In this document: one piece after another, positions 1 to 64,000 of the stretch | Layout: every line of letters starts with the position of its first letter | Numbering within the stretch: the stretch's first letter is position 1 | DNA from: an uncultured Acidimicrobiia bacterium | GTDB lineage: Bacteria > Acidobacteriota > Terriglobia > Versatilivoradales > Versatilivoraceae | DNA: 64,000 nucleotides | Reading direction: 5' to 3' | Assembly: GCA_963786955.1 (NCBI GenBank) | Contig: CAWBAT010000004.1 | Span: forward strand, 192,001 to 256,000 | Notes under the pieces: model-generated | What the model was told of the DNA's origin: nothing | What the model saw: the letters and a program-made list of their open reading frames with translations, nothing else | Database searches by the model: none | Program-made: the position numbers and the translations under genes

Positions 1-257
1 TCGAGATCGAAGGGCACACCGACAGCACGGGCAGCGATGAGCTCAACCAGAAACTCTCTGAGCAGCGCGCCGAGTCGGTGCGAATGTACCTGATCGAACA
101 GCAGATTCCTCCTCAATCTCTGGTCGCCAGAGGCTTTGGAAAGACAATGCCGGTCGCCAGCAACCAAACCGCTGAAGGCAGGCAGAAAAACCGCCGAGTC
201 GAAATCATTGTCTCCGGGGAAGTCATCGGGACCAAAATCGGCGAGTCGAGTCGTTAG
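1..257 (+). CDS. OmpA-like peptidoglycan-binding protein, C-terminal part (truncated by window edge)
   Basis: Frame from nt 3 reads [26 protein letters not shown]...[25 protein letters not shown], the OmpA_C motifs; TAG at 255-257. Confidence 0.9.
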
Positions 258-323
258 GGCGAATATTGCAAATGTTGGTAGTGAGATAGAAGGCGTCCGG
301 GTCGAAGGGGGATTCTGAAGTCT

Positions 324-1001
324 TCATTCAGTGCTCCGATCAGTGCCGGAAACCGCCTGCATCAAACTTTCAATACCCCGGCGAGGGCCTCCTGGATGGC
401 CGAAGATCGCGGTTCCTGCAACCAGCACCCGGGCGCCGGCTTGGACCACTTTCAAAGCCGTATGCGATTCGATCCCTCCATCGACTTCCAATTCACATTT
501 GGGATTACATTGATCGAGCCGCTCTCGAATCGTCTGGATCTTTCGAAGTGTCAACTCGATAAAATGCTGCCCGCCGAATCCGGGATTGACCGTCATGACA
601 AGCACGAGATCGAGATCCTCAATGATCTCATCCAGGAAGTGCGGAGGGGTTGAAGGATTGATCGCCACCCCTGCCTTTTTCCCCAATGCCTTGATCCTCT
701 GGATCATTCGATGAAGATGGGGGGATGTTTCCTGATGGATGATCAAGGTATCGGAGCCTGCTTCAGCAAAAGTTTCCAGATACTGTTCAGGATGCACGAT
801 CATCAAGTGTGTTTCCAAGGGGAAGGTCGTGCTCCGGCGCATGGCCTCAATGACGGGAATCCCGAAGCTGATATTAGGCACAAAACTACCGTCCATGACA
901 TCGAGGTGGAAGCGGTCAACACCACTGACCTCCGCAGCTTTGACCTGCTCACCAAGTCGGAGAAAATCTGCAGCCAAAATGGAAGGTGCAATCTTGATCA
1001 T
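324..1001 (-). CDS. rpe: Ribulose-phosphate 3-epimerase
   Basis: IAPSILAADF, HLDVMDG, MTVNPGFGGQ and EVDGGI motifs. Confidence 0.97.
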   Translation of the reverse strand: MIKIAPSILAADFLRLGEQVKAAEVSGVDRFHLDVMDGSFVPNISFGIPVIEAMRRSTTFPLETHLMIVHPEQYLETFAEAGSDTLIIHQETSPHLHRMIQRIKALGKKAGVAINPSTPPHFLDEIIEDLDLVLVMTVNPGFGGQHFIELTLRKIQTIRERLDQCNPKCELEVDGGIESHTALKVVQAGARVLVAGTAIFGHPGGPRRGIESLMQAVSGTDRSTE

Positions 1002-1034
1002 GGGGAAAACTCACTATCTACTGGTCCAAAGGGA

Positions 1035-2597
1035 TTAATCAATCGCTCTCCACTGCCGACTGTCACGCTCCATAAGTTCATCGGCTTCCTTTGGGCCCCA
1101 GGTCCCTGATGTGTAGTTCGGAAAAGTTCGGGGAGGTAACGCTTTCCAGACATCGAGGATGGGTTGAATAATATTCCAGCCGGCTTCGACCATATCTGCC
1201 CGCTGGAAAAGAGTGGCATCGCCCGACATGCAATCATAGAGAAGCCTTTCATAACCTGTGCTTGGCCGGCTTCCGAAATAGTCCGTATATTTGAAATCCA
1301 TGTCCACTCCACCCATTCGCATGACCGGCCCAGGGATCTTTGCGCCAAATCTCAAAGAGATCCCTTCATCGGGTTGGATATGGATGACCAGGCGATTCGT
1401 TCGTAACCGCTCAACGGGCGTATCCCGAAACAAAACAAAGGGAGCACGCCTGAACTGAATCGCAACCTCCGTAACCCTTTTTGGCAGACGCTTGCCGGTG
1501 CGAATGTAAAAAGGCACGTCCGCCCATCTCCAGTTATCGATCAGAAGCTTTAGGGCGACGAACGTATCCGTGCCGGAGAGGGGAGCCACATTTCGCTCCT
1601 CACGATAAGCCGGAAGGCTGGTGCCATCGATGGTTCCACTGCCGTATTGCCCTCGCACGGTTTTGCTCAGCACGTCCTCAGGGTTGAGGGGTTGGATCGC
1701 ACGCAGAATCTTAGCCTGTTCGTCTCGCACCGCATCTGCCTGGAATGAGATGGGCGGCTCCATGGCCGTCAATGTGACCAGCTGAAAGAGATGATTCGGG
1801 ACCATGTCACGCAGCGCCCCCGAAGTTTCATAATAATTACCTCGAGTTTCTACGCCCACCGTTTCCGCTGCGGTGATCTGGACATGATCGATATAGCGCC
1901 GGTTCCAAATCGGCTCAAAAATTCCGTTCCCAAAGCGAAAGACTAAGATGTTTTGAACGGTTTCTTTTCCCAGGTAGTGGTCAATGCGATAAATCTGGCC
2001 CTCGTGCAGGCACTGTTTGATGTCATTGTTCAACACACGAGCTGACTCCAGATCATGGCCAAAAGGCTTCTCAATGATCACCCGCCGCCAGTGTCCATCT
2101 TGCTCGTTCGTCAAACCCACTGTCCCCAGATTGCGAACAATGTCGGAGAAATATTCAGGGGCAGTTGCCAGATAGTAAAAATAATTGCCGGAGGTCCCGT
2201 GCTCTTTGTCAACATTGGCAAGGAGCTCTTGAAGCTTTGGATAGATGCTGGGATCGTCGAAGCTTCCTTGCATATAGTGAATGCGTTCTTTAAACCAGCT
2301 CCATAGTCCTGTCTCAACCGTATCCGTCGCAAACTGCTGAATTTCCTGACTGATCTTTTCACGAAAAGTATCCGTGTTCAGCGGGGCACGTGCGACACCA
2401 ACGATGGCAAAGTCCCTGGAAAGCAGATTCTCTTTTGCCAAGTTATAGAGTGCCGGAATCAACTTTCGCTTCGTTAAATCCCCCGCCGCCCCAAAAATCA
2501 CCATCGCGCAGGCAGGCCCAGGACGTCCTATCCGTTCTTTTGCCGGATCGATCATCTCTGGTGCAACCTTCGTTAGCTTTTCCACTTTTCTCTCCAC
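1035..2597 (-). CDS. zwf: Glucose-6-phosphate 1-dehydrogenase
   Basis: [16 protein letters not shown] and [13 protein letters not shown] motifs. Confidence 0.98.
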
Positions 2598-2621
2598 AAG
2601 AACTTACCCCCCCGGCCAATT

Positions 2622-3074
2622 TTAGACGGAATAGCGCTTCTCAATGGCATGAATCTTGTCAAGGCGGCGTTGGTGTCGGTCTTCGCCAGAGAATCGGGCT
2701 TTCAAAAAGGCATTGCTGAGTTCCAAGGCCAGCGCCTCTCCAATGATCCTCCCACCCAGGACCAAGACGTTGATGTCATCGTGTTCAACCCCCTGATGAG
2801 CCGAATAGGTATCATGGCAGAGTCCGGCTCGCACGCCGGGGATCTTGTTGGCAGCTACCGATGCGCCGACTCCACTGCCACACACCAAGATTCCGCGATC
2901 AGCCTTCCCTTCTCGGACAGCCAACGCAACAGCTTCTGCAAAGTCCGGGTAATCGACGGGCGTAGTACTGTGTGTTCCCTGGTCAAATACTTCGTAACCC
3001 AGCCCGTCGATGTGAGTTCTTATGCATTCCTTCAGTTCATAACCCGCATGATCAGACCCGATTGCGATTCTCAT
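2622..3074 (-). CDS. rpiB: Ribose-5-phosphate isomerase B
   Basis: [19 protein letters not shown] and RHQRRLDKI motifs. Confidence 0.96.
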
Positions 3075-3145
3075 CTTTGCTCCTCATCTTTTCCGTCTGG
3101 TTGCAACGCCTCTTCATTTTTCTAATCAGCGGACAGTTTAGAGTT

Positions 3146-4160
3146 TCATACACTACCACAGCCCGCGGGAAAATTGTAAGTGTACCTAACTGCCGAATCC
3201 GGTGGGGCAAAACCCAAGTGTCTCGAGGGCTGGGACGGCTCCCCCCGCAAAGGGAGACGCACGTGAGTCCAGTTCTTTTGCTCGATGTGAGCATTGTCAT
3301 CTTTCTTGTAAGGACGGCCACGAGTGAATTGGATCTCGAGGGCCTGACAATAGCGATAGAGATGAGCATTGATAAATTCCGAGCCGTTGTCGGAGTCAAT
3401 GCCCAGCAGTTTAAACGGTAACGCTTGACGGATGGTTTCCATGGCGCAACGAACTCCTTCTTGCCCTTTGCCTAGCACGGCACGCGTCTCGACCCAGGTG
3501 GTGTGGATGTCGGTGAGGTTCAGCGAATGACAGCAGTCGCCGGAGGCAGAGCTGCCGGCATGCGAGACCAGATCGACTTCGGTGAAGCCGGGTTGGTGAA
3601 CGTCCCAGTTGTCGGTCTTGATGGGAATGTGATGCTTTAACAACGTGCCCGGTTTGGTCCGGCCGTAGATCCTTTTTTTGAGTTGGCGCTTTTTGGGGCG
3701 GAGCCGATAATCGATGGTGCGGGGACTGAGGCAGAGCAGTTGCTGTTCCAGCCGGGGCGTCAAGTGAAAACGCTTCCGAGCCCAGGGCATCCACACCGGC
3801 AGCAGCGCCTTTAGACGGACCGACCAGGGATAGCCGGCCGCTTCCCAGATGGCACTGAGCACCGAGATTACCTGAGGCCCATAGCTCGCACGCCGTTTGC
3901 GGCGCCGCGGTGGCGACGGCCTGGGCGGAGGACCGTTGAGCAAGCGAATGGCGTATTTGCGATGGTACCCACAATTGAGGCAGAACTCGTCGAGGATTGA
4001 TTGCTTCGATCTCGACGACGCGGTGGAATATCTGTGATGAATCTTTCTCAAGTATTCCCATCTTGACTGTCGACTCATGATGTAACCCCTTTCAATTAGG
4101 GTTACATCTTAATTTGCGCGACGATCATCCTCAGAGTTACATTTTAGCTTGCGCGATTGA
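3146..4160 (-). mobile_element. 3'-truncated DDE (integrase-core) insertion sequence, ISNCY-like; transposase ORF 4078-3146
   Basis: HRKYAIRLL, GIDSDNGSEFIN, FTRGRPYKKDDNAHIEQKNWTHVR; similarity appears to stop at about 3257; tandem 21-bp repeats at 4101-4121 and 4136-4156. Confidence 0.85.
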
Positions 4161-4294
4161 ACCATCCCCTTACACCAAAATTTCGTGTATTGTGTGGGAT
4201 TCCAGGTTTATTCTACAACCTGGAAAAATTCAAGCTGTAGGGGCATATCCCTTTCATTCATATTCTTTTGTCCTGATGGAGATCTGAGGTAAAC

Positions 4295-6547
4295 ATGCAA
4301 TTAGTGAAGATCAATCATTTTCGTTCAGCTCCTGCTATTCGGCTCAGTCCCTTGCCGACCAGGCTGAAAATTGTTTTCTCCTTGATTTTATCGTTTGCTT
4401 GCAGCCAGCATTTTTTGTGGGGCCAACAGGACACGCAGAAACCTAAGCACCCCAAAGTGGGGATTGCTTTGGCGGGCGGCAGCGCACTTGGCCTGGCCCA
4501 TGTCGGGGTTTTAAAATGGCTGGAAGAGCATCACATTCCGCTCGACTATGTCGCTGGAACCAGTATGGGCGGATTGGTTGGCGGGCTCTACGCTTCAGGA
4601 TACGACTACCAGGAAATGTCCGAGTTTATCGGCAAAATAGACTGGTCAGAAGCTCTGCAATTATCGACGCCTTTTAATGACCTCACCTTTCGGCGGAAGG
4701 AAGATGCCGTGGCATTCCCAAACCAACTGGAATTGGGACTTCGACACGGTATCAGCCTTCCTCCCAGTCTCTCGTCAGGCAACGGTGTAGGTTTGATGAT
4801 CAGCCGATTTACCAGCCCCTATGCCGACATGAAGAGCTTTGATGACTTGCCGACATCATTCCGCTGTGTCGCGGTTGATCTCAAAACGGGCAAGCAGTTT
4901 ATTTTTCAGAACGGGGCTTTGTTTGACGCACTTCGATCGACAATGTCCCTCCCTGGAATTTTCTCGCCCTGGAAGGTCGGGAATGAAGTCTTTGTGGACG
5001 GGGGTGTATTGAACAATTTGCCTGTGGATGTTGCGAAGAACATGGGCTCCGATGTGGTGATTGGTGTTGCTCTCAGGAGCCAGGGAATCGAAGGGAAGCC
5101 GCCCAGTTCTATTCTAGGTATCGCCAGTCGCACCCTCGACATCCAAGTGGTCGGAAACCAGCAGCGGAATATGGGGCTCGCCGACATCCTGTTGATGCCA
5201 GAATTGGAGAATTTCGCGTCATTGGATTTCTATCGGGCGAAAGAATTGGAAGCCTTGGGCTATGAGGCAGCAGCCAAGAAAGCTCGGTTTCTAGAAACCC
5301 TGGCGGTGAATGATGCAGATTGGGCGGCTCACCTTCAGACACGACAAACCCGTCGCCTCAAAGCCACGACGACGCCGGCCTTCATCAGTGTCGCTGCGGT
5401 TCCTCGGGATCAGGTGCCTCTAATCGAAAAACAGCTTTCCCCGTTAACGGGCAAGGGCTTTAATCGGGCAGATTTAGAGAGGGATCTCACCATTATTACC
5501 GGTTACGGCCGTTATGAATCGGCCGATTACCGGTCGGCTGAAGGCAAGCAAGGTGAGGGGATTGGAGTCCATCTTCGAGCCAAAGAATATGGTCCTCCAT
5601 TTCTCAATCTTGGCTTTACGATCGATGGTTCCAACGGTGATGGCCTCAGCTTTGGGGTTGGAGGGCGTCTGACGTTCCTTGACATTGGAGGGCCCCGCTC
5701 TGAGTGGCGAACTGACTTCAATATCGGGACAGTGAACTACTTGGCAACCGAATACTACTGGCGTCCCAAAGCGGGCCCTTTCTTTATCGCGCCTCGAGTG
5801 TTTTATGGCAATTCGGCCTTTAGCTACTACAAGAATGGAGAAAACCTCTTTACGTTCAGGCTCAAAGAACCTGGTTTCGGAGCAGATCTCGGGATTGCAG
5901 GTGGTCGTTTTTCTGAATTGCGATTTGGCTATCAGCTCGCTCGTCAGACATTAAATGCGACCGAAGGCACACCAGTCATACCCGACATTCAAGGGAATCA
6001 AAGTCTTTTAAGATTGCGGTTTGCTTTCGACAATCAGGACAGGGCGGCTGTTCCCACTCGTGGAATACGTTCTATTACCGAGGCACAATGGGTGATGGCC
6101 TCACCGCTCGCCCAGAAAGCTTATCCCTATTTCAATTCAGATTTCAGTTGGGCCTATACACTGGGGCCACGCTATCTCTTCATTACAACAATCAATGGAG
6201 GAACTACAGGCTCCGGACAAATCCCGCTGCCGCTGTTTTCGCTGGGGGGGACGAATCGATTGAGGGCATTAGATCGAAATCAGCTATTAGGCAGCAGTTA
6301 TTATTACGGGAGCATGAATCTTCTGCGATCCTTATCAGACAAGCCGTTGTCCATGTTCGGGAAGCTCTATCTTGCCGGGAGTTATGAGATCGGGAATGCC
6401 TTTTTTCAACATCAATCGGCCAACCCTTTTCAGGACGGGTCATTTGGGATCGTCGGTGAAACGATCATCGGGGTTATTTTCTTCGGAGGAAGTGTGGGAG
6501 AAGACGGGGATGCCAAGATCTTCTTTCGCTTGGGACGGATGTTCTAG
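4295..6547 (+). CDS. Patatin-like phospholipase fused to POTRA/Omp85-like beta-barrel (PlpD-like)
   Basis: Signal peptide, GGSALGLAHVG, GTSMG and DGG motifs; amphipathic beta C-terminus ending in F. Confidence 0.88.
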   Translation: MQLVKINHFRSAPAIRLSPLPTRLKIVFSLILSFACSQHFLWGQQDTQKPKHPKVGIALAGGSALGLAHVGVLKWLEEHHIPLDYVAGTSMGGLVGGLYASGYDYQEMSEFIGKIDWSEALQLSTPFNDLTFRRKEDAVAFPNQLELGLRHGISLPPSLSSGNGVGLMISRFTSPYADMKSFDDLPTSFRCVAVDLKTGKQFIFQNGALFDALRSTMSLPGIFSPWKVGNEVFVDGGVLNNLPVDVAKNMGSDVVIGVALRSQGIEGKPPSSILGIASRTLDIQVVGNQQRNMGLADILLMPELENFASLDFYRAKELEALGYEAAAKKARFLETLAVNDADWAAHLQTRQTRRLKATTTPAFISVAAVPRDQVPLIEKQLSPLTGKGFNRADLERDLTIITGYGRYESADYRSAEGKQGEGIGVHLRAKEYGPPFLNLGFTIDGSNGDGLSFGVGGRLTFLDIGGPRSEWRTDFNIGTVNYLATEYYWRPKAGPFFIAPRVFYGNSAFSYYKNGENLFTFRLKEPGFGADLGIAGGRFSELRFGYQLARQTLNATEGTPVIPDIQGNQSLLRLRFAFDNQDRAAVPTRGIRSITEAQWVMASPLAQKAYPYFNSDFSWAYTLGPRYLFITTINGGTTGSGQIPLPLFSLGGTNRLRALDRNQLLGSSYYYGSMNLLRSLSDKPLSMFGKLYLAGSYEIGNAFFQHQSANPFQDGSFGIVGETIIGVIFFGGSVGEDGDAKIFFRLGRMF

Positions 6548-6649
6548 CGGGAGTGCGGCCGAGCTGCACAAACTCCAAGGGAAAGACATACGCAAATAAA
6601 ACGGGGATATCAGGAAGATCCCATTCGATGGGGGAGGACAGCTAAGACC

Positions 6650-7277
6650 TTGATATTGGAGACCATTCCCGTAGGCCCTTTACAGTGCAATTGCTATATT
6701 CTGGGTTGTGAGCAAACCCGGGAAGCTTTGCTGATTGATCCAGGCGAAGACGCCGATTTGATCTTGCCGGTCCTGGAAAAACATCAGCTCAAAGTGAAGT
6801 ACATCCTCACTACTCATGCCCACATTGATCATGTCGGCGATTTGGAAGCAGTCCGTTCTAAAACAGGAGCTGAAGCTCTATTGCATGAAAAAGATCTCTT
6901 GCTCTACGAAAATCTTCCGATACAAGCCGCCTGGTTAGGGGTCGAGACCCCGCCAACCATTAAGATCGATAACTTCATACACGATAAAGATCAGCTCCAC
7001 TTCGGCCGGCACACAGGAGAAATCCTCTTCACACCGGGCCATACCCAGGGCAGCGTTTGTTTATACCTTACCCGAACAAACGGGAAAGCTGTTCGCAGGA
7101 GATACCTTGTTCAAGCACAGCATCGGCCGGACAGATCTCTGGGGTGGCTCTTACGAATCCATTATTCAATCCATTCATGAAAAGCTGCTGACACTCGATG
7201 ACAGCACAGTCGTCTATCCAGGCCATGGGCCCACTACCACGATCGGTGAAGAAAAGAAACACAACCCCTTCTTATGA
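6650..7277 (+). CDS. MBL-fold metallo-hydrolase (glyoxalase II/YcbL-like), one frameshift near 7068
   Basis: THAHIDH and TPGHT, then in the shifted frame LFAGDTLF...GRTDL...VYPGHGPTTTIGEEKKHNPFL; TGA 7275-7277. Confidence 0.88.
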
Positions 7278-7659
7278 AATTCATCTCCTCGATAGAATAA
7301 AAAGATTTCCTATATTTTTTGATTCTGACAGGCGTGAACGCCTGTCGCTGGAGTTTGGACATTTATGAAGCGGCAGGAGGCCGCTTCCTCCTTCGAGAGC
7401 CCCATCGGGGCGTTGGATTCTAGCCCAGGGCGCCGCCAGCGGCAGGAGCCGCTGCGGCCGCCCTGGGTCAGCGTTCTCACGAGTTCCTACCCTCTCCCCC
7501 AACACCCTTTCCGTGTTGGGGGAGAGGGCGAGGGTGAGGGGGTCAGAAGCTGTCGACGTCGAAGTCTCACGCTTCGTTCCGACAAACACTGCAACCACAA
7601 CGAAACGCATGATTCAGGATTTGGCAACGAATGCCCCCCACTCCCATCCTTATAGTCGG

Positions 7660-7980
7660 TACAACAGGGTTGCCCGAGGATGAGTATATGAATAGCCGTC
7701 GTAGCGTTTCTTTCTTTTTTGCCTCTTTTTTCTTTCTTTGTGGAAGCTGTGGATTTTGTGCAAAAGCCATGAAGGCCAACAGAACCATACCCCTCGTTGA
7801 GGGAATTGGGATTAAATGGAGGGGTTGTCACCCGCCATCCTCCCGTTACGAACAAACCACCCGATCGTGCGACGATCAGGGAGAGACTTTCGAACGGGAG
7901 GGGGCTGGAGCTGAAACGCATTCTCAGAGGCTGCCCCGAGAGGACTCCCCTATAAGGGTTGCGCGGGCCCCAGCTGGCGA
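7660..7980 (+). ncRNA. Putative IS110 bridge RNA in the left non-coding end (boundaries approximate)
   Basis: Stem 7840-47/7893-7900 encloses gggagag (7879-85, reverse complement of the right target); ctcagagg (7923-30) and ctataag (7950-56) match the donor junction. Confidence 0.7.
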
Positions 7981-8015
7981 GGTTCCTTCTCTTTATCCTA
8001 GAACGGGAGGAGATC

Positions 8016-9294
8016 ATGAGTTCTGATTCTGAAATTGCTGCCTTCATTGGTTTAGATTGGGCCGACCAACAACATGTCATTTGTCTGCGGGCGGCCGGCT
8101 CTGGTCAGGTCGAATCTCTAGTGGTGGACCAAAAACCGGAAAGCCTGCAAGCTTGGATCCAGCAATTGCGACTGCGATTTGGGGGCCGCCCGGTAGCCAT
8201 CATCCTGGAGCAATCGCGGGGCGCCTTGTTGTATGCCCTGATGGACGTGGACTTCTTGCGGCTCTATCCGAGTCAACCCTCTAACCTTGGCCAAGTTTCG
8301 CAAAGCCCTCTATCCCAGTGGCGCCAAGGATGATCCCACCGATGCCGCGCTCTTGCTGGAACTGCTGGAGAAGCATCGGGAGCGCCTCCGCGTTTGGGTT
8401 CCCGACGACCCCGACACCCGCTGCCTGCGCCTGCTCAGCGAAGCGCGACGCAAGCTGGTCAACCAGAAGACCGCTCTGACCAACGAGGTCACCAGCCTGT
8501 TGAAAGGCTATTTCCCTCAAGCCTTGTCCTGGGCGGGAGATCCCGACACCTTGCGGGCTTGCGATTTTCTGCAAAAGTGGTCCAGTCTGGATCAGCTGCG
8601 CCGGAGTTCCAGGACCACTCTGGAGAAATTTTACCGCCATCACGGTTGCCCCTCGGGCCGGTCGATCGACTCACTGCTGGAAGAAATTCGCTAGGCTCAA
8701 CCCCTGACGCGAGACCCTGCCGTCACCCGGGCCTCAGCCCTGATGGTGCAGGCCTTGATGCGCCAGGTTCGGGACCTGATCGAATCGATCTCCCAATTTA
8801 ACCAACAAATCAAAGAGCTGTTTGAAAAGCATCCCGACTACGATGTGTTCCACAGTTTCCCCGGGGCCGGGCCGGCTTTGGGCCCCCGCCTCCTGACTTT
8901 GTTCGGATCGGATCGGAACCGTTTTCACTTGGCCTGCGAAGTACAGCTCCTGTCGGGCATCGCCCCAGTCACCGAAAAAAGCGGCAAGTCCCATCGGGTC
9001 CATTGGCGGTGGGCTTGTCCGAAATTCTTGCGCCAAAGCGTCCAGGAATTCTCGGAACAGTCGATTCGCCGTTCCCTGTGGGCGCGGACCTGCTATGACT
9101 GCCTCCGCGCGGCCGGCAAGTCTCATCACGCGGCCCTGCGCGCCCTGGGCTACAAATGGCTTCGGATCATGTTCCGCTGTTGGAAGGAGCATACACCTTA
9201 CGACGAACAATATTACCTGGCTACCTTGCGGCATCGTGGGTCTCCCCTGGGAGAAGCATTGTCCCTCACAACCACGGAGTCCATTTGTGAATAA
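8016..9294 (+). pseudogene. IS110 DEDD recombinase, frameshift near 8270 and in-frame TAG at 8692-8694
   Basis: GLDWAD, ILEQS, KDDPTDA and SGIAPVTEKSGK motifs spread over three ORF pieces. Confidence 0.9.
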
Positions 9295-9860
9295 ATTGTC
9301 ATTTTCCTGTGCAAATAATAGTTGACTTATCACCTCAGAGGTCTCTCCCCCCGAATCGCCGAAAGGCGAGCCATTCGGGGGGAGAGGAGATAATATTGGT
9401 TGAAATGCTGACCCAGGGCGGCGTGAGGAGCTCTTGCTCCTCGCTGGCCCTGGGCTAGAATTCTATCGCCCTTACAGGGCACTCAGGGGAAGCAGCGGCA
9501 TCCTGCCGCTGCACTTCTCGAAAAATTCCAATATCCAGAGACAGGCGTGGATGCCTGTCGCTACTGAGGCTATCCATTTCTCGCCCTTAACGGGGCTTCA
9601 AGTGGAAGCTATTTTACTCTTGAGTGAGACGAGCTCTTGAAAGAATAAATAACGAAAATCGACGTCCATTGGTTGTCATACAAAATCACATTCGAACGGT
9701 GACAATCTGAAATCCCCTCCGCTGGAGGGGTGTAGGGGTGGGTTCGTCAATGATGAACTGATATTTGCGTTCAGTTGCGGCTAGTTTTTTGGTGAGGAGT
9801 CAAATTTTTTCCCCGTGCTCCTCGTGGTTAATTTTCCTTCAAGAAGTAGCCCCCAGCATG

Positions 9861-10778
9861 TTACAGGATTTCCTCAATCGCTTTCTGGATGACACTTTCA
9901 TCCTGGTAGTTGACAAAATGACTGCGGATGATCCCCTGTTTATCAACCAGGAATATTGTCGGGAAAAGCTGTACTCCGCCATAATTGGATTGGATTTCTG
10001 TCGTGAGATGAGCAACGGGGAAATTGACTTTGTGCCCTTCTAGGTAGGCTTTCCGATCGGAATCTTTGTAATCGAGTTCCAAGACATGATCCGCATTAAA
10101 TCCAACGACTGTGAAATCCCGATTTTGGAATCTTTTCTCCAAGGAAACCAGGTGCGGTGTAATTTGGGCACAGGGCGGACAGTTCGTAAACCAAAAATAG
10201 ATGAGATACGGCTTGCCTTTCAGTTCGCTGGAACTGATGGCACGCCCATCAAGCAACTGAGCGGTGAACGGGGGAGCAACTTTCCCTTCCCAGCCCGCGA
10301 TGCTCCGTTCGATGAGTTTGTTAAAACGGGGATCCGCCTGAATCTTTTCAATATTGACTCTCGTGATCTCTCCGCTCTTTGGATCCCGGGTGATGAACTT
10401 CGGGACCCGCGGATCGGATTCCAGTATCTTTAGAATCAAATCTGCTTCACCTTCCACTTTCAGATTGAACTGCTGCGAAAGCTCCATAAGCGTAGGAGGC
10501 CTCTTGGCGTTTTGGTAATACTGCGAAACAAAGATGGGAACTTTGAAGAAAATATTGTAAAGACGGTCAATCACCTTGCGTTCCGCGGGCGTGGTAAACA
10601 CTTCGTTATAAAGTTCGGAAACGATGACGGGTTTGCCGCTTTGGACGAGGCCTCTCAGTTGCGTCACGACTCGCGTTTCGACGTCAGGGCTGTCTTGAGG
10701 AAGACTCAGCATTGAGCAAGCGAGCAGGTAGAGAAAGACCATTGATGCTGGAAGTGATTTCAAGAAAAATGATTTCAT
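9861..10778 (-). CDS. Exported TlpA/ResA-like thiol-disulfide oxidoreductase with an unknown N-terminal domain
   Basis: FWFTNCPPC and FPTIFLVDKQG; signal peptide. Confidence 0.85.
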   Translation of the reverse strand: MKSFFLKSLPASMVFLYLLACSMLSLPQDSPDVETRVVTQLRGLVQSGKPVIVSELYNEVFTTPAERKVIDRLYNIFFKVPIFVSQYYQNAKRPPTLMELSQQFNLKVEGEADLILKILESDPRVPKFITRDPKSGEITRVNIEKIQADPRFNKLIERSIAGWEGKVAPPFTAQLLDGRAISSSELKGKPYLIYFWFTNCPPCAQITPHLVSLEKRFQNRDFTVVGFNADHVLELDYKDSDRKAYLEGHKVNFPVAHLTTEIQSNYGGVQLFPTIFLVDKQGIIRSHFVNYQDESVIQKAIEEIL

Positions 10779-11019
10779 CGGATAAATACCCTTTTCAAGA
10801 TTCTAATTGAACATCTTTATACTAGCATTGTCTAGGAAGCCTGAAGGGAACTAGAGTAAGAAAAGCTTCGGATCAACGTGGATTAGCGCAGATCTGCACC
10901 AGTTTTTGTAGCGCGGTGTTGCTGTTTAACTCCGCGGCTTTTTAAGCGGGCAGGTAAGCTAAACCCTTTCCTCGAGCCGGGGCCAGTAGTCCCGGCCTGA
11001 AGATTGGACCTTTTTCTTC

Positions 11020-11165
11020 GCCCTGATAAGGGCAAAATAAAATAGCCCAGGGCAGAGCGAAGGGCGAAGCCTTGAGCGCCGCCCTGGGTGATGGGTCACC
11101 TACGAAAGGGCACCCTGAAGGGGTGCAACACACCTCTCGGCCAGATTGTCGCGCCCTTTCAGGAC
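11020..11165. repeat. REP-like palindromes (cccagggc...gccctggg class)
   Basis: Same class as 7418-7470, 9408-9480 and 22558-22890. Confidence 0.7.
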
Positions 11166-11169
11166 ACCG

Positions 11170-11559
11170 ATGATTAATAAAATAAAAGAAGATCCTCATC
11201 CACCAGAGTTTTACAAAGGGTTGGAATTATTTAATCGAGAGTTCTATTTCGAATGTCATGATGTTTGGGAAGAGATTTGGGGAGATGCCAAGGGCAAGAA
11301 TAAGATTTTCTACCAGGCCCTCATCATGAGCGCGGTATCGCTCTACCACTTCGGCAACGAGAACCTGGTCGGGGCGCTGAGCTGCTACCAAAAAGCACTG
11401 CATCAGTTCAACCAACTGCCAGACCATTTTCTACGGCTGGATATCAGGGCATTCGTCGCAAGTCTTTCCGAATTCTATCGAGGGATATCCGCCAACGAGA
11501 CTCGGTTCACAGAAGAGATACTCAGAACACCCCGCCCCAGGATTGTCCTGGAGAAATAG
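11170..11559 (+). CDS. DUF309 family protein
   Basis: GLELFNREFYFECHDVWEEIW...FYQALI. Confidence 0.9.
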   Translation: MINKIKEDPHPPEFYKGLELFNREFYFECHDVWEEIWGDAKGKNKIFYQALIMSAVSLYHFGNENLVGALSCYQKALHQFNQLPDHFLRLDIRAFVASLSEFYRGISANETRFTEEILRTPRPRIVLEK

Positions 11560-11769
11560 ATGAATTGTCGTTCGGCTATGCGCGGGATAGAAAAAGATCT
11601 AGGCCGCTTGGTAGCAGGCGGGACGCCTGCACCACAAGGTTGTGGTGCGGGCCTCTGGCCTGCATGAAAAGCGCAAATACTAGCCGCACGATACCAGCCC
11701 ACGACAAACGCAGACTGCACGTTTGTCGTGGCTACCAAAGATTTCAGTAATCAACCAAGGAATTACGAT

Positions 11770-14739
11770 TCACGGCTTGTTGGCTAAGAGCGCTGTCCAG
11801 TTCTGCACCAGGGTGAGCGGAGTGTTGCCATTCACTTCTTGGATGGGCACGGCGAACCGCTTACCATCCGGGGTCACGTCATAGAGCCCAACCCCTTGCG
11901 GTAGTTTGAAGAGAACCTGCTCCTTCCAGGCTTCAAAGCTATTGCCCCTCCCGTCAACTGCTACTGCCATCATCTGTTTGTCCCCCCCAGGATAAAAGAT
12001 TTCCTTGCCGTTCCCTCGCCACCTGGCAAGAGTGCCCCCGCTGGCTGAAATTCGCCATCTGCCGGCGAGTTCGATTGCAGCCCCTGAGGCAGTACTCAAA
12101 ACCTTGGTCGCGTCGAACGGCACAACGTAAATCTCGCCTTCGCCAGATTCATGTGAGGTATAAGCCACCCAGCGGCCGTCGGGAGAGAACTGCCCGTCAT
12201 AGGCGTGTTGGACAAACAGGCGCGGTTTTCGGTCGCCGTCGAGAGGCAGAACCCAGACTTCTTGTTGTAATGGGGTAAAGGGGGGTTCCGCGCGCACGTA
12301 TAGGATGAACCTGCCATCGGGAGACCAACTTGTAGGCCATATCGTCTGATCTGAGGTCCCCTGCGCCAGCACAAGCTCCATGCCACCCCCCCCGTTCGAA
12401 TTCATCTGGTAAATGCCCCGAGCCTTGGGAGAGAGCAAACGGAACAGAATCCGGCTTCCGTCTGGCGACCAGGTCATATGTTTGTGTTCTGCCTCGGGAT
12501 CGTTGGTGAGGGGCATAGGGAAGCCGCGGGCCAATTGTTCCACCCAGATATCTGAGCCTGTCTTACCTCCCAGGAACGCGAGCTTTGCCCCATCAGGCGA
12601 GACTCGCAGAGTGCCTGAATATCCCACCGCTTCGCCGGAACCTAGTTCTTTGCCGCCCCGGTCAAACCAGGTAATTCGTCTTTGTCTTAGTAAGTCACCC
12701 GCCTGATAAATCAGCACACCGTTTTCCGATACACTAAAGAAGCCGATGCCATATGAATCCAAAGCGATCCGTTCCGCAACTGGGTGAGCATCCCCCTTGA
12801 GCTGCCCCCGCTCCGGATCGAAAGCTTGCGCCATCAGTGTCTTTTCGAGAACATAGAACAGATACCCCGAGCCATAGGTAACATTGGGTACTTCTCCCTT
12901 CAGCAGGAGCCGATTTTCTTTTCCGTCCAGGGAGGTAAAATAGGTTCTGCTAGACGCAGTGTCAAGAGCGTGAGCGTGATAGAGGAAATGCTTTCCATCG
13001 GGCAGAAATCTCGGCCCAGAACAACCCTCATATTTGGATTTGTCCACTTCAAGAACGGGGACCGGGGCGCCACCTGAGGCCGCCATCTGGTACAGGCCTT
13101 TGCTGCTATCTGGCACAAACAGGAGAGTCTCCTCGCGGTTCCAGCTTCCTCCACCATAATCTGGGACATCTGCCACGATTCTGGCGGGACCACCTGATAG
13201 CTCAATAGTCTTCAGCTTCCCGTCGGCGTTGAACCCGAGCTTCCGGCCGTTTGGCGACCAGAACGGCAGAGTCCCTCGCTCCGTTCCCGCCAGGGGCTTG
13301 GCAGCGAGTGAGTCAAAGGAACGAATCCAAAGCAGTGTCTTTCCGTTCGCATCTTTGGCAGAGAATACTACAGCGGTTCCATCTGGAGAGAGCACAGGTA
13401 GGCCGCCATAATCGAAGCCGAAATTGAATTGGGTTTTCTCCGGTGGCGGTATTTCAGAGATGATGGCACGCGCCGGAGTTCGGACCACCCACAGGAAAGC
13501 CCAAGCACCGACGATCACAGCAATAAGTAAAGCGGCTACCAGCCCCCAGGCTAGTCTCTCACGGCTCCGCGTGGGAGCGATGGGCTTCAGACCTGCTGCG
13601 GTTGCGGGAAGCGCTCCACCGGCCTCAGCAATCCACCGCAGTTCGCTGGTCAGGTCGCGAGCCGTTTGCCAACGCTCATCAGGGTCCTTGTTCATACACT
13701 TCTTGACCAAGCGTTCCAAGGCCGGTGGGGTCAGCGGTTGAATCTTGGTGATGGGCGGGGGCTCAGAGGTCAGGATAGACGCAGCGAGGCTGGCTTTGCT
13801 GTCTCCTGCAAAGGCTTTTTGCCCTGTTGCCATCTCATACATGACCACACCGAAGGCAAAGATGTCGGTCCGGGCATCTATCTCCTTCCCCTCCACCTGC
13901 TCGGGCGCCATGTATTCCAAGGTTCCTAGAATCAGGCCTTCTTCGGTTAGGCTCTCGCTTTCGGGAAGGTAGGGCGCGCTCGCTGAGCGCGCCGTATCAC
14001 CATCGTTCGCTACTCCTTCGTGGGACGGCGGTTTCGGCGAAACCGCCCTACCTGACTTCGCCAGCCCAAAATCCAGCAGCTTCGCTCCTGTCTTCGTCAG
14101 CATGATGTTGCCCGGCTTCAGATCTCTGTGGACGACACCCTTGCGATGGGCTTGGTCCAGCGCCCCGGCGATTTCGATGGCAATCCTGAGAAGTTGCTCA
14201 GTGGGCAGGGGACCCTTCTTCAGCCGCTGTGCCAGCGTCTCTCCTTCCAGGTACTCCATCACCAGATAATCAAATCCCTCTGCTTGCCCAATGTCATACA
14301 GCGTGCAAATATGTGGATGATTCAAATTCGAAATGGCCTTTGCTTCCCGCTCAAAGCGTTTCCGCAAATCCGGCCGCAAAGATAAGTGCGAGGAAAGAAC
14401 CTTAACAGCGACAGTCCGATTGAGTCGTGTGTCGGTAGCTCGATATACTTCTCCCATGCCTCCTGCGCCCAACAGAGAAACAATCTTGTAGGCGCCAATC
14501 TGTCGGCCGAGCATGGAACGCGCCATATCTCCGGCAAGTCCCTGGGCCGCCACCTGGAGCACATGCTTGTCAATGAAAGGTGCCGCCAGGGTGTCATACC
14601 CCAGCAATGATTCCACTTCCCGCTGCAGCCCGTCATCACCGGAACAAGCCTCCCTGATGAAAGCGGTCCTCTCGCTTCCGCTTCGCTCCAGAGCCGAGTG
14701 GTAAATGGTCTCGATATCTTTCCAACGATCGGAAGACAT
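11770..14739 (-). CDS. Hanks-type Ser/Thr kinase, one hydrophobic segment, C-terminal TolB/PD40 beta-propeller (copy 1)
   Basis: [33 protein letters not shown]; repeated WSPDG motifs. Confidence 0.96.
13967..14053. repeat. GTAG-type REP doublet in frame inside the kinase activation loop
   Basis: aggtagggcgcgctcgctgagcgcgcc...ggcggtttcggcgaaaccgccctacct; 87 bp with 10-bp terminal inverted repeat. Confidence 0.8.
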
Positions 14740-14835
14740 AAAAACAGTGATTAGTTGTCAGTGAAAAGTTACCCGCAAGATCAAACTATCCCTTCACTAT
14801 TTCAGTTGATCAATCCGGGTCTTTGCAGCCCAGTT

Positions 14836-15429
14836 TTACCCTTTTTCAGTTTCTTTTGTCTTACGCTCTTCTATTTCCCGCAATAGCCAGGCTTTGGCCA
14901 GCCGCAAATCACGCCGAACCGTTTCGGGGGAAACACTGAGAAACTGGGCCGTCTCCTCTTCGGTCATCCCACCGAAGAACCGCAATTCCACAACCTGGCT
15001 CTTTCTTGCGTCAATTTCTGCCAATGCGTTTAAGGCCTCGTCAAGCAATACAAGGTCAAAATCGGGCTCTTCGGAAATCAGCATGGCTTCATCAAGCGCC
15101 ACCTGTTGCACACCACCCCCGCGTTTGAGGTTATTTCGGGAGCGAGCGAAATCGATCAGGATACGCCGCATCAATCGCGCCGAGACGGCAAAAAAATGCG
15201 CCCTATTCTGCCAGCTCACTTGGCTCAAGTCCACCAGGCGTAGGTACGCTTCATTAACCAGGGCCGTGGTTTGCAAGGTGTGGCCCACGCTTTGCCCGCC
15301 CATGTAGTAATGAGCCAGACGGCTCAACTCCGCATGAACCAGGGGAACAAGCCTGTCGAAGGCTCCCTGGTCTCCCTGGCTCCAGGCGAGCAAGAGCTGG
15401 GTTACCTGCGGAGAGGGGGAATTCACCAT
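14836..15429 (-). CDS. ECF sigma factor, TIGR02999-type kinase-associated group (copy 1)
   Basis: VTQLLLAWSQGD, HTLQTTALVNEAYLRL, VVELRFFGG. Confidence 0.95.
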   Translation of the reverse strand: MVNSPSPQVTQLLLAWSQGDQGAFDRLVPLVHAELSRLAHYYMGGQSVGHTLQTTALVNEAYLRLVDLSQVSWQNRAHFFAVSARLMRRILIDFARSRNNLKRGGGVQQVALDEAMLISEEPDFDLVLLDEALNALAEIDARKSQVVELRFFGGMTEEETAQFLSVSPETVRRDLRLAKAWLLREIEERKTKETEKG

Positions 15430-15640
15430 GAGATCCTCGCTCAAACCCGGATTTCTCACCCGGGGGAAAACGGATACGCCTTGTTTGTGCGGAATGACTT
15501 TAGTCGCGTGGGGAGCCCCGGCCTAGAAGCGGTGTAGGCCGCATGTACTCACGCAACGCTGGTGTTGAGAAACCCGATTTAACTCATTTTCTAAGATTTC
15601 AAGCGAATTATAGCATTTTTTACAGAAATTCGTCAGGACC

Positions 15641-15674
15641 TTTACCGGTTTTGAAGACGTTTCACGTCTTATAG
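15641..15674 (+). promoter_or_regulatory. Putative ECF-dependent promoter, copy 1
   Basis: TTTACCGGTTT-N8-TTT-N2-CGTCTTAT; motif recurs at 17579 and 23707. Confidence 0.65.
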
Positions 15675-15692
15675 AACAAGTGAGAAAACATC

Positions 15693-15854
15693 TTGAGCCG
15701 CAAAGTCGAAGCCTGTGGGCTCACGAAGGAACCGTCTTGACCTTCTGCCGTGGGGATGATCGTTTCGGATGCATTTAATTTTCCTCCCAAGACAGTTGGA
15801 TGCAAGACAAAATTCTCCCATAACAGAGGCGGATCTGCTTCGACGCTGCCTCAA
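15693..15854 (+). ncRNA. Candidate structured RNA leader, copy 1
   Basis: Nested stems ttgag/ctcaa, gtcgaagc/gcttcgac, gtgggga/tctcccat, tgcat/atgca; near-identical copy at 23760. Confidence 0.45.
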
Positions 15855-15909
15855 AAACCTTCACTTAAAGAAGAGAAGAGAGTGAGGCCTCGGAAGAGCC
15901 GTCTAAGGA

Positions 15910-16022
15910 TGATGCTGTTCATATAACCCGTTCATGCTGAGCCTATCGAAGCAAGAGCAGTTCAATTGTTCGCCATTCGAAAAACTAGGTGTGAATGGTT
16001 CTTACGTGACTGAACAGTATTG
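15910..16022. mobile_element. MITE-like element with imperfect TIRs and a degenerate target duplication
   Basis: tgatgctgttca...tgaacagtattg flanked by cgtctaagga/agcctaagga; internal palindrome. Confidence 0.5.
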
Positions 16023-16078
16023 AGCCTAAGGAAGCTTTCGTCGTCTCAACTCCACCACGTCATTGAGGAGAGAAAATC

Positions 16079-17362
16079 ATGAAAGAAAGCCCATGCACCT
16101 GGAGAATCAAATTCCTGACGATTTCCGTGGCTCTGTCATTCGCAGCGATTCCGGTACTGTTGGCTTATTCTGTTGGGCCTCCCGCCCGGAAGACGGGCTC
16201 TTCCCGTTTTGGAGAGAATAGCTGCACCGAGTGCCATACGGGCACAGCCAATTCAGGCAGTGGGAGTTTGGAGTTGAGTGGGGTACCCAATAGTTATGTC
16301 CCCGGTCAGAAATACAATATCCGCGTCACTCTTCAGCAGGAAGGCCGCAGCCGTTGGGGATTTGAATTGGCTACCCGGACGGACAATGGGGCGCAGGCTG
16401 GGCAGTTGGAAGCGGGGGCTGATGGGTATACCCAGATTATTACGGATAACGGAGTGCAGTTCATCGAGCATACGTCAACAGGCACTCGGGCCGGTACCGC
16501 CAATGGGCCGGTGAATTTTGATTTTGCCTGGACGGCTCCGACAATCAACGTTGGAGAGATCTACTTCAGTGTAGCCGGAAACGCCGCCAACAATAACGGT
16601 GATGCCGATAGTGGTGACTCTATCTATACGAAGGAAGAGCGCGTCGATCAAACATCCGGCTCAACTGTGAGCCCCTCCTCTAACGCGTTGATCGTTCCCT
16701 TCGTGATCGATACGGCGCAATTTCGAACCAATCTTGGAATGAGCAACCTGACTTCTAATCCCGTTGATGTATCAGTAGAGCTTGTGGAAGAGAGTGGTAC
16801 TTCTCTTGCGACCAAATCATTCAGCGTCCCCGCCAGTGGACTCAATCAGGTTGGGAATGTCGTGAGGAACCTCTTGGATGCGACCTCGGTTGCCAATAAG
16901 CAAGGCTACCTTATCCTGGAACCCTCCGCTGCGGGATCGATTGCGGCCTTCGCAACTCCAATTGACAACTCCACCCAGGATTCTTCCGTGATCCAAGGCA
17001 CGCGCGGGAAGTCGACCAAAGTGGTGCTTCCCACCTCCACGTCTACAGGTCGCTTCAAGACGACGTTGACCATGATCAACGACAGCAGTGCATCCAACTC
17101 GGTCGAAATTGAGCTTTACAGCACCAGCGGAGCCAGCCTGAAGACTCAGACGGTCACGCTCGCGCCCTTCGGGTCCTTCAGCACGGATGACATCCATGCA
17201 TTCCTGGGTGCGTCAGGAACTTTCGGTCCGATTGAGCTGACCTCGACAGGTGCAAATCCAAAACCGATAATTGCCATCTCTCGAGTCTATGCGGCATTGA
17301 CCACCTCAGATGGAAAGATCGGAACAGTCAGTTCCTTCTTTGTTGCAGAACCGGTTCAATAG
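16079..17362 (+). CDS. Secreted Reeler/choice-of-anchor V-like protein with a CXXCH motif and two beta-rich repeat domains
   Basis: Signal peptide, SCTECHTG, YVPGQKY, GFEL, FAWTAP, GNAANN; FRTNLG and FKTTLT repeats. Confidence 0.75.
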   Translation: MKESPCTWRIKFLTISVALSFAAIPVLLAYSVGPPARKTGSSRFGENSCTECHTGTANSGSGSLELSGVPNSYVPGQKYNIRVTLQQEGRSRWGFELATRTDNGAQAGQLEAGADGYTQIITDNGVQFIEHTSTGTRAGTANGPVNFDFAWTAPTINVGEIYFSVAGNAANNNGDADSGDSIYTKEERVDQTSGSTVSPSSNALIVPFVIDTAQFRTNLGMSNLTSNPVDVSVELVEESGTSLATKSFSVPASGLNQVGNVVRNLLDATSVANKQGYLILEPSAAGSIAAFATPIDNSTQDSSVIQGTRGKSTKVVLPTSTSTGRFKTTLTMINDSSASNSVEIELYSTSGASLKTQTVTLAPFGSFSTDDIHAFLGASGTFGPIELTSTGANPKPIIAISRVYAALTTSDGKIGTVSSFFVAEPVQ

Positions 17363-17578
17363 GGAGTAATGCAGAGTTCACCCTAGGGACCGGTCTTCTC
17401 TCCACGTCCTCCGAATCACAGTTCGTGCTTCGATAAACTCAGCACGAACTGTGACGCGGGTGAGACTGCCGCTGGACGAGGCCGGTCCCCCCGATTGAAT
17501 ATTGTGCCTGTTTTCTAACACACCCATTTTATCACTAAAAGGCTGACAGAGAGATCATCGAAAAAAAATTTGGCTGGC

Positions 17579-17612
17579 TTTACCGGTTTTGCCCGTCTTT
17601 TCCGCCTTATAG
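17579..17612 (+). promoter_or_regulatory. Putative ECF-dependent promoter, copy 2
   Basis: tttaccggttttgcccgtcttttccgccttatag. Confidence 0.65.
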
Positions 17613-17790
17613 ATTGAAGCGGAAAAACTGCCACTGAGAGTAAGGCCGACCAGCTCAGGATTAAAAGTCCCAACTCATTCGGCCTAAATCAGTTGTGGGA
17701 AGACGTTGGAGACATTGCCAACGCCACTTCTATAAAACTTGGCAAGCGGCTAGCTTCGGCCGTAGCCTCAAGGGAAAAAAGGAGAATCGC

Positions 17791-18264
17791 ATGAAATTCA
17801 CTCTCAAGAATCGTACATTCCAAATACTGGTTGCTGTGTGTGCGAGTGCCGTGCTTGCCACTACTGCCTTTGCATTTGCAACTATGTGGACCTATCAAGG
17901 GACTGTTGCGGACTACGACTTCGGAGCATTTGGACCCGGTTATCCAGTACCTGGGACTGTTCAGATTCAAGCACTTACCTTGAAACCAGGGGATGTGGTG
18001 CCGTACCATTTCCACCAGAGTCTGTCATATGTGATTCTGGCTCATGGTAATGTGACCGAACAAGAGTTAGACGGACCCAACAACTGCGGACCGATCAACC
18101 TATTTGCTGCTGGAAGCGCGTTCGTGGAAACCCCAGGAAGGATTCATTCAATAACGAATCCTGGTCCAGGAGCTGCGATAATCTATTGGGCAACTATATT
18201 TCCCAAAGACGATCCGGATGGAGGCACCAAGTTTGTCGACCCGCAACCGAATTGCAGCAATTGA
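17791..18264 (+). CDS. Secreted cupin-domain protein
   Basis: Signal peptide, LKPGDVVPYHFH, GSAFVETPGRIH; GGAG ribosome-binding site. Confidence 0.85.
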   Translation: MKFTLKNRTFQILVAVCASAVLATTAFAFATMWTYQGTVADYDFGAFGPGYPVPGTVQIQALTLKPGDVVPYHFHQSLSYVILAHGNVTEQELDGPNNCGPINLFAAGSAFVETPGRIHSITNPGPGAAIIYWATIFPKDDPDGGTKFVDPQPNCSN

Positions 18265-18679
18265 CGTGTAGCCACTTAGAGACTCCGGGGGGTAGCTCTT
18301 CGAATCGCCGGACGGTGACTCGAAGAATGGCTTACCGCCCCGGAGCTCACTGGGAACCTGAGCGATGGTTCGTATTCGAGAACGCAGATCTCCCCCGTTT
18401 GGATCGGAATTCCTGGTAGCCAGAATCAGAACGGGGCTATCGGCACCTTTTTGCCCGTCGCTCGTCAGTACGTTCACAACATCGCCTTCAAACACATTGT
18501 TCCGCGTTGACCCGTACACTGTGAAGAAGTGACGAAATTAGTCGACTTGGTGCGCGTGGGGTCAGTCATGGGGCTGGCCATCGATGGGGTGGCAAATTCT
18601 TTGGCGCCGACTGGGTGCCGCATTCTTCGATCTATTCGCTTGATTTGGATACCGGGTTGGCCACCCCGATCCTGAATAA

Positions 18680-19090
18680 GGGCAACCTCGTCATTAGGCC
18701 AGGTTCTGCGGACTAAGTACTTCTATTCGTAATTACGGTGACGTATCTGAGATTAGGCGCCGCGTGGGGTCACGCGGCCTACAAAGTTGTAGGCCGGGTC
18801 ACCGACCCGGCGTTAACGTCACCGTATTTATGAAAAGCAGTACTAAGCCACCGGCAAGCCAAAATACCACTCGGCTCACTTTCCTGGGTGAACATCGCGC
18901 GCGTCTCTTGTCGAGCAAAGGCCGTGGCTGAGGGCGGGGGATGAGGGCACCCTCATCCCCTTCAGAAAGTCAGTTCCACCAACATAAAACCGTCTCAGGC
19001 AGCCGCCACACGCTGCACTGGGCGGTAGAGTGTATCTCTTTCAACGGGATCGCGTCCCGCTATCCGGATCAGATGTTCGATTTCCTGATG
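18680..19090. repeat. Diverged direct repeat of 24548-24823, including a duplicate mqnE 3' end (about 18995-19095, minus strand)
   Basis: Encodes GNLVIRPGSAD* on + and EIEHLIRIAGRDPVERDTLYRPVQRVAAA* on -. Confidence 0.88.
18718..18842. mobile_element. MITE with 27-bp imperfect TIRs, CTAAG on both flanks and an internal GTAG REP pair
   Basis: Absent from the paralogous site at 24580; the same end recurs at 63539-63570. Confidence 0.75.
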
Positions 19091-19156
19091 GATCATGCCA
19101 AGTGTCATCTGTGTCTGGGCAGATGCGATCCGCCCGATTAACTAAGGCATTTGGAT

Positions 19157-22135
19157 TCACGGCTTGTTGGCTAAGAGCGCGGTCCAGTTCTGCACCAAGG
19201 TGAGCGGCGTGTTGGATTGTGACCTTTTGGGTGATAATGACGAACCGCTTCCCATCCGGGGTCACTTCATACTGGGAATTACCCCAGTCTGCTACCTTGA
19301 AGAGAGCCTGCTCCTTCCGTGCTTCAAAGCTATTACCACTCCCGTCAACTTCCGCTGCCATCATCTGATCTGGCTTCTGCCGAGGTAAAAGATTTCCTTG
19401 CCGTCCCCTCGCCACCTGGGGCACCAGCCCCACTGGTCGAAATCTGCCATTTGCCGCCCAGGTTGGTTACGGCCCCGGGGTCTGTATTCAAAACCTTAGT
19501 GGCGTCGAACGGCACAACGTAAATCTGAAATTTGCCGGATTCCACGGAGGTATACGCCACCCATCGGCCGTCAGGAGAGAATTGCCCATCAAAGGCGTTT
19601 TGGACAAAGAGCCGGGGTTTGCGGTCGCCGGCGAGAGGCAGGACCCAGAATATTGTATTGCCCGGTTAGGAGGTATCCGCGCACGAAGAGGATGAACCTG
19701 CCATCCGGAGACCAGCTCGTGGGCCATAACGATCGGACGGAGGTCTCCGCCGGCAGCAGCAGCTCCTCGCCGCCTGCCCCGTTGGAATTCTTCTGGTAAA
19801 TGCCCAACCGAGCCTTGCCCGCGACTGCAGCGAACAGAATCTGGCTTCCGTCCGGCGACCAGACCGGGGCCGTAGTCAGTCCCAGGATCTGTTTGTGAGG
19901 CGCATGTGGACACCCCGCGCCAATTCGTCCACCCAGATATCACTGCTCGATCACTTGCGTCGAATGCGAGCTTTGCCCCATCAGGCGAGAGTCGCAAGAT
20001 CTCATAGCTCCCACTTTCACCAGCACTCAGCTCTTTACCGGCGCGGTCAAACCAGGTTATTCGTTTCTCTTCTTGCGAATCACCCCCCTGATAAATCAGC
20101 ACGCCGTTTTCGGATACATCAAAGAAGCCGCGACCAAAATAATCCGAAGCGACCCGTTCCGCGACTGGGTGAGCATCCCCCTTGAGTTGCCCCCGCTCCG
20201 GATCGAAAGCTTGCGCCATCAGTGTCCTGTCGCGAAGGTAGAGCAGGAAGCCCGAGGCATACGTGGCGCTGCTGCCTCCCTTAAGCAGGAGTCGATTTTC
20301 TTTTCCGTCCAAGGAGGCAAAATAAGTCCCGCTAGACGCAGGGTCAGGAGCCCATAGCGTAGATAGAGGAAATGCTTTCCATCGGGCAGGAATTTCGGCC
20401 ATAGCGAAATACAAGTATTTGGACGGGTCCAGTTTGAAAACGGGGACCGGGGCGCCGCCTGAGGCCGCCACCTGGTACAGGCCTTTGGTGATGTCTGGCA
20501 CAAACAGGAGGGTTCCCTCGCGGTTCCAGCTTCCTCCCCCATATCTGGCGCATCAGCCACGACTGCGGCGGGTCCACCCGATACCTCAAGGGTCTTCAGC
20601 TTCCCATCGGCAAAGAACCCGAGGGCTCCGGCTGTCCGCCGACCAGAATGGACGAGCTGCCCTCCCTCCGTTCCCGCCAGGGGCCGGGCAGCCAGCGAGT
20701 CAAAGGAACGGACCCAAAGCATGCTCTTTCCGTTCGCATCCATAGCAGAAAAGGCTACAGCTCTTCCATCAGGAGAGAGCACTGGCGGGCCGGCTCCGAG
20801 TGAAAGTTGAACTGAGCTTTTTCCGGTGGCAGTATTTCAGCGATGATGGCACGCGCTGGGGTTCGGACCAGGCGCAGGTAAGAAACAGCGCTGACGATGG
20901 CTGCAACAAGAAAAGCGACGGCCAACGCCCGTACAATCAGCTCACGTCTCCGCCCTCTCGCGATGGACTTCGGTCCGGCAGTTTCTGCTCCTGCCGCCGT
21001 CGCGGAAATCGCTCCACCGGCCTCAGCAATCCACTTCAATTCGCTGGTCAAGTCACGAGCCGTCTGCCAACGCTCCTCAGGATCTTTGCTCAGGCATCTC
21101 TTGACCACAGCGCTCCAAGGCCGGTGGAGTCAGCGGTTGAATCTTGGTGATGGGCGGGGGATCAGAGGTCAGGATAGCCGCTGCTAGGCTAGCCTTGCTG
21201 TCTCCTGCAAAGGCTTTTCGCCCTGTTCCCATTTCATATAGGACCACACCGAAGGCAAAGATGTCGGTCCGCGCATCTATCTCCTTCCCCTCCACCTGCT
21301 CGGGCGCCATGTATTCCAGCGTCCCTAGAATCAGGCCTTCTTCGGTCAGGCTTTCGCTTTCGGGAAGGTAGGGCGCGCTCGCTGAGCGCGCCGTGTCACC
21401 ATCGTTCGCTACTCCTTCGTAAGACGGCGGTTTCGGCGAAACCGCCCTACCTGACTTCGCCAGCCCAAAATCCAGCAGCTTGGCACCGCTCTTGGTCAGC
21501 ATGATGTTGCCCGGCTTCAGATCTCTGTGGACGACACCCTTTCGATGGGCCTGGTCCAAGGCCGTGGCGATTTCGATGGCAATCTTGAGAAGTTGCTCAG
21601 TGGGTAGAGGCCCCTTCTTCAGCCGCTTTGCCAGCGTCTCTCCTTCCAGGTACTCCATCACCAGATAATCAAATCCCTCCGCCTGTCCAATGTCATGGAG
21701 CGTGCAGATATGCGGATGATTCAGATTCGAGATGGCCTTAGCCTCTCGTTCAAAGCGTTTCCGCAAGTCCGGCCGCAGCGACAAGTGCGCGGAAAGAACC
21801 TTAATCGCGACAGCCCGATTGAGCCGCGTGTCGGTGGCCCGATACACCTCTCCCATCCCGCCCGCACCGATCCGAGCAACAATCTGGTAATGCCCAAGCT
21901 GTTTCCCGATAAGAGACTTTCGCTCTGCAGCCAGGTTCTCCGCGCCGATTTGAAGTGCCGACCTATCAATAAACCCATCCGCTCGGGCTTCATAAGCCAG
22001 CAATGATTCCACCTCACGACGCAGCTCCTCGTCTCCCTGGCAGGCTTGTTCGAGGAAGGACGGACGCTCCTCTTCCGCCACCTCTAAGGCTGCAACATAA
22101 ATCCGGCTAATGATTTCTAAACGGTTGGAAGCCAT
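19157..22135 (-). pseudogene. Ser/Thr kinase-propeller protein, copy 2, with many frameshifts after the kinase core
   Basis: Kinase near-identical to copy 1; propeller split over ORFs at 21108, 20782, 20501, 19807, 19560 and 19433; same LLANKP end. Confidence 0.85.
21366..21452. repeat. In-frame REP doublet in the activation loop of kinase copy 2
   Basis: Near-identical to 13967-14053. Confidence 0.8.
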
Positions 22136-22394
22136 AAGTACCGCGACGCATGTTAAGTGACATCTTCACAAACAAGAACTCGCGGAATCCTTCGCACTTT
22201 GAAGGTCTGCGGGGTCTGGAACACTGCACAGCCATGCCGCACACTCCACACTTCAAGCTCTGGATTGCCCTATTTCTCTTTAATGCCGGGAACTAGGAAT
22301 GACACCCATTATACAACAATGCCGGGCATGTTGCGGGGAATTAAGACAGGCTAACGATCGAAGATCCTCATCCATTGATCTCCCTGTGTGCAAT

Positions 22395-22956
22395 CTGATC
22401 GTTACCCATACGTCCGATTGCTGGACACAGGAGGCGGGTATCTGGTTAGGGCGGCGGGGCATGTTCGCTCCACTTCCCCGCTCCCCCGCGCTGAGAGCGG
22501 GGTTCTGGATCCTGACAGAAAATCGCGGGGGAGCGGGGTTCATATCGGGGGAACCTCGACCCAGGGCGGCGGTCGTTCCACTCCCTTGCCTTATAACCAT
22601 CTTTGCCGCTATTCGAGTGATTGCTTACAAATGGACACGCATCCTGTTTCGTTGTTGGAAAGAGCGGGTTCCTTATGATGAATCCAAGTATCTTCAAGCC
22701 TTGCAGCGGCGCAATCCTCAACTGTGGGTGGCCAGCCAGCAGCCGCCTCCGCCGCGGTCCAAGAAAAAGGCGGCCTGAAGGAAATTGGCTGTGAAAAAAA
22801 TGTACCGGCTTTGAGGATAAATTTACAAGTAACACTTGACAGACCACCTCAGATGTCTGGGCTACAGTCTTACGCCCCTCCAGGGCTGAAAACCCGTTCT
22901 CTGTGCGAGTTTCCGTACCCTCTGTGTCCAGCGGAAAAGATATGGGGCACGATCAG
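22395..22956. mobile_element. IS50/Tn5-like MITE containing REPs and a mini-IS110
   Basis: Ends ctgatcgttacccatac / agatatggggcacgatcag; 9-bp flanks gtgtgcaat / gttagcaat. Confidence 0.65.
22590..22858 (+). mobile_element. Internally deleted IS110 (both ends plus the recombinase C-terminal tail)
   Basis: CT|TATAAC left end; AAIRVIAYKWTRILFRCWKERVPYDE; TTGACA-gaccacctcagatgtCT right end; sits in a gcCTgggcta REP. Confidence 0.85.
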
Positions 22957-23048
22957 GTTAGCAATGAAGACCCAGTCCATTGAGGCGGCTTGAGAACTCC
23001 GTAGGCGTCACGGAGCTCCACCCTCCACCCAGAGATGCACATACTCCG

Positions 23049-23624
23049 TCATCCCTGTTTTCTGTCCATTTCTCTGAGAAGCCAGACCTTGGCCAATTTC
23101 AAGTCGCGCCGAACCGTTTGGGGTGAAACCTTCAAAACCTCCGCGGATTCTTCCTCAGTCAATCCTCCGAAAAAACGCAGTTCCACGACTTGCCCCATTC
23201 GCGGGTCAGCCGCGGACAACGCGTTTAAGGCGTCGTCGAGCGCAACCAAATCGGCATCGGGCTTCTGTAAAATAACGGTGGCTTCATCTAAGGTCACCTG
23301 CTGAGCTCCGCCTCCTCGCTTCTGGTATTTTCGAGAGCGGGCAAAGTCGACCAAGATGCGCCGCATTAACTGTGCCGAGACAGCCATAAAGTGAGCTCGA
23401 TCTTGCCAGCGCACCTGGCTTGAATCCACCAACCGCAAATAGACCTCATTGACCAGCGCCGTTGTTTGCAGGGTATGGTCTGGGCGTTCGGCGCTCAAAT
23501 AATGATGCGCCAAGCGGCTTAATTCCCCGTGAACGAGAGGAATTAACTTATCCAGAGCTGCCTGCTCTCCCTGACTCCAGGCTAGTAACAGCTCAGTCAC
23601 TTCCGAGGACGGAGACCTTGACAT
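23049..23624 (-). CDS. ECF sigma factor, TIGR02999-type (copy 2)
   Basis: VTELLLAWSQG, HTLQTTALVNEVYLRL, VVELRFFGGL. Confidence 0.95.
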   Translation of the reverse strand: MSRSPSSEVTELLLAWSQGEQAALDKLIPLVHGELSRLAHHYLSAERPDHTLQTTALVNEVYLRLVDSSQVRWQDRAHFMAVSAQLMRRILVDFARSRKYQKRGGGAQQVTLDEATVILQKPDADLVALDDALNALSAADPRMGQVVELRFFGGLTEEESAEVLKVSPQTVRRDLKLAKVWLLREMDRKQG

Positions 23625-23706
23625 GCTGTCCTTTCTGATCTTGCCATGTCCCAATCATATCACCAGAGCCCAGCTACTTGGTGCTTCGAAAAAAAGTCCG
23701 TTCGAC

Positions 23707-23740
23707 TTTAGCGGTTTAGGGGTTATTTCCCGCCTTATGC
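23707..23740 (+). promoter_or_regulatory. Putative ECF-dependent promoter, copy 3
   Basis: tttagcggtttaggggttatttcccgccttatgc. Confidence 0.6.
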
Positions 23741-23759
23741 AGCAAAGGGAGAAAACATC

Positions 23760-23922
23760 TTGAGCCGCAGATTCGAAGCCTGTGGGCTCACGAAGGAACC
23801 GTCTTGACCTTCTGTCGTGGGGATGATCGTTTCGGATGCATTTAATTTTCCTTCCAAGACAGTTGGATGCAAGGCCAAGTTCTCCCATAACAGAGGCGGA
23901 TCTGCTTCGACTGCTGCCTCAA
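23760..23922 (+). ncRNA. Candidate structured RNA leader, copy 2
   Basis: Same stems as 15693-15854; followed closely by AAGGAG and ATG 23949. Confidence 0.45.
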
Positions 23923-23948
23923 AGACCTTCAACTAAAGGAGAATTATC

Positions 23949-24584
23949 ATGAAAACCATTCGTTTTCAGACCCGTGTTGCCTCGTTTGTGATCAGCGGGG
24001 CGCTGCTCGCTCTGCTTTCACCTGGGCGGGTGATGGCCCAAGGAAATGCCGTGCCCAACGATTCGTCCGCCATTCTACTGAAGGGACTCTATGGGCCCGT
24101 GGTTAAAGGACCCAACCTCGGCCTGTCGATGGTGGACTTGAATGATGGTTCAACATCAAAAACAAGATCTACCCCGTTAACGGAACTCCCGGTAACGAGA
24201 ACGAAAAAAAGGCAATCGGTGACTTTTACGCGCAGTTCCCGGCGGGGGATTTGTGTGCCTACCACCTCCCGGGAGGTTCGTTTGCAATGCGCTTCTTACG
24301 GGGGGACAATGTCACTTTGTTCCCGACGGGGTCTTTGCACCACATGTAGGAACAATCGAACTGACGATCTCCAGTTTACCGCGCACAACTATATAACGGT
24401 AGACAACCTGGCAGGCACTGCCGTGATCAAAGGTTTCGTCACGGATGGGCCGCTGGCTGGCGAGCGAGTGGATGGGGAATACCGGGTCATCAGGCCCTGC
24501 GGGATCATTAATGCACAGATCGGCTCAGGCGGCGATGTTTGTTTCCAGGGCAATCTCGTCATTAGACCAGGTTCTGCGGACTAA
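23949..24584 (+). pseudogene. Secreted hypothetical protein, apparently frameshifted or chimeric
   Basis: Good RBS and signal peptide; the middle reads better in another frame (KTKIYPVNG...AIGDFYAQF...CAYHLPGGSFAMRF). Confidence 0.55.
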
Positions 24585-24730
24585 ACTCCCGGCAAGCCAG
24601 AAAACCCCACGGCTTACTTCCCTGGGTGAACAGGTCGCGCGGCGCTCGTCGCGCGATGGACGTGGCTGAGGGCGGGGGATGGTGGTATTCACCTCCCCCC
24701 TCAGAAAATCAATCCCACCTACAAACCGTC

Positions 24731-25846
24731 TCAAGCAGCCGCCACACGATGTACCGGCCGGTAGAGTGTATCTCTTTCGACTGGGTCCCGACCGGCTTCC
24801 CGGATCAAATGCTCGATTTCCTGACGCGTCATTCCCACGGGCGTCTGAGCGCCCGCCATGTGTACGATTTTTTCTTCGACCACTGTCCCGTCCAGATCAT
24901 CCGCTCCAAAGTTCAACCCAATCTGAGCTGTCTTGGTCCCGATCATGATCCAGTAGGACTTGATATGCGCGAAATTATCGAGCATCAATCGGGACACGGC
25001 AATCGTCCGCAAGTCGAGCATGGCTGTGGGCGGAGGCAGATGGCTCAGTTGGGTGTTGGCCGGATGAAACGCCAACGGGATGAAACATTGGAAGCCCCCG
25101 GTCTGGTCTTGAAGCTCTCTCAGCCGAATGAGGTGATCGACACGTTCCTCCACTGTTTCTACATGGCCATACAGCATTGTGGCGTTCGAGCGAAGTCCCG
25201 CTTCGTGGACTTTACGGGAAATCTCCAGCCAGCGCTCGGCGGACACTTTGTGGTCACAAATGATGTCGCGTGCTCTTTCGGCAAAGATCTCCGCCCCTCC
25301 CCCCGGGCAACTGTCCATGCCAGCTTCTTTTAGCGCTTGAATGGTTTCTTCAACTGAAAGCTTTGCCCGCCGCGCCAGGAAGTCAATTTCCACCATGGTG
25401 AAGGCTTTCAGATGGACGTTCGGCAAACGCTCCTTTAATCCCCGCAAAAGGTCCGTGAAATAAGAAAACTGCAGGTAGGGATGCAAGCCTCCGACAATGT
25501 GAATCTCGGTGACCGCTTCGGTGTAACCCTCAGAAGCGTGCTGGAAAGCTTCTTCCAGGGACATCGTGTATCCACCCTTGTTGGGTTTGCGCGCAAATCC
25601 GCAGAACTTGCAGTCAACCACGCAAACGTTGGTGGGATTAAGATGGCGGTTGATGTTGAAATAACCTACATTGCCATTCAATTTTTCCCGCACCCAATTT
25701 GCCAGTTTCCCGACTGTGTGAATATCAGGGGTCGTGTAAAGCGCAACTCCATCTTGAAAAGAAAGGGGCTTCCCTTCAAACACTTTCTCGGCAATGGCAG
25801 CCAATTCTGGGCTCATCAGGCGGCTTTCAATTGAGGATGCTTCCAT
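24731..25846 (-). CDS. mqnE: Aminofutalosine synthase (radical SAM)
   Basis: NRHLNPTNVCVVDCKFCGF, EIHIVGGLHP, HLKAFT, PGGGAEIF, HIKSYW. Confidence 0.93.
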   Translation of the reverse strand: MEASSIESRLMSPELAAIAEKVFEGKPLSFQDGVALYTTPDIHTVGKLANWVREKLNGNVGYFNINRHLNPTNVCVVDCKFCGFARKPNKGGYTMSLEEAFQHASEGYTEAVTEIHIVGGLHPYLQFSYFTDLLRGLKERLPNVHLKAFTMVEIDFLARRAKLSVEETIQALKEAGMDSCPGGGAEIFAERARDIICDHKVSAERWLEISRKVHEAGLRSNATMLYGHVETVEERVDHLIRLRELQDQTGGFQCFIPLAFHPANTQLSHLPPPTAMLDLRTIAVSRLMLDNFAHIKSYWIMIGTKTAQIGLNFGADDLDGTVVEEKIVHMAGAQTPVGMTRQEIEHLIREAGRDPVERDTLYRPVHRVAAA

Positions 25847-26588
25847 ATCGGTTCTATCTCACCGGCTTAGCAGAGCGCTAAAAACATCTAAGATCTGAAG
25901 AAATCATTTGTATCTGTGGTGGCTGACCACGGATAAAGCTGTAACCGGGCCCGTTGGTCCCGGCAATACAATACGGGCCGGCTTCACCGAAGCCGGCTAC
26001 AACACTGACATTCATGGCCATCTTAGCGTATGCCCTTCAGAAGTGTCAAACAGCTGAAAAGCCTGGCGTGCTAACGGCGTGGGGGCGAAGCATTCGATGC
26101 CATATAATATTTTCGTCTCTTCGCCCTTCTACCGAATGCTTCGCCCCTACGGCCAGCGGCGCCTACCATAAGGTTGTGGTGCGGGCGTTCTCGCATCCTG
26201 CCCGCTGTGGCGGCCTTTCCAGGCCGCATGGAGACAGGCGAGGACGCCTGCGCTCCCAGGGCAACCCTGCTAGAGCCGGTTTCTGATTGCAAAGCGATGC
26301 TCATCCCGCTATTGTTTTTCTGCACCTCTACTGGGGGCGGGGGAGAAAAGTCAACTTAGGTGATAGTTTTACCCCCAGTCGCGCATTCATCGAGCGTGCG
26401 CGGGGGGACAGCGGTCCCACGCGCCCGCTCCACCTGGTGGCGTGCTTACGCGCTTCCTCTGAACTATGCTCGGTGGCCCTTACAGGGCCAGAGACCCAGG
26501 CCAGTGCCGTTCAACAAGCTCCCCTGTGTCAAGCACAAGAATTGCGGAACACGTTCAGCTCATCAAGAGGGACTGCGAGGATTGCTTT

Positions 26589-27433
26589 GTTGGAAGAAAA
26601 CTTCAATTTAGGGCATTTTGACGGCCTGCAATTACAGTGCACTCTCAGGCTTCCGCAGCCGAAAGGAAAACATCGGCTTGTCCTCGTTGCCCCCGGCTTT
26701 CTGGGATTTAAGGATTGGGGATTTTTCCCCTATCTTTGCCAGCAGCTTTGTCTTTCGGGATTTGCCACGCTCTCGTTTACCCATGCGCTCGCCGGCATCC
26801 GCGAGAATCCCTATGAAATCACTGACCTGGAAATTTTCTCCAATAACTCAACGACTCAAGAACTCAATGACTGGGAATTAGTCCTCGACGCCATTCTTGG
26901 CCAGCGTTTTCCATATTCCCAATATTTACAAGTGAATGCCTTTGGCGTGATGGGTCACAGTCGCGGAGGCAGTTACGGAATCCTGATGGCTCGAAAAACG
27001 CCACAAATCCAGTCGGTCGTGACCTGGGGGGGAATTGCAACCTTTCAACGGTACGATCGAGACACGCAAAAGCGGTGGCGCGCGCAAGGTCGACTTGAGG
27101 TCGGCAAGACTTTTTCGGGCAAATCCATTGAGCTGAAGGTCAAAGCGTTGGACGCTTTGGACCGCAACTACGACCGGCTCGATGTGGAGCGGGCAATTCG
27201 AGAGTTAGCGATTCCGGTACTGCTTTTACATGGTCGCGAGGACAAAAGAGTGTGTTGGAAAGAGTCGCAAAAACTTTGGGAGCGTTCGCTGCGTGAATCT
27301 GTCTCAATTTCACATCATTGAGGCAGCCGGTCACACCTTCAGAACGCAACATCCCTTCAAATCCTCCTCACAACCTCTCGCCGAAGCTGTGAATAGAACG
27401 ATCCGCTGGTTCGAGAAAACACTTCACGCCTAG
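26589..27433 (+). CDS. Alpha/beta hydrolase, frameshift near 27290; start uncertain
   Basis: GFLGFKDWGFFP, GHSRGG, LHGRED, then IEAAGHTF in the shifted frame. Confidence 0.8.
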
Positions 27434-27643
27434 GATAGAAGAATTTGCTGGCGCAGAGTTACACTATAAGATTGTGGGTCTTCCAAATGGATGTTACCGA
27501 AAAACTGTCAACGGGGAAAAAATATACAAGTATTCTGCCGATTCCGGTGAAACGCGCGCTCCGTCGCGCGTTCATCGAGCGTGCGCGGGAGCGCCCGCTC
27601 CACCATCCGGAAACAGTTCCGTAGGCCGCGTTCCCAGGCGGAC

Positions 27644-28933
27644 CTATTCTTCAAACACTCGCAGTAAGTCTGAAGCTTTCACGACTCCTACGATCTTCCC
27701 ACCATTTTGAGTGACGATCAGGAAATTCTTGTTGCCGGCCAGCATCTTCTGAATCGCTTCGGACACCGAGGCCGTTTGCTCCACCGTCATAACGCTCGTT
27801 TCCATGATTTCCGCAACACGCCGGCTGAGGCGCGCGGCGATTGGCAAAGAAGCGACATGAGCTTCGGCCGCTTCGAAATTCAGGAAGCGATGGTTGATAT
27901 AAGAAAAGAACTCGGTCGTCGAGATCTTCGATTTCCAAATCGTCATCGGCATGAGCGGTTTCCCTTCAATGAAGGCCACATAGCAATCCAATAGGGTTTG
28001 CTTGGTTTTCTTGTCAATGGAAAGCAAATAGCGCAAGGAGCTATCTGGCACCATGTCGACTTTCTTTTCTGGAATCGTACTTAAATAAATCAGACGATGA
28101 ACATCCTCCAAACTGGTATTCAAACCTTTCCAATTTTGTCCGATCATTTGGGATAAGAGGTTATCCTGGTCAGAATATTTCGGGACATACTTCTCCAGGG
28201 TGTCAATGGCATCTGCCAGAAAGACCCCCAGGGCCACATCGCGATCAAAAAGCATGCCAGCACTAACAATCGCGGCGTCGTCAGAGTGACCAGGGCCGAG
28301 CCGGTCGCGGATGTAAAAGTAACGAACGAATTCCGACTCCTGATAATTGCACTTTTCCGGAGGAACAATCATTCCGATGTCCTCGTAATTTTCAATCTCG
28401 TCGGCATGCGGTTCGTGGGCCAATTTTTCACCATCTAGATTGAGATGCTTCATGAGACGCAGGTCTACAAAATGGCAGCGCCCTCCTCCAATCTTAATGT
28501 TGTATTCTTTCTCGACGTCTTTTCGAATCTCACTGTCGTCCCGCAACCCTCCAAGGTACAACCCCTTGAGTATGGATTCCGGATTGACGCTGAGGTTCTT
28601 GAACCGGCCTGCTCTGAGAAAGGGCTGCCCTTCCCCATTCGCCAATCGCGTTGCCGCTTTTCCTTCAATGGCCTGCTGGGCATAGCGAACGATCTCGTCA
28701 ATCAACGCTTGCCGGTAGGCCTTCACCTGTTCCGGGTCATTTTGGAGCGCCGTGACGATGTCGGATATCGTAATATTCACAAAACGCCGCTTATGAAACA
28801 TGCTAGCGCCATTATGGGCATGTCCTTCGATGGACTGCATGAGGATGGCGTCCTCGGATTCTTTAGAAACGTCCAATTCCGAAGTCTTGGAAAGGTGATC
28901 AAAATCCTGCTGTACGAGTTCTTCAAAGTCCAC
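27644..28933 (-). CDS. Hypothetical protein with a single C-terminal CBS domain
   Basis: VAEIMETSVMTVEQTASVSEAIQKM...KIVGVVKASDLL; N-terminal ~360 aa not recognised. Confidence 0.8.
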   Translation of the reverse strand: MDFEELVQQDFDHLSKTSELDVSKESEDAILMQSIEGHAHNGASMFHKRRFVNITISDIVTALQNDPEQVKAYRQALIDEIVRYAQQAIEGKAATRLANGEGQPFLRAGRFKNLSVNPESILKGLYLGGLRDDSEIRKDVEKEYNIKIGGGRCHFVDLRLMKHLNLDGEKLAHEPHADEIENYEDIGMIVPPEKCNYQESEFVRYFYIRDRLGPGHSDDAAIVSAGMLFDRDVALGVFLADAIDTLEKYVPKYSDQDNLLSQMIGQNWKGLNTSLEDVHRLIYLSTIPEKKVDMVPDSSLRYLLSIDKKTKQTLLDCYVAFIEGKPLMPMTIWKSKISTTEFFSYINHRFLNFEAAEAHVASLPIAARLSRRVAEIMETSVMTVEQTASVSEAIQKMLAGNKNFLIVTQNGGKIVGVVKASDLLRVFEE

Positions 28934-29090
28934 GTTGGGTTACCCCCGCTTAGTTGGGCTTTATTTTCTTTCCCGGCAAAAACTCTTTAATGAACTTGTG
29001 GTAGTAATACAAACGCGTCATGTATTGTTACGAATCACCCACACCTCGCTTTGTTCAGCGTGGCTACCCAAGCGAAATTGCGACGCCAAT

Positions 29091-30158
29091 TTAATGCGTT
29101 TGTAGCATTTCCTCAGCCCGGTGGAGTTGTCCGCAAGCCGCATAAATATCCGCTCCACGCGGGCGACGAATGAAGACCGGAATGTCTTTGGTTCTCAGAA
29201 TCTCCTGAAATCTTTTGATCCGTTCTGGTGGTGAAGGCTGGAGATAACTTCCCTTCCCAAGATTCATAGGCAGCAGATTGACTTTAGAACGGATCTTCGA
29301 CAGAAGCTTCGCTAGCCGGCGTGCGTCTTCATCTGTGTCATTGACCTTGTCGATCAGGACATACTCAAAAGTGATCCTTTGACGAGGACGCAACGGAAAT
29401 TGCGCACAAGCATGCATCAGTTCCTCGATGGGGTACTTTCGATTGATGGGCATCAGCTCATTTCTCACCTCGTCGGTGGTTGCGGAAAGTGAGATGGCAA
29501 GATTCGGTAACACTGGGGCTTTTGCCAATTCAAGAATCTTCGGCACTAATCCTACCGTCGAAAGCGTGATGTGACGAGGGGAAATCGCGAGACCGTCCTT
29601 GTCTCCCATCAGGAGTAGCGCTTTACATACATTCTCCAAATTCAATAGGGGTTCCCCCATCCCCATCAAGACAACATTGATGGCTTTGGGAGTGGTCTGA
29701 ATCCCTTGCGTCGTCTGGTCATTCAGAATTGAAAGAATCTGTCCGACGATTTCTCCCGCCGTCAAGTTCCGGGCAAAGCCAATCAACGCCGTCAAACAAA
29801 ATTTGCAGTCCATCGGGCAACCGACTTGGGTCGAAATGCAAAGCGTGTTCCGGCGCTCTTCCGGAATAAGAACGGATTCAATCTTCTGCCCGTCGGCTAA
29901 CCGGAACAAGTATTTCGTCGTACCATCATTGGAAAGCTGGCGGGTATGGACTGCGGGAAGGGTAATAGTGGCAGCTTGGGGCAATCGCTCCCGAAGGGTG
30001 TGCGGAATTCCTTTCACTTCAACAAAAGTAAATTTTCTCCTGTGATAGATAGATTCGTAGATCTGTTGACCATGAAAGGCCTTCTCTCCAATCGATGTCA
30101 GATAATCACGCAGTTCTTGGCAATTCAGTCCCAGCAATTCCTCAGCAGTAGTTTTCAT
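29091..30158 (-). CDS. rlmN: 23S rRNA m2A2503/tRNA methyltransferase
   Basis: CISTQVGCPMDCKFC, MGMGEP, AACGQL. Confidence 0.96.
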   Translation of the reverse strand: MKTTAEELLGLNCQELRDYLTSIGEKAFHGQQIYESIYHRRKFTFVEVKGIPHTLRERLPQAATITLPAVHTRQLSNDGTTKYLFRLADGQKIESVLIPEERRNTLCISTQVGCPMDCKFCLTALIGFARNLTAGEIVGQILSILNDQTTQGIQTTPKAINVVLMGMGEPLLNLENVCKALLLMGDKDGLAISPRHITLSTVGLVPKILELAKAPVLPNLAISLSATTDEVRNELMPINRKYPIEELMHACAQFPLRPRQRITFEYVLIDKVNDTDEDARRLAKLLSKIRSKVNLLPMNLGKGSYLQPSPPERIKRFQEILRTKDIPVFIRRPRGADIYAACGQLHRAEEMLQTH

Positions 30159-30687
30159 CTATACAACTCTATTTATTTCAACAGGTTGAAGCTATTTTTC
30201 CGAGAAGCATCGATCTTATCTTCATTACGCCCTGCCTGTCATGATAACAAAAGACCAGGTTCCAGCGCATATGCATTCTTGAGCACAAAGAATTTAGGTT
30301 CATGGTGATCTACGATTTTTTCAGCAAATGCGCAATTAAACCCTTAAAGATGGGTGAAAAGAAAGGCTGCGGACAAAACCTGAGAATCGAAGAAACGCTC
30401 CTTAAATTTATGAAAATAAATGACATAAAAAAGTGAAGGATTTGACCCACCTTGCCTGGGTTTTGAATACTGAACCGAGTGCAAAAGTAAGTCGTTGACT
30501 TCATTGACCCAGATGGCAAGGCAGAGGAACCTGGCCTTATTGAGGTTGAAATAGCCCCATCGATATGTTACTTTGGCTGTGAAGCAAGACTGGTAGCCAC
30601 TTTCAGGCGAGCCTGCCACGCGGATCGGTCTTCACTAGAGTCTTGCACGCCGCCCTGTTTCAAACTCCATTTCAGGAAATCCTTCAC

Positions 30688-31956
30688 ATGATCAACGTCA
30701 GCAAGGAAGTCTTTGCAAATGGACTCACCATCGTTACTGAACGAATGCCCCACGTCCGTTCCATCTCGCTAGGGATATGGCTCAAGATCGGTTCGCGGAG
30801 CGAAACACCCGAAGTAAATGGGGTAGCCCATTTCATCGAGCACCTTCTCTTCAAGGGCACAGCCAATCGAACTGCCGAAGAAATTGCTCGACAAGTGGAT
30901 TCGATCGGCGGCCATCTTGACGCATTCACGGCCAAAGAAACCATTTGTTACAGCACCAAAGTCCTAGACGAGCACCTCCCCATTGCCTTTGATATTCTTT
31001 CTGATTTGCTGCTGAACCCAAAGTTCGATGTGAATGACATGGAAAAGGAACGCGGCGTCATTTTAGAAGAAATCAAGATGGTTGAAGACACCCCCGACGA
31101 TCTGGTTCATGAGATCTTCATGCAGAATTTCTGGAAAGACCAACCGTTGGGACGTCCCATTCTCGGCACCAAACAGACCGTCGGCAAGTTAGACAGAGCG
31201 CGGGTTATCGAATTCTTCAACCAGTTTTACACTCCGGGCGGCATTATCATCGCAGCGGCCGGGAATTTGGAACACGAGAAGGTGGTGGAGCTAGTCCGAG
31301 AAAAATTTGGCAACGTGGAACCTCGAAGCAATGGCCATGTAGACGCTCTAGCTCATACCCATAGCCGCATTACCTTGCGCAGCAAGAAAGAACTCGAACA
31401 AGTGCACATCTGTCTCGGAGTACCTTCCTACCCTCTTTCTCATCAAGAGCGTTATGGTTGTTATATCTTGAACACCATACTTGGTGGCGGAATGAGTTCC
31501 CGCCTCTTTCAGAATATTCGTGAAAAGCTAGGATTGGTGTACGCCATTTTTTCAGGATTGAATCCCTACCGAGACACGGGCTGCCTCTCGGTTTACGCAG
31601 GGACATCTCTCGAAAGCACCGAGAAAGTTATCGACATGATCGTTGCCGAGTTTCGGAATTTGAAAAAAATTCCGGTTGAACCGGAGGAATTGCGCCGGGC
31701 AAAAGACTACTTGAAAGGCAGTTTGATGCTCGGTCTGGAATCCACTTCCAGCCGGATGTCAAACTTGGCTCGTCAGGAAATGTATTTCGGGAAAACCATT
31801 ACCTTGGACGAGATGATCAGTCAAATCGAGTTGGTCACCCCGAATGAGATTCAAGGATTGGCCCATACCTTTTTCGACACAAAGAGCATTGCCTTGACGG
31901 TTCTGGGGAATCTGGATGGATTCAAAATTACACGCGAGCGCTTGGACTGCAATTAA
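30688..31956 (+). CDS. M16 family zinc peptidase
   Basis: HFIEHLLFKGT inverted zinc motif; LGGGMSSRLFQ. Confidence 0.95.
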   Translation: MINVSKEVFANGLTIVTERMPHVRSISLGIWLKIGSRSETPEVNGVAHFIEHLLFKGTANRTAEEIARQVDSIGGHLDAFTAKETICYSTKVLDEHLPIAFDILSDLLLNPKFDVNDMEKERGVILEEIKMVEDTPDDLVHEIFMQNFWKDQPLGRPILGTKQTVGKLDRARVIEFFNQFYTPGGIIIAAAGNLEHEKVVELVREKFGNVEPRSNGHVDALAHTHSRITLRSKKELEQVHICLGVPSYPLSHQERYGCYILNTILGGGMSSRLFQNIREKLGLVYAIFSGLNPYRDTGCLSVYAGTSLESTEKVIDMIVAEFRNLKKIPVEPEELRRAKDYLKGSLMLGLESTSSRMSNLARQEMYFGKTITLDEMISQIELVTPNEIQGLAHTFFDTKSIALTVLGNLDGFKITRERLDCN

Positions 31957-32070
31957 ACGATTGAATTGATTTGACAGTTGCTGAAGACTAGCCTAATTAT
32001 TTCCATTCTAAGGGGTGGTTCATGGATCCCAAAACAATTTCGACGGGTCTTTAAAAAAGGCTGGTTATCG

Positions 32071-32847
32071 GTGGCAGTAAGAATATCGGTATTGGCAAGC
32101 AGCAGCTCCGGCAACTGTACATTTATCTCGACTTCTCGTACGAAGATTTTGCTGGACGCAGGAATCAGCCTTAGCCAGATCATCAAGCGTTTGAATTCGA
32201 TCGGTGAATCGCTGGATCACCTCGATGCCGTGGTCATTTCTCATGAGCATATTGATCACGTCAACGGACTCGCAGCGATCCTAAGCAAAAAAGCTATCCC
32301 CCTCTACATCACGAGAGAAACCTATGAGGCCATTGTCCCCTGTCCCCCCTGCTACTGCTTGGAGTTTATAGAATCCGGACAACCTTTCTCGATTAACGGC
32401 CTTTCGATCTGCGGTTTTTCAATTCCTCATGATGCCGCCAACCCGTTGGGCTTTTGCCTGGAGGCTGAAGGGATCCGCATCGGGCATGTGACGGACCTGG
32501 GGTATCTGACGGAACTCGTGGTGCAACGATTGAAGGGTTGTGATGTCATTGTTCTAGAATCCAATCACGATCTGGAAATGCTCAAGGTCGGCCCCTACCC
32601 CTGGCCGCTAAAACAGCGGATCATGAGCAGTCAGGGACATTTGTCAAACGAGGTGGTGGGACGGTTTCTGAACGAGGAATTTGATGGCAAAGCTCGGCAC
32701 ATTGTTTTAGCCCATCTGAGTGAAAGCAATAACCACCCCGACATCGTGCGCATGGTGGCGGCCCAGTCACTGGAACCCAGAGGGTTTGATTTGGGGAACC
32801 TTCACGTGGCCAGTAAAACAAGCCCGAGCCCGATGATTCATTTATGA
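32071..32847 (+). CDS. MBL-fold hydrolase (YycJ/WalJ-like)
   Basis: LASSSSGN, SHEHIDH, ESNHD, GHLSN, AHLSESNN. Confidence 0.9.
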   Translation: MAVRISVLASSSSGNCTFISTSRTKILLDAGISLSQIIKRLNSIGESLDHLDAVVISHEHIDHVNGLAAILSKKAIPLYITRETYEAIVPCPPCYCLEFIESGQPFSINGLSICGFSIPHDAANPLGFCLEAEGIRIGHVTDLGYLTELVVQRLKGCDVIVLESNHDLEMLKVGPYPWPLKQRIMSSQGHLSNEVVGRFLNEEFDGKARHIVLAHLSESNNHPDIVRMVAAQSLEPRGFDLGNLHVASKTSPSPMIHL

Positions 32848-32859
32848 AAGGATAATTCC

Positions 32860-34170
32860 TTGATTTCACGATATACCCGCCCCCCCATGGGGAAAATCTG
32901 GTCGGAAGAGAACAAATACCGAAAATGGTTAGCGGTGGAAATCGCAACCTGTGAGACCCTTGCCGAAATGGGAATCATCCCAGCTGAATCGGTATCGATT
33001 ATCAAAGCCAAAGCAAACTTCAGCGTGAAGCGTATTGACGAGATTGAGAAAGAGGTCAAGCACGATGTTATTGCTTTCACTACTTCCGTGGCTGAATTTG
33101 TCGGTCCGGAATCGCGATACGTTCATTACGGACTGACCTCATCGGATGTTGTGGATACGGCATTAGCGCTTCAGCTCAAAGAAGCCTCAGTCATTTTGGT
33201 GGAAGACTTGGAAGCCTTGCTGACCGCTTTGAAGCATCGTGCTCACGAACATCGTTACACCGTGATGGTGGGCCGCACGCACGGGATCCATGCCGAACCC
33301 ACGACATTGGGTCTGAAGTTGGCAGTTTGGTATGCAGAGGCTCAAAGGAATATGCGTCGCCTCAAGAACGCCATCGAAAATGTTTTGGTCGGGAAAATCT
33401 CGGGAGCCGTCGGCACCTTTGCGCATCTCGAGCCTGCCGTCGAAGAGTCTGTCTGCCGGCGAGTGGGTCTGCAGTTCGATCCGATCTCCACGCAGATTGT
33501 CCAACGCGACCGGCATGCTGAGTTTCTGGCAGTCTTAGCCATTATTGCTGCAAGTTTGGAAAAGATTGCCACCGAAGTCCGCGGGTTACAACGCACCGAG
33601 ATTCGTGAAGTCGAAGAATATTTTTCTCCCGGGCAAAAAGGTTCCTCAGCCATGCCTCACAAGCGAAATCCCGTTACTTGCGAACAAATTTGCGGTCTTG
33701 CCAGAGTCGTCCGGTCGAATCTCCAGGCCGGTCTGGAAAATGTGGCTCTTTGGCATGAGCGAGACATTTCCCATTCTTCGGCGGAGAGAATCATCTTGCC
33801 CGACTCGGTAATTCTTGTCGATTACTTACTAACCAAAACAAAAAATCTGGTTGAGAAAATGTTTGTTTATCCCGAGCGCATGATAGAGAATCTAAACCTG
33901 ATGAAGGGACTGATTTTTTCCGGCCAAATATTACTCGATCTAACTTACAAGGGAGTGACTCGTGAGGATGCCTATCGATGGGTGCAACGCAACGCCATGC
34001 GGGTCTGGAATAACGAGGGCGACTTCAGAACCTGGGTGATAAAAGACGAAGATATCGTAAAACACCTCTCTCCCGCGGAAATCGAAAGGGCCTTCGACCT
34101 CAACCATCAGATTCGGCATGTAGACACTATTTTCAAACGTGTTTTTCAATCTTCCAACGCTAAGGGGTAA
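32860..34170 (+). CDS. purB: Adenylosuccinate lyase
   Basis: GRTHG and SSAMPHKRNP. Confidence 0.98.
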   Translation: MISRYTRPPMGKIWSEENKYRKWLAVEIATCETLAEMGIIPAESVSIIKAKANFSVKRIDEIEKEVKHDVIAFTTSVAEFVGPESRYVHYGLTSSDVVDTALALQLKEASVILVEDLEALLTALKHRAHEHRYTVMVGRTHGIHAEPTTLGLKLAVWYAEAQRNMRRLKNAIENVLVGKISGAVGTFAHLEPAVEESVCRRVGLQFDPISTQIVQRDRHAEFLAVLAIIAASLEKIATEVRGLQRTEIREVEEYFSPGQKGSSAMPHKRNPVTCEQICGLARVVRSNLQAGLENVALWHERDISHSSAERIILPDSVILVDYLLTKTKNLVEKMFVYPERMIENLNLMKGLIFSGQILLDLTYKGVTREDAYRWVQRNAMRVWNNEGDFRTWVIKDEDIVKHLSPAEIERAFDLNHQIRHVDTIFKRVFQSSNAKG

Positions 34171-34179
34171 GCTGCTCTC

Positions 34180-34425
34180 ATGAAAGCAAGAGTCTTTGTC
34201 AGCCTGAAAAAAAGTGTTCTCGATCCTCAAGGCAAGACCATCCATCGTAGCCTGCAGAACCTGGGATATGAAAATGTCAAAGACGTCAGGCAGGGGAAAG
34301 TCTTTGAGATCGATTTGAATAACCACTTGAGCCCAGAGGATGCCCGACAAGAGATTGAGCAGATGGCGCAGTCCGTTCTGGCCAATCCAATCATTGAGCA
34401 GTACAGCTATGAAATCGAAGGATAA
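34180..34425 (+). CDS. purS: FGAM synthase subunit PurS
   Basis: VLDPQG, VRQGK, LANPIIE. Confidence 0.97.
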
Positions 34426-34433
34426 CGAGCGCC

Positions 34434-35132
34434 ATGAAATTCGGTGTGTTGATATTTCCCGGTAGCAATTGCGAACATGATACCTACCATATGGTGTCCA
34501 AAGTTCTCGAACAACCGGCGCAGTTTATTTGGCACCAGTCTGAGGACCTGGCCGGTTGTGACGCAATTCTGGTTCCCGGCGGCTTTGCTTACGGGGACTA
34601 TTTAAGAACTGGAGCCATTGCGCGATTCTCGCCGGTCATGGGAGCAGTGAAGAAATTTGCTGCCTCCGGAGGACTGGTGCTCGGGATTTGCAACGGATTT
34701 CAAATTCTCTTGGAATCAGGCCTACTTCCGGGAGCCATGCTCAAGAATCAGGGACTCAAATATGTCTGCCGTCACGTGTGTATCCGGGTCGAATCATCGG
34801 CTACTCCTTTTACGGTGTCTTTACGCAAAGATCAGGTCTTGAATATTCCGATTGGGCATATGGAAGGAAACTATTATGCGGACGCCCAAACGCTCTCGCA
34901 ACTGGAAAGGAACCAGCAGATCATTTTTCGCTATTGCACGGCGCAGGGCGAGATCACGGATGTTGCCAATCCCAACGGCTCTCTATTCAATATTGCAGGG
35001 ATCTGCAATGAAGGCCGGAATGTGTTGGGCATGATGCCCCATCCTGAGCGCGCCAGCGAGAAAATACTCGGCAGCGAAGATGGTCTGTTGATTTTTGAAT
35101 CCATGGTTCGTTCCATGGCGCATGCGGTCTGA
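34434..35132 (+). CDS. purQ: FGAM synthase subunit PurQ
   Basis: FPGSNC, GICNGFQ, MMPHPER. Confidence 0.97.
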
Positions 35133-35148
35133 GGCAGAAGCAATCACG

Positions 35149-37443
35149 ATGATCACTGAAATACAAATTACTCCTGAACTGCTTGCTCAGCATAATCTGA
35201 CTGAAGAGGAATACCAGCGCATCGCGAGTTGCCTGGGACGACAACCCAATCTCACAGAACTGGGGATCTTCAGTGTGATGTGGAGTGAACATTGCAGCTA
35301 CAAGAGCTCCAAGGTCCATCTGAAACGGCTCCCCACCACTGGCCCGAGAATCCTGCAAGGGCCCGGTGAGAATGCTGGAATCATTGATATCGGGGACGAT
35401 TACGCCATCGCCTTCAAGATCGAGTCACACAACCACCCGAGCTTCATCGAACCTTATCAAGGAGCGGCAACCGGAGTCGGAGGCATCCTGCGGGATATCT
35501 TTACGATGGGAGCGCGTCCTATTGCAGCCATGAATTCCTTGCGCTTCGGCCCACTCACGCAGGTGCACAATCGAAGGATTATGGAAGGAGTCGTTGCCGG
35601 TATCGCGGGCTACGGAAACTGTTTCGGCGTACCCACCATTGGCGGCGAGGTGGTATTTGAGGAGTCTTATTCGCAGAACCCACTTGTGAATGCGTTCGCC
35701 CTGGGCATTTTCAAAAAGAACCAAATCTTTTATGGAAGAGCCAGCGGGGTTGGCAACCCGGTCATCTACGTCGGCTCAAAAACCGGACGGGACGGAATTC
35801 ACGGCGCCACGATGGCCTCTGCCGAGTTTGACGAGGAATCCGAAAGCAAGCGCCCCAACGTCCAGGTAGGCGACCCCTTCATGGAAAAGCTGCTGCTTGA
35901 AGCTTGTCTGGAGGCCATGAAAACCGGCGCGATCGTTGGAATTCAGGACATGGGCGCAGCCGGCTTGACGTGTTCGACCTGTGAAATGGGGTCCCGGGCA
36001 GGGACGGGAATGGAGGTTGACCTGCAATTTGTCCCCCAACGTGAGACGGGGATGTCGCCTTACGAAATCATGCTGAGCGAATCACAGGAACGCATGTTGC
36101 TGGTCGCTGAAAAAGGCCGCGAAGAAGAGATCCTGCAAGTCTTTCGCAAATGGGAGATAGACGCCGTCGTGATCGGGTGGGTCACCGACGATGCAATTCT
36201 GCGGGTGAAACATTTTGGTCAGGTCGTGGCAGAGATTCCGAACCGGGCTCTGACAGATGAAGCGCCCGTGTATCATCGCCCCTTAAAGCCACCTGAAATC
36301 AGTCCTGCGACCAACCCTGTCCAGCTCGATTTACCGGGACCAGAAGGGGGGCAGGGGAAACTTGACTTTAACGAGGTTTTAGGGCGCTTTCTTAGATCCC
36401 CTACACTTGCCTCCAAGGAATGGGTCTACCAGCAATATGACCATATGGTGCGCACGAATACCGCGCAATTGCCGGGCGCGGATGCTGCCGTCATTCGAAT
36501 TAAAGGAACGGATAAAGCCTTGGCGATGAGCTTGGATGGGAACGGCCGGTATTGCAAGAAAGACCCACGACGGGGTGCGCAAATCGCAGTTGCCGAGAGT
36601 TGTCGGAATTTGATTTGTGCGGGGGCACAACCGATAGCGGCGACCAATTGCCTGAATTTCGGGAACCCTCAGAAACCTGAAATTATGTGGCAATTCAGCG
36701 AGGCCATCGATGGCATTGCAGAAGCCTGCTTGACGTTTGAGACTCCGGTCACCGGCGGCAACGTGAGCTTTTACAATGAAACTCTCGGAGAGGGGATTTA
36801 CCCCACACCGGTCATCGGCATGGTGGGACTGATTGAACCCATTCGTGATGGGAGAGGGTCGTGGTTTGTTGACGACGGTGATATGATTGTTCTACTAGGC
36901 TCTCTGATTGATCCGGATTGTGCCTATTCCAAGGCGGCCAAGGAAACGCTGCGATCTTGCATGCGATGGATTCCCCTTGAAGAAGATCTTTATGCCCGTT
37001 GGGCAAACTTACTGCCCTGCCCTCCCATTGACCTGCAACAGGAGAAACGGGTACAAACGACCTGCCTGGAAGGAATTCGCTCAAGAGCGATTCTGTCTGC
37101 TCATGATTGTTCGGAAGGCGGACTGGCTATTGCGCTAGCCGAAATGAGTTTCTCCCACTTTACGGCATCGGCTAAGGGAGCGACGATTGAGATTCCTGGG
37201 GCTCATGCGCTGGAGAATGTACTGTTCGGAGAATATCAGTCTCGCATCCTGGTGACCGTGAAGGACCACGACCTTCCAGTTTTAGAAAGAATAGCTCATA
37301 CTCACTCTGTACGAATAACAAGAATTGGGAAGGTGGGAGGAAACGAGCTACGGATCTTCGTCGATGGTTCCCTGGTTGTAAGCCAGGACGTTCATGACGC
37401 TGAGAAGGGCTGGAGAACGAGTCTGGGACATTATTTTGATTGA
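35149..37443 (+). CDS. purL: FGAM synthase subunit PurL
   Basis: [32 protein letters not shown]. Confidence 0.98.
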
Positions 37444-37459
37444 TCCCGTGAACTCATGA

Positions 37460-37683
37460 AGGTGCGAAGAATTGGTTTCGGTGATACTCTGCGAGTGTCC
37501 CCCTTGGTAAAGGGGGACTCCAGGGGGTTCGTCCCTCATGACTTACGACCACCCCCTTGCCCCCTCCTAAACAAGGAGGGGAACCCAAATTGTAGCGGCG
37601 CTCTATGAGCGCCGACCAAGCCGTTGAAATGAAAAGAACACGGCGGTCGCAGACCGCCGCTACAACCGATTTCTTCAGGCCTG
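37460..37683. repeat. MITE-like composite with REP hairpins between purL and purF
   Basis: Ends aggtgcgaagaattggtt / aaccgatttcttcaggcct; internal tgtagcggcg...cgccgctaca pair. Confidence 0.6.
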
Positions 37684-37786
37684 AATGGCGCAAGTGGATG
37701 GCGGGGACCTCTCTCTTTTTGCCAGGATAGAGCCAGTCGATTGACGTTTTCAGCATTCGTGGTTTAATCCCTGATAAGGAACTATT

Positions 37787-39178
37787 ATGGAAGACAAATT
37801 TCGTGAGGAATGCGGAGTATTCGGAATTTACAACCATGCCGATGCGGCCCGAATCACTTATCTCGGGCTTTACGCGTTGCAGCATCGGGGACAGGAAAGC
37901 GCTGGAATCATCTCTTCCGACCGGCAGCAACTGTACTCCGAAAAAGGCATGGGACACGTCGCCGAAATCTTTACTGAATCTCGCCTGGAAAACTTAAAGG
38001 GTGATGTCGCCATCGGTCATACCCGGTATTCAACGGCTGGCGACAGTTCCTTACGGAATGCGCAACCTTTTCACGCCACCTTCAGTAAAGGGAGTCTGGC
38101 GCTCGGTCATAACGGAAATCTGGTCAACGCCCAGGAGATTCGCACCCAACTCGAATCTGAAGGATCAATTTTCTATTCCACCAGCGACAGTGAAGTGATT
38201 TTGCATCTGATCGCCAAATCCCGGCAGCCCAGCATCGAAGAGGCTATTCAAGAGGCCTTGCTCCAAGTTACTGGCGCCTATTCCTTAGTCTTTCTGACCC
38301 CTGAGAAGATGATTGCGGTCAGGGACCCTCGAGGTTTTAGGCCGCTCTGTTTTGGATATCTCGACGGGTCTCCAGTAGTCGCGTCAGAGAGTTGTGCCTT
38401 TGACTTGATTGATGCGGAATTTGAACGGGAAATCGAACCGGGTGAAATGTTGATCTTCTCGGAGGAAGGCGTCGACTCACGCAAGATTTTTCCTCCGGTT
38501 AATCCCGCCTTTTGCATCTTCGAGCATGTATACTTTTCCAGACCTGACAGTGTGGTCTTCGGGAGGTCGGTCTACCAAAGCCGTTACCTTTTAGGCAAGA
38601 CGTTGGCTCGAGAAAAACCTGCGCAGGCCGAAATTGTAGTCCCTGTTCCTGACTCGGGAGTCGCAGCGGCCATTGGGTTCTCTCACGAATCGGGGATCCC
38701 TTTTGAATTCGGGTTGATCCGCAATCATTACGTTGGACGGACTTTCATTGAACCGAGACAAGCCATCCGGCACTTTGGAGTGAGAATCAAACTAAACCCG
38801 GTTAAAGACCTGCTCCAGGGAAAGCGGGTGATTTTAGTGGATGATTCCATTGTCCGGGGGACTACCAGCCGGAAGATCGTGAAGATGGTGCGTGCCGCAG
38901 GTGCCACTGAAGTCCATATGAGAATCAGTTGCCCCCCCACGATTTCTCCTTGCTACTACGGTGTCGACACACCTACCAAAAGAGAACTCATCGCTTCCAG
39001 CCACACGGTGGAAGAAACTTGCAAATACATTGAAGCCGACTCTCTAGGATACTTGAGTCACGCCGGGATGCTCCGAGCCTGCGGGGTTTCGGAAGAAGAG
39101 AATCATTTCTGTTCGGCATGTTACACAGGAAAATACCCTGTCGAGTTTCCGTTAAACAGCCTGGTACAGATTCGGTGA
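37787..39178 (+). CDS. purF: Amidophosphoribosyltransferase
   Basis: EECGVFG, QHRGQE, VDDSIVRGTT. Confidence 0.98.
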   Translation: MEDKFREECGVFGIYNHADAARITYLGLYALQHRGQESAGIISSDRQQLYSEKGMGHVAEIFTESRLENLKGDVAIGHTRYSTAGDSSLRNAQPFHATFSKGSLALGHNGNLVNAQEIRTQLESEGSIFYSTSDSEVILHLIAKSRQPSIEEAIQEALLQVTGAYSLVFLTPEKMIAVRDPRGFRPLCFGYLDGSPVVASESCAFDLIDAEFEREIEPGEMLIFSEEGVDSRKIFPPVNPAFCIFEHVYFSRPDSVVFGRSVYQSRYLLGKTLAREKPAQAEIVVPVPDSGVAAAIGFSHESGIPFEFGLIRNHYVGRTFIEPRQAIRHFGVRIKLNPVKDLLQGKRVILVDDSIVRGTTSRKIVKMVRAAGATEVHMRISCPPTISPCYYGVDTPTKRELIASSHTVEETCKYIEADSLGYLSHAGMLRACGVSEEENHFCSACYTGKYPVEFPLNSLVQIR

Positions 39179-39289
39179 GTCGTATTTTTCACCCCTTCAG
39201 AACCGTCAGATACCCCGGTAGGCATTCGCTTCTCCCCCACCCAGGCTATGATTCAAGCAACGCCAAGAAATGGAAAGAAAATCCAAGCC

Positions 39290-40330
39290 ATGACAAAGCA
39301 GATTTCAAGCTATCGTGAAGCTGGGGTCGATATCGATCGGGCCAATCAAGCCAAGAAGAAAATCAAGTTCCTCGCCAAACAAACATTCACTCGTGGCGTT
39401 TTAACAGAGATTGGCGGTTTCGGCGGGCTGTTCTCTCTCAATCACCATCACAATGGCCAGACCGTTTTGGTATCCAGTGTTGACGGAGTGGGAACTAAAT
39501 TGAAGATCGCCTTCGCCACCGGGATTCATGATACGGTTGGCAAGGATCTCGTGTCCCATTGCGTCAATGACATCCTGGTCCAGGGTGCCACGCCGCTTTT
39601 TTTCATGGATTACATTGCCACCGGGAAGCTATCCCCCCAGATCGTTGCCGAAGTCGTCAAAGGCATCGCCGCAGGTTGCAGGGAAGCGGGTTGCGCGCTT
39701 CTAGGAGGCGAAACGGCCGAAATGCCCGGCTTCTATCAGGAAGGTGAATATGACCTGGCGGGATTTATCGTCGGAGTAGTGGAAAAACGAAAGATTATCG
39801 ATGGAAAGAGCATTCGATCGGGTCATGTCATTCTTGGCATTCCTTCCGCAGGCCTGCACACCAATGGTTATTCCTTAGCGCGCAAACTCCTATTGGAATC
39901 AGCAGCCTATGGAGTGGACAGTTTTCTGCCGGAACTCAATGCAACAGTTGGAGAGGCTCTGTTGGCTCCCCATCTCAACTATCTGCCCGTACTGAAACCC
40001 TTAATCGCGAAGAGATTGGTCAAGGGGTTGTCTCATATCACGGGTGGGGGGTTGACGGAAAATATCCCCAGGATACTTCCCCCTCGTTGTAATGCCCGGA
40101 TTCGGCTAAGGTCGTGGCCGGTTCCGCCCATCTTCCATCTGCTGCAACGCCTCGGAAATATCCCGGAACAGGAAATGCTGCGAACTTTCAATATGGGAAT
40201 CGGAATGGTTTTAGTTGTCTCCCCCCGAGACCTTCCTAGCATCCTGCGTTATTTCAAGGGTCGACGAGAAACCGTGTACCCGCTTGGCGAGATTGGCACC
40301 GGGGCTAACAAGGTTGTCTACCAGTCATGA
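39290..40330 (+). CDS. purM: Phosphoribosylaminoimidazole synthetase
   Basis: YREAGVDI, DGVGTK, GGETAEMPG, HITGGG. Confidence 0.97.
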   Translation: MTKQISSYREAGVDIDRANQAKKKIKFLAKQTFTRGVLTEIGGFGGLFSLNHHHNGQTVLVSSVDGVGTKLKIAFATGIHDTVGKDLVSHCVNDILVQGATPLFFMDYIATGKLSPQIVAEVVKGIAAGCREAGCALLGGETAEMPGFYQEGEYDLAGFIVGVVEKRKIIDGKSIRSGHVILGIPSAGLHTNGYSLARKLLLESAAYGVDSFLPELNATVGEALLAPHLNYLPVLKPLIAKRLVKGLSHITGGGLTENIPRILPPRCNARIRLRSWPVPPIFHLLQRLGNIPEQEMLRTFNMGIGMVLVVSPRDLPSILRYFKGRRETVYPLGEIGTGANKVVYQS

Positions 40331-40947
40331 AGAAACTTGGGATTCTACTTTCAGGACGCGGGTCGAACTTCGAGGCGATTGCACAGCATATTGAGAATGG
40401 GAAACTGGATGCAGAGATTGCTCTTGTCCTCGGCAACGTCCAGGAAGCCCCTGGACTCGCACGTGCGAGGCAGCGAGGGCTGGAAACCCTTTTCCTCCCT
40501 TCAAAAGGATTGGATCGGGGGAGTTATGACCAAGAGTTGGTCGCCGCGTTGAAAGCCAGACAAGTCAATCTTGTCTGCCTGGCAGGCTTCATGCGATTAT
40601 TGAGCGCGACTTTCATCGAGGCATTCCCTCGCCGGATTCTGAACATTCACCCTTCGCTGCTGCCGGCTTTCCCGGGGCTCGATGCCCAGCGCCAGGCTCT
40701 GCAATATGGTGTGAGGTATTCCGGTTGTACGGTTCACTTCGTGGATGAGGGTTTAGATTCGGGTCCCATTATCTTGCAGAGAGTCGTCCCCGTGCTTCCA
40801 GACGATTCGGAGCACACCCTGGCAGACCGCATCCTGGCAGAAGAACACCAAATTTATTCCGAGGCAATTCAATTGGTTTTGCAGAACCGAATTCGCATCG
40901 AAGCCAGAAGGGTTATCATCTTGCCTGAAAAGGAGTTTTTGGGCTGA
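40327..40947 (+). CDS. purN: Phosphoribosylglycinamide formyltransferase
   Basis: [20 protein letters not shown]. Confidence 0.97.
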
Positions 40948-42188
40948 ACCATACCATTCCTGAACAACTCGACTATATTTCCAGAGGCTCTGTTGAGATC
41001 ATCCGAGCCGAAGAGCTCAAGACCAAACTGGAGCGCTTTGCGAAGAGCGGAAAGCCACTACGCGTCAAGGCTGGGTTCGATCCTACCGCTCCGGATCTTC
41101 ATCTGGGGCATACGGTGCTCATCCGCAAACTGAAACACTTTCAAGATCTGGGTCACACGGTTATTTTCATGATCGGCGATTTTACAGGCATGATCGGTGA
41201 CCCCAGCGGACGGAATGTGGTGAGAAAACAGCTGTCCCGTGAAGAAGTTGCCAAGAATGCCGATACATACAAAGAACAAGTTTTTAAGATTCTTGATCCC
41301 CAGAAAACGGTCCTGGATTTTAACAGCCGCTGGATGTCGGCGCTCTCAAGTGAAGATTTTGTCCGGTTGGCATCACACTATACGGTGGCACGCATGCTTG
41401 AGCGGGATGATTTCAATAATCGGCTCAAAAATAATCAGCCCATCTCTATGCATGAAATTCTCTACCCTCTCGTCCAGGGTTATGACTCCGTGGTTCTAAA
41501 GGCTGACGTGGAATTGGGAGGAACCGATCAAAAATTTAATTTACTCGTTGGTCGGGAATTGCAAAAGGAATACGGACAGGAACCGCAAGTCGTTCTCACG
41601 ATGCCGATCCTGGAGGGATTAGACGGCGTGCAGAAAATGTCCAAGTCCTTAAACAACTATATTGGGATTAAAGACCCCCCCCAGGAAATGTTCGGGAAGG
41701 TCATGTCGATCTCCGATGAGCTGATGTTTCGCTACTATGAACTCTGCTCGGACGTTCGAATGTCAGAAATCAATGAGCTCCGCCAAGACATTGTATCAGG
41801 GAAAAGACACCCCCGAATGGTTAAGGCTGAGCTGGCAAAACTGATTATTCGCGATTTTCATTCACCGGAAGCGGCGGTGGCTGCGGAACAGGAATTTAAT
41901 CGAATCTTCGTACAGAAGAAGGATCCAGAAGACATCGAGGAAAAAAGACTTCACGGGTCTCATCAGAAAATCCGTTTAGCCAAGTTGATCGCCCAATTTG
42001 GACTGGCGCCCTCAGCCACGGAAGCCCATCGGTTGATCGAACAAGGAGCGGTGACCTGGAATAATGAACGGGTTTCGAACATCAGAGCGGAGCTGGACTG
42101 CTCCATTCCGACCACGCACATTCTTAAAGTCGGTAAGCGCCGATTCGTGAAAGTTATTGTAGAATCTAATTCCAGCCCACAATCCTAA
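40944..42188 (+). CDS. tyrS: Tyrosine-tRNA ligase; probable CTG start
   Basis: Open frame upstream of 41115 encodes [18 protein letters not shown]; GGTDQ, KMSKS, S4 domain. Confidence 0.95.
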
Positions 42189-42205
42189 TCGGGAGATGAA
42201 GCGGG

Positions 42206-43759
42206 ATGCGGTGTTTTAAATGCGGTGAGGAACAGACAGAAGGGAATGTCTTTTGTACGAAATGCGGTATTCGTATGACCGGCCCGCAGTTCCCTGTGAC
42301 CAGCTCAGAAGAAGCCCCTCTGGCGCCGGTTACTGTCTCGCCCACAGCAAACGAAGAGGAACAGCGGATCCTGAAGGAGCTGAAAGAAGCGCTTAAAGGC
42401 GTGGAGGGACAAAAGGAAACGCTCCCACCCCCTGCGACGATATTTAGTGGTTCCAAGAAGAAAACCTGGCTGGCCGGAGGGGTTTTTCTCTTTGTTCTCG
42501 TTGCCGGAATCAATCTGCTGCTAATCGTTAAGAATCGTGAGACTCCGGCCCCGGCGACTTCACCCTCTTCATCTACTTCGCCCGAGCAGACAGCCCCGGT
42601 TCCGAATGCAGCCCCTACGGTAGATGAATCGACGCGGATGACTATCGGGAAAATGGCGGCAATCTTGGAAGCAATCTCCATTTTCACCAATGGCAAAAAA
42701 GGTCTTCCTCCCACTTTGATTGCCGTCAATCGTGCTTATGCTGATCCGGACATCTTACGGGACGGCTGGGGGCAAGGCTTTATTTACCTGGTTGATCTTA
42801 CCAATAAGACGTTTGTCCTCAGTTCCGCTGGCCCTGATGGCAAGAGAGGCACTCAAGATGATCTTTCTGTCATCAGTGAGGAAGCTGCAAACTGGCTTAG
42901 GCTCAATGAACTCGTCATTGGAGAATGGAGATCCGTCAACCCCAATCTGTATGCCCAGCTGGCAAACACCGGCCCGACTCCCGTCGAAGTTAAGAAACCA
43001 GATGTTGCGGGGAAACAGGAGCTAGAGAAAAAACGGGCAGCTGAAGCCAAAATTCAAGCTGAAGCGGAGCAGGAGCGTAAACGTCTCGCGGCAGCCCACC
43101 TTGAAGAAGAAAAGAAACAGTTGGAAGCAAGAAAACGCGAAGAAGAACTGCGACAAGCCAAGGCGAGAGAAGAGGCTCTGCGAGAACAACAGGCAGCCCA
43201 AAAGCCTGACCAGGTTAAAGATGATTTCTCAGAAGGCCTTGCGCAATGGGATGCTCCTCCAACCTGGGAAATTACTAAGGAAAAAGACGCGTCTGGTTTG
43301 AAGGTTCAGGGATTGGGCTTCCTGAAGAAAGGCGAGAAGTGGGACAACTATAAAGTTGAATTTGACATTAAGGTCATCAAAGAATCGGCAGGCTGGGTAA
43401 TTCGGGCGAAGAATTCAAATAGCTTCTATCTCTTTAAGCTTTCTTCGGACAAGGCTAAGGCGGTTCCCAAGAATAGTCTGATCCGGTACATCCGGTCCGA
43501 TGACAAGTATCTCAGCTCACTGAAGTTGGAAGATGCTCCAGGAGCCGCCGCTGTCACCCCCCTTCCTTTCAAGGTAAAGAACAAGGAATACTATAAAGTC
43601 ACTGTCACCTTGCGTGGCAATACGATCACGCATTCTATTGATGGGACCCAAGTCGATGCCTGGTCAGATGACACCTTTAACCATGGCCGTTTCGGGTTCA
43701 ATGCCAGCGTCATTGAAGCAGCCACGATCCGAAATTTTCTGGTAGAGCCTCTGCGGTAA
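42206..43759 (+). CDS. Membrane protein: zinc ribbon, TM helix, GspG-like motif, coiled coil, DUF1080-like beta domain
   Basis: CFKC..FCTKCG; DGWGQ...LSSAGPDGKRGTQDD; A/E/K-rich helix; W.NY.VEFD...I..SIDG...GRFGF. Confidence 0.7.
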   Translation: MRCFKCGEEQTEGNVFCTKCGIRMTGPQFPVTSSEEAPLAPVTVSPTANEEEQRILKELKEALKGVEGQKETLPPPATIFSGSKKKTWLAGGVFLFVLVAGINLLLIVKNRETPAPATSPSSSTSPEQTAPVPNAAPTVDESTRMTIGKMAAILEAISIFTNGKKGLPPTLIAVNRAYADPDILRDGWGQGFIYLVDLTNKTFVLSSAGPDGKRGTQDDLSVISEEAANWLRLNELVIGEWRSVNPNLYAQLANTGPTPVEVKKPDVAGKQELEKKRAAEAKIQAEAEQERKRLAAAHLEEEKKQLEARKREEELRQAKAREEALREQQAAQKPDQVKDDFSEGLAQWDAPPTWEITKEKDASGLKVQGLGFLKKGEKWDNYKVEFDIKVIKESAGWVIRAKNSNSFYLFKLSSDKAKAVPKNSLIRYIRSDDKYLSSLKLEDAPGAAAVTPLPFKVKNKEYYKVTVTLRGNTITHSIDGTQVDAWSDDTFNHGRFGFNASVIEAATIRNFLVEPLR

Positions 43760-43844
43760 CAAAAACGCCTGGGCATCGAATCGCTTATACCAGCGTATCC
43801 TCGCTGGAGCCATGCAGAAAAAATTCGCTGGTCTGGCCACCCTC

Positions 43845-45287
43845 TCATGCCTGCATTTCGCCAACCCGGTGAATTTTGATCATATTAGTCGCCCCGCTGA
43901 CCTGCAACACACCGGCCACAATGACAATCGTCTCTTCTGGCTCGGCAAGCCCCCTGGCAAGCAAAATCTTCTCAGCCGTCTGAATCATGGCGGCGGGATT
44001 AGAAACATGGTCCATCCTCACGGGCACAACTCCGCACAACAAGCTCATCCGCCGGTACACATCTGGGTGGGGAGTAAAGGCTAAAATCATCTGATCAGGT
44101 CTCAAGCTAGCCAGGATGCTGGCTGTTGAGCCCGACTCCGTGAAGACCAGAATCTTTTTTACTCCAAGCTGATTGGCCGCAATCATCGCGGCATGGCAAG
44201 CGCTGTGAGAAAATGTGGGAAGAAAATTGAATGACCTGCGCCTTTCATCGTAACGGATAAATGGCTTAGAGGAATCTTCTGTATAGCAAGCAATGCGGTT
44301 CATGGTTTGAACCGACTCTACTGGAAATTGCCCCGTGGCAGTTTCCGCGGAGAGCATCACCGCATCCGTTCCGTCCAGGATCGCGTTCGCCACGTCGGAA
44401 GCCTCAGCTCGTGTGGGCCTGGGGGAGTGAGTCATCGATTCCAACATTTGCGTGGCCGTAATCACCGGTTTGGCAACTTTCAAGCAAGCCGCAATGAGAG
44501 TTTTTTGCAACATCGGTACTCGCTCCGTTGCCACTTCAACACCCAGATCCCCCCGGGCCACCATGATCCCGTCAGCGACAGTCAGAATCTTGTCAATTTC
44601 ATCAAGAGCTTGCGGTTTTTCAATCTTGGCAATGATCGGGATCAATCGCGCGCGCGCGCTGAGATCCGTCATGGCCTCTTTCGCACGGAGAAGATCGGCG
44701 GCGGAACGTACAAAGGATAGAGCGAGATAATCCACCTCGTTCGCTAAAGCAAACCGGATATCCCGGACATCTTTTTCTGTGACGGCCGGGATGGACAAAG
44801 GGGAGTCAGGGAAATTCACCCCCTTATGGCTCTTCAGCGTCCCATCGAAAAGAACCTTGGTCGTAATATCAGCTTGCGTCGCAGATGTGACTTCCAACTC
44901 CACCATGCCATCATCAACCAGGATCCGATCCCCTGGCTTTACTTCTTGGGGCAGCAGTTTGTAGGAAATGGACGCCCTTTCCAAAGAACCCTCAACTTCA
45001 TCTGTCGTCAGGACAAATTTTTGACCGGCACGCACTGACACGGCCCTATCCCCTGACATGGCTCCCAGACGAATTTTGGGCCCTTGAAGATCGACGAGGA
45101 TTGCGGTCGGCAGGGAGAGTTCCGTTGAGATCTGCCGGATCGAGTGGATGGCCTTCGCGTGATCCGCCTGGTCCCCGTGTGACATATTCAGCCGAAATAC
45201 ATTGACTCCAGCCTCCATGAGTTCTCGCAACTTCCCATCGGAGCGGGATGCGGGTCCAACTGTGGCTACGATTTTCGTCTTACGCAT
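43845..45287 (-). CDS. pyk: Pyruvate kinase
   Basis: RKTKIVATVGP, DLQGPKIR, MVARGDLG, TRAEASDVAN. Confidence 0.98.
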   Translation of the reverse strand: MRKTKIVATVGPASRSDGKLRELMEAGVNVFRLNMSHGDQADHAKAIHSIRQISTELSLPTAILVDLQGPKIRLGAMSGDRAVSVRAGQKFVLTTDEVEGSLERASISYKLLPQEVKPGDRILVDDGMVELEVTSATQADITTKVLFDGTLKSHKGVNFPDSPLSIPAVTEKDVRDIRFALANEVDYLALSFVRSAADLLRAKEAMTDLSARARLIPIIAKIEKPQALDEIDKILTVADGIMVARGDLGVEVATERVPMLQKTLIAACLKVAKPVITATQMLESMTHSPRPTRAEASDVANAILDGTDAVMLSAETATGQFPVESVQTMNRIACYTEDSSKPFIRYDERRRSFNFLPTFSHSACHAAMIAANQLGVKKILVFTESGSTASILASLRPDQMILAFTPHPDVYRRMSLLCGVVPVRMDHVSNPAAMIQTAEKILLARGLAEPEETIVIVAGVLQVSGATNMIKIHRVGEMQA

Positions 45288-45313
45288 AAACGGAGCTCAT
45301 CGCAAGTTTTCGA

Positions 45314-45342
45314 TTGACTCGGTCCTTCACGACTCCTACAAT
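45314..45342 (+). promoter_or_regulatory. Sigma70 promoter of carD
   Basis: TTGACT-N17-TACAAT. Confidence 0.65.
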
Positions 45343-45404
45343 GAAATTTGAAGTCGTAGTTTCTCCAATCCCTCTTTTGTCCTAGCCCCTTCAGCCTTCG
45401 TCCT

Positions 45405-45911
45405 ATGGAATTCACAATTGGTGAAAAAGTCATCTACCCCAATCACGGCGTTGGGGTCATCGAAAAAATCAATAGCCGAGAAGTATCCGGCCATCGAGAG
45501 TCTTTTTACCAGCTAAAAATGGTGGCTAACAGCATGATGGTCATGATCCCTATATCCAACGTGAGTGATGTGGGCTTGCGTAAGCTGATCAAGAAAGAAG
45601 CAGTGAACGAGGTCTTAGATCATCTCAAAAGCACGGGCATCCGGGCCCATACCGATTGGAAGAACCGATACAAAGAGAACAGCGACAAAATGCGAACCGG
45701 CAGTATTTTCGACGTGGCTGACGTTTTCAAAAGTCTCTATTCCTTGAGCCACGAGCGTGTTCTCTCCTTCCGAGAAAAGAAAATGCTGGATCGAGCTCGT
45801 TATCTAGTCATCAGCGAACTGTCAACGGTTTGGAACCTGCCCGAGCTTAAAGTTCAGGAGATGGTCGAACACACCTTGGATGAGAAAGTAATCCGAAAAG
45901 CCCACGCCTGA
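45405..45911 (+). CDS. carD: CarD family transcription factor
   Basis: FTIGEKVIYPNHGVG, WKNRY, LSFREKKML. Confidence 0.95.
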   Translation: MEFTIGEKVIYPNHGVGVIEKINSREVSGHRESFYQLKMVANSMMVMIPISNVSDVGLRKLIKKEAVNEVLDHLKSTGIRAHTDWKNRYKENSDKMRTGSIFDVADVFKSLYSLSHERVLSFREKKMLDRARYLVISELSTVWNLPELKVQEMVEHTLDEKVIRKAHA

Positions 45912-45956
45912 TTCGCTTGCCTTCCCCCATCCGGTCAGCAGGAACAACTGGACACC

Positions 45957-46484
45957 TCAAGTTTCCAGTTCGACATTCCAATAGAGGTAATCACGCCAGC
46001 TTTCAGGAGCATTCTTAAAGACGAGGGTAAGACTGAGACTGGGAACCCATTGGGGCTCGATGGGCCTGCGGATGAGCGTCATGCCGGCTTCTCGAGGCGT
46101 TTGCCCTCCCTTTCGGCGGTTGCAATCAATGCAGGCTGTCACGATGTTCTCCCAGTTCTTGGTCCCATTTCGGGACACGGGAATGACATGGTCGAAGGTA
46201 AGCTCTTCACTGCGAAACGGGGTGTTGCAGTACTGGCAGGTGTAGCTGTCTCGCGCATAGATATTGGCCCGAGAAAACTTCACAATCTTACTTTTTTTGA
46301 CTCTTACGTATTTCAGTAGACGTAGGATTGACGGAAGTTTGATGGCAAAAGTCACACTGTGGATTTCATGAGTGTACTCCTCGATGACTTCCACTTTGCC
46401 CGCAAAAAGCAATGTAATGGCTCGTTGCCAGCCTATGATTTTGAGAGGCTCGTAAGATGCGTTTAATAAGAGAGTCGCTTCCAT
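45957..46484 (-). CDS. HNH endonuclease
   Basis: LLLNASYEPL, RDSYTCQYC, LTFDHVIP, WENIVTACIDCNRRKG. Confidence 0.95.
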   Translation of the reverse strand: MEATLLLNASYEPLKIIGWQRAITLLFAGKVEVIEEYTHEIHSVTFAIKLPSILRLLKYVRVKKSKIVKFSRANIYARDSYTCQYCNTPFRSEELTFDHVIPVSRNGTKNWENIVTACIDCNRRKGGQTPREAGMTLIRRPIEPQWVPSLSLTLVFKNAPESWRDYLYWNVELET

Positions 46485-46610
46485 ATTGAAGACCCGCCTG
46501 CTACCATTTCTTTCCTGTCCAATCCAGTTCTATCCCACTGACTCTTCTTGGCTGAGGATTCATAAGCCGCTTCTAGCCTTACCCTCTAATTACTGAGAAC
46601 TTTCACCTCC

Positions 46611-46657
46611 AAAAACGAAAAAACCGACTTTGCCCAATCGGGTCGGCAAGTCGGTTT
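46611..46657 (-). terminator. Intrinsic terminator/attenuator upstream of the HNH gene
   Basis: aaaccgacttgcc...ggcaaagtcggttt followed by T-tracts on the minus strand. Confidence 0.75.
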
Positions 46658-46693
46658 CTGTTGGAAGCGCGTTCGAATGGGTTCGTTTTCGCG

Positions 46694-46762
46694 TCATATC
46701 CAAACATCACGTTGCTTACCCCAGGCAATTTTGGGTATTTGAGAAGGATGAACGCTGTTCAT
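46694..46762 (-). CDS. Putative leader peptide MNSVHPSQIPKIAWGKQRDVWI
   Basis: GGGAGA RBS 8 nt upstream; lies between the promoter and the terminator. Confidence 0.5.
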   Translation of the reverse strand: MNSVHPSQIPKIAWGKQRDVWI

Positions 46763-46815
46763 CAGGACAGTCTCCCTAAGCTCACGACACAGAAGCTAAA
46801 TCATGGTCCACTGCA

Positions 46816-46843
46816 ATTATCTCTAATCCGTTTTCTTTGTCAA
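46816..46843 (-). promoter_or_regulatory. Sigma70 promoter for the HNH leader
   Basis: TTGACA-N16-GATAAT. Confidence 0.55.
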
Positions 46844-46943
46844 GGCTGATTCCGATTGTTGGCCCCACAAAAGGGCCGACATACTTGTGGCCCTAGTTCC
46901 AACTGATTCAATCGCCATACAAGTTGTTACATATCCGGCTCGG

Positions 46944-47118
46944 GCTCCCTCAAGTCTCTCGTTGTGAAGCAGGTCTTTACCATAGGTCGGCCTACTGGAC
47001 ACAGAAGGGGAGCTAACTACAGTCCCCGAAGGGAACTCACCTGCGATTACCTCCACCCCCTGTGTCCAGTAAGAAATGTGGGACATGCTCAGTTGAACAA
47101 GGGGAAACTTCAGGGGAT
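46944..47118 (-). ncRNA. 6S RNA-like long hairpin
   Basis: ~175-nt rod: closing stem, central bubble, 12-bp tactggacacag/ctgtgtccagta stem, cUUCGg cap. Confidence 0.45.
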
Positions 47119-47259
47119 GAAGAATTAGTAGCAAACAACAACTAATGGGTCTTTATTGATATCACTTTCTTCAAACGGCCACGATCACAGGCAGAAAATC
47201 CCCCGAATTGAGATTGTCATTGACACTCCCCACACCTTCCCCTTATCTTACGCCCCAAT

Positions 47260-47336
47260 GGGCGCGTAGCTCAGTTGGTACGAGCGCTACCTTGACACGG
47301 TAGAGGTCATCGGTTCGATCCCGGTCGCGCCCACCA
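47260..47336 (+). tRNA. tRNA-Val(GAC)
   Basis: Cloverleaf with anticodon arm ctacc-ttGACac-ggtag, GGTTCGA and encoded CCA; upstream TTGACA-N18-TATCTT. Confidence 0.98.
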
Positions 47337-47551
47337 TCCGTAAATTTCAACGTTAGTCACTCCCCTGTCCGCCTGAGCCCTTCCTCGGGGAACTTCACGT
47401 TTTTTGCCAGCCTGCCCGAACTAATTTCTGATATCCTTTTCGAGTAAGCGAAAACGTTTGGAACACGTCATCAGCGAGCTTTTTTTCTTCAAGTTGGCGA
47501 TCCCAATACCTTCCTCTGACAGGTGATAGGTGAGTTGATGGATTTCGGGTA

Positions 47552-48397
47552 TTGAATCAAATGGCAACGTGGATTGACGCTCACACCCATGTTTGGAGGG
47601 CCGTTCCCGATTACTCTCCAGCTAATCGGACAATCGTGAGCCCCGCCTCCGAAGTCCCGGTGGAGCTGCTCATCGAGTATATGGACGAATACGATGTCGG
47701 GCGCGCGGTCCTGGTGCAGCCGATCTTTCCGGGAGAGGATAACAGCTATGTGGCGGACTGTGCCCAGGCACACCCGGAACGATTCTGTGCGGTCTGCGTC
47801 GTGGACCCTCGAAATCAAGACTTCGAAAGGCGCCTGAGTTACTGGGTCAAAGAACGAGGTTGTAGCGGCCTACGATTCCGCCCCAAGATTAGGGAGGAAG
47901 AGGCTCCATTCCACAATCCCTCCTTCGCAAGGCTATGGGAAGACATTGCCGCTCTGAAGATAACGGTCAATATCCTCATGGAGCCCGAACAGTTGGGCCT
48001 TCTGGGGAACTGGTTGGAGCAATTCCCGCAAGTACCAGTGTTGATTGATCACCTGGGTTATCCCAATGTGCGCCTCGGCTTGAAAGCGGAAAGTTTTCAG
48101 ACTCTGCAGCAGTTGTCACGCTTCCCCAACCTGTACATGAAAGCCTCCGGCTATTACTACTTCTCTCAAGAGCGTTACCCTTATTCAGATTGTTGGGAGC
48201 TGTTCCGGGCGATCTACGACCAGTGGGGGCCGGAGCGACTCGTCTGGGGAAGTGATTTCCCTCATGTGCTTCTTAAGACTGGATACCACCGGGCGTTGCT
48301 CTTTCAGGAACGGTTTTACAAGTTTCTAAGCCCGCGCGATCTAGACCTTATCATGGCCCAGAATGCTCTCAAACTCTATTGGAAGAACAACGAATGA
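47552..48397 (+). CDS. Amidohydrolase 2 family protein
   Basis: IDAHTHVW, IDHLG, WGSDFP. Confidence 0.92.
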   Translation: MNQMATWIDAHTHVWRAVPDYSPANRTIVSPASEVPVELLIEYMDEYDVGRAVLVQPIFPGEDNSYVADCAQAHPERFCAVCVVDPRNQDFERRLSYWVKERGCSGLRFRPKIREEEAPFHNPSFARLWEDIAALKITVNILMEPEQLGLLGNWLEQFPQVPVLIDHLGYPNVRLGLKAESFQTLQQLSRFPNLYMKASGYYYFSQERYPYSDCWELFRAIYDQWGPERLVWGSDFPHVLLKTGYHRALLFQERFYKFLSPRDLDLIMAQNALKLYWKNNE

Positions 48398-49381
48398 AAA
48401 TCCTAATTCTCGGAACTGGAGGGGTGGGGGGCTATCTGGGAGCTCTATTCGCTCGAGCGGGGCATGAGCTGCTCTTTATCGACCGAGAACAGCGACATGT
48501 GGACGCCATCAATCGTTCTGGATTGAAGGTGAGCGGGCAAGAATCCTTTACCGTTGAGGTAAGAGCCACTACAAGGCCTGCGCAAGAGTTCTGGAGTTCT
48601 GCAGATCTTTTGATTCTGGCAACCAAGAACATCGATTCGCGTGAAGCCCTGGCTTCGATCGAAGAACTCGACGTGGGATGGGCCACTTCGATTCAGAATG
48701 GGCTGGATGTCCATGACGGGTTGATTGCTCGCTTCGGCAAAGAACGCGTTTTCGGAATGATCACCTTGATCAGTGGGAGCTTAAAAGGTCCAGGTGAAGT
48801 CATCGGTTTCTGGGGAGACCGTCCGACATTTCTGGGTGAACTGGATGGGCGGCAAAGCCCGCGGATAGAGAAGCTTGCCGGGCAACTTGCGGCCGCTGGG
48901 CTGAAGGTCATTGTTCCCGACCACATCGAATCGGTGCGATGGACCAAAATGGTCTGGTGGATTCCTCTGGTCGTGCTGCCCTCCATCACCCGCCTCACTT
49001 GGGGTGAAGCCTTTGTCCAGCCTGACCTGGCTGCTCTTTACACCCGAATCGAACGGGAGTGCGCGGAAGTAGCTACTGCCCTGGGGCATCCGGTGGAGAA
49101 TTATGACAGCATGCTAGTGTCTCGAAGGGTTGAGTCTTTCCTTCGACGAAGCCGTGTTAGACGTCTTGGAGATGGGACGAAAATTGATTGCTGAAGGGAC
49201 CGGAGGCAAGGAGGTCGCGATGTTTTTAGACCTCCAGAAGCGGCGGCGAACAGAGGCTGAAAGCACGATTGGGCTCATGGTCAAGAAAGCGCAGGAAGCC
49301 GGCATCCCCGTCCCTTACACGGAATGCGCCTGGCGTTTAATCCATTCCGTCGAATCGACGTTCTATAAGGAGGCCCTGTGA
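48394..49381 (+). CDS. Ketopantoate reductase family protein, frameshift near 49130
   Basis: ILGTGGVG, QNG, RWTK, then MFLDLQKRRRTEAE...GIPVP in the next frame. Confidence 0.85.
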
Positions 49382-50464
49382 AGCTAGGGTTATTTATGAT
49401 GCCGGTGCATCCGCCGGAGAAGCCAAGGACGCAGTGTTTCGAAGAGGATATCGAGTTGATTGTTCGAGCCGAGGGCCTAGGCTTTACAGAAGCCTGGGTG
49501 GGTCAGCATCATACCCTGGCCTGGGAGCCTATTCCGTCCAATGATGTTTTTATCGCAAACGTGTTTCCCAGAACGAAGACCATACGACTCGGGACTGGTG
49601 TCTCCATCATCCCTCAACACCATCCGGCTAATGTGGCAATGCGCCTGGCGCTTCTAGATCATCTCTCGCGAGGACGATTGAATTGCGGTTTTGGTCAAGG
49701 TGGAGTTCCAACGGATCACGAGCTTTTCGGCCTGCCGGATCCCAAAACTCAAGGATTGATGACGCTTGAAGGCATCGACATGATCCTCAAGTTATGGCAG
49801 GCAGAAGCCCCCTTTGAATTCAAAGGCCAGTTCTGGACCCTCAAGATTAACCGTCCCAATTTGGAATTAGGTATGGGAACGCTCCTCAAGCCTTATCAGA
49901 AGCCCCATCCTCCCATCGCCATGAGCGTAATCAAAAGCAATTCCATGGCGGCGACCTTGGCGGGTCAGCGCGGTTATCTGCCGCTAAGTTCGAATCTCGT
50001 GCCGGCATCCACCGTAGTGGAGCATTGGAAAGGCTATTGCGCTGGTGCACAGGAAGCGGGACTGGCAGCGCCCCAGCGATCGGTATGGCGCGTCGCTCGA
50101 AGCATTTACGTCGGAGAGACAAACCAGGAAGCCCGCGAACACGCTCTCAACGGAACGTTCTCGAGGTCATTCGGTTACCTGTGTGCCCTGATGAAATCGG
50201 CGAACATGCTCCATCTGGTGAAGCATGACCTGGCCGTGACGGATGAAGAAGTGACTCCTGAATATATCCTCAAGCATCTCTGCATCGTAGGTGACGTGGA
50301 CAGCTGCATTCAGCAACTGCAGCAGCTTTGGCAGCAGACCGGGAGGTTTTGGCACGCTGTTGATGATTGCCCATGACTGGGACGACAAAGCCAAGTGGGT
50401 GCGATCGATGGAACGACTGACAAGGGAAGTGCTCCCCGCCTTGCCATCGACTTATGATGCATGA
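49378..50464 (+). CDS. LLM-class flavin-dependent oxidoreductase, frameshift near 50341
   Basis: GFTEAWVGQHH, IRLGTGV, LDHLSRGR, PYQKPHPPI; tail GGFGTLL...EVLP in the shifted frame. Confidence 0.88.
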
Positions 50465-50644
50465 AGATCCACGTGGCTTCTGCTTCCACCCACCCCAAGA
50501 GCGTAAAGGCCCCGCCCCTCCAGAGAGGGGAGTTTCAAAGGAGATTTATTTGTCATTGTTCACTGTTCATTTCTCATTTTCCATTGAGAAACTTAGATAA
50601 AGGATGGGAAATGGAAATCGGACAATGACAATTAGGATAGACTC

Positions 50645-53507
50645 ATGAGACGCACTATTTTTCTTCTTTTATTTTTCCTATTCTTGACCGCTCCCGAACA
50701 TCTTGCTTCGGATACCTCGGAGTTAGAATCCGGCGCTGTGGCAATTATTGGAAAGAATTGTCTCCCTTGTCACAATGCCGATCAGAAGACCGCAGGACTC
50801 ATGCTGGATCGGCGCGAAGGCGCGCTCAAGGGGGGAAACAGTGGACCGGCACTTGTCCCCCACCAGCCGGCTGATAGCCTCTTGATTAAGAAGATTATGG
50901 CCGGAGAGATGCCTCCCGGGAATCCGCTTTCCAACCAGGATCGGGAGGCTCTTCGCCAATGGGTGGAAGCGGGGGCCCCGTGGTCGGAGCCAGTGGCCAA
51001 GGCCCCAGCCAAACACCCTCGAGGGGACATGAACTGGTGGGCGCTTCAGCCGTTACGGAAACCTCAGGTTCCCAACCCATCCAACATTCCGCATGACTGG
51101 ACTCATACTGCAATCGATCGCTTCATCTATGCGAAGCTCCAGGAAAAAGGGTTACAACCTTCTCCTCCAGCTGACCGCACGACTTTGATTCGCCGCGCCA
51201 CGTATGATCTTCTAGGCCTGCCTCCAACCCCGGAAGAAGTGGAAGCCTTTGTCAATAACAACAACCCCGATGCCTACGAAAAGCTGGTTGACCGTCTTCT
51301 CAACTCACCCCAGTATGGGGAGCGCTGGGGGCGGCATTGGCTCGATGTCATTCGTTTTGGTGAAAGCCAGGGGTATGAGCAGAATCACTTGCGGGAGCAA
51401 GCTTGGCCGTTTCGAGACTACATTATTAAATCCTTTAACCAGGACAAACCGTTTACCCAAATGATTCTGGAACAACTGGCGGGAGATCAAATCGCGCCGG
51501 ACGATCCAGAAGCTTTGGTCGGGACGGGATTTCTCGTTGCCGGAACTCATGACACCGTAACCATTGAGAACATCGAAGGGAAGCTCCAGCAACGTGCCAA
51601 CGACCTGGATGATATGGTATCGACAACCGGCGCAGCCTTCCTGGGACTCACAATTGGATGCGCCCGCTGTCATGACCACAAATTTGACCCGATTCAACAG
51701 GCCGATTACTACCGGATTCAGGCAGCCTTTGGGGGAGTTCAGCATGGAGAAAGAGAGTGGACGACCTTGGCCTTAAAAGAGCGTCGCGCCGGACAGGAAA
51801 CGCCGCTGCTCGAAAAACAGCAACAGGTCATGGCACAAATGAAGACGCTTAAAGAGCAAGCGAAACCCCTGGTGGAGGCTCAAAGGGAAGAAATTACTCG
51901 ACGGCTCCGGCCTGCTATCAGTGCACGTGGAAATGAGGAGGACTTCGCACCGGTCACTGCTCGTTTTGTTCGTATGACGATCATTGCAACCACGAAGAAT
52001 CATCCGCCGGCTCTCGACGAGCTGGAAATATGGACCACGGGTCCGGATCCCCCAGAATGTCGCCTTGGCTTCCCATGGGACCAAGGTCCAGGCACGGAAA
52101 ACCCGCACCGATGAAAAAGACCCGAACTTTTACAAGGTGGAGTTTCTGAATGACGGGAAGGCCGATGAGATCTGGATTTCTGGGGAAAAGGGTACGGGTG
52201 AGGTGACGCTCGAGTTTCCTGAGTTAGAAACAATTTCCCGGATCACCTGGTCACGGGACCGTCCCGGCGCCAATCAAGGTAAGTTTGTGGGATATCTTCC
52301 GGTTCAGTATGCCTTTGAAATCTCCACAGACGGCCGGCGCTGGCAAAAAATTTCCAGTTCGGAAGATCGACTGCCCTATGACGAAGAAGAACGACAAGAG
52401 TTTTTCATTTTGGCTGTCCTTTCTGCTTCGGATCACGCCGCCTGGAATACTCTAAAATCCCAGAATACGAAGCTGCAGGAAGCGCTGGCAGCTCTTCCGC
52501 CTCTGCCTCGAGCCTATGTAGGCACTTTCGAGCAGCCTCAGGAGCCCGCCTATTTGTTGAAGCGCGGGAATCCTATGGATAAGGGTCCCGTAATCCCACC
52601 TGGGAGCTTAAGCACACTCGAAAGAATGTTGCCCGGCTACCAACTAGACCCCCACGCGCCGGAGGGCGAACGGCGTCTCGCCTTGGCACGATGGATCATC
52701 GATGACCGAAATGCTTTGGCAGCCCGGGTTCTTGCCAATCGCATATGGCACTATCATTTTGGGAAAGGTCTTGTCGGAACACCCAGCGATTTTGGATTCA
52801 ACGGAGACCGTCCCACTCATCCGGAGCTGCTCGAATGGATCGCCGGCCATTTGCAGGAGCTAGGCTGGCGGCTAAAGCCCTTGCATCGGGAAATCATGCT
52901 TTCGGCAACCTATCGCCAGTCCAGTGCCAACCGTCCGGAGAACGCCTCGATCGACAGTGAATCCCGCTACCTGTGGCGCTATCCGCCACGACGACTGGAG
53001 GCTGAGGCGTTGCGGGATTCCATTCTGGCGGTGAGTGGAAAGCTGAATATGACGATGGGCGGACCCGGATTTCGTTTGTACAAATACACTGTCGACAATG
53101 TGGCGACCTATTATCCTTTGGAAAATTTCGATCCCTCAACCTTTCGCCGGGCCGTTTACCAGCAGACTGCCAGAAGCGTCAAAGACGATTTGATGAGCCT
53201 TTACGACTGCCCAGATTCAACGGCTCCTGATCCCAAACGAGTTGTGACCACGACGGCGTTGCAGGCACTGAGTCTCTTGAACAGCACATTCATCATCGAC
53301 CAAGCCAATTTTTTTGCTGAACGGCTTATTCGGGAAACAAGCCGAAGCGATGCTCAAGCTCAGACAATCCGGGCGTTCCAGTTGGCATTTGGCCGCCGGC
53401 CGACGACTCTGGAACTCAACATGGGAATAGAATTCATCAGTCAAAAAGGTCTGATGGCCTTTTGTCGAATACTTTTTAACGCCAATGAATTTGTCTATGT
53501 GATGTAG
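50645..53507 (+). CDS. Planctomycete cytochrome c/PSD1 (DUF1549+DUF1553) protein, frameshift near 52050
   Basis: CLPCH, YGERWGRHWLD, CARCHDHKFDP, PTHPELL, RRLEAEALRD, NANEFVYV. Confidence 0.9.
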
Positions 53508-53524
53508 TGTCTTATCGGTTTGAT

Positions 53525-54967
53525 ATGGAAACATACTCTCGCATTTCTCCCTATTGGATGAATCGCCGCGAGTTTCTAGGGCAATTCCGTGAAGGACTGA
53601 CCAGCATCGCCTTGGCCCTATTGCTCAAGGAGCAGGGACTGCTTGCCGAAGAGACGCCCCCCTTAGGAAAGCCTCACTTCCCTCCCAGGGCTAAACGGGT
53701 GATCCAGATTTTCTGTCCGGGTGCGGTCTCACAAATGGACACTTTCGATTACAAACCGGAGCTGCAAAAACGAAGCGGCCAGCCTCTTCCCGGCGGAGAA
53801 AACTTAGTCTCTTTCCAAGGCGCCAACGGAAATCTTCTCAAGAGTCCATGGGATTTCAGGCAACGGGGTGCCAGCGGAAAGTGGGTGTCAAATTTGTTAC
53901 CCTATTTAGGCGAATGGGTCGATGAAATAGCCTTCTTCCACTCCATAACTGCCAAGAGTAATACTCATGGCCCCGGTTGCGTTCAGATGAATACCGGCTT
54001 TGTAACCGAAGGTTTCCCCAGTGCCGGAGCCTGGATCAGTTATGCTTTGGGCAGCGAAAATCACAATCTGCCCGCTTTTGTGGCTCTGCCCGACATTCGG
54101 GGAATCCCTCCGTCAGGGCCTGCCAACTGGACTGCTGGCTTCTTGCCTGCAGCCTATCAAGGAGTCATGTTGAGCGCTTCGGAACCGCTACGAAACCTGG
54201 CGCGGCCCGCTCAAATCAGTGCAGAAACGGACTCGGCTTCTAAGAAATTCTTGGACTTACTCAATACGATTTATGAAGAGCAGCACCCCGGGAACGCGGA
54301 CCTGGGAGGAAGAGTGGCCGCTTATGAACTCGCCGGCCGGATGCAGCTTTCAGCGCCTGAAGCCACGGACTTAAGCCAGGAAACAAAGGCAACCAAAGAA
54401 CTGTATGGCACAGAAGACCCTAATCCGTTGCTGGCTGCTTATGCGAAAAACTGCATTCTCGCACGTCGCTTGATTGAGCGCGGAGTGCGGTTTGTTCAGC
54501 TATTCTGCGGGTCTCGCGCCTCAGGGGTGGATGGTCTGCTGAATTGGGATGCCCACAAGACCCTAAAGCAGGACTATGAGAGGCACTGTCCTATCCTGGA
54601 TAAGCCTACGGCTGGTTTGATCAGGGACTTGAAATCTCGCGGCCTATTGGAAGACACCCTCTTACTCTGGACAACCGAATTCGGGCGGCAACCCACTCAT
54701 CAAGCCGGAACACTGGGACGCGATCATAATCCGGATGGATTCACGGTCTGGATGTTGGGCGCGGGAGTGAAAGGTGGCGTGAGTTATGGAGCTACGGATG
54801 AATTCGGCCGCCGGGCCGTTCAAGATGTCTGCACGATCTATGACTTTCATGCCACGGTGCTGAACCTCTTGGGCCTAAACCACGAAAAGCTCACTTACTA
54901 TCACAATGGTATCAAGCGGCGGCTGACCGATGTCCATGGCCGCGTGATCCGAGAAGTGTTGGCCTGA
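53525..54967 (+). CDS. DUF1501 protein with Tat-like signal
   Basis: NRREFL, AKRVI, DTFDYKP, EFGRQP, GRDHNP, RLTDVHG. Confidence 0.93.
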   Translation: METYSRISPYWMNRREFLGQFREGLTSIALALLLKEQGLLAEETPPLGKPHFPPRAKRVIQIFCPGAVSQMDTFDYKPELQKRSGQPLPGGENLVSFQGANGNLLKSPWDFRQRGASGKWVSNLLPYLGEWVDEIAFFHSITAKSNTHGPGCVQMNTGFVTEGFPSAGAWISYALGSENHNLPAFVALPDIRGIPPSGPANWTAGFLPAAYQGVMLSASEPLRNLARPAQISAETDSASKKFLDLLNTIYEEQHPGNADLGGRVAAYELAGRMQLSAPEATDLSQETKATKELYGTEDPNPLLAAYAKNCILARRLIERGVRFVQLFCGSRASGVDGLLNWDAHKTLKQDYERHCPILDKPTAGLIRDLKSRGLLEDTLLLWTTEFGRQPTHQAGTLGRDHNPDGFTVWMLGAGVKGGVSYGATDEFGRRAVQDVCTIYDFHATVLNLLGLNHEKLTYYHNGIKRRLTDVHGRVIREVLA

Positions 54968-55276
54968 TTCTTCCGATGGATTAGCGAGGGCAAATCGAAA
55001 TAAGTCCCCTCTCGGGAGGGGTTGAGGGCTTTAGCCCTCAGGGGTGGGTATGACACCACCGGGAACGTAGGCATCCTGCCCGCCCATTTTGCGGGTCGGC
55101 AGGCATCGGAGTTTGACGCCTGCGCATTCTCTTTGAAGAAGACTCTGTTCCACGATTGGACGGCCAAAGACGCCTTTCAATCGTGGCTACCCACGGGTGG
55201 CACAGACATCGAATTTTGATGTCTGTGAATTAATTGTGAAGATGACCTTGATCCACTACCATGAAGGCAGGAACCA

Positions 55277-56164
55277 TTACCCCAAGCCAATTTCTCGCAA
55301 ATAGGCCCGAGTCCTTTTCGCGATCGGTAAGGGTTTGTCGAAGGGAGCGGGAAACATATCTTGTTCTACGGTTGCCCACCCCTGGTAGTTGATGTCACGA
55401 AGCACATCGCGAAAGGCCAAAAAGTCCACGGCACCTTTCGAGGGCTCGCAGAACATGTCAATCGCGACGGCTTTCGCAAAGGGGATCTTCTCCGCCTCCA
55501 CCTTCTTCTGAATGTTGCGGTCGACACTCTTCAGATGTAAATAGCTTATCCGGTGGTGATACTGCCGCATCAATTGGACTGGATCCCCGCCACGGTAGGC
55601 GTGGTGGCCGGTATCTAAACAGAGCGAGACCAACTCAGGGTCTGTTTTTTCGAGAAAATGAATAATTTGTTCAGTGGTCTCAATGTGGGTCTCCGCATGG
55701 GGATGAAAAACTAGCTGCAATCCAAATCGCTCTTTCGCCAGGCGGGCCACACGATGAGTTGTATCGACCAGACGCTGCCAGCCCGATTCATCCAGTGTGG
55801 AAGGTGCCGTGGGCTCGCCCGTGAACAGATTCGTATAGACATCATCGATCAACACCAAATAGCGGGCGCCGAGATTGGACAACTGCTCACCGGCACCAAG
55901 AACTTGTCTTTCCAATTCCGGCCAGGCCGACGGATCTTCAAGGCTGGCCATCGCAAATGTCCCGGTGACTTTGAGTTTCCGGCGGTTCAGTTCCTTTTGA
56001 AGCGTGGGGACGTCTGCGGGCAGGTATCCATACGGACCCAATTCCGTCCATTCGTATCCAGCCTCAACCACTTCATCGAGGTACCGGTGCCAAGGGGTCT
56101 GCCGAGCGTCACTCGGGAACCATACTCCCCACGAATCCGGAGCAATGCCAATTTTGATATCCAT
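55277..56164 (-). CDS. iolE: IolE-like inosose dehydratase (AP endonuclease 2 TIM barrel)
   Basis: APDSWGVW, ELGPYG, HPHAETHIE, LDTGH, VEQD; adjacent to iolD. Confidence 0.75.
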   Translation of the reverse strand: MDIKIGIAPDSWGVWFPSDARQTPWHRYLDEVVEAGYEWTELGPYGYLPADVPTLQKELNRRKLKVTGTFAMASLEDPSAWPELERQVLGAGEQLSNLGARYLVLIDDVYTNLFTGEPTAPSTLDESGWQRLVDTTHRVARLAKERFGLQLVFHPHAETHIETTEQIIHFLEKTDPELVSLCLDTGHHAYRGGDPVQLMRQYHHRISYLHLKSVDRNIQKKVEAEKIPFAKAVAIDMFCEPSKGAVDFLAFRDVLRDINYQGWATVEQDMFPAPFDKPLPIAKRTRAYLREIGLG

Positions 56165-56199
56165 AGTTTCTCTCCTTGAGATGACGATCCCGCTAGGAA

Positions 56200-58092
56200 T
56201 CAATAGTGAAATCGTTGCAGTTTCTGGCGGCCTTTTTCATACTCCGCCCTCAGTTTCTGAGTGGCCGCATCTTGGGAGACTTCTGCGGCCGCCACATCCC
56301 ACCAGACCTCTGAGGATGGAAGGAAGCGGTATTTTTCAGTCTCCACCACAATGACGCAGGATCGGGTCTCGGCACGGGCATCGCGAAGCGCTTGTTTGAG
56401 TTCGGCAGGGGTCTTCACATGCCACGCGCGCGCGCCCATGCTCTCCGCGTTCTTGGCGAAATCAATAGAGACGAAATCTCCCTCCAAACGATTGGTATGC
56501 GAGTCCCGTGACCGGAACTCATTTCCGAAACTATGCCCGGCACGTCCCAACTGCAATTGCCGGATGCACTGGTAACCGTGGTTCTCCGATAAAACCACCG
56601 TGATCTTGAGCCTCTCCTGCATGGCGGTCACCAGTTCGGTCGGATTCATGAGGTAGGTCCCATCACCAATGAAGACATAGACCTCGCCGCTTTTTTGACT
56701 CATCCTGACCCCGAGAGCGGCCGGTATTTCATAGGCCATACAAGAAAAGCCAAACTCCAAATGGCAGTTTCGGCCTTGAGTGGCGTCCCAAATCTTGAGC
56801 AGGTCACCCGGCGGGCTGCCAGCGGCAGCCACCACCGTGTCGCCCGGATGCGCTTCCTCATTGAAAACTCCAATCAGTTGGCCCTGACTCATCGCTTCCC
56901 CAGAAACCTGTTGATAGACTTCAATCCGCAACCGCTTTTCCCACTCTGCTTTGAGCCCTCCAAACCGTTCCAAATACTTAGGATTCGGCTTTATCCCTGC
57001 TTCCTCCGCCGCTTTGGATAGCAAGCGAAGCCCTTCGCGCGCGTCGGCCAGTACAGGCAGGGCGCCTTGCTTATAGGCGTCATGCCCCGAGACGTTGATG
57101 TGGATGAATTTTACATTGGGGTTCTGAAAGGCCGACTGTGACCCGGTAGTGAAATCGGTTAGCCGCGTTCCCACGCAGATAATCAGATCGGCCTCGCTTA
57201 CAATTTTCCCGGAAACCGGGTTACCCGTCACCCCTTGGGCTCCGAAGAGCACCGGGGACGCATTCTTAATGGCGCCTTTGCCCGCAAATGTCTCGACCAC
57301 CGGGATACCAAGCTTTTCGGCGAATCGTTGCAAGTCATCCCAAGCTTCCGAGTAATGGACCCCGCCACCGGCGATAATCACCGGGGCTCGAGATTCTTTC
57401 AGTAAACCTATTGCCTCATGAATCCGCTGTGGGGACGGCAACCGCCGTTCAATCCGCCACATTCGCTTCTCGAAGAAATGGCGGGGATAATCGTAGGCAT
57501 GAGCTTGCACATCTTGCGGCAAGCACACCGTCACAGCCCCCGTCTCGGCAGGATCTGTGAGCACTCGCATGGCCTCGGGCAAAGCCGTCAGGAGTTGTTC
57601 AGGACGGGAGATACGATCAAAAAAACGACTGACCGGGCGGAAACAATCGTTGACACTGATATCCGACGATATCGGGTGCTCCAATTGCTGCAAAACGGGG
57701 CCTTGATGACGAGTGACATAGTAGTCTGAAGGCAAAAGCAGCACCGGCAACCGGTTGATCGTAGCCGTTGCGGCCCCGGTAACCATGTTGGTGGAGCCTG
57801 GACCGATCGAGGAGCAACAGGCCAAAGTGGAGAGCCGGAGATTGGCCTTGGCGTAACCTATAGCAGTGTGAACCATGGACTGCTCGTTGCAAGGCTGGTA
57901 GTAGGGCAGGTCCTGTCCATATTCGTAGAGTGCCTGTCCTATCCCGGCTACGTTTCCGTGGCCAAAAATTCCGAAAAGAGCAGGAATCAGCCGTCGTGAC
58001 TTGTCATCCCGTTCACTGAACTGGACCTGCAAATACTTCACGACTGCCTGTGCAACGGTGAGGCGAAGAGGTTCATTTTCCATTCGAGCCAT
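56200..58092 (-). CDS. iolD: ThDP-dependent trihydroxycyclohexanedione acylhydrolase
   Basis: IFGHGNVAG, NEQSM, SIGPG, LQQLE, CMAYE, GDG, WWDV. Confidence 0.96.
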   Translation of the reverse strand: MARMENEPLRLTVAQAVVKYLQVQFSERDDKSRRLIPALFGIFGHGNVAGIGQALYEYGQDLPYYQPCNEQSMVHTAIGYAKANLRLSTLACCSSIGPGSTNMVTGAATATINRLPVLLLPSDYYVTRHQGPVLQQLEHPISSDISVNDCFRPVSRFFDRISRPEQLLTALPEAMRVLTDPAETGAVTVCLPQDVQAHAYDYPRHFFEKRMWRIERRLPSPQRIHEAIGLLKESRAPVIIAGGGVHYSEAWDDLQRFAEKLGIPVVETFAGKGAIKNASPVLFGAQGVTGNPVSGKIVSEADLIICVGTRLTDFTTGSQSAFQNPNVKFIHINVSGHDAYKQGALPVLADAREGLRLLSKAAEEAGIKPNPKYLERFGGLKAEWEKRLRIEVYQQVSGEAMSQGQLIGVFNEEAHPGDTVVAAAGSPPGDLLKIWDATQGRNCHLEFGFSCMAYEIPAALGVRMSQKSGEVYVFIGDGTYLMNPTELVTAMQERLKITVVLSENHGYQCIRQLQLGRAGHSFGNEFRSRDSHTNRLEGDFVSIDFAKNAESMGARAWHVKTPAELKQALRDARAETRSCVIVVETEKYRFLPSSEVWWDVAAAEVSQDAATQKLRAEYEKGRQKLQRFHY

Positions 58093-58389
58093 GTTTTATA
58101 TCCTTTCCTGTCTTTCTAGTTCATGCCCGCATCCACTGCCGGCAATCTTCTGCAGACACTCATCTTATTTTCGGGGGACCCTTGCATTCTTTGTAGTCTA
58201 AGTACTGCGTTTCAGAAACTCGATGGCGTTAACACCGGGGCGGTAACCCGGCGTTGGAGTTTGGACATTTGCACAAGATTGTAGTCCCGGCTTTAGCCGG
58301 TCCGGAACATCACCGCCTGAAGGCGGTACTACAAACTTGCGGCCTGAAAGGCCGCCACTGCAGGCGAGTCGCCTGCGCTTCATCAGTCA

Positions 58390-59820
58390 TTAGTCGTCCA
58401 GCCCATGAAAGACCACGGTCTTCAATTCGGTCATTTCTTCTATGGCGTAACGGCAACCTTCTTTCCCGATGCCGCTTTGCTTGAACCCTCCGTAGGGCAT
58501 GAGGTCTGCCCGCCATAGAGGTGTCCAGTTGATCATCACGTTTCCGGTATGAACAGATCGAGCAAATTTCAGGGCATTCTGGATGTCTCGGGTAAAGATC
58601 CCTGCCGAGAGTCCATAGCGACTGGAATTAGCTAGAGAAATCGCCTCATCGATATTTTCCACGGGAGTGACTCCAACGGCAGGACCAAAGAGCTCATCGG
58701 AAAAAATCCGCATCTGGGGCTTCACATCCGCGACCACCGTCGGGGCAAAGAGAGCTCCTTGTCGATCGCCACCCGTGATCAACCGGGCTCCGTCCTCAAC
58801 GGCTTCATGAATCCAATCGCCGACGCGGTTTGCTTCCTTCGCGGAAATCATGGAGCTCAGCCGTGTATCATCAGCCATGGGGTCACCCACCTTGATCCGG
58901 TTAACGGCTCCTTTCAGCGCATCCAGGAATTCTGCATAAATCTTTCGGTGAGCCAGAACCCTTTGGGTGGAGATACACACTTGCCCCGCATTAACGAAAC
59001 CACCCACGGCGGTGGCTTCGGCTACTTTTGCCAGATCAGCGTCAGGGAGTATGACTAGAGCAGAATTCGAACCGAGTTCCAAAGAGACTTTTTTAATTCC
59101 GGCAACACGGGTGATCGCTTCTCCAACGACAGTACTCCCGGTAAAGGTGATTTTACGCACCCGGGAGTCCGCACACAATGCCGCTCCCATTCTTTCTCCA
59201 GAACCGGTAATGCACTGCAGTGCATTACCGGGCAAACCGGCTTCGTTCAGAAGTTTGGAAAATTTTAAAGCAGTAAGCGGAGTCTGGCGAGCGGGCTTTA
59301 GGATGACAGCGTTCCCGGATGCAAGCGCTGGACCCACCTTATGAGCCACCAGCAAAAGAGGATAATTGAACGGGGTAATCGCAACGATCACTCCACAGGG
59401 AACCCGCAGAGCAAACCCCATCTTCCCTTTGACTCCTTGTTGGGCATCCAACGGCAGCGTTTCGCCCCGGAGTTGAGCCCCTTCAAAAGCACATAAGCGC
59501 AACAAATCCGGAATCCGGCTGGCCTCACCCCGGGATTCGCTCAGCGGCTTCCCCTCTTCGAGACTGATGGTGCGCGCCAGATCTTCCACGTTTGCAGCCA
59601 CTAAGTCGGCTCCGCGCATCAAAATTTGCTGGCGCTCATAGGCCGTCAAGAGGGCCATGGCGCTACCGGCTTTCTCAGCCGCACTTAAGGCTTGTTCGAT
59701 CTGGATCCCGGTCGCTTCGGGGACCGTATCGATCACCTCGCCGGAATACGGCGAAACCACATCAACCATGGTGGGAGAATCTGTCCACTGACCATTCACA
59801 TACATCATCATGGGTGTCAA
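58390..59820 (-). CDS. Aldehyde dehydrogenase
   Basis: ITPFNYP, FTGS, LELGSN, GQVCIS, ELFGP. Confidence 0.95.
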   Translation of the reverse strand: MTPMMMYVNGQWTDSPTMVDVVSPYSGEVIDTVPEATGIQIEQALSAAEKAGSAMALLTAYERQQILMRGADLVAANVEDLARTISLEEGKPLSESRGEASRIPDLLRLCAFEGAQLRGETLPLDAQQGVKGKMGFALRVPCGVIVAITPFNYPLLLVAHKVGPALASGNAVILKPARQTPLTALKFSKLLNEAGLPGNALQCITGSGERMGAALCADSRVRKITFTGSTVVGEAITRVAGIKKVSLELGSNSALVILPDADLAKVAEATAVGGFVNAGQVCISTQRVLAHRKIYAEFLDALKGAVNRIKVGDPMADDTRLSSMISAKEANRVGDWIHEAVEDGARLITGGDRQGALFAPTVVADVKPQMRIFSDELFGPAVGVTPVENIDEAISLANSSRYGLSAGIFTRDIQNALKFARSVHTGNVMINWTPLWRADLMPYGGFKQSGIGKEGCRYAIEEMTELKTVVFHGLDD

Positions 59821-60111
59821 ACTCCTTACTTTCGAAAGGCGGTCCGTATCGGGGCGGTTTCACTTACGAGGTCGAATTTCAATTGAAAAAATGACAATCC
59901 CTTTGTCCTTTAGACCGCGATAGTCTGGCATGACAACGCGCCCAATGTCCAGCTTCGTTGGACTCCATAAGCTGTTCCCCAGGAAATGGGTCTGGTGTAG
60001 ACTGTATTTTGCTGGCGCTGATCTCAAATGACCTCAGGTGAATTTCAACTTGAAGCCCCATCGAGACGCCTTTCAACTCGCCGGCAAATCTACTGAAATT
60101 AGGAATAAGCG

Positions 60112-61566
60112 ATGAAGCAACCCGAGATTTTGAAGAACTACATCGATGGAGCTTGGACGGCATCGAAAACTGTGGAATGTTTGAATGTTTGCAATCCGGC
60201 AACCTCAGAAATTCTCTCTCGGGTTCCACTCTCACTCTCCGGTGATGTCGATACCGCTGTCCGTGCGGCTTTGGAGGCATTTCAGAGCTGGCGAAGGACA
60301 CCTGCGGTCGAGAGAGTTCAGTATCTTTTTAAATTGAGGGGATTGGTCGAAGAACATTCCATTGCAATTGCTCAAACTATTACGCAGGAATGCGGGAAGA
60401 CTCTTCTTGAAGCCCAAGGCGAACTGCGCCGAGGCATCGAGAATATCGAAGTGGCGACAGGGATTCCGTCGCTCATGATGGGGTGTAATCTGGAGGATGT
60501 CAGTCGCGGTATTGATGAATTCATGATTCGTCAACCACTGGGAGTCGTTGCGGCGATTCCACCGTTTAATTTTCCTGCCATGATTCCTTTATGGTTTCTC
60601 CCATACGCCATCGCTTGCGGCAATACGATTGTGCTCAAACCGTCGGAAAAGGTTCCGATGACGATGAGCCTGATCTTCCAATTGATCGACCAGATTGGCT
60701 TACCACGGGGTGTGGCCAACTTGGTGCATGGAAGCAAGGAGGTCACAGAACGCCTCATCGATCACCCGGATGTTCGGGCCATCTCCTTTGTCGGATCATC
60801 CCCTGTGGCCAAGGCGGTCTACGCCCGTGCCGCCGCCAAAGGGAAACGAGTCCAATGCCAAGGGGGCGCCAAGAATATGGCCATTGTGCTTCCGGATGCA
60901 GACATGGAGATGACCACCAAAGTATTGGCTGAATCCGCCTTTGGCTGCGCCGGGCAACGTTGTCTGGCCACTTCAGTGGCTCTCACGGTAGGAGAAGCCC
61001 GGAAAGCTTTCACAGAGCAAATTGTCGATATGGCCGCTGCATTGAAAGTCGGGTATGGCCTCGAATCCGGAGTGGAGATGGGTCCCGTAATCTCGGCGTT
61101 GAGTAAAAATCGGGTTCAGAAGTTAATTGCGGAAGGCAGGTCTGAATATGGCGAGATTCTGTTGGACGGACGAGAACCCACCATTCCTGGTTACGAACGA
61201 GGAAGTTTTATCCGTCCCACGATTGTGAATCAGGTCAATCTTTCCGGAGCACTTGCACAAAGCGAAATTTTCGGCCCGGTCCTTGCATTGTCTCATGCGG
61301 ATTCGATTGAGGAAGCCATTCGACAAGCCAACGCCTCCGTCTTTGGCAACATGGCCTGTATCTTCACGCGCGATGGCCACGCGGCTCGCAAATTTCGAAA
61401 TGAAGTGGAAGCCGGAAATGTTGGGATCAATGTAGGAGTTGCCGCGCCGATGGCCTTTTTCCCATTTTCCGGCTGGAAAGAGAGCTTTTTTGGCGATCTG
61501 CACGCCCAAGGTCGAGATGCGATTGATTTCTACACAGATAAGAAAATCGTGATTGAACGCTGGTAA
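60112..61566 (+). CDS. iolA: CoA-acylating methylmalonate-semialdehyde dehydrogenase
   Basis: PFNFPAMIPLW, SFVGS, GGAKN, GQRCLA, SFFGDLH. Confidence 0.93.
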   Translation: MKQPEILKNYIDGAWTASKTVECLNVCNPATSEILSRVPLSLSGDVDTAVRAALEAFQSWRRTPAVERVQYLFKLRGLVEEHSIAIAQTITQECGKTLLEAQGELRRGIENIEVATGIPSLMMGCNLEDVSRGIDEFMIRQPLGVVAAIPPFNFPAMIPLWFLPYAIACGNTIVLKPSEKVPMTMSLIFQLIDQIGLPRGVANLVHGSKEVTERLIDHPDVRAISFVGSSPVAKAVYARAAAKGKRVQCQGGAKNMAIVLPDADMEMTTKVLAESAFGCAGQRCLATSVALTVGEARKAFTEQIVDMAAALKVGYGLESGVEMGPVISALSKNRVQKLIAEGRSEYGEILLDGREPTIPGYERGSFIRPTIVNQVNLSGALAQSEIFGPVLALSHADSIEEAIRQANASVFGNMACIFTRDGHAARKFRNEVEAGNVGINVGVAAPMAFFPFSGWKESFFGDLHAQGRDAIDFYTDKKIVIERW

Positions 61567-61592
61567 GGCTCAACCGAGTACATCAATCCTTA

Positions 61593-63497
61593 TTAGAGCA
61601 AAATCCGAACATCCCCCGCCCGACGGGTAATTCTTTCCCGATCCAGATATTCCAAGAGCGGGATGGCATATTTTCTTGAAACGTCGGTGAGTTCTTTGAA
61701 CTTCCCCACGTCGATCCGGTCGGATGTTTTCTTGTAATTGGCCAAGATTTCTTTCAGCTGATGGATCGCATCGGCGTGAAAAACAAGGCTTTCTGAAATC
61801 TTGACCAGTCTCTTCTCCCTCGATAGCAATGCTACCAGACTGCGGGCTTGATCTTTTGGAACCGACAATCCGGAAAGGACTTCGTCCAGCTGGGGGACTT
61901 TCCAGCCCGCTTCCCGAAAGACGCGTTCGATGGTGTCTTTACTGCTCCCTTCCAATTGGTTCAGTTTAACCTGATGACCGTAAAGCCGAACCTTCTCTTG
62001 CTCCACTTGGATCTTCTTGGTTTTAAGTAGTGATTCGATGACCACTCCGGCGGCATCTGGATGGCTCCGCTTGAAAATCTGGGAGAAGAGTTGTTCTTTG
62101 GAAACCCCCAACGACAAGGGTTCCTGCTCATGATGCCGCCCCAAAGCCTGACAGACTTCATCCTCCAGTTGCCCAAATGCGTTTACATCCATCACTCCGA
62201 TGGGATCGGCGGAGAGTAAGACCAAACGCCTCTCTCGAACCAGCCGGTTAAGAATTTCCTTAACTTGAATTTTCTGGGTTAAGGTTTGAGAAAGAAGCTC
62301 TGCCTCGCCCAATCCAAGATTCTTGTTCCGCCGCGCAAGAGGCATGACCATTTCATCCAAGCGTTGCATTGCTATCGACTGTAGAAATTCCTGGGCAGCA
62401 CCCGTAAACCTTCTTGCGCGTGGAGGGTGAATATCCAGGACAGCGCCTCCTCCGAGCGTGGAGAGCGGGGAGACCCTCCGAAAAATAAAGCGGTCTCGGG
62501 GTATCCAAAGTGCTTCTTCATCCAAAGCAACCCGGGCAAACCCGTTATCCCCCGGCTTAATTTCCTTGGATGAGAGAGGAATAATCATGCCGATGATCTC
62601 GGACGTCCCATGATGCAAACGGACTTTCATCTTATTCCGGATCGGGACGGGAGAGGAGTCCAGGACCTGGATCTGAGCGTCAAACACTTTTACAGGAGTG
62701 TACCGCTTAGGTTCCGCGAGTTCCATACCCCGCCTTAACTCGTGGACTTCAACTCCGTGTAGATTGACTGCCGTTCGCTGACCTGCCACTGCCTGATTCG
62801 TTGAAGAAGCGTGGACTTGAATCCCTCGGATACGGCCTTTGATCCCGACAGGATAGATTTCGATTTCCTGGTCTTTCTGAAGAGTTCCGCTCACAAGTGT
62901 CCCGGTCACTACAGTCCCATAGCCACGAAGACTGAAGACCCGATCAATGGGTAAGCGAGGCGAATCCGATAGGGATTTTGGCGGGAGCTGATGGCAAATC
63001 GTGTAAAGGCATTCCTTCAATTCACCGATGCCAGATCCGGATCGTGAGCTGACAGAGATCATGGGAGCAGTCTCGAGAAACGACCCTTTGAGAAATGCTT
63101 GAACCTCAATTTTCACCAATTCTAACAGATCCGGTTCAACCAGATCGATCTTGGATATCACCACAACGCCCTTTGAGATCTTCAAAAGTTCGCAAATTTC
63201 CAGATGCTCCCGAGTTTGCGGCATGACAGATTCATCGGCTGCAATTACCAGGATGACCGCATCGATCCCTCCGACTCCGGCCAGCATATTCTTGATAAAT
63301 CGTTCATGGCCAGGAACATCGACAAAGCCGATTTGCAAGTCCTCATGAAGCAAAAGATTGGCAAACCCTAGATCAATCGTAATGCCTCTTTCTTTCTCCT
63401 CTTTCAGACGGTCGGGATGAACCCCTGTCATCGCCTCGATTAAGGCACTTTTTCCATGATCGATGTGGCCTGCCGTTCCCACGATGGCGTTTTTCAT
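61593..63497 (-). CDS. selB: Selenocysteine-specific elongation factor
   Basis: [41 protein letters not shown]. Confidence 0.97.
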
Positions 63498-63910
63498 ATC
63501 TAATTCAGACCGCGGAACCTATAAGGACTCCCTTAGATCTAAGCACTACTTTTCATAAATACGGTGACGTTTACGACAGGTCAGTGACCCGACCCACACC
63601 TATGTAGGCTTGGGGTTTTCTCAAGAGCCCCAACCCCATGCGGCGACTATCTTAAGACACTCCCTGGTAATCATGAATGGTATTACTTAGTTCCCAATTC
63701 CTCCCATTTCTTGTATTTCATCAAATAAATTGCAAAAATTCGTATAAAAGACGTATTACACACTCCAATTGGGTTCTCAGATTTCCCGTCAACAAGGGAA
63801 GTAAGGATTGCTCTATTCTATATAAATATCTGATGATTAATAATTTAGCTAAAATTGGGCATTAGAATGGAGACGAAAACGGCACATGGAGTCATTGTGA
63901 TTTTTTTTAC

Positions 63911-63938
63911 TTGACTCCTGAATTTTTTGGATTAGAAT
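63911..63938 (+). promoter_or_regulatory. Sigma70 promoter for a gene beyond the window
   Basis: TTGACT-N16-TAGAAT after an AT-rich tract. Confidence 0.5.
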
Positions 63939-64000
63939 GGATAACAATTGGCTCAGTAAGATATAACCACTATTGAAGAGTATCTTGTGAACAAGAGCTC

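Follow-up and report, generated by a model that had tools for sequence, protein, structure and literature searches.

The window, as the whole 64,000-nucleotide stretch of DNA analysed is called here, holds an insertion sequence of the IS110 group, and the locus raises the question of whether the left end of this element encodes a bridge RNA that reads both the insertion site and the element's own ends. An earlier note, made from the sequence alone, had proposed such an RNA, and all of the motifs that it named were found where it had placed them. The ends of the element, the fold and guides of the RNA module, the rival readings and a repeat cassette upstream of the module are considered in turn below, and the coordinates of the features are collected in Table 1.

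Ends, copies and recombinase of the element

The element was bounded by a CT core on both sides (7649-50 and 9343-44), as had been claimed. Three near-identical copies were found in the genome, and the two siblings of the window copy, 99% and 98% identical, have the same first and last bases. On contig C7, an uninterrupted site, which reads ...CCCATCCTCTCCCCC..., contains a single CT; because this empty site has one CT and the siblings share their terminal bases, one CT is duplicated upon insertion. The boundaries of the element are therefore independently proven by the siblings and the empty site. The left targets of the sibling copies were TCACC-CT and CCACC-CT, and a fourth site, in run X2, read CCACC-CT; a second empty CCACCCTCTCCC site, located at C6:776140, is paralogous to the flanks of one copy. 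Both sibling copies, like the window copy, were located at the 5' foot of CTCTCCC...GGGAGAG hairpins. The non-coding ends measured 365 nt on the left (7651-8015) and 50 nt on the right, the left being much longer, as in the IS110 group; the length given in the earlier note was thus right, but the start codon is an ATG at 8016 and not at 8017. Furthermore, the element had no terminal inverted repeats, and the short CT core flanked all three copies, both of which are traits of the IS110 group.

The product of the recombinase gene matched PF01548 with an E value of 3.5e-27 when the 312 amino acids that are uninterrupted in a sibling copy were used, and with an E value of 7e-4, under the cut-off, when the window's own 84-aa first piece was used; the C-terminal domain matched PF02371 (E 6.9e-9). 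The C-terminal fragment also aligned to the IS621 transposase 8wt6 (E 5e-5) with its SG serine motif, such that EKSGKS of the window stood opposite YESGSS of IS621. No PDB match was found by phmmer for the N-terminal 312 aa. The aligned serine of EKSGKS is presumably the catalytic serine.

Table 1. Features of the IS110-group element and its insertion site (window coordinates)
Feature	Position	Strand	Evidence or remark
IS110-group insertion sequence, 1694 bp including one CT copy at the right end	7651..9344	+	three copies with the same exact ends; Pfam PF01548 and PF02371
Left target CCATC and core CT, in flanking repeat	7644..7650	+	empty C7 site reads CCATCCTCTCCC
TATAGT, -10 half of putative junction promoter and right donor arm	7651..7656	+	
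NGY stretch with triplet periodicity (AGCCGTCGTAGCG), directly 5' of the mirror repeat	7694..7706	+	alignment of 12 left ends and listing of relatives
Pyrimidine mirror repeat TTTCTTTCTTTTTT-GCCTC-TTTTTTCTTTCTTT	7707..7739	+	
Weaker TGTGG words	7739-47, 7748-56	+	
TGTGCAAAA, DnaA-box-like word (TGTGNAWAA), 17 nt 3' of the mirror repeat	7757..7765	+	putative
Target-binding loop, outer stem, 5' strand (pairs with 7889-7902; A7848 bulged)	7838..7852	+	14 pairs, 12 compensatory, 96% of cells paired
5' side of target loop; left target guide effectively CCACCC (7857-62), top-strand sense of left target, ending on core C	7853..7862	+	covariation peak
Target-loop inner hairpin GAUCGU-GCG-ACGAUC	7863..7877	+	helix 2: 5/6 pairs with compensatory changes
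Right target guide GGGAGAG, reverse complement of core CT and CTCCC	7879..7885	+	peak at -10 before TTCGA, z 16.4
Target-binding loop, outer stem, 3' strand	7889..7902	+	covariation
Donor-binding arm	7904..7974	+	helices 3 to 5 by covariation
Donor-arm stems: basal GCUGG/CCAGC; mid CGCA/UGCG; inner	7904-08/7970-74; 7917-20/7960-63; 7933-36/7942-45		
Left donor guide CUCAGAGG, equal to right-end bases 9334-41	7923..7930	+	
Right donor guide CUAUAAG, reverse complement of CT and TATAG	7950..7956	+	
Recombinase gene (DEDD RuvC-like domain and serine domain), broken by extra G at 8270 and TAG at 8692-94	8016..9294	+	
TTGACT, -35 half of putative junction promoter, 17 nt before element end	9322..9327	+	
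Left donor CTCAGAGG-T and core CT	9334..9344	+	
Right target CTCCC; with the core, 5' arm of long REP-like hairpin (CTCTCCCCCCGAATCGCC...GGCGAGCCATTCGGGGGGAGAGG)	9345..9387	+	

Fold and guides of the left-end RNA module

Relatives of the element were recruited from metagenomes by a donor-loop DNA motif, a search that fixes the donor side by construction and covers one clade. From 127 oriented motif matches, 18-19 without target-loop anchors were left out as unrelated or truncated. About 100 distinct relatives have the same left-end RNA module; the clade has at least 100 distinct members in soil and sediment metagenomes. A protein-based scan of genome contigs yielded only 7 loci, far fewer than the metagenomes gave with the DNA motif. 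Public runs were examined as contigs, in which an uncovered stretch is uninformative.

When the left end was folded as a single sequence, it did not outperform shuffles (365 nt, z -0.51; 201 nt, z -1.58); the fold of the RNA rests on covariation and not on energy. Across 100 distinct relatives, compensatory changes were present in 27 of the 34 pairs counted in the stems, and 90.5% of cells were paired, compared to 76.1% in shuffles, none of 500 shuffles reaching any of the five measures; slid controls of the structure paired at 28-44%. These data indicate that the RNA is structured, with a pair of internal loops. The target loop had been proposed to be closed by CTCCCGTT (7840-47) and AACGGGAG (7893-7900) around an inner hairpin of GATCGT (7863-68) and ACGATC (7872-77), and both helices were borne out, the closing stem by its covariation in about 100 relatives and the hairpin by compensatory changes in five of its six pairs. 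The inner donor stem has one C-A mismatch in the window copy, a position at which 4 of 100 rows have a non-pair. Column pair 41/63 of the structure was discarded as no pair, with 82 of 100 rows unpaired, and a closing stem around both loops (CACGC/GCGUG in relatives, by eye) failed the 80%-paired screen on alignment A1. An Rfam scan of 7000-10000 at E <= 1 returned chance-level miRNA and lncRNA matches only (E 0.19-0.88), and Rfam 15 may hold no bridge-RNA model. The RNA had also been described as a longer variant; the two-loop module itself is of ordinary size (about 7838-7974, 137 nt), but extra length does exist in the form of a 5' leader of about 180 nt, whose membership in the RNA is conjectural.

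Covariation of the guides with their targets across relatives, which the earlier note had named as a check, was then found on both sides of the target loop, where each guide follows the element's own target. The left guide matched its own left target, in the same sense, at 7.19 of 9 positions (77 non-redundant pairs), compared to 5.02 +/- 0.12 in permuted pairings (maximum 5.43 in 2000), and the right guide matched the complement of its own right target at 6.35 of 7 positions (62 pairs), compared to 4.01 +/- 0.14. An offset scan produced only two strong peaks, one for each side of the loop (z 12.4 and 16.4), the left one at +3 (z 12.4) and +4 (z 7.0) after ACGAA. GGGAGAG at 7879-85 is, as had been noticed, the reverse complement of CTCTCCC (9343-49), and it fits the right flanks of all three copies. 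With CCACCC as the left guide, the specified target is CCACC-CT-CTCCC, of which the window's ccatcCTctccc is a one-mismatch site; the fit of the left guide to this element's own sites was 5 to 6 of 9, below the family mean given above. When the left end was shuffled 20,000 times, the three guide words occurred singly in 0.6%, 1.9% and 3.1% of the shuffles and jointly in none. A second family member in the same genome carries guides CUUGCCCU and AGCCCAG, which suit its own, different site, TGCC-CT-GGGCT.

In the donor loop, the guides match the element's own ends. CTCAGAGG occurs at 7923-30 and again at 9334-41, and CTATAAG (7950-56) is the reverse complement of CTTATAG (7649-55), both as previously reported from the sequence; variation is small on this side in a set recruited by the donor-loop motif, and CUAUAAG is fixed by the search motif, so that its conservation in the metagenome set says nothing. 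Relatives carry CUCAGAUG in both the RNA and the right end, and in L043 (..GATA) and the window copy (..GAGG) the word was changed in both places. The suggestion that the left donor guide does not extend to the core held for the window copy, in which it ends 1 nt before the core, and for the family as a whole, and the left target guide does likewise, ending on the core C, with the next base opening the inner hairpin. The right guides cover CT, and neither left guide pairs with the core T. Coverage of the core T by the left guides is treated here as a trait of IS621 that is not defining for bridge RNAs.

Upon circularisation, the two ends of the element would be joined in the proposed layout TTGACT-N17-TATAGT, for which TTGACT (9322-27), a spacer of 17 nt (9328-44) and TATAGT (7651-56) were all present. 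A TTGACA-like hexamer (at least 5 of 6 matches) was located exactly 17 nt before the end in 41 of 45 relatives, an unbiased count, and the left ends of relatives begin with TATAGT (39) or TATAGG (26). A promoter scan found no sigma-70-like promoter within the linear element, and a scan for intrinsic terminators gave no match on the sense strand of the left end. The contigs of the public runs held no circle junction and no transcript start or end, uncovered parts carrying no meaning; one RNA-library contig (7818-8318, 96% identical) came from a relative and may be DNA carry-over.

Proposed mechanism, rival readings and known elements

We consider it highly probable that the left end of this IS110 element encodes a bridge RNA that reads the insertion site and the element's own ends, and this applies to the whole account, including excision and recombination. 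By analogy with IS621, the element would excise as a circle, in which the right end would give a -35 hexamer (TTGACT) and the left end a -10 hexamer (TATAGT), 17 nt apart, and transcription would enter the left end to yield a bridge RNA that contains two internal loops. One of them, the target loop (7838-7902), would present two guides for the target, and the other, the donor loop (7904-7974), would match the right end through CUCAGAGG and be complementary to the left-end CT and TATAG through CUAUAAG. Through this RNA, presumably bound by protein, a CCACC-CT-CTCCC site at the 5' foot of a REP-like hairpin would be kept next to the circle junction, and the DEDD/serine recombinase would catalyse strand exchange at the CT core.

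The internal copies of the end sequences could instead be DNA sites of the recombinase, that is subterminal repeats rather than guides, and there would then be no bridge RNA. The conservation of the donor words at the DNA level would suit such sites, as would the lack of any transcript in the public-run contigs, but the loop words follow the flanking target, which lies outside the element, and the stems keep their pairing through the 27 compensatory pairs, which argues for selection on a folded single strand; we find this alternative hardly credible. Within the bridge-RNA account, the earlier note had left the left target guide ambiguous between CCACCC (7857-62) and CCATCCT (7835-41), and the first of these stood. 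Were CCAUCCU, just 5' of the target loop, the guide, the element would be exactly tuned to its ccatcCTctccc repeat, as this word fits the left target of the window copy at 7 of 7 positions and CCACCC has one mismatch there. Against this, bases 7838-41 of the word lie within the outer stem (7838-52) that covaries in 100 relatives, the corresponding offset of -18 gave no guide-target signal in relatives (|z| < 3), and roughly 2-3% of shuffles would be expected to contain a 7-mer match somewhere in the 365 nt. Furthermore, (C/T)CACC-CT, which fits CCACCC, is the sequence at both siblings, at the fourth site (run X2) and at the two empty perfect sites, and CCAUCCU is very unlikely to be the guide.

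The bridge RNA with CCACCC and its three companion guides might be a fossil in this genome, with the element a decaying relic whose recombinase has been lost in all copies; alternatively, the lesions could be errors of the assembly, with one or more copies still active. The break in the recombinase gene that had been described was confirmed in the assembly, where an extra G at 8270 and TAG at 8692-94 distinguish the window copy from its siblings, and as assembled this copy cannot, by its reading frame, supply the recombinase. The ORFs of all three copies were broken in the assembly, each copy with its own lesions, both siblings have 1-nt losses in the mirror repeat described below and one has a further loss in the guide run CCACCC, and the recombinase ORF was also broken in 6 of 72 relatives, being intact in the other 66. 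However, neither lesion of the window copy was present in the short-read contigs of the public runs examined: X1 and X2 contigs carry C, not T, at 8692, the extra G at 8270 was absent from the sole X1 contig spanning that position, and an X1 contig showed the intact state at the sibling lesion near 8954, although the X1 and X2 contigs may derive from other copies and contigs drop rare variants. The 98-99% identity of the copies, in addition, points to recent spread. We give the relic reading an even chance.

The element described here is of a kind already known, and the picture of IS110 elements is unchanged; the supplementary tables of predicted bridge RNAs and targets of Durrant et al. may already list the clade. 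It resembles IS621 of Escherichia coli (Durrant et al. 2024, PMC11208160; 8wt6) in a recombinase with a DEDD and a serine domain, a CT core and REP-like targets, in an RNA encoded in the left end downstream of a circle-junction promoter, which here is predicted from the sequence, in two internal loops each divided by an inner hairpin, and in loops that present the top-strand sense on the 5' side and the complement of core and right arm on the 3' side (PMC11208160). Dissimilar from IS621, the protein is distant, with 8wt6 matched by the C-terminal fragment only, the left end is 365 nt long compared to an IS621 RNA of about 177 nt (PMC11208160), the left guides end at the core C or earlier, and the leader of about 180 nt with its mirror repeat lies ahead of the loops. 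According to a preprint on ISPpu10 of Pseudomonas putida (10.64898/2026.03.19.712850), this IS110-group element inserts into REP hairpins and possesses a junction promoter, imperfect pairing of the guides is tolerated, and the target hairpin is part of the recognised site. The element here is similar in its REP-type hairpins, its predicted junction promoter and its imperfect guide pairing; however, the hairpin of ISPpu10, according to that preprint, involves the left target side, whereas the 5' arm of the hairpin here is made up of the core and the right target. In IS1111-group (seekRNA) elements, a long right end carries the RNA, and subterminal inverted repeats of 7-17 bp are present (PMC11208160); these elements share the recombinase family and, as predicted here, RNA-guided targeting, but the present element departs from the IS1111 traits in having its RNA module in the left end and a right end of 50 nt. 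The locus offers a well-delimited natural bridge-RNA system with four directly readable guides, in a clade with many natural guide-target pairs, and it shows that left guides can end before the core T, a point of use when IS621-derived rules are applied to distant orthologues.

A mirror-repeat cassette in the leader

The one feature without a place in the known picture is the cassette in the leader, in which an NGY stretch, a pyrimidine mirror repeat and DnaA-box-like words follow one another. Relatives have AGTAGTAGCAGC or CGTCGTCGCGG at the NGY stretch. The mirror repeat was present in 58 of the 91 relatives with a complete 5' region, in several arm designs, and perfectly mirrored arms of at least 11 nt were found in 55 of these 58; a perfect TGTGNAWAA occurred at +13 to +17 in 26 of 50 distinct relatives, most others having TGTGGAAAT or TGTGGGAAA. 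On the sequences compared, mirrored arms that vary in length and in the position of C would be hard to explain except by a three-stranded structure. An intramolecular RNA triplex was rejected, as a sense-strand purine partner was present in only 3 of the 58 members and absent from the window. A literature search found no paper tying such a mirror motif to IS110 elements.

The cassette resembles H-DNA-forming homopyrimidine mirror repeats in being a perfect pyrimidine mirror repeat with few C and a 5-nt spacer, and it resembles bacterial origin unwinding elements, as described in two studies (PMC11667243, PMC8287927), in that TGTGGAAAA-type words flank it. The dnaA-dnaN spacer of the host contains TTTTCCACA boxes, followed by CTACTATTACTA. 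According to the same studies, a program that searches for DnaA boxes and trios allowed a spacer of at most 16 bp (PMC11667243, PMC8287927); in the cassette, the 33-nt repeat and a further 17 nt lie between the box and the trio-like triplets. A reading of the NGY triplets as DnaA-trios was likewise set aside, for it suits only a TAGTAGTAG subgroup and the CGT/CGC triplets of most relatives are off the NAN trio pattern. No cluster of at least four relaxed DnaA boxes within 600 bp was found anywhere in the genome. As a speculative and rather doubtful proposal, the NGY triplets, the T-rich perfect mirror repeat and the fixed-distance TGTGGAAA words might together form a portable H-DNA (triplex) or DnaA-linked unwinding or insulating module, recruited by circle-forming insertion sequences (IS110, possibly IS21-like) so that expression of the bridge RNA and recombinase, or else the melting of the donor site close by, would be tied to the supercoiled circle or the replication state of the host. 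The RNA-library contigs of X20 came from relatives, since only the mirror repeat was covered and the flanks differ. The mirror-repeat cassette was also present outside IS110 elements.

Element ends, copies and recombinase gene

The source assembly (9 contigs, 5.65 Mb, 51.5% G+C) carries the IS110-group element at window 7651-9344 (1694 bp) and two sibling copies, on contig C3 and on C4 outside the window, that are 99% and 98% identical to it. All three copies start with TATAGTCGG... and finish with ...CCTCAGAGGTCT, and CT flanks each of them on both sides. An empty site on C7, which is an uninterrupted copy of the repeat around the window element (...CCACTCCCATCCTCTCCCCCGAATCG...), holds one CT; a single CT was therefore duplicated, or exchanged at, on insertion, and the three shared ends together with the empty site show that the boundaries drawn in an earlier, sequence-only note are exact, as is its CT core at both ends, present in all three copies. 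Each of the three sites forms a hairpin with CT+CTCCC as its 5' foot and GGGAGAG as the opposite arm. A fourth site occurs in contigs of the sediment sequencing run X2 (left side, ...TTCCACC-CT...; right side, CTCTCCC-ACAAGGGGAGAGGG), and the source genome holds two empty perfect CCACCCTCTCCC sites.

A composite repeat, 200 bp or longer and containing several hairpins, hosts the window element (window 7400-7650 and 9345-9470; loci L006-L013). Copies of this repeat are found on C5 (twice), C6 and C7, and the left-target word is precisely where its variants diverge (CCATCCT, CCGCCCT, CCAACCT, CCGTCCT). One copy (L010, C5:~181,650-182,180) has a different insertion of ~500 bp (long-hairpin loop) after ...GAATCGCCGAAAGGC. 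The upstream neighbour, an ORF at window 6650-7180, contains THAHIDHVGD, a motif of the HxHxDH type that is typical of metallo-beta-lactamase-fold hydrolases.

The C-terminal fragment of the recombinase ORF aligns to the IS621 transposase 8wt6 (E 5e-5) and to ISCro4 (3e-4); a phmmer search returned no PDB match for the N-terminal part. An extra G at 8270 and a C>T change at 8692 giving TAG set the window copy apart from its siblings; the C3 copy has lost 1 nt near 8954, and the remaining copy, on C4, carries several indels. The recombinase gene of the window copy is broken in the assembly, as the earlier note had it; however, short-read contigs from two sediment runs have the unbroken state at both lesions, and these contigs may stem from the sibling copies. 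The clade is large and mostly intact, with an open frame of 390-458 aa in 66 of the 72 listed members that had sufficient sequence. A further IS110-type gene (C8:261,387-262,356) is ~67% identical to the window ORF over 970 nt.

Features of the window element and of related sequences (window positions unless a contig is named)
Feature	Position	Description
Window copy site		ccatc-CT-ctccc
Sibling copies' sites		tcacc-CT-ctccc; ccacc-CT-ctccc
Leader cassette	7694-7765; also L019, L022, L026, L038 and other loci	NGY triplets, mirrored T-rich repeat and words
TGTGNAWAA word	7757-65
Target-loop outer stem	7838-52 with 7889-7902	includes the CTCCCGTT/AACGGGAG of the earlier note; covariation
Target-loop inner hairpin	7863-77	five-helix structure
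Donor arm stems	7904-08 with 7970-74; 7917-20 with 7960-63; 7933-36 with 7942-45	five-helix structure
Recombinase ORF start	8016	PF01548 (DEDD RuvC-like) and PF02371
~790-nt repeat with the 31-mer	C6:~975,800; C3:~362,350; C8:289,858-290,408	source genome

Fold and guides of the predicted left-end RNA

A protein-based scan recovered 7 loci in MAGs of Acidimicrobiia and Terriglobia (44-61% identity), all with the same left-end layout, and metagenome contigs scanned with an 18-letter donor-loop motif yielded at least 120 stretches. The target-loop anchors ACGAA...TTCGA were found in 108-109 of the 127 oriented matches listed, including the window and five genome loci; the remainder were dropped, and the RNA module was aligned from 100 distinct sequences among these matches. 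RNAalifold predicted 23 pairs from this alignment, with compensatory changes in 16. A hand-built structure of five helices (34 pairs) was tested on the same 100 sequences among the matches listed: pairing was present in 90.5% of cells compared to 76.1% when shuffled, both sides had changed in 27 of the 34 pairs, and 0 of 500 shuffles attained any of the measures. Sliding the partners by 1-3 columns lowered pairing to 28-44% among the same sequences. Single-sequence folding energies of the left end were unexceptional.

Both target guides track their own targets well above permuted pairs. Agreement with the left target averages 7.19 of 9 over the 9 nt 5' of the inner hairpin (77 non-redundant pairs among the matches listed; permuted, 5.02 +/- 0.12), and agreement with the complement of core and right target averages 6.35 of 7 over the 7 nt that stop 3 nt short of TTCGA (62 pairs among the matches listed; permuted, 4.01 +/- 0.14). 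An offset scan over ~95 positions gave strong peaks solely at these two places (z 12.4/7.0 and 16.4), with |z| <= 5.8 at every other offset. Guide tracking and offset peaks therefore place the left guide of the window copy at ..ACCACCC (7856-62) and the right guide at GGGAGAG (7879-85), the latter as had been read earlier. The earlier note had wavered between two left guides: CCACCC (7857-62) lies on the covariation peak, but CCATCCT (7835-41) overlaps the outer stem and its offset, -18, has no signal in relatives. At its own sites, the element's left guide agrees with the target at only 5-6 of 9 positions (CCACCC or less), near the bottom of the family range. Another member of the family in this genome (C4:~27,115-28,890), ~65% identical, has the guides CUUGCCCU and AGCCCAG and is inserted at ...TGCC-CT-GGGCT..., a different REP-like word that is also found in the repeat flanking the window copy (~7420-7470).

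Among the matches listed, the family has TTGACA-N6-CTCAGATG-T-CT at the right end, and TATAG opens the left end. The RNA donor word is CUCAGAUG in the family and CUCAGAGG in the window copy, where it matches that copy's own right end, and one relative (L043) has ..GAUA in both RNA word and right end; because these two elements are altered in both places, the donor 8-mer tracks the right end. The RNA bases that follow it (UUG, UCG, CUG, AUG) rarely extend the match into T-CT, and the left target guide usually stops on the core C, the next base being the first of the inner hairpin. The earlier remark that the left donor guide stops short of the core is thus correct and general, and this peculiarity in core coverage of the predicted guides was shown to be clade-wide across the sequences compared. 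Altogether, the window element is a bridge-RNA IS110 of an already known kind, and the earlier note was right in essentials.

Candidate junction promoter

In a circle, TTGACT (9322-27) and TATAGT (7651-56) would come together, 17 nt apart. Using the guide 8-mer alone, a right end was found in 45 of the 49 listed members with at least 1600 nt downstream, and 41 of these 45 have a hexamer matching TTGACA at 5 or more of 6 positions exactly 17 nt before the element end. No sigma-70-like site was found inside the linear element. An RNA-library contig spans 7818-8318 at 96% identity, without the extra G, and is possibly DNA carry-over.

The mirror-repeat cassette of the leader

The sole unexpected feature of the element is a mirror-repeat cassette in the leader, the ~180 nt that separate the -10 box from the loops. 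A literature search for IS110 and triplex returned nothing relevant, IS110 was not among the best-ranked matches of a broader query, and the main texts of PMC11208160 and 10.1101/2024.06.21.599552 mention neither pyrimidine nor U-rich or T-rich sequence, nor, in the latter, mirror. The leader of relatives has a covarying 5' hairpin, poorly formed in the window copy; NGY triplets come next, then the pyrimidine mirror repeat, then words of the TGTGGAAA type. The mirrored arms are separated by a 5-nt spacer, GSYYC, and the words lie at +9 and +17. Among the matches listed, 58 of the 91 members whose 5' region is complete carry the repeat, and in 55 of these 58 its arms mirror each other perfectly over 11-18 nt; in 26 of 50 distinct members, TGTGNAWAA is matched by a word 13-17 nt past the repeat.

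At least five arm designs were found (T3CT3CT5, T3CT3CT6, T5CT6, T5CT5 and T4CT5CT6), with inner T-runs of either 5/5 or 6/6 in both spacer classes. Arms that change in this way while staying mirrored bear the signature of a Py-Pu-Py triplex. A same-strand purine partner is present in just 3 of the 58 members among the matches listed, and its absence points to a triplex that would form in duplex (H-DNA) or by RNA on DNA. The words of the cassette were also compared to the host dnaA-dnaN spacer, in which TTTTCCACA boxes are followed by CTACTATTACTA. A DnaA-trio reading of the NGY triplets does not hold for most members, nor is the cassette spaced like the origin unwinding systems of PMC8287927.

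A 31-mer of the mirror repeat, with similar flanks, was found on 5 IMG/VR contigs without a bridge RNA (loci L145-L150), in one of them ~60 nt past a pair of IS21-type istA/istB genes, and also in a ~790-nt repeat of the source genome, alongside an ORF that matches rve weakly. Because the 31-mer occurs away from any bridge RNA, the cassette is portable and not bridge-RNA-specific. A 303-nt piece of the ~790-nt repeat, lacking the tract, lies at window 3253-3555. The host dnaA-dnaN spacer itself (L151 2500-2745; C5:~1,127,090-1,127,325) has the boxes TTTTCCACA, TGTGGATAA and TTTTCCACA, the last followed 15 nt later by CTACTATTACTA and AT-rich DNA, and by this arrangement looks like the unwinding system of the chromosome origin.
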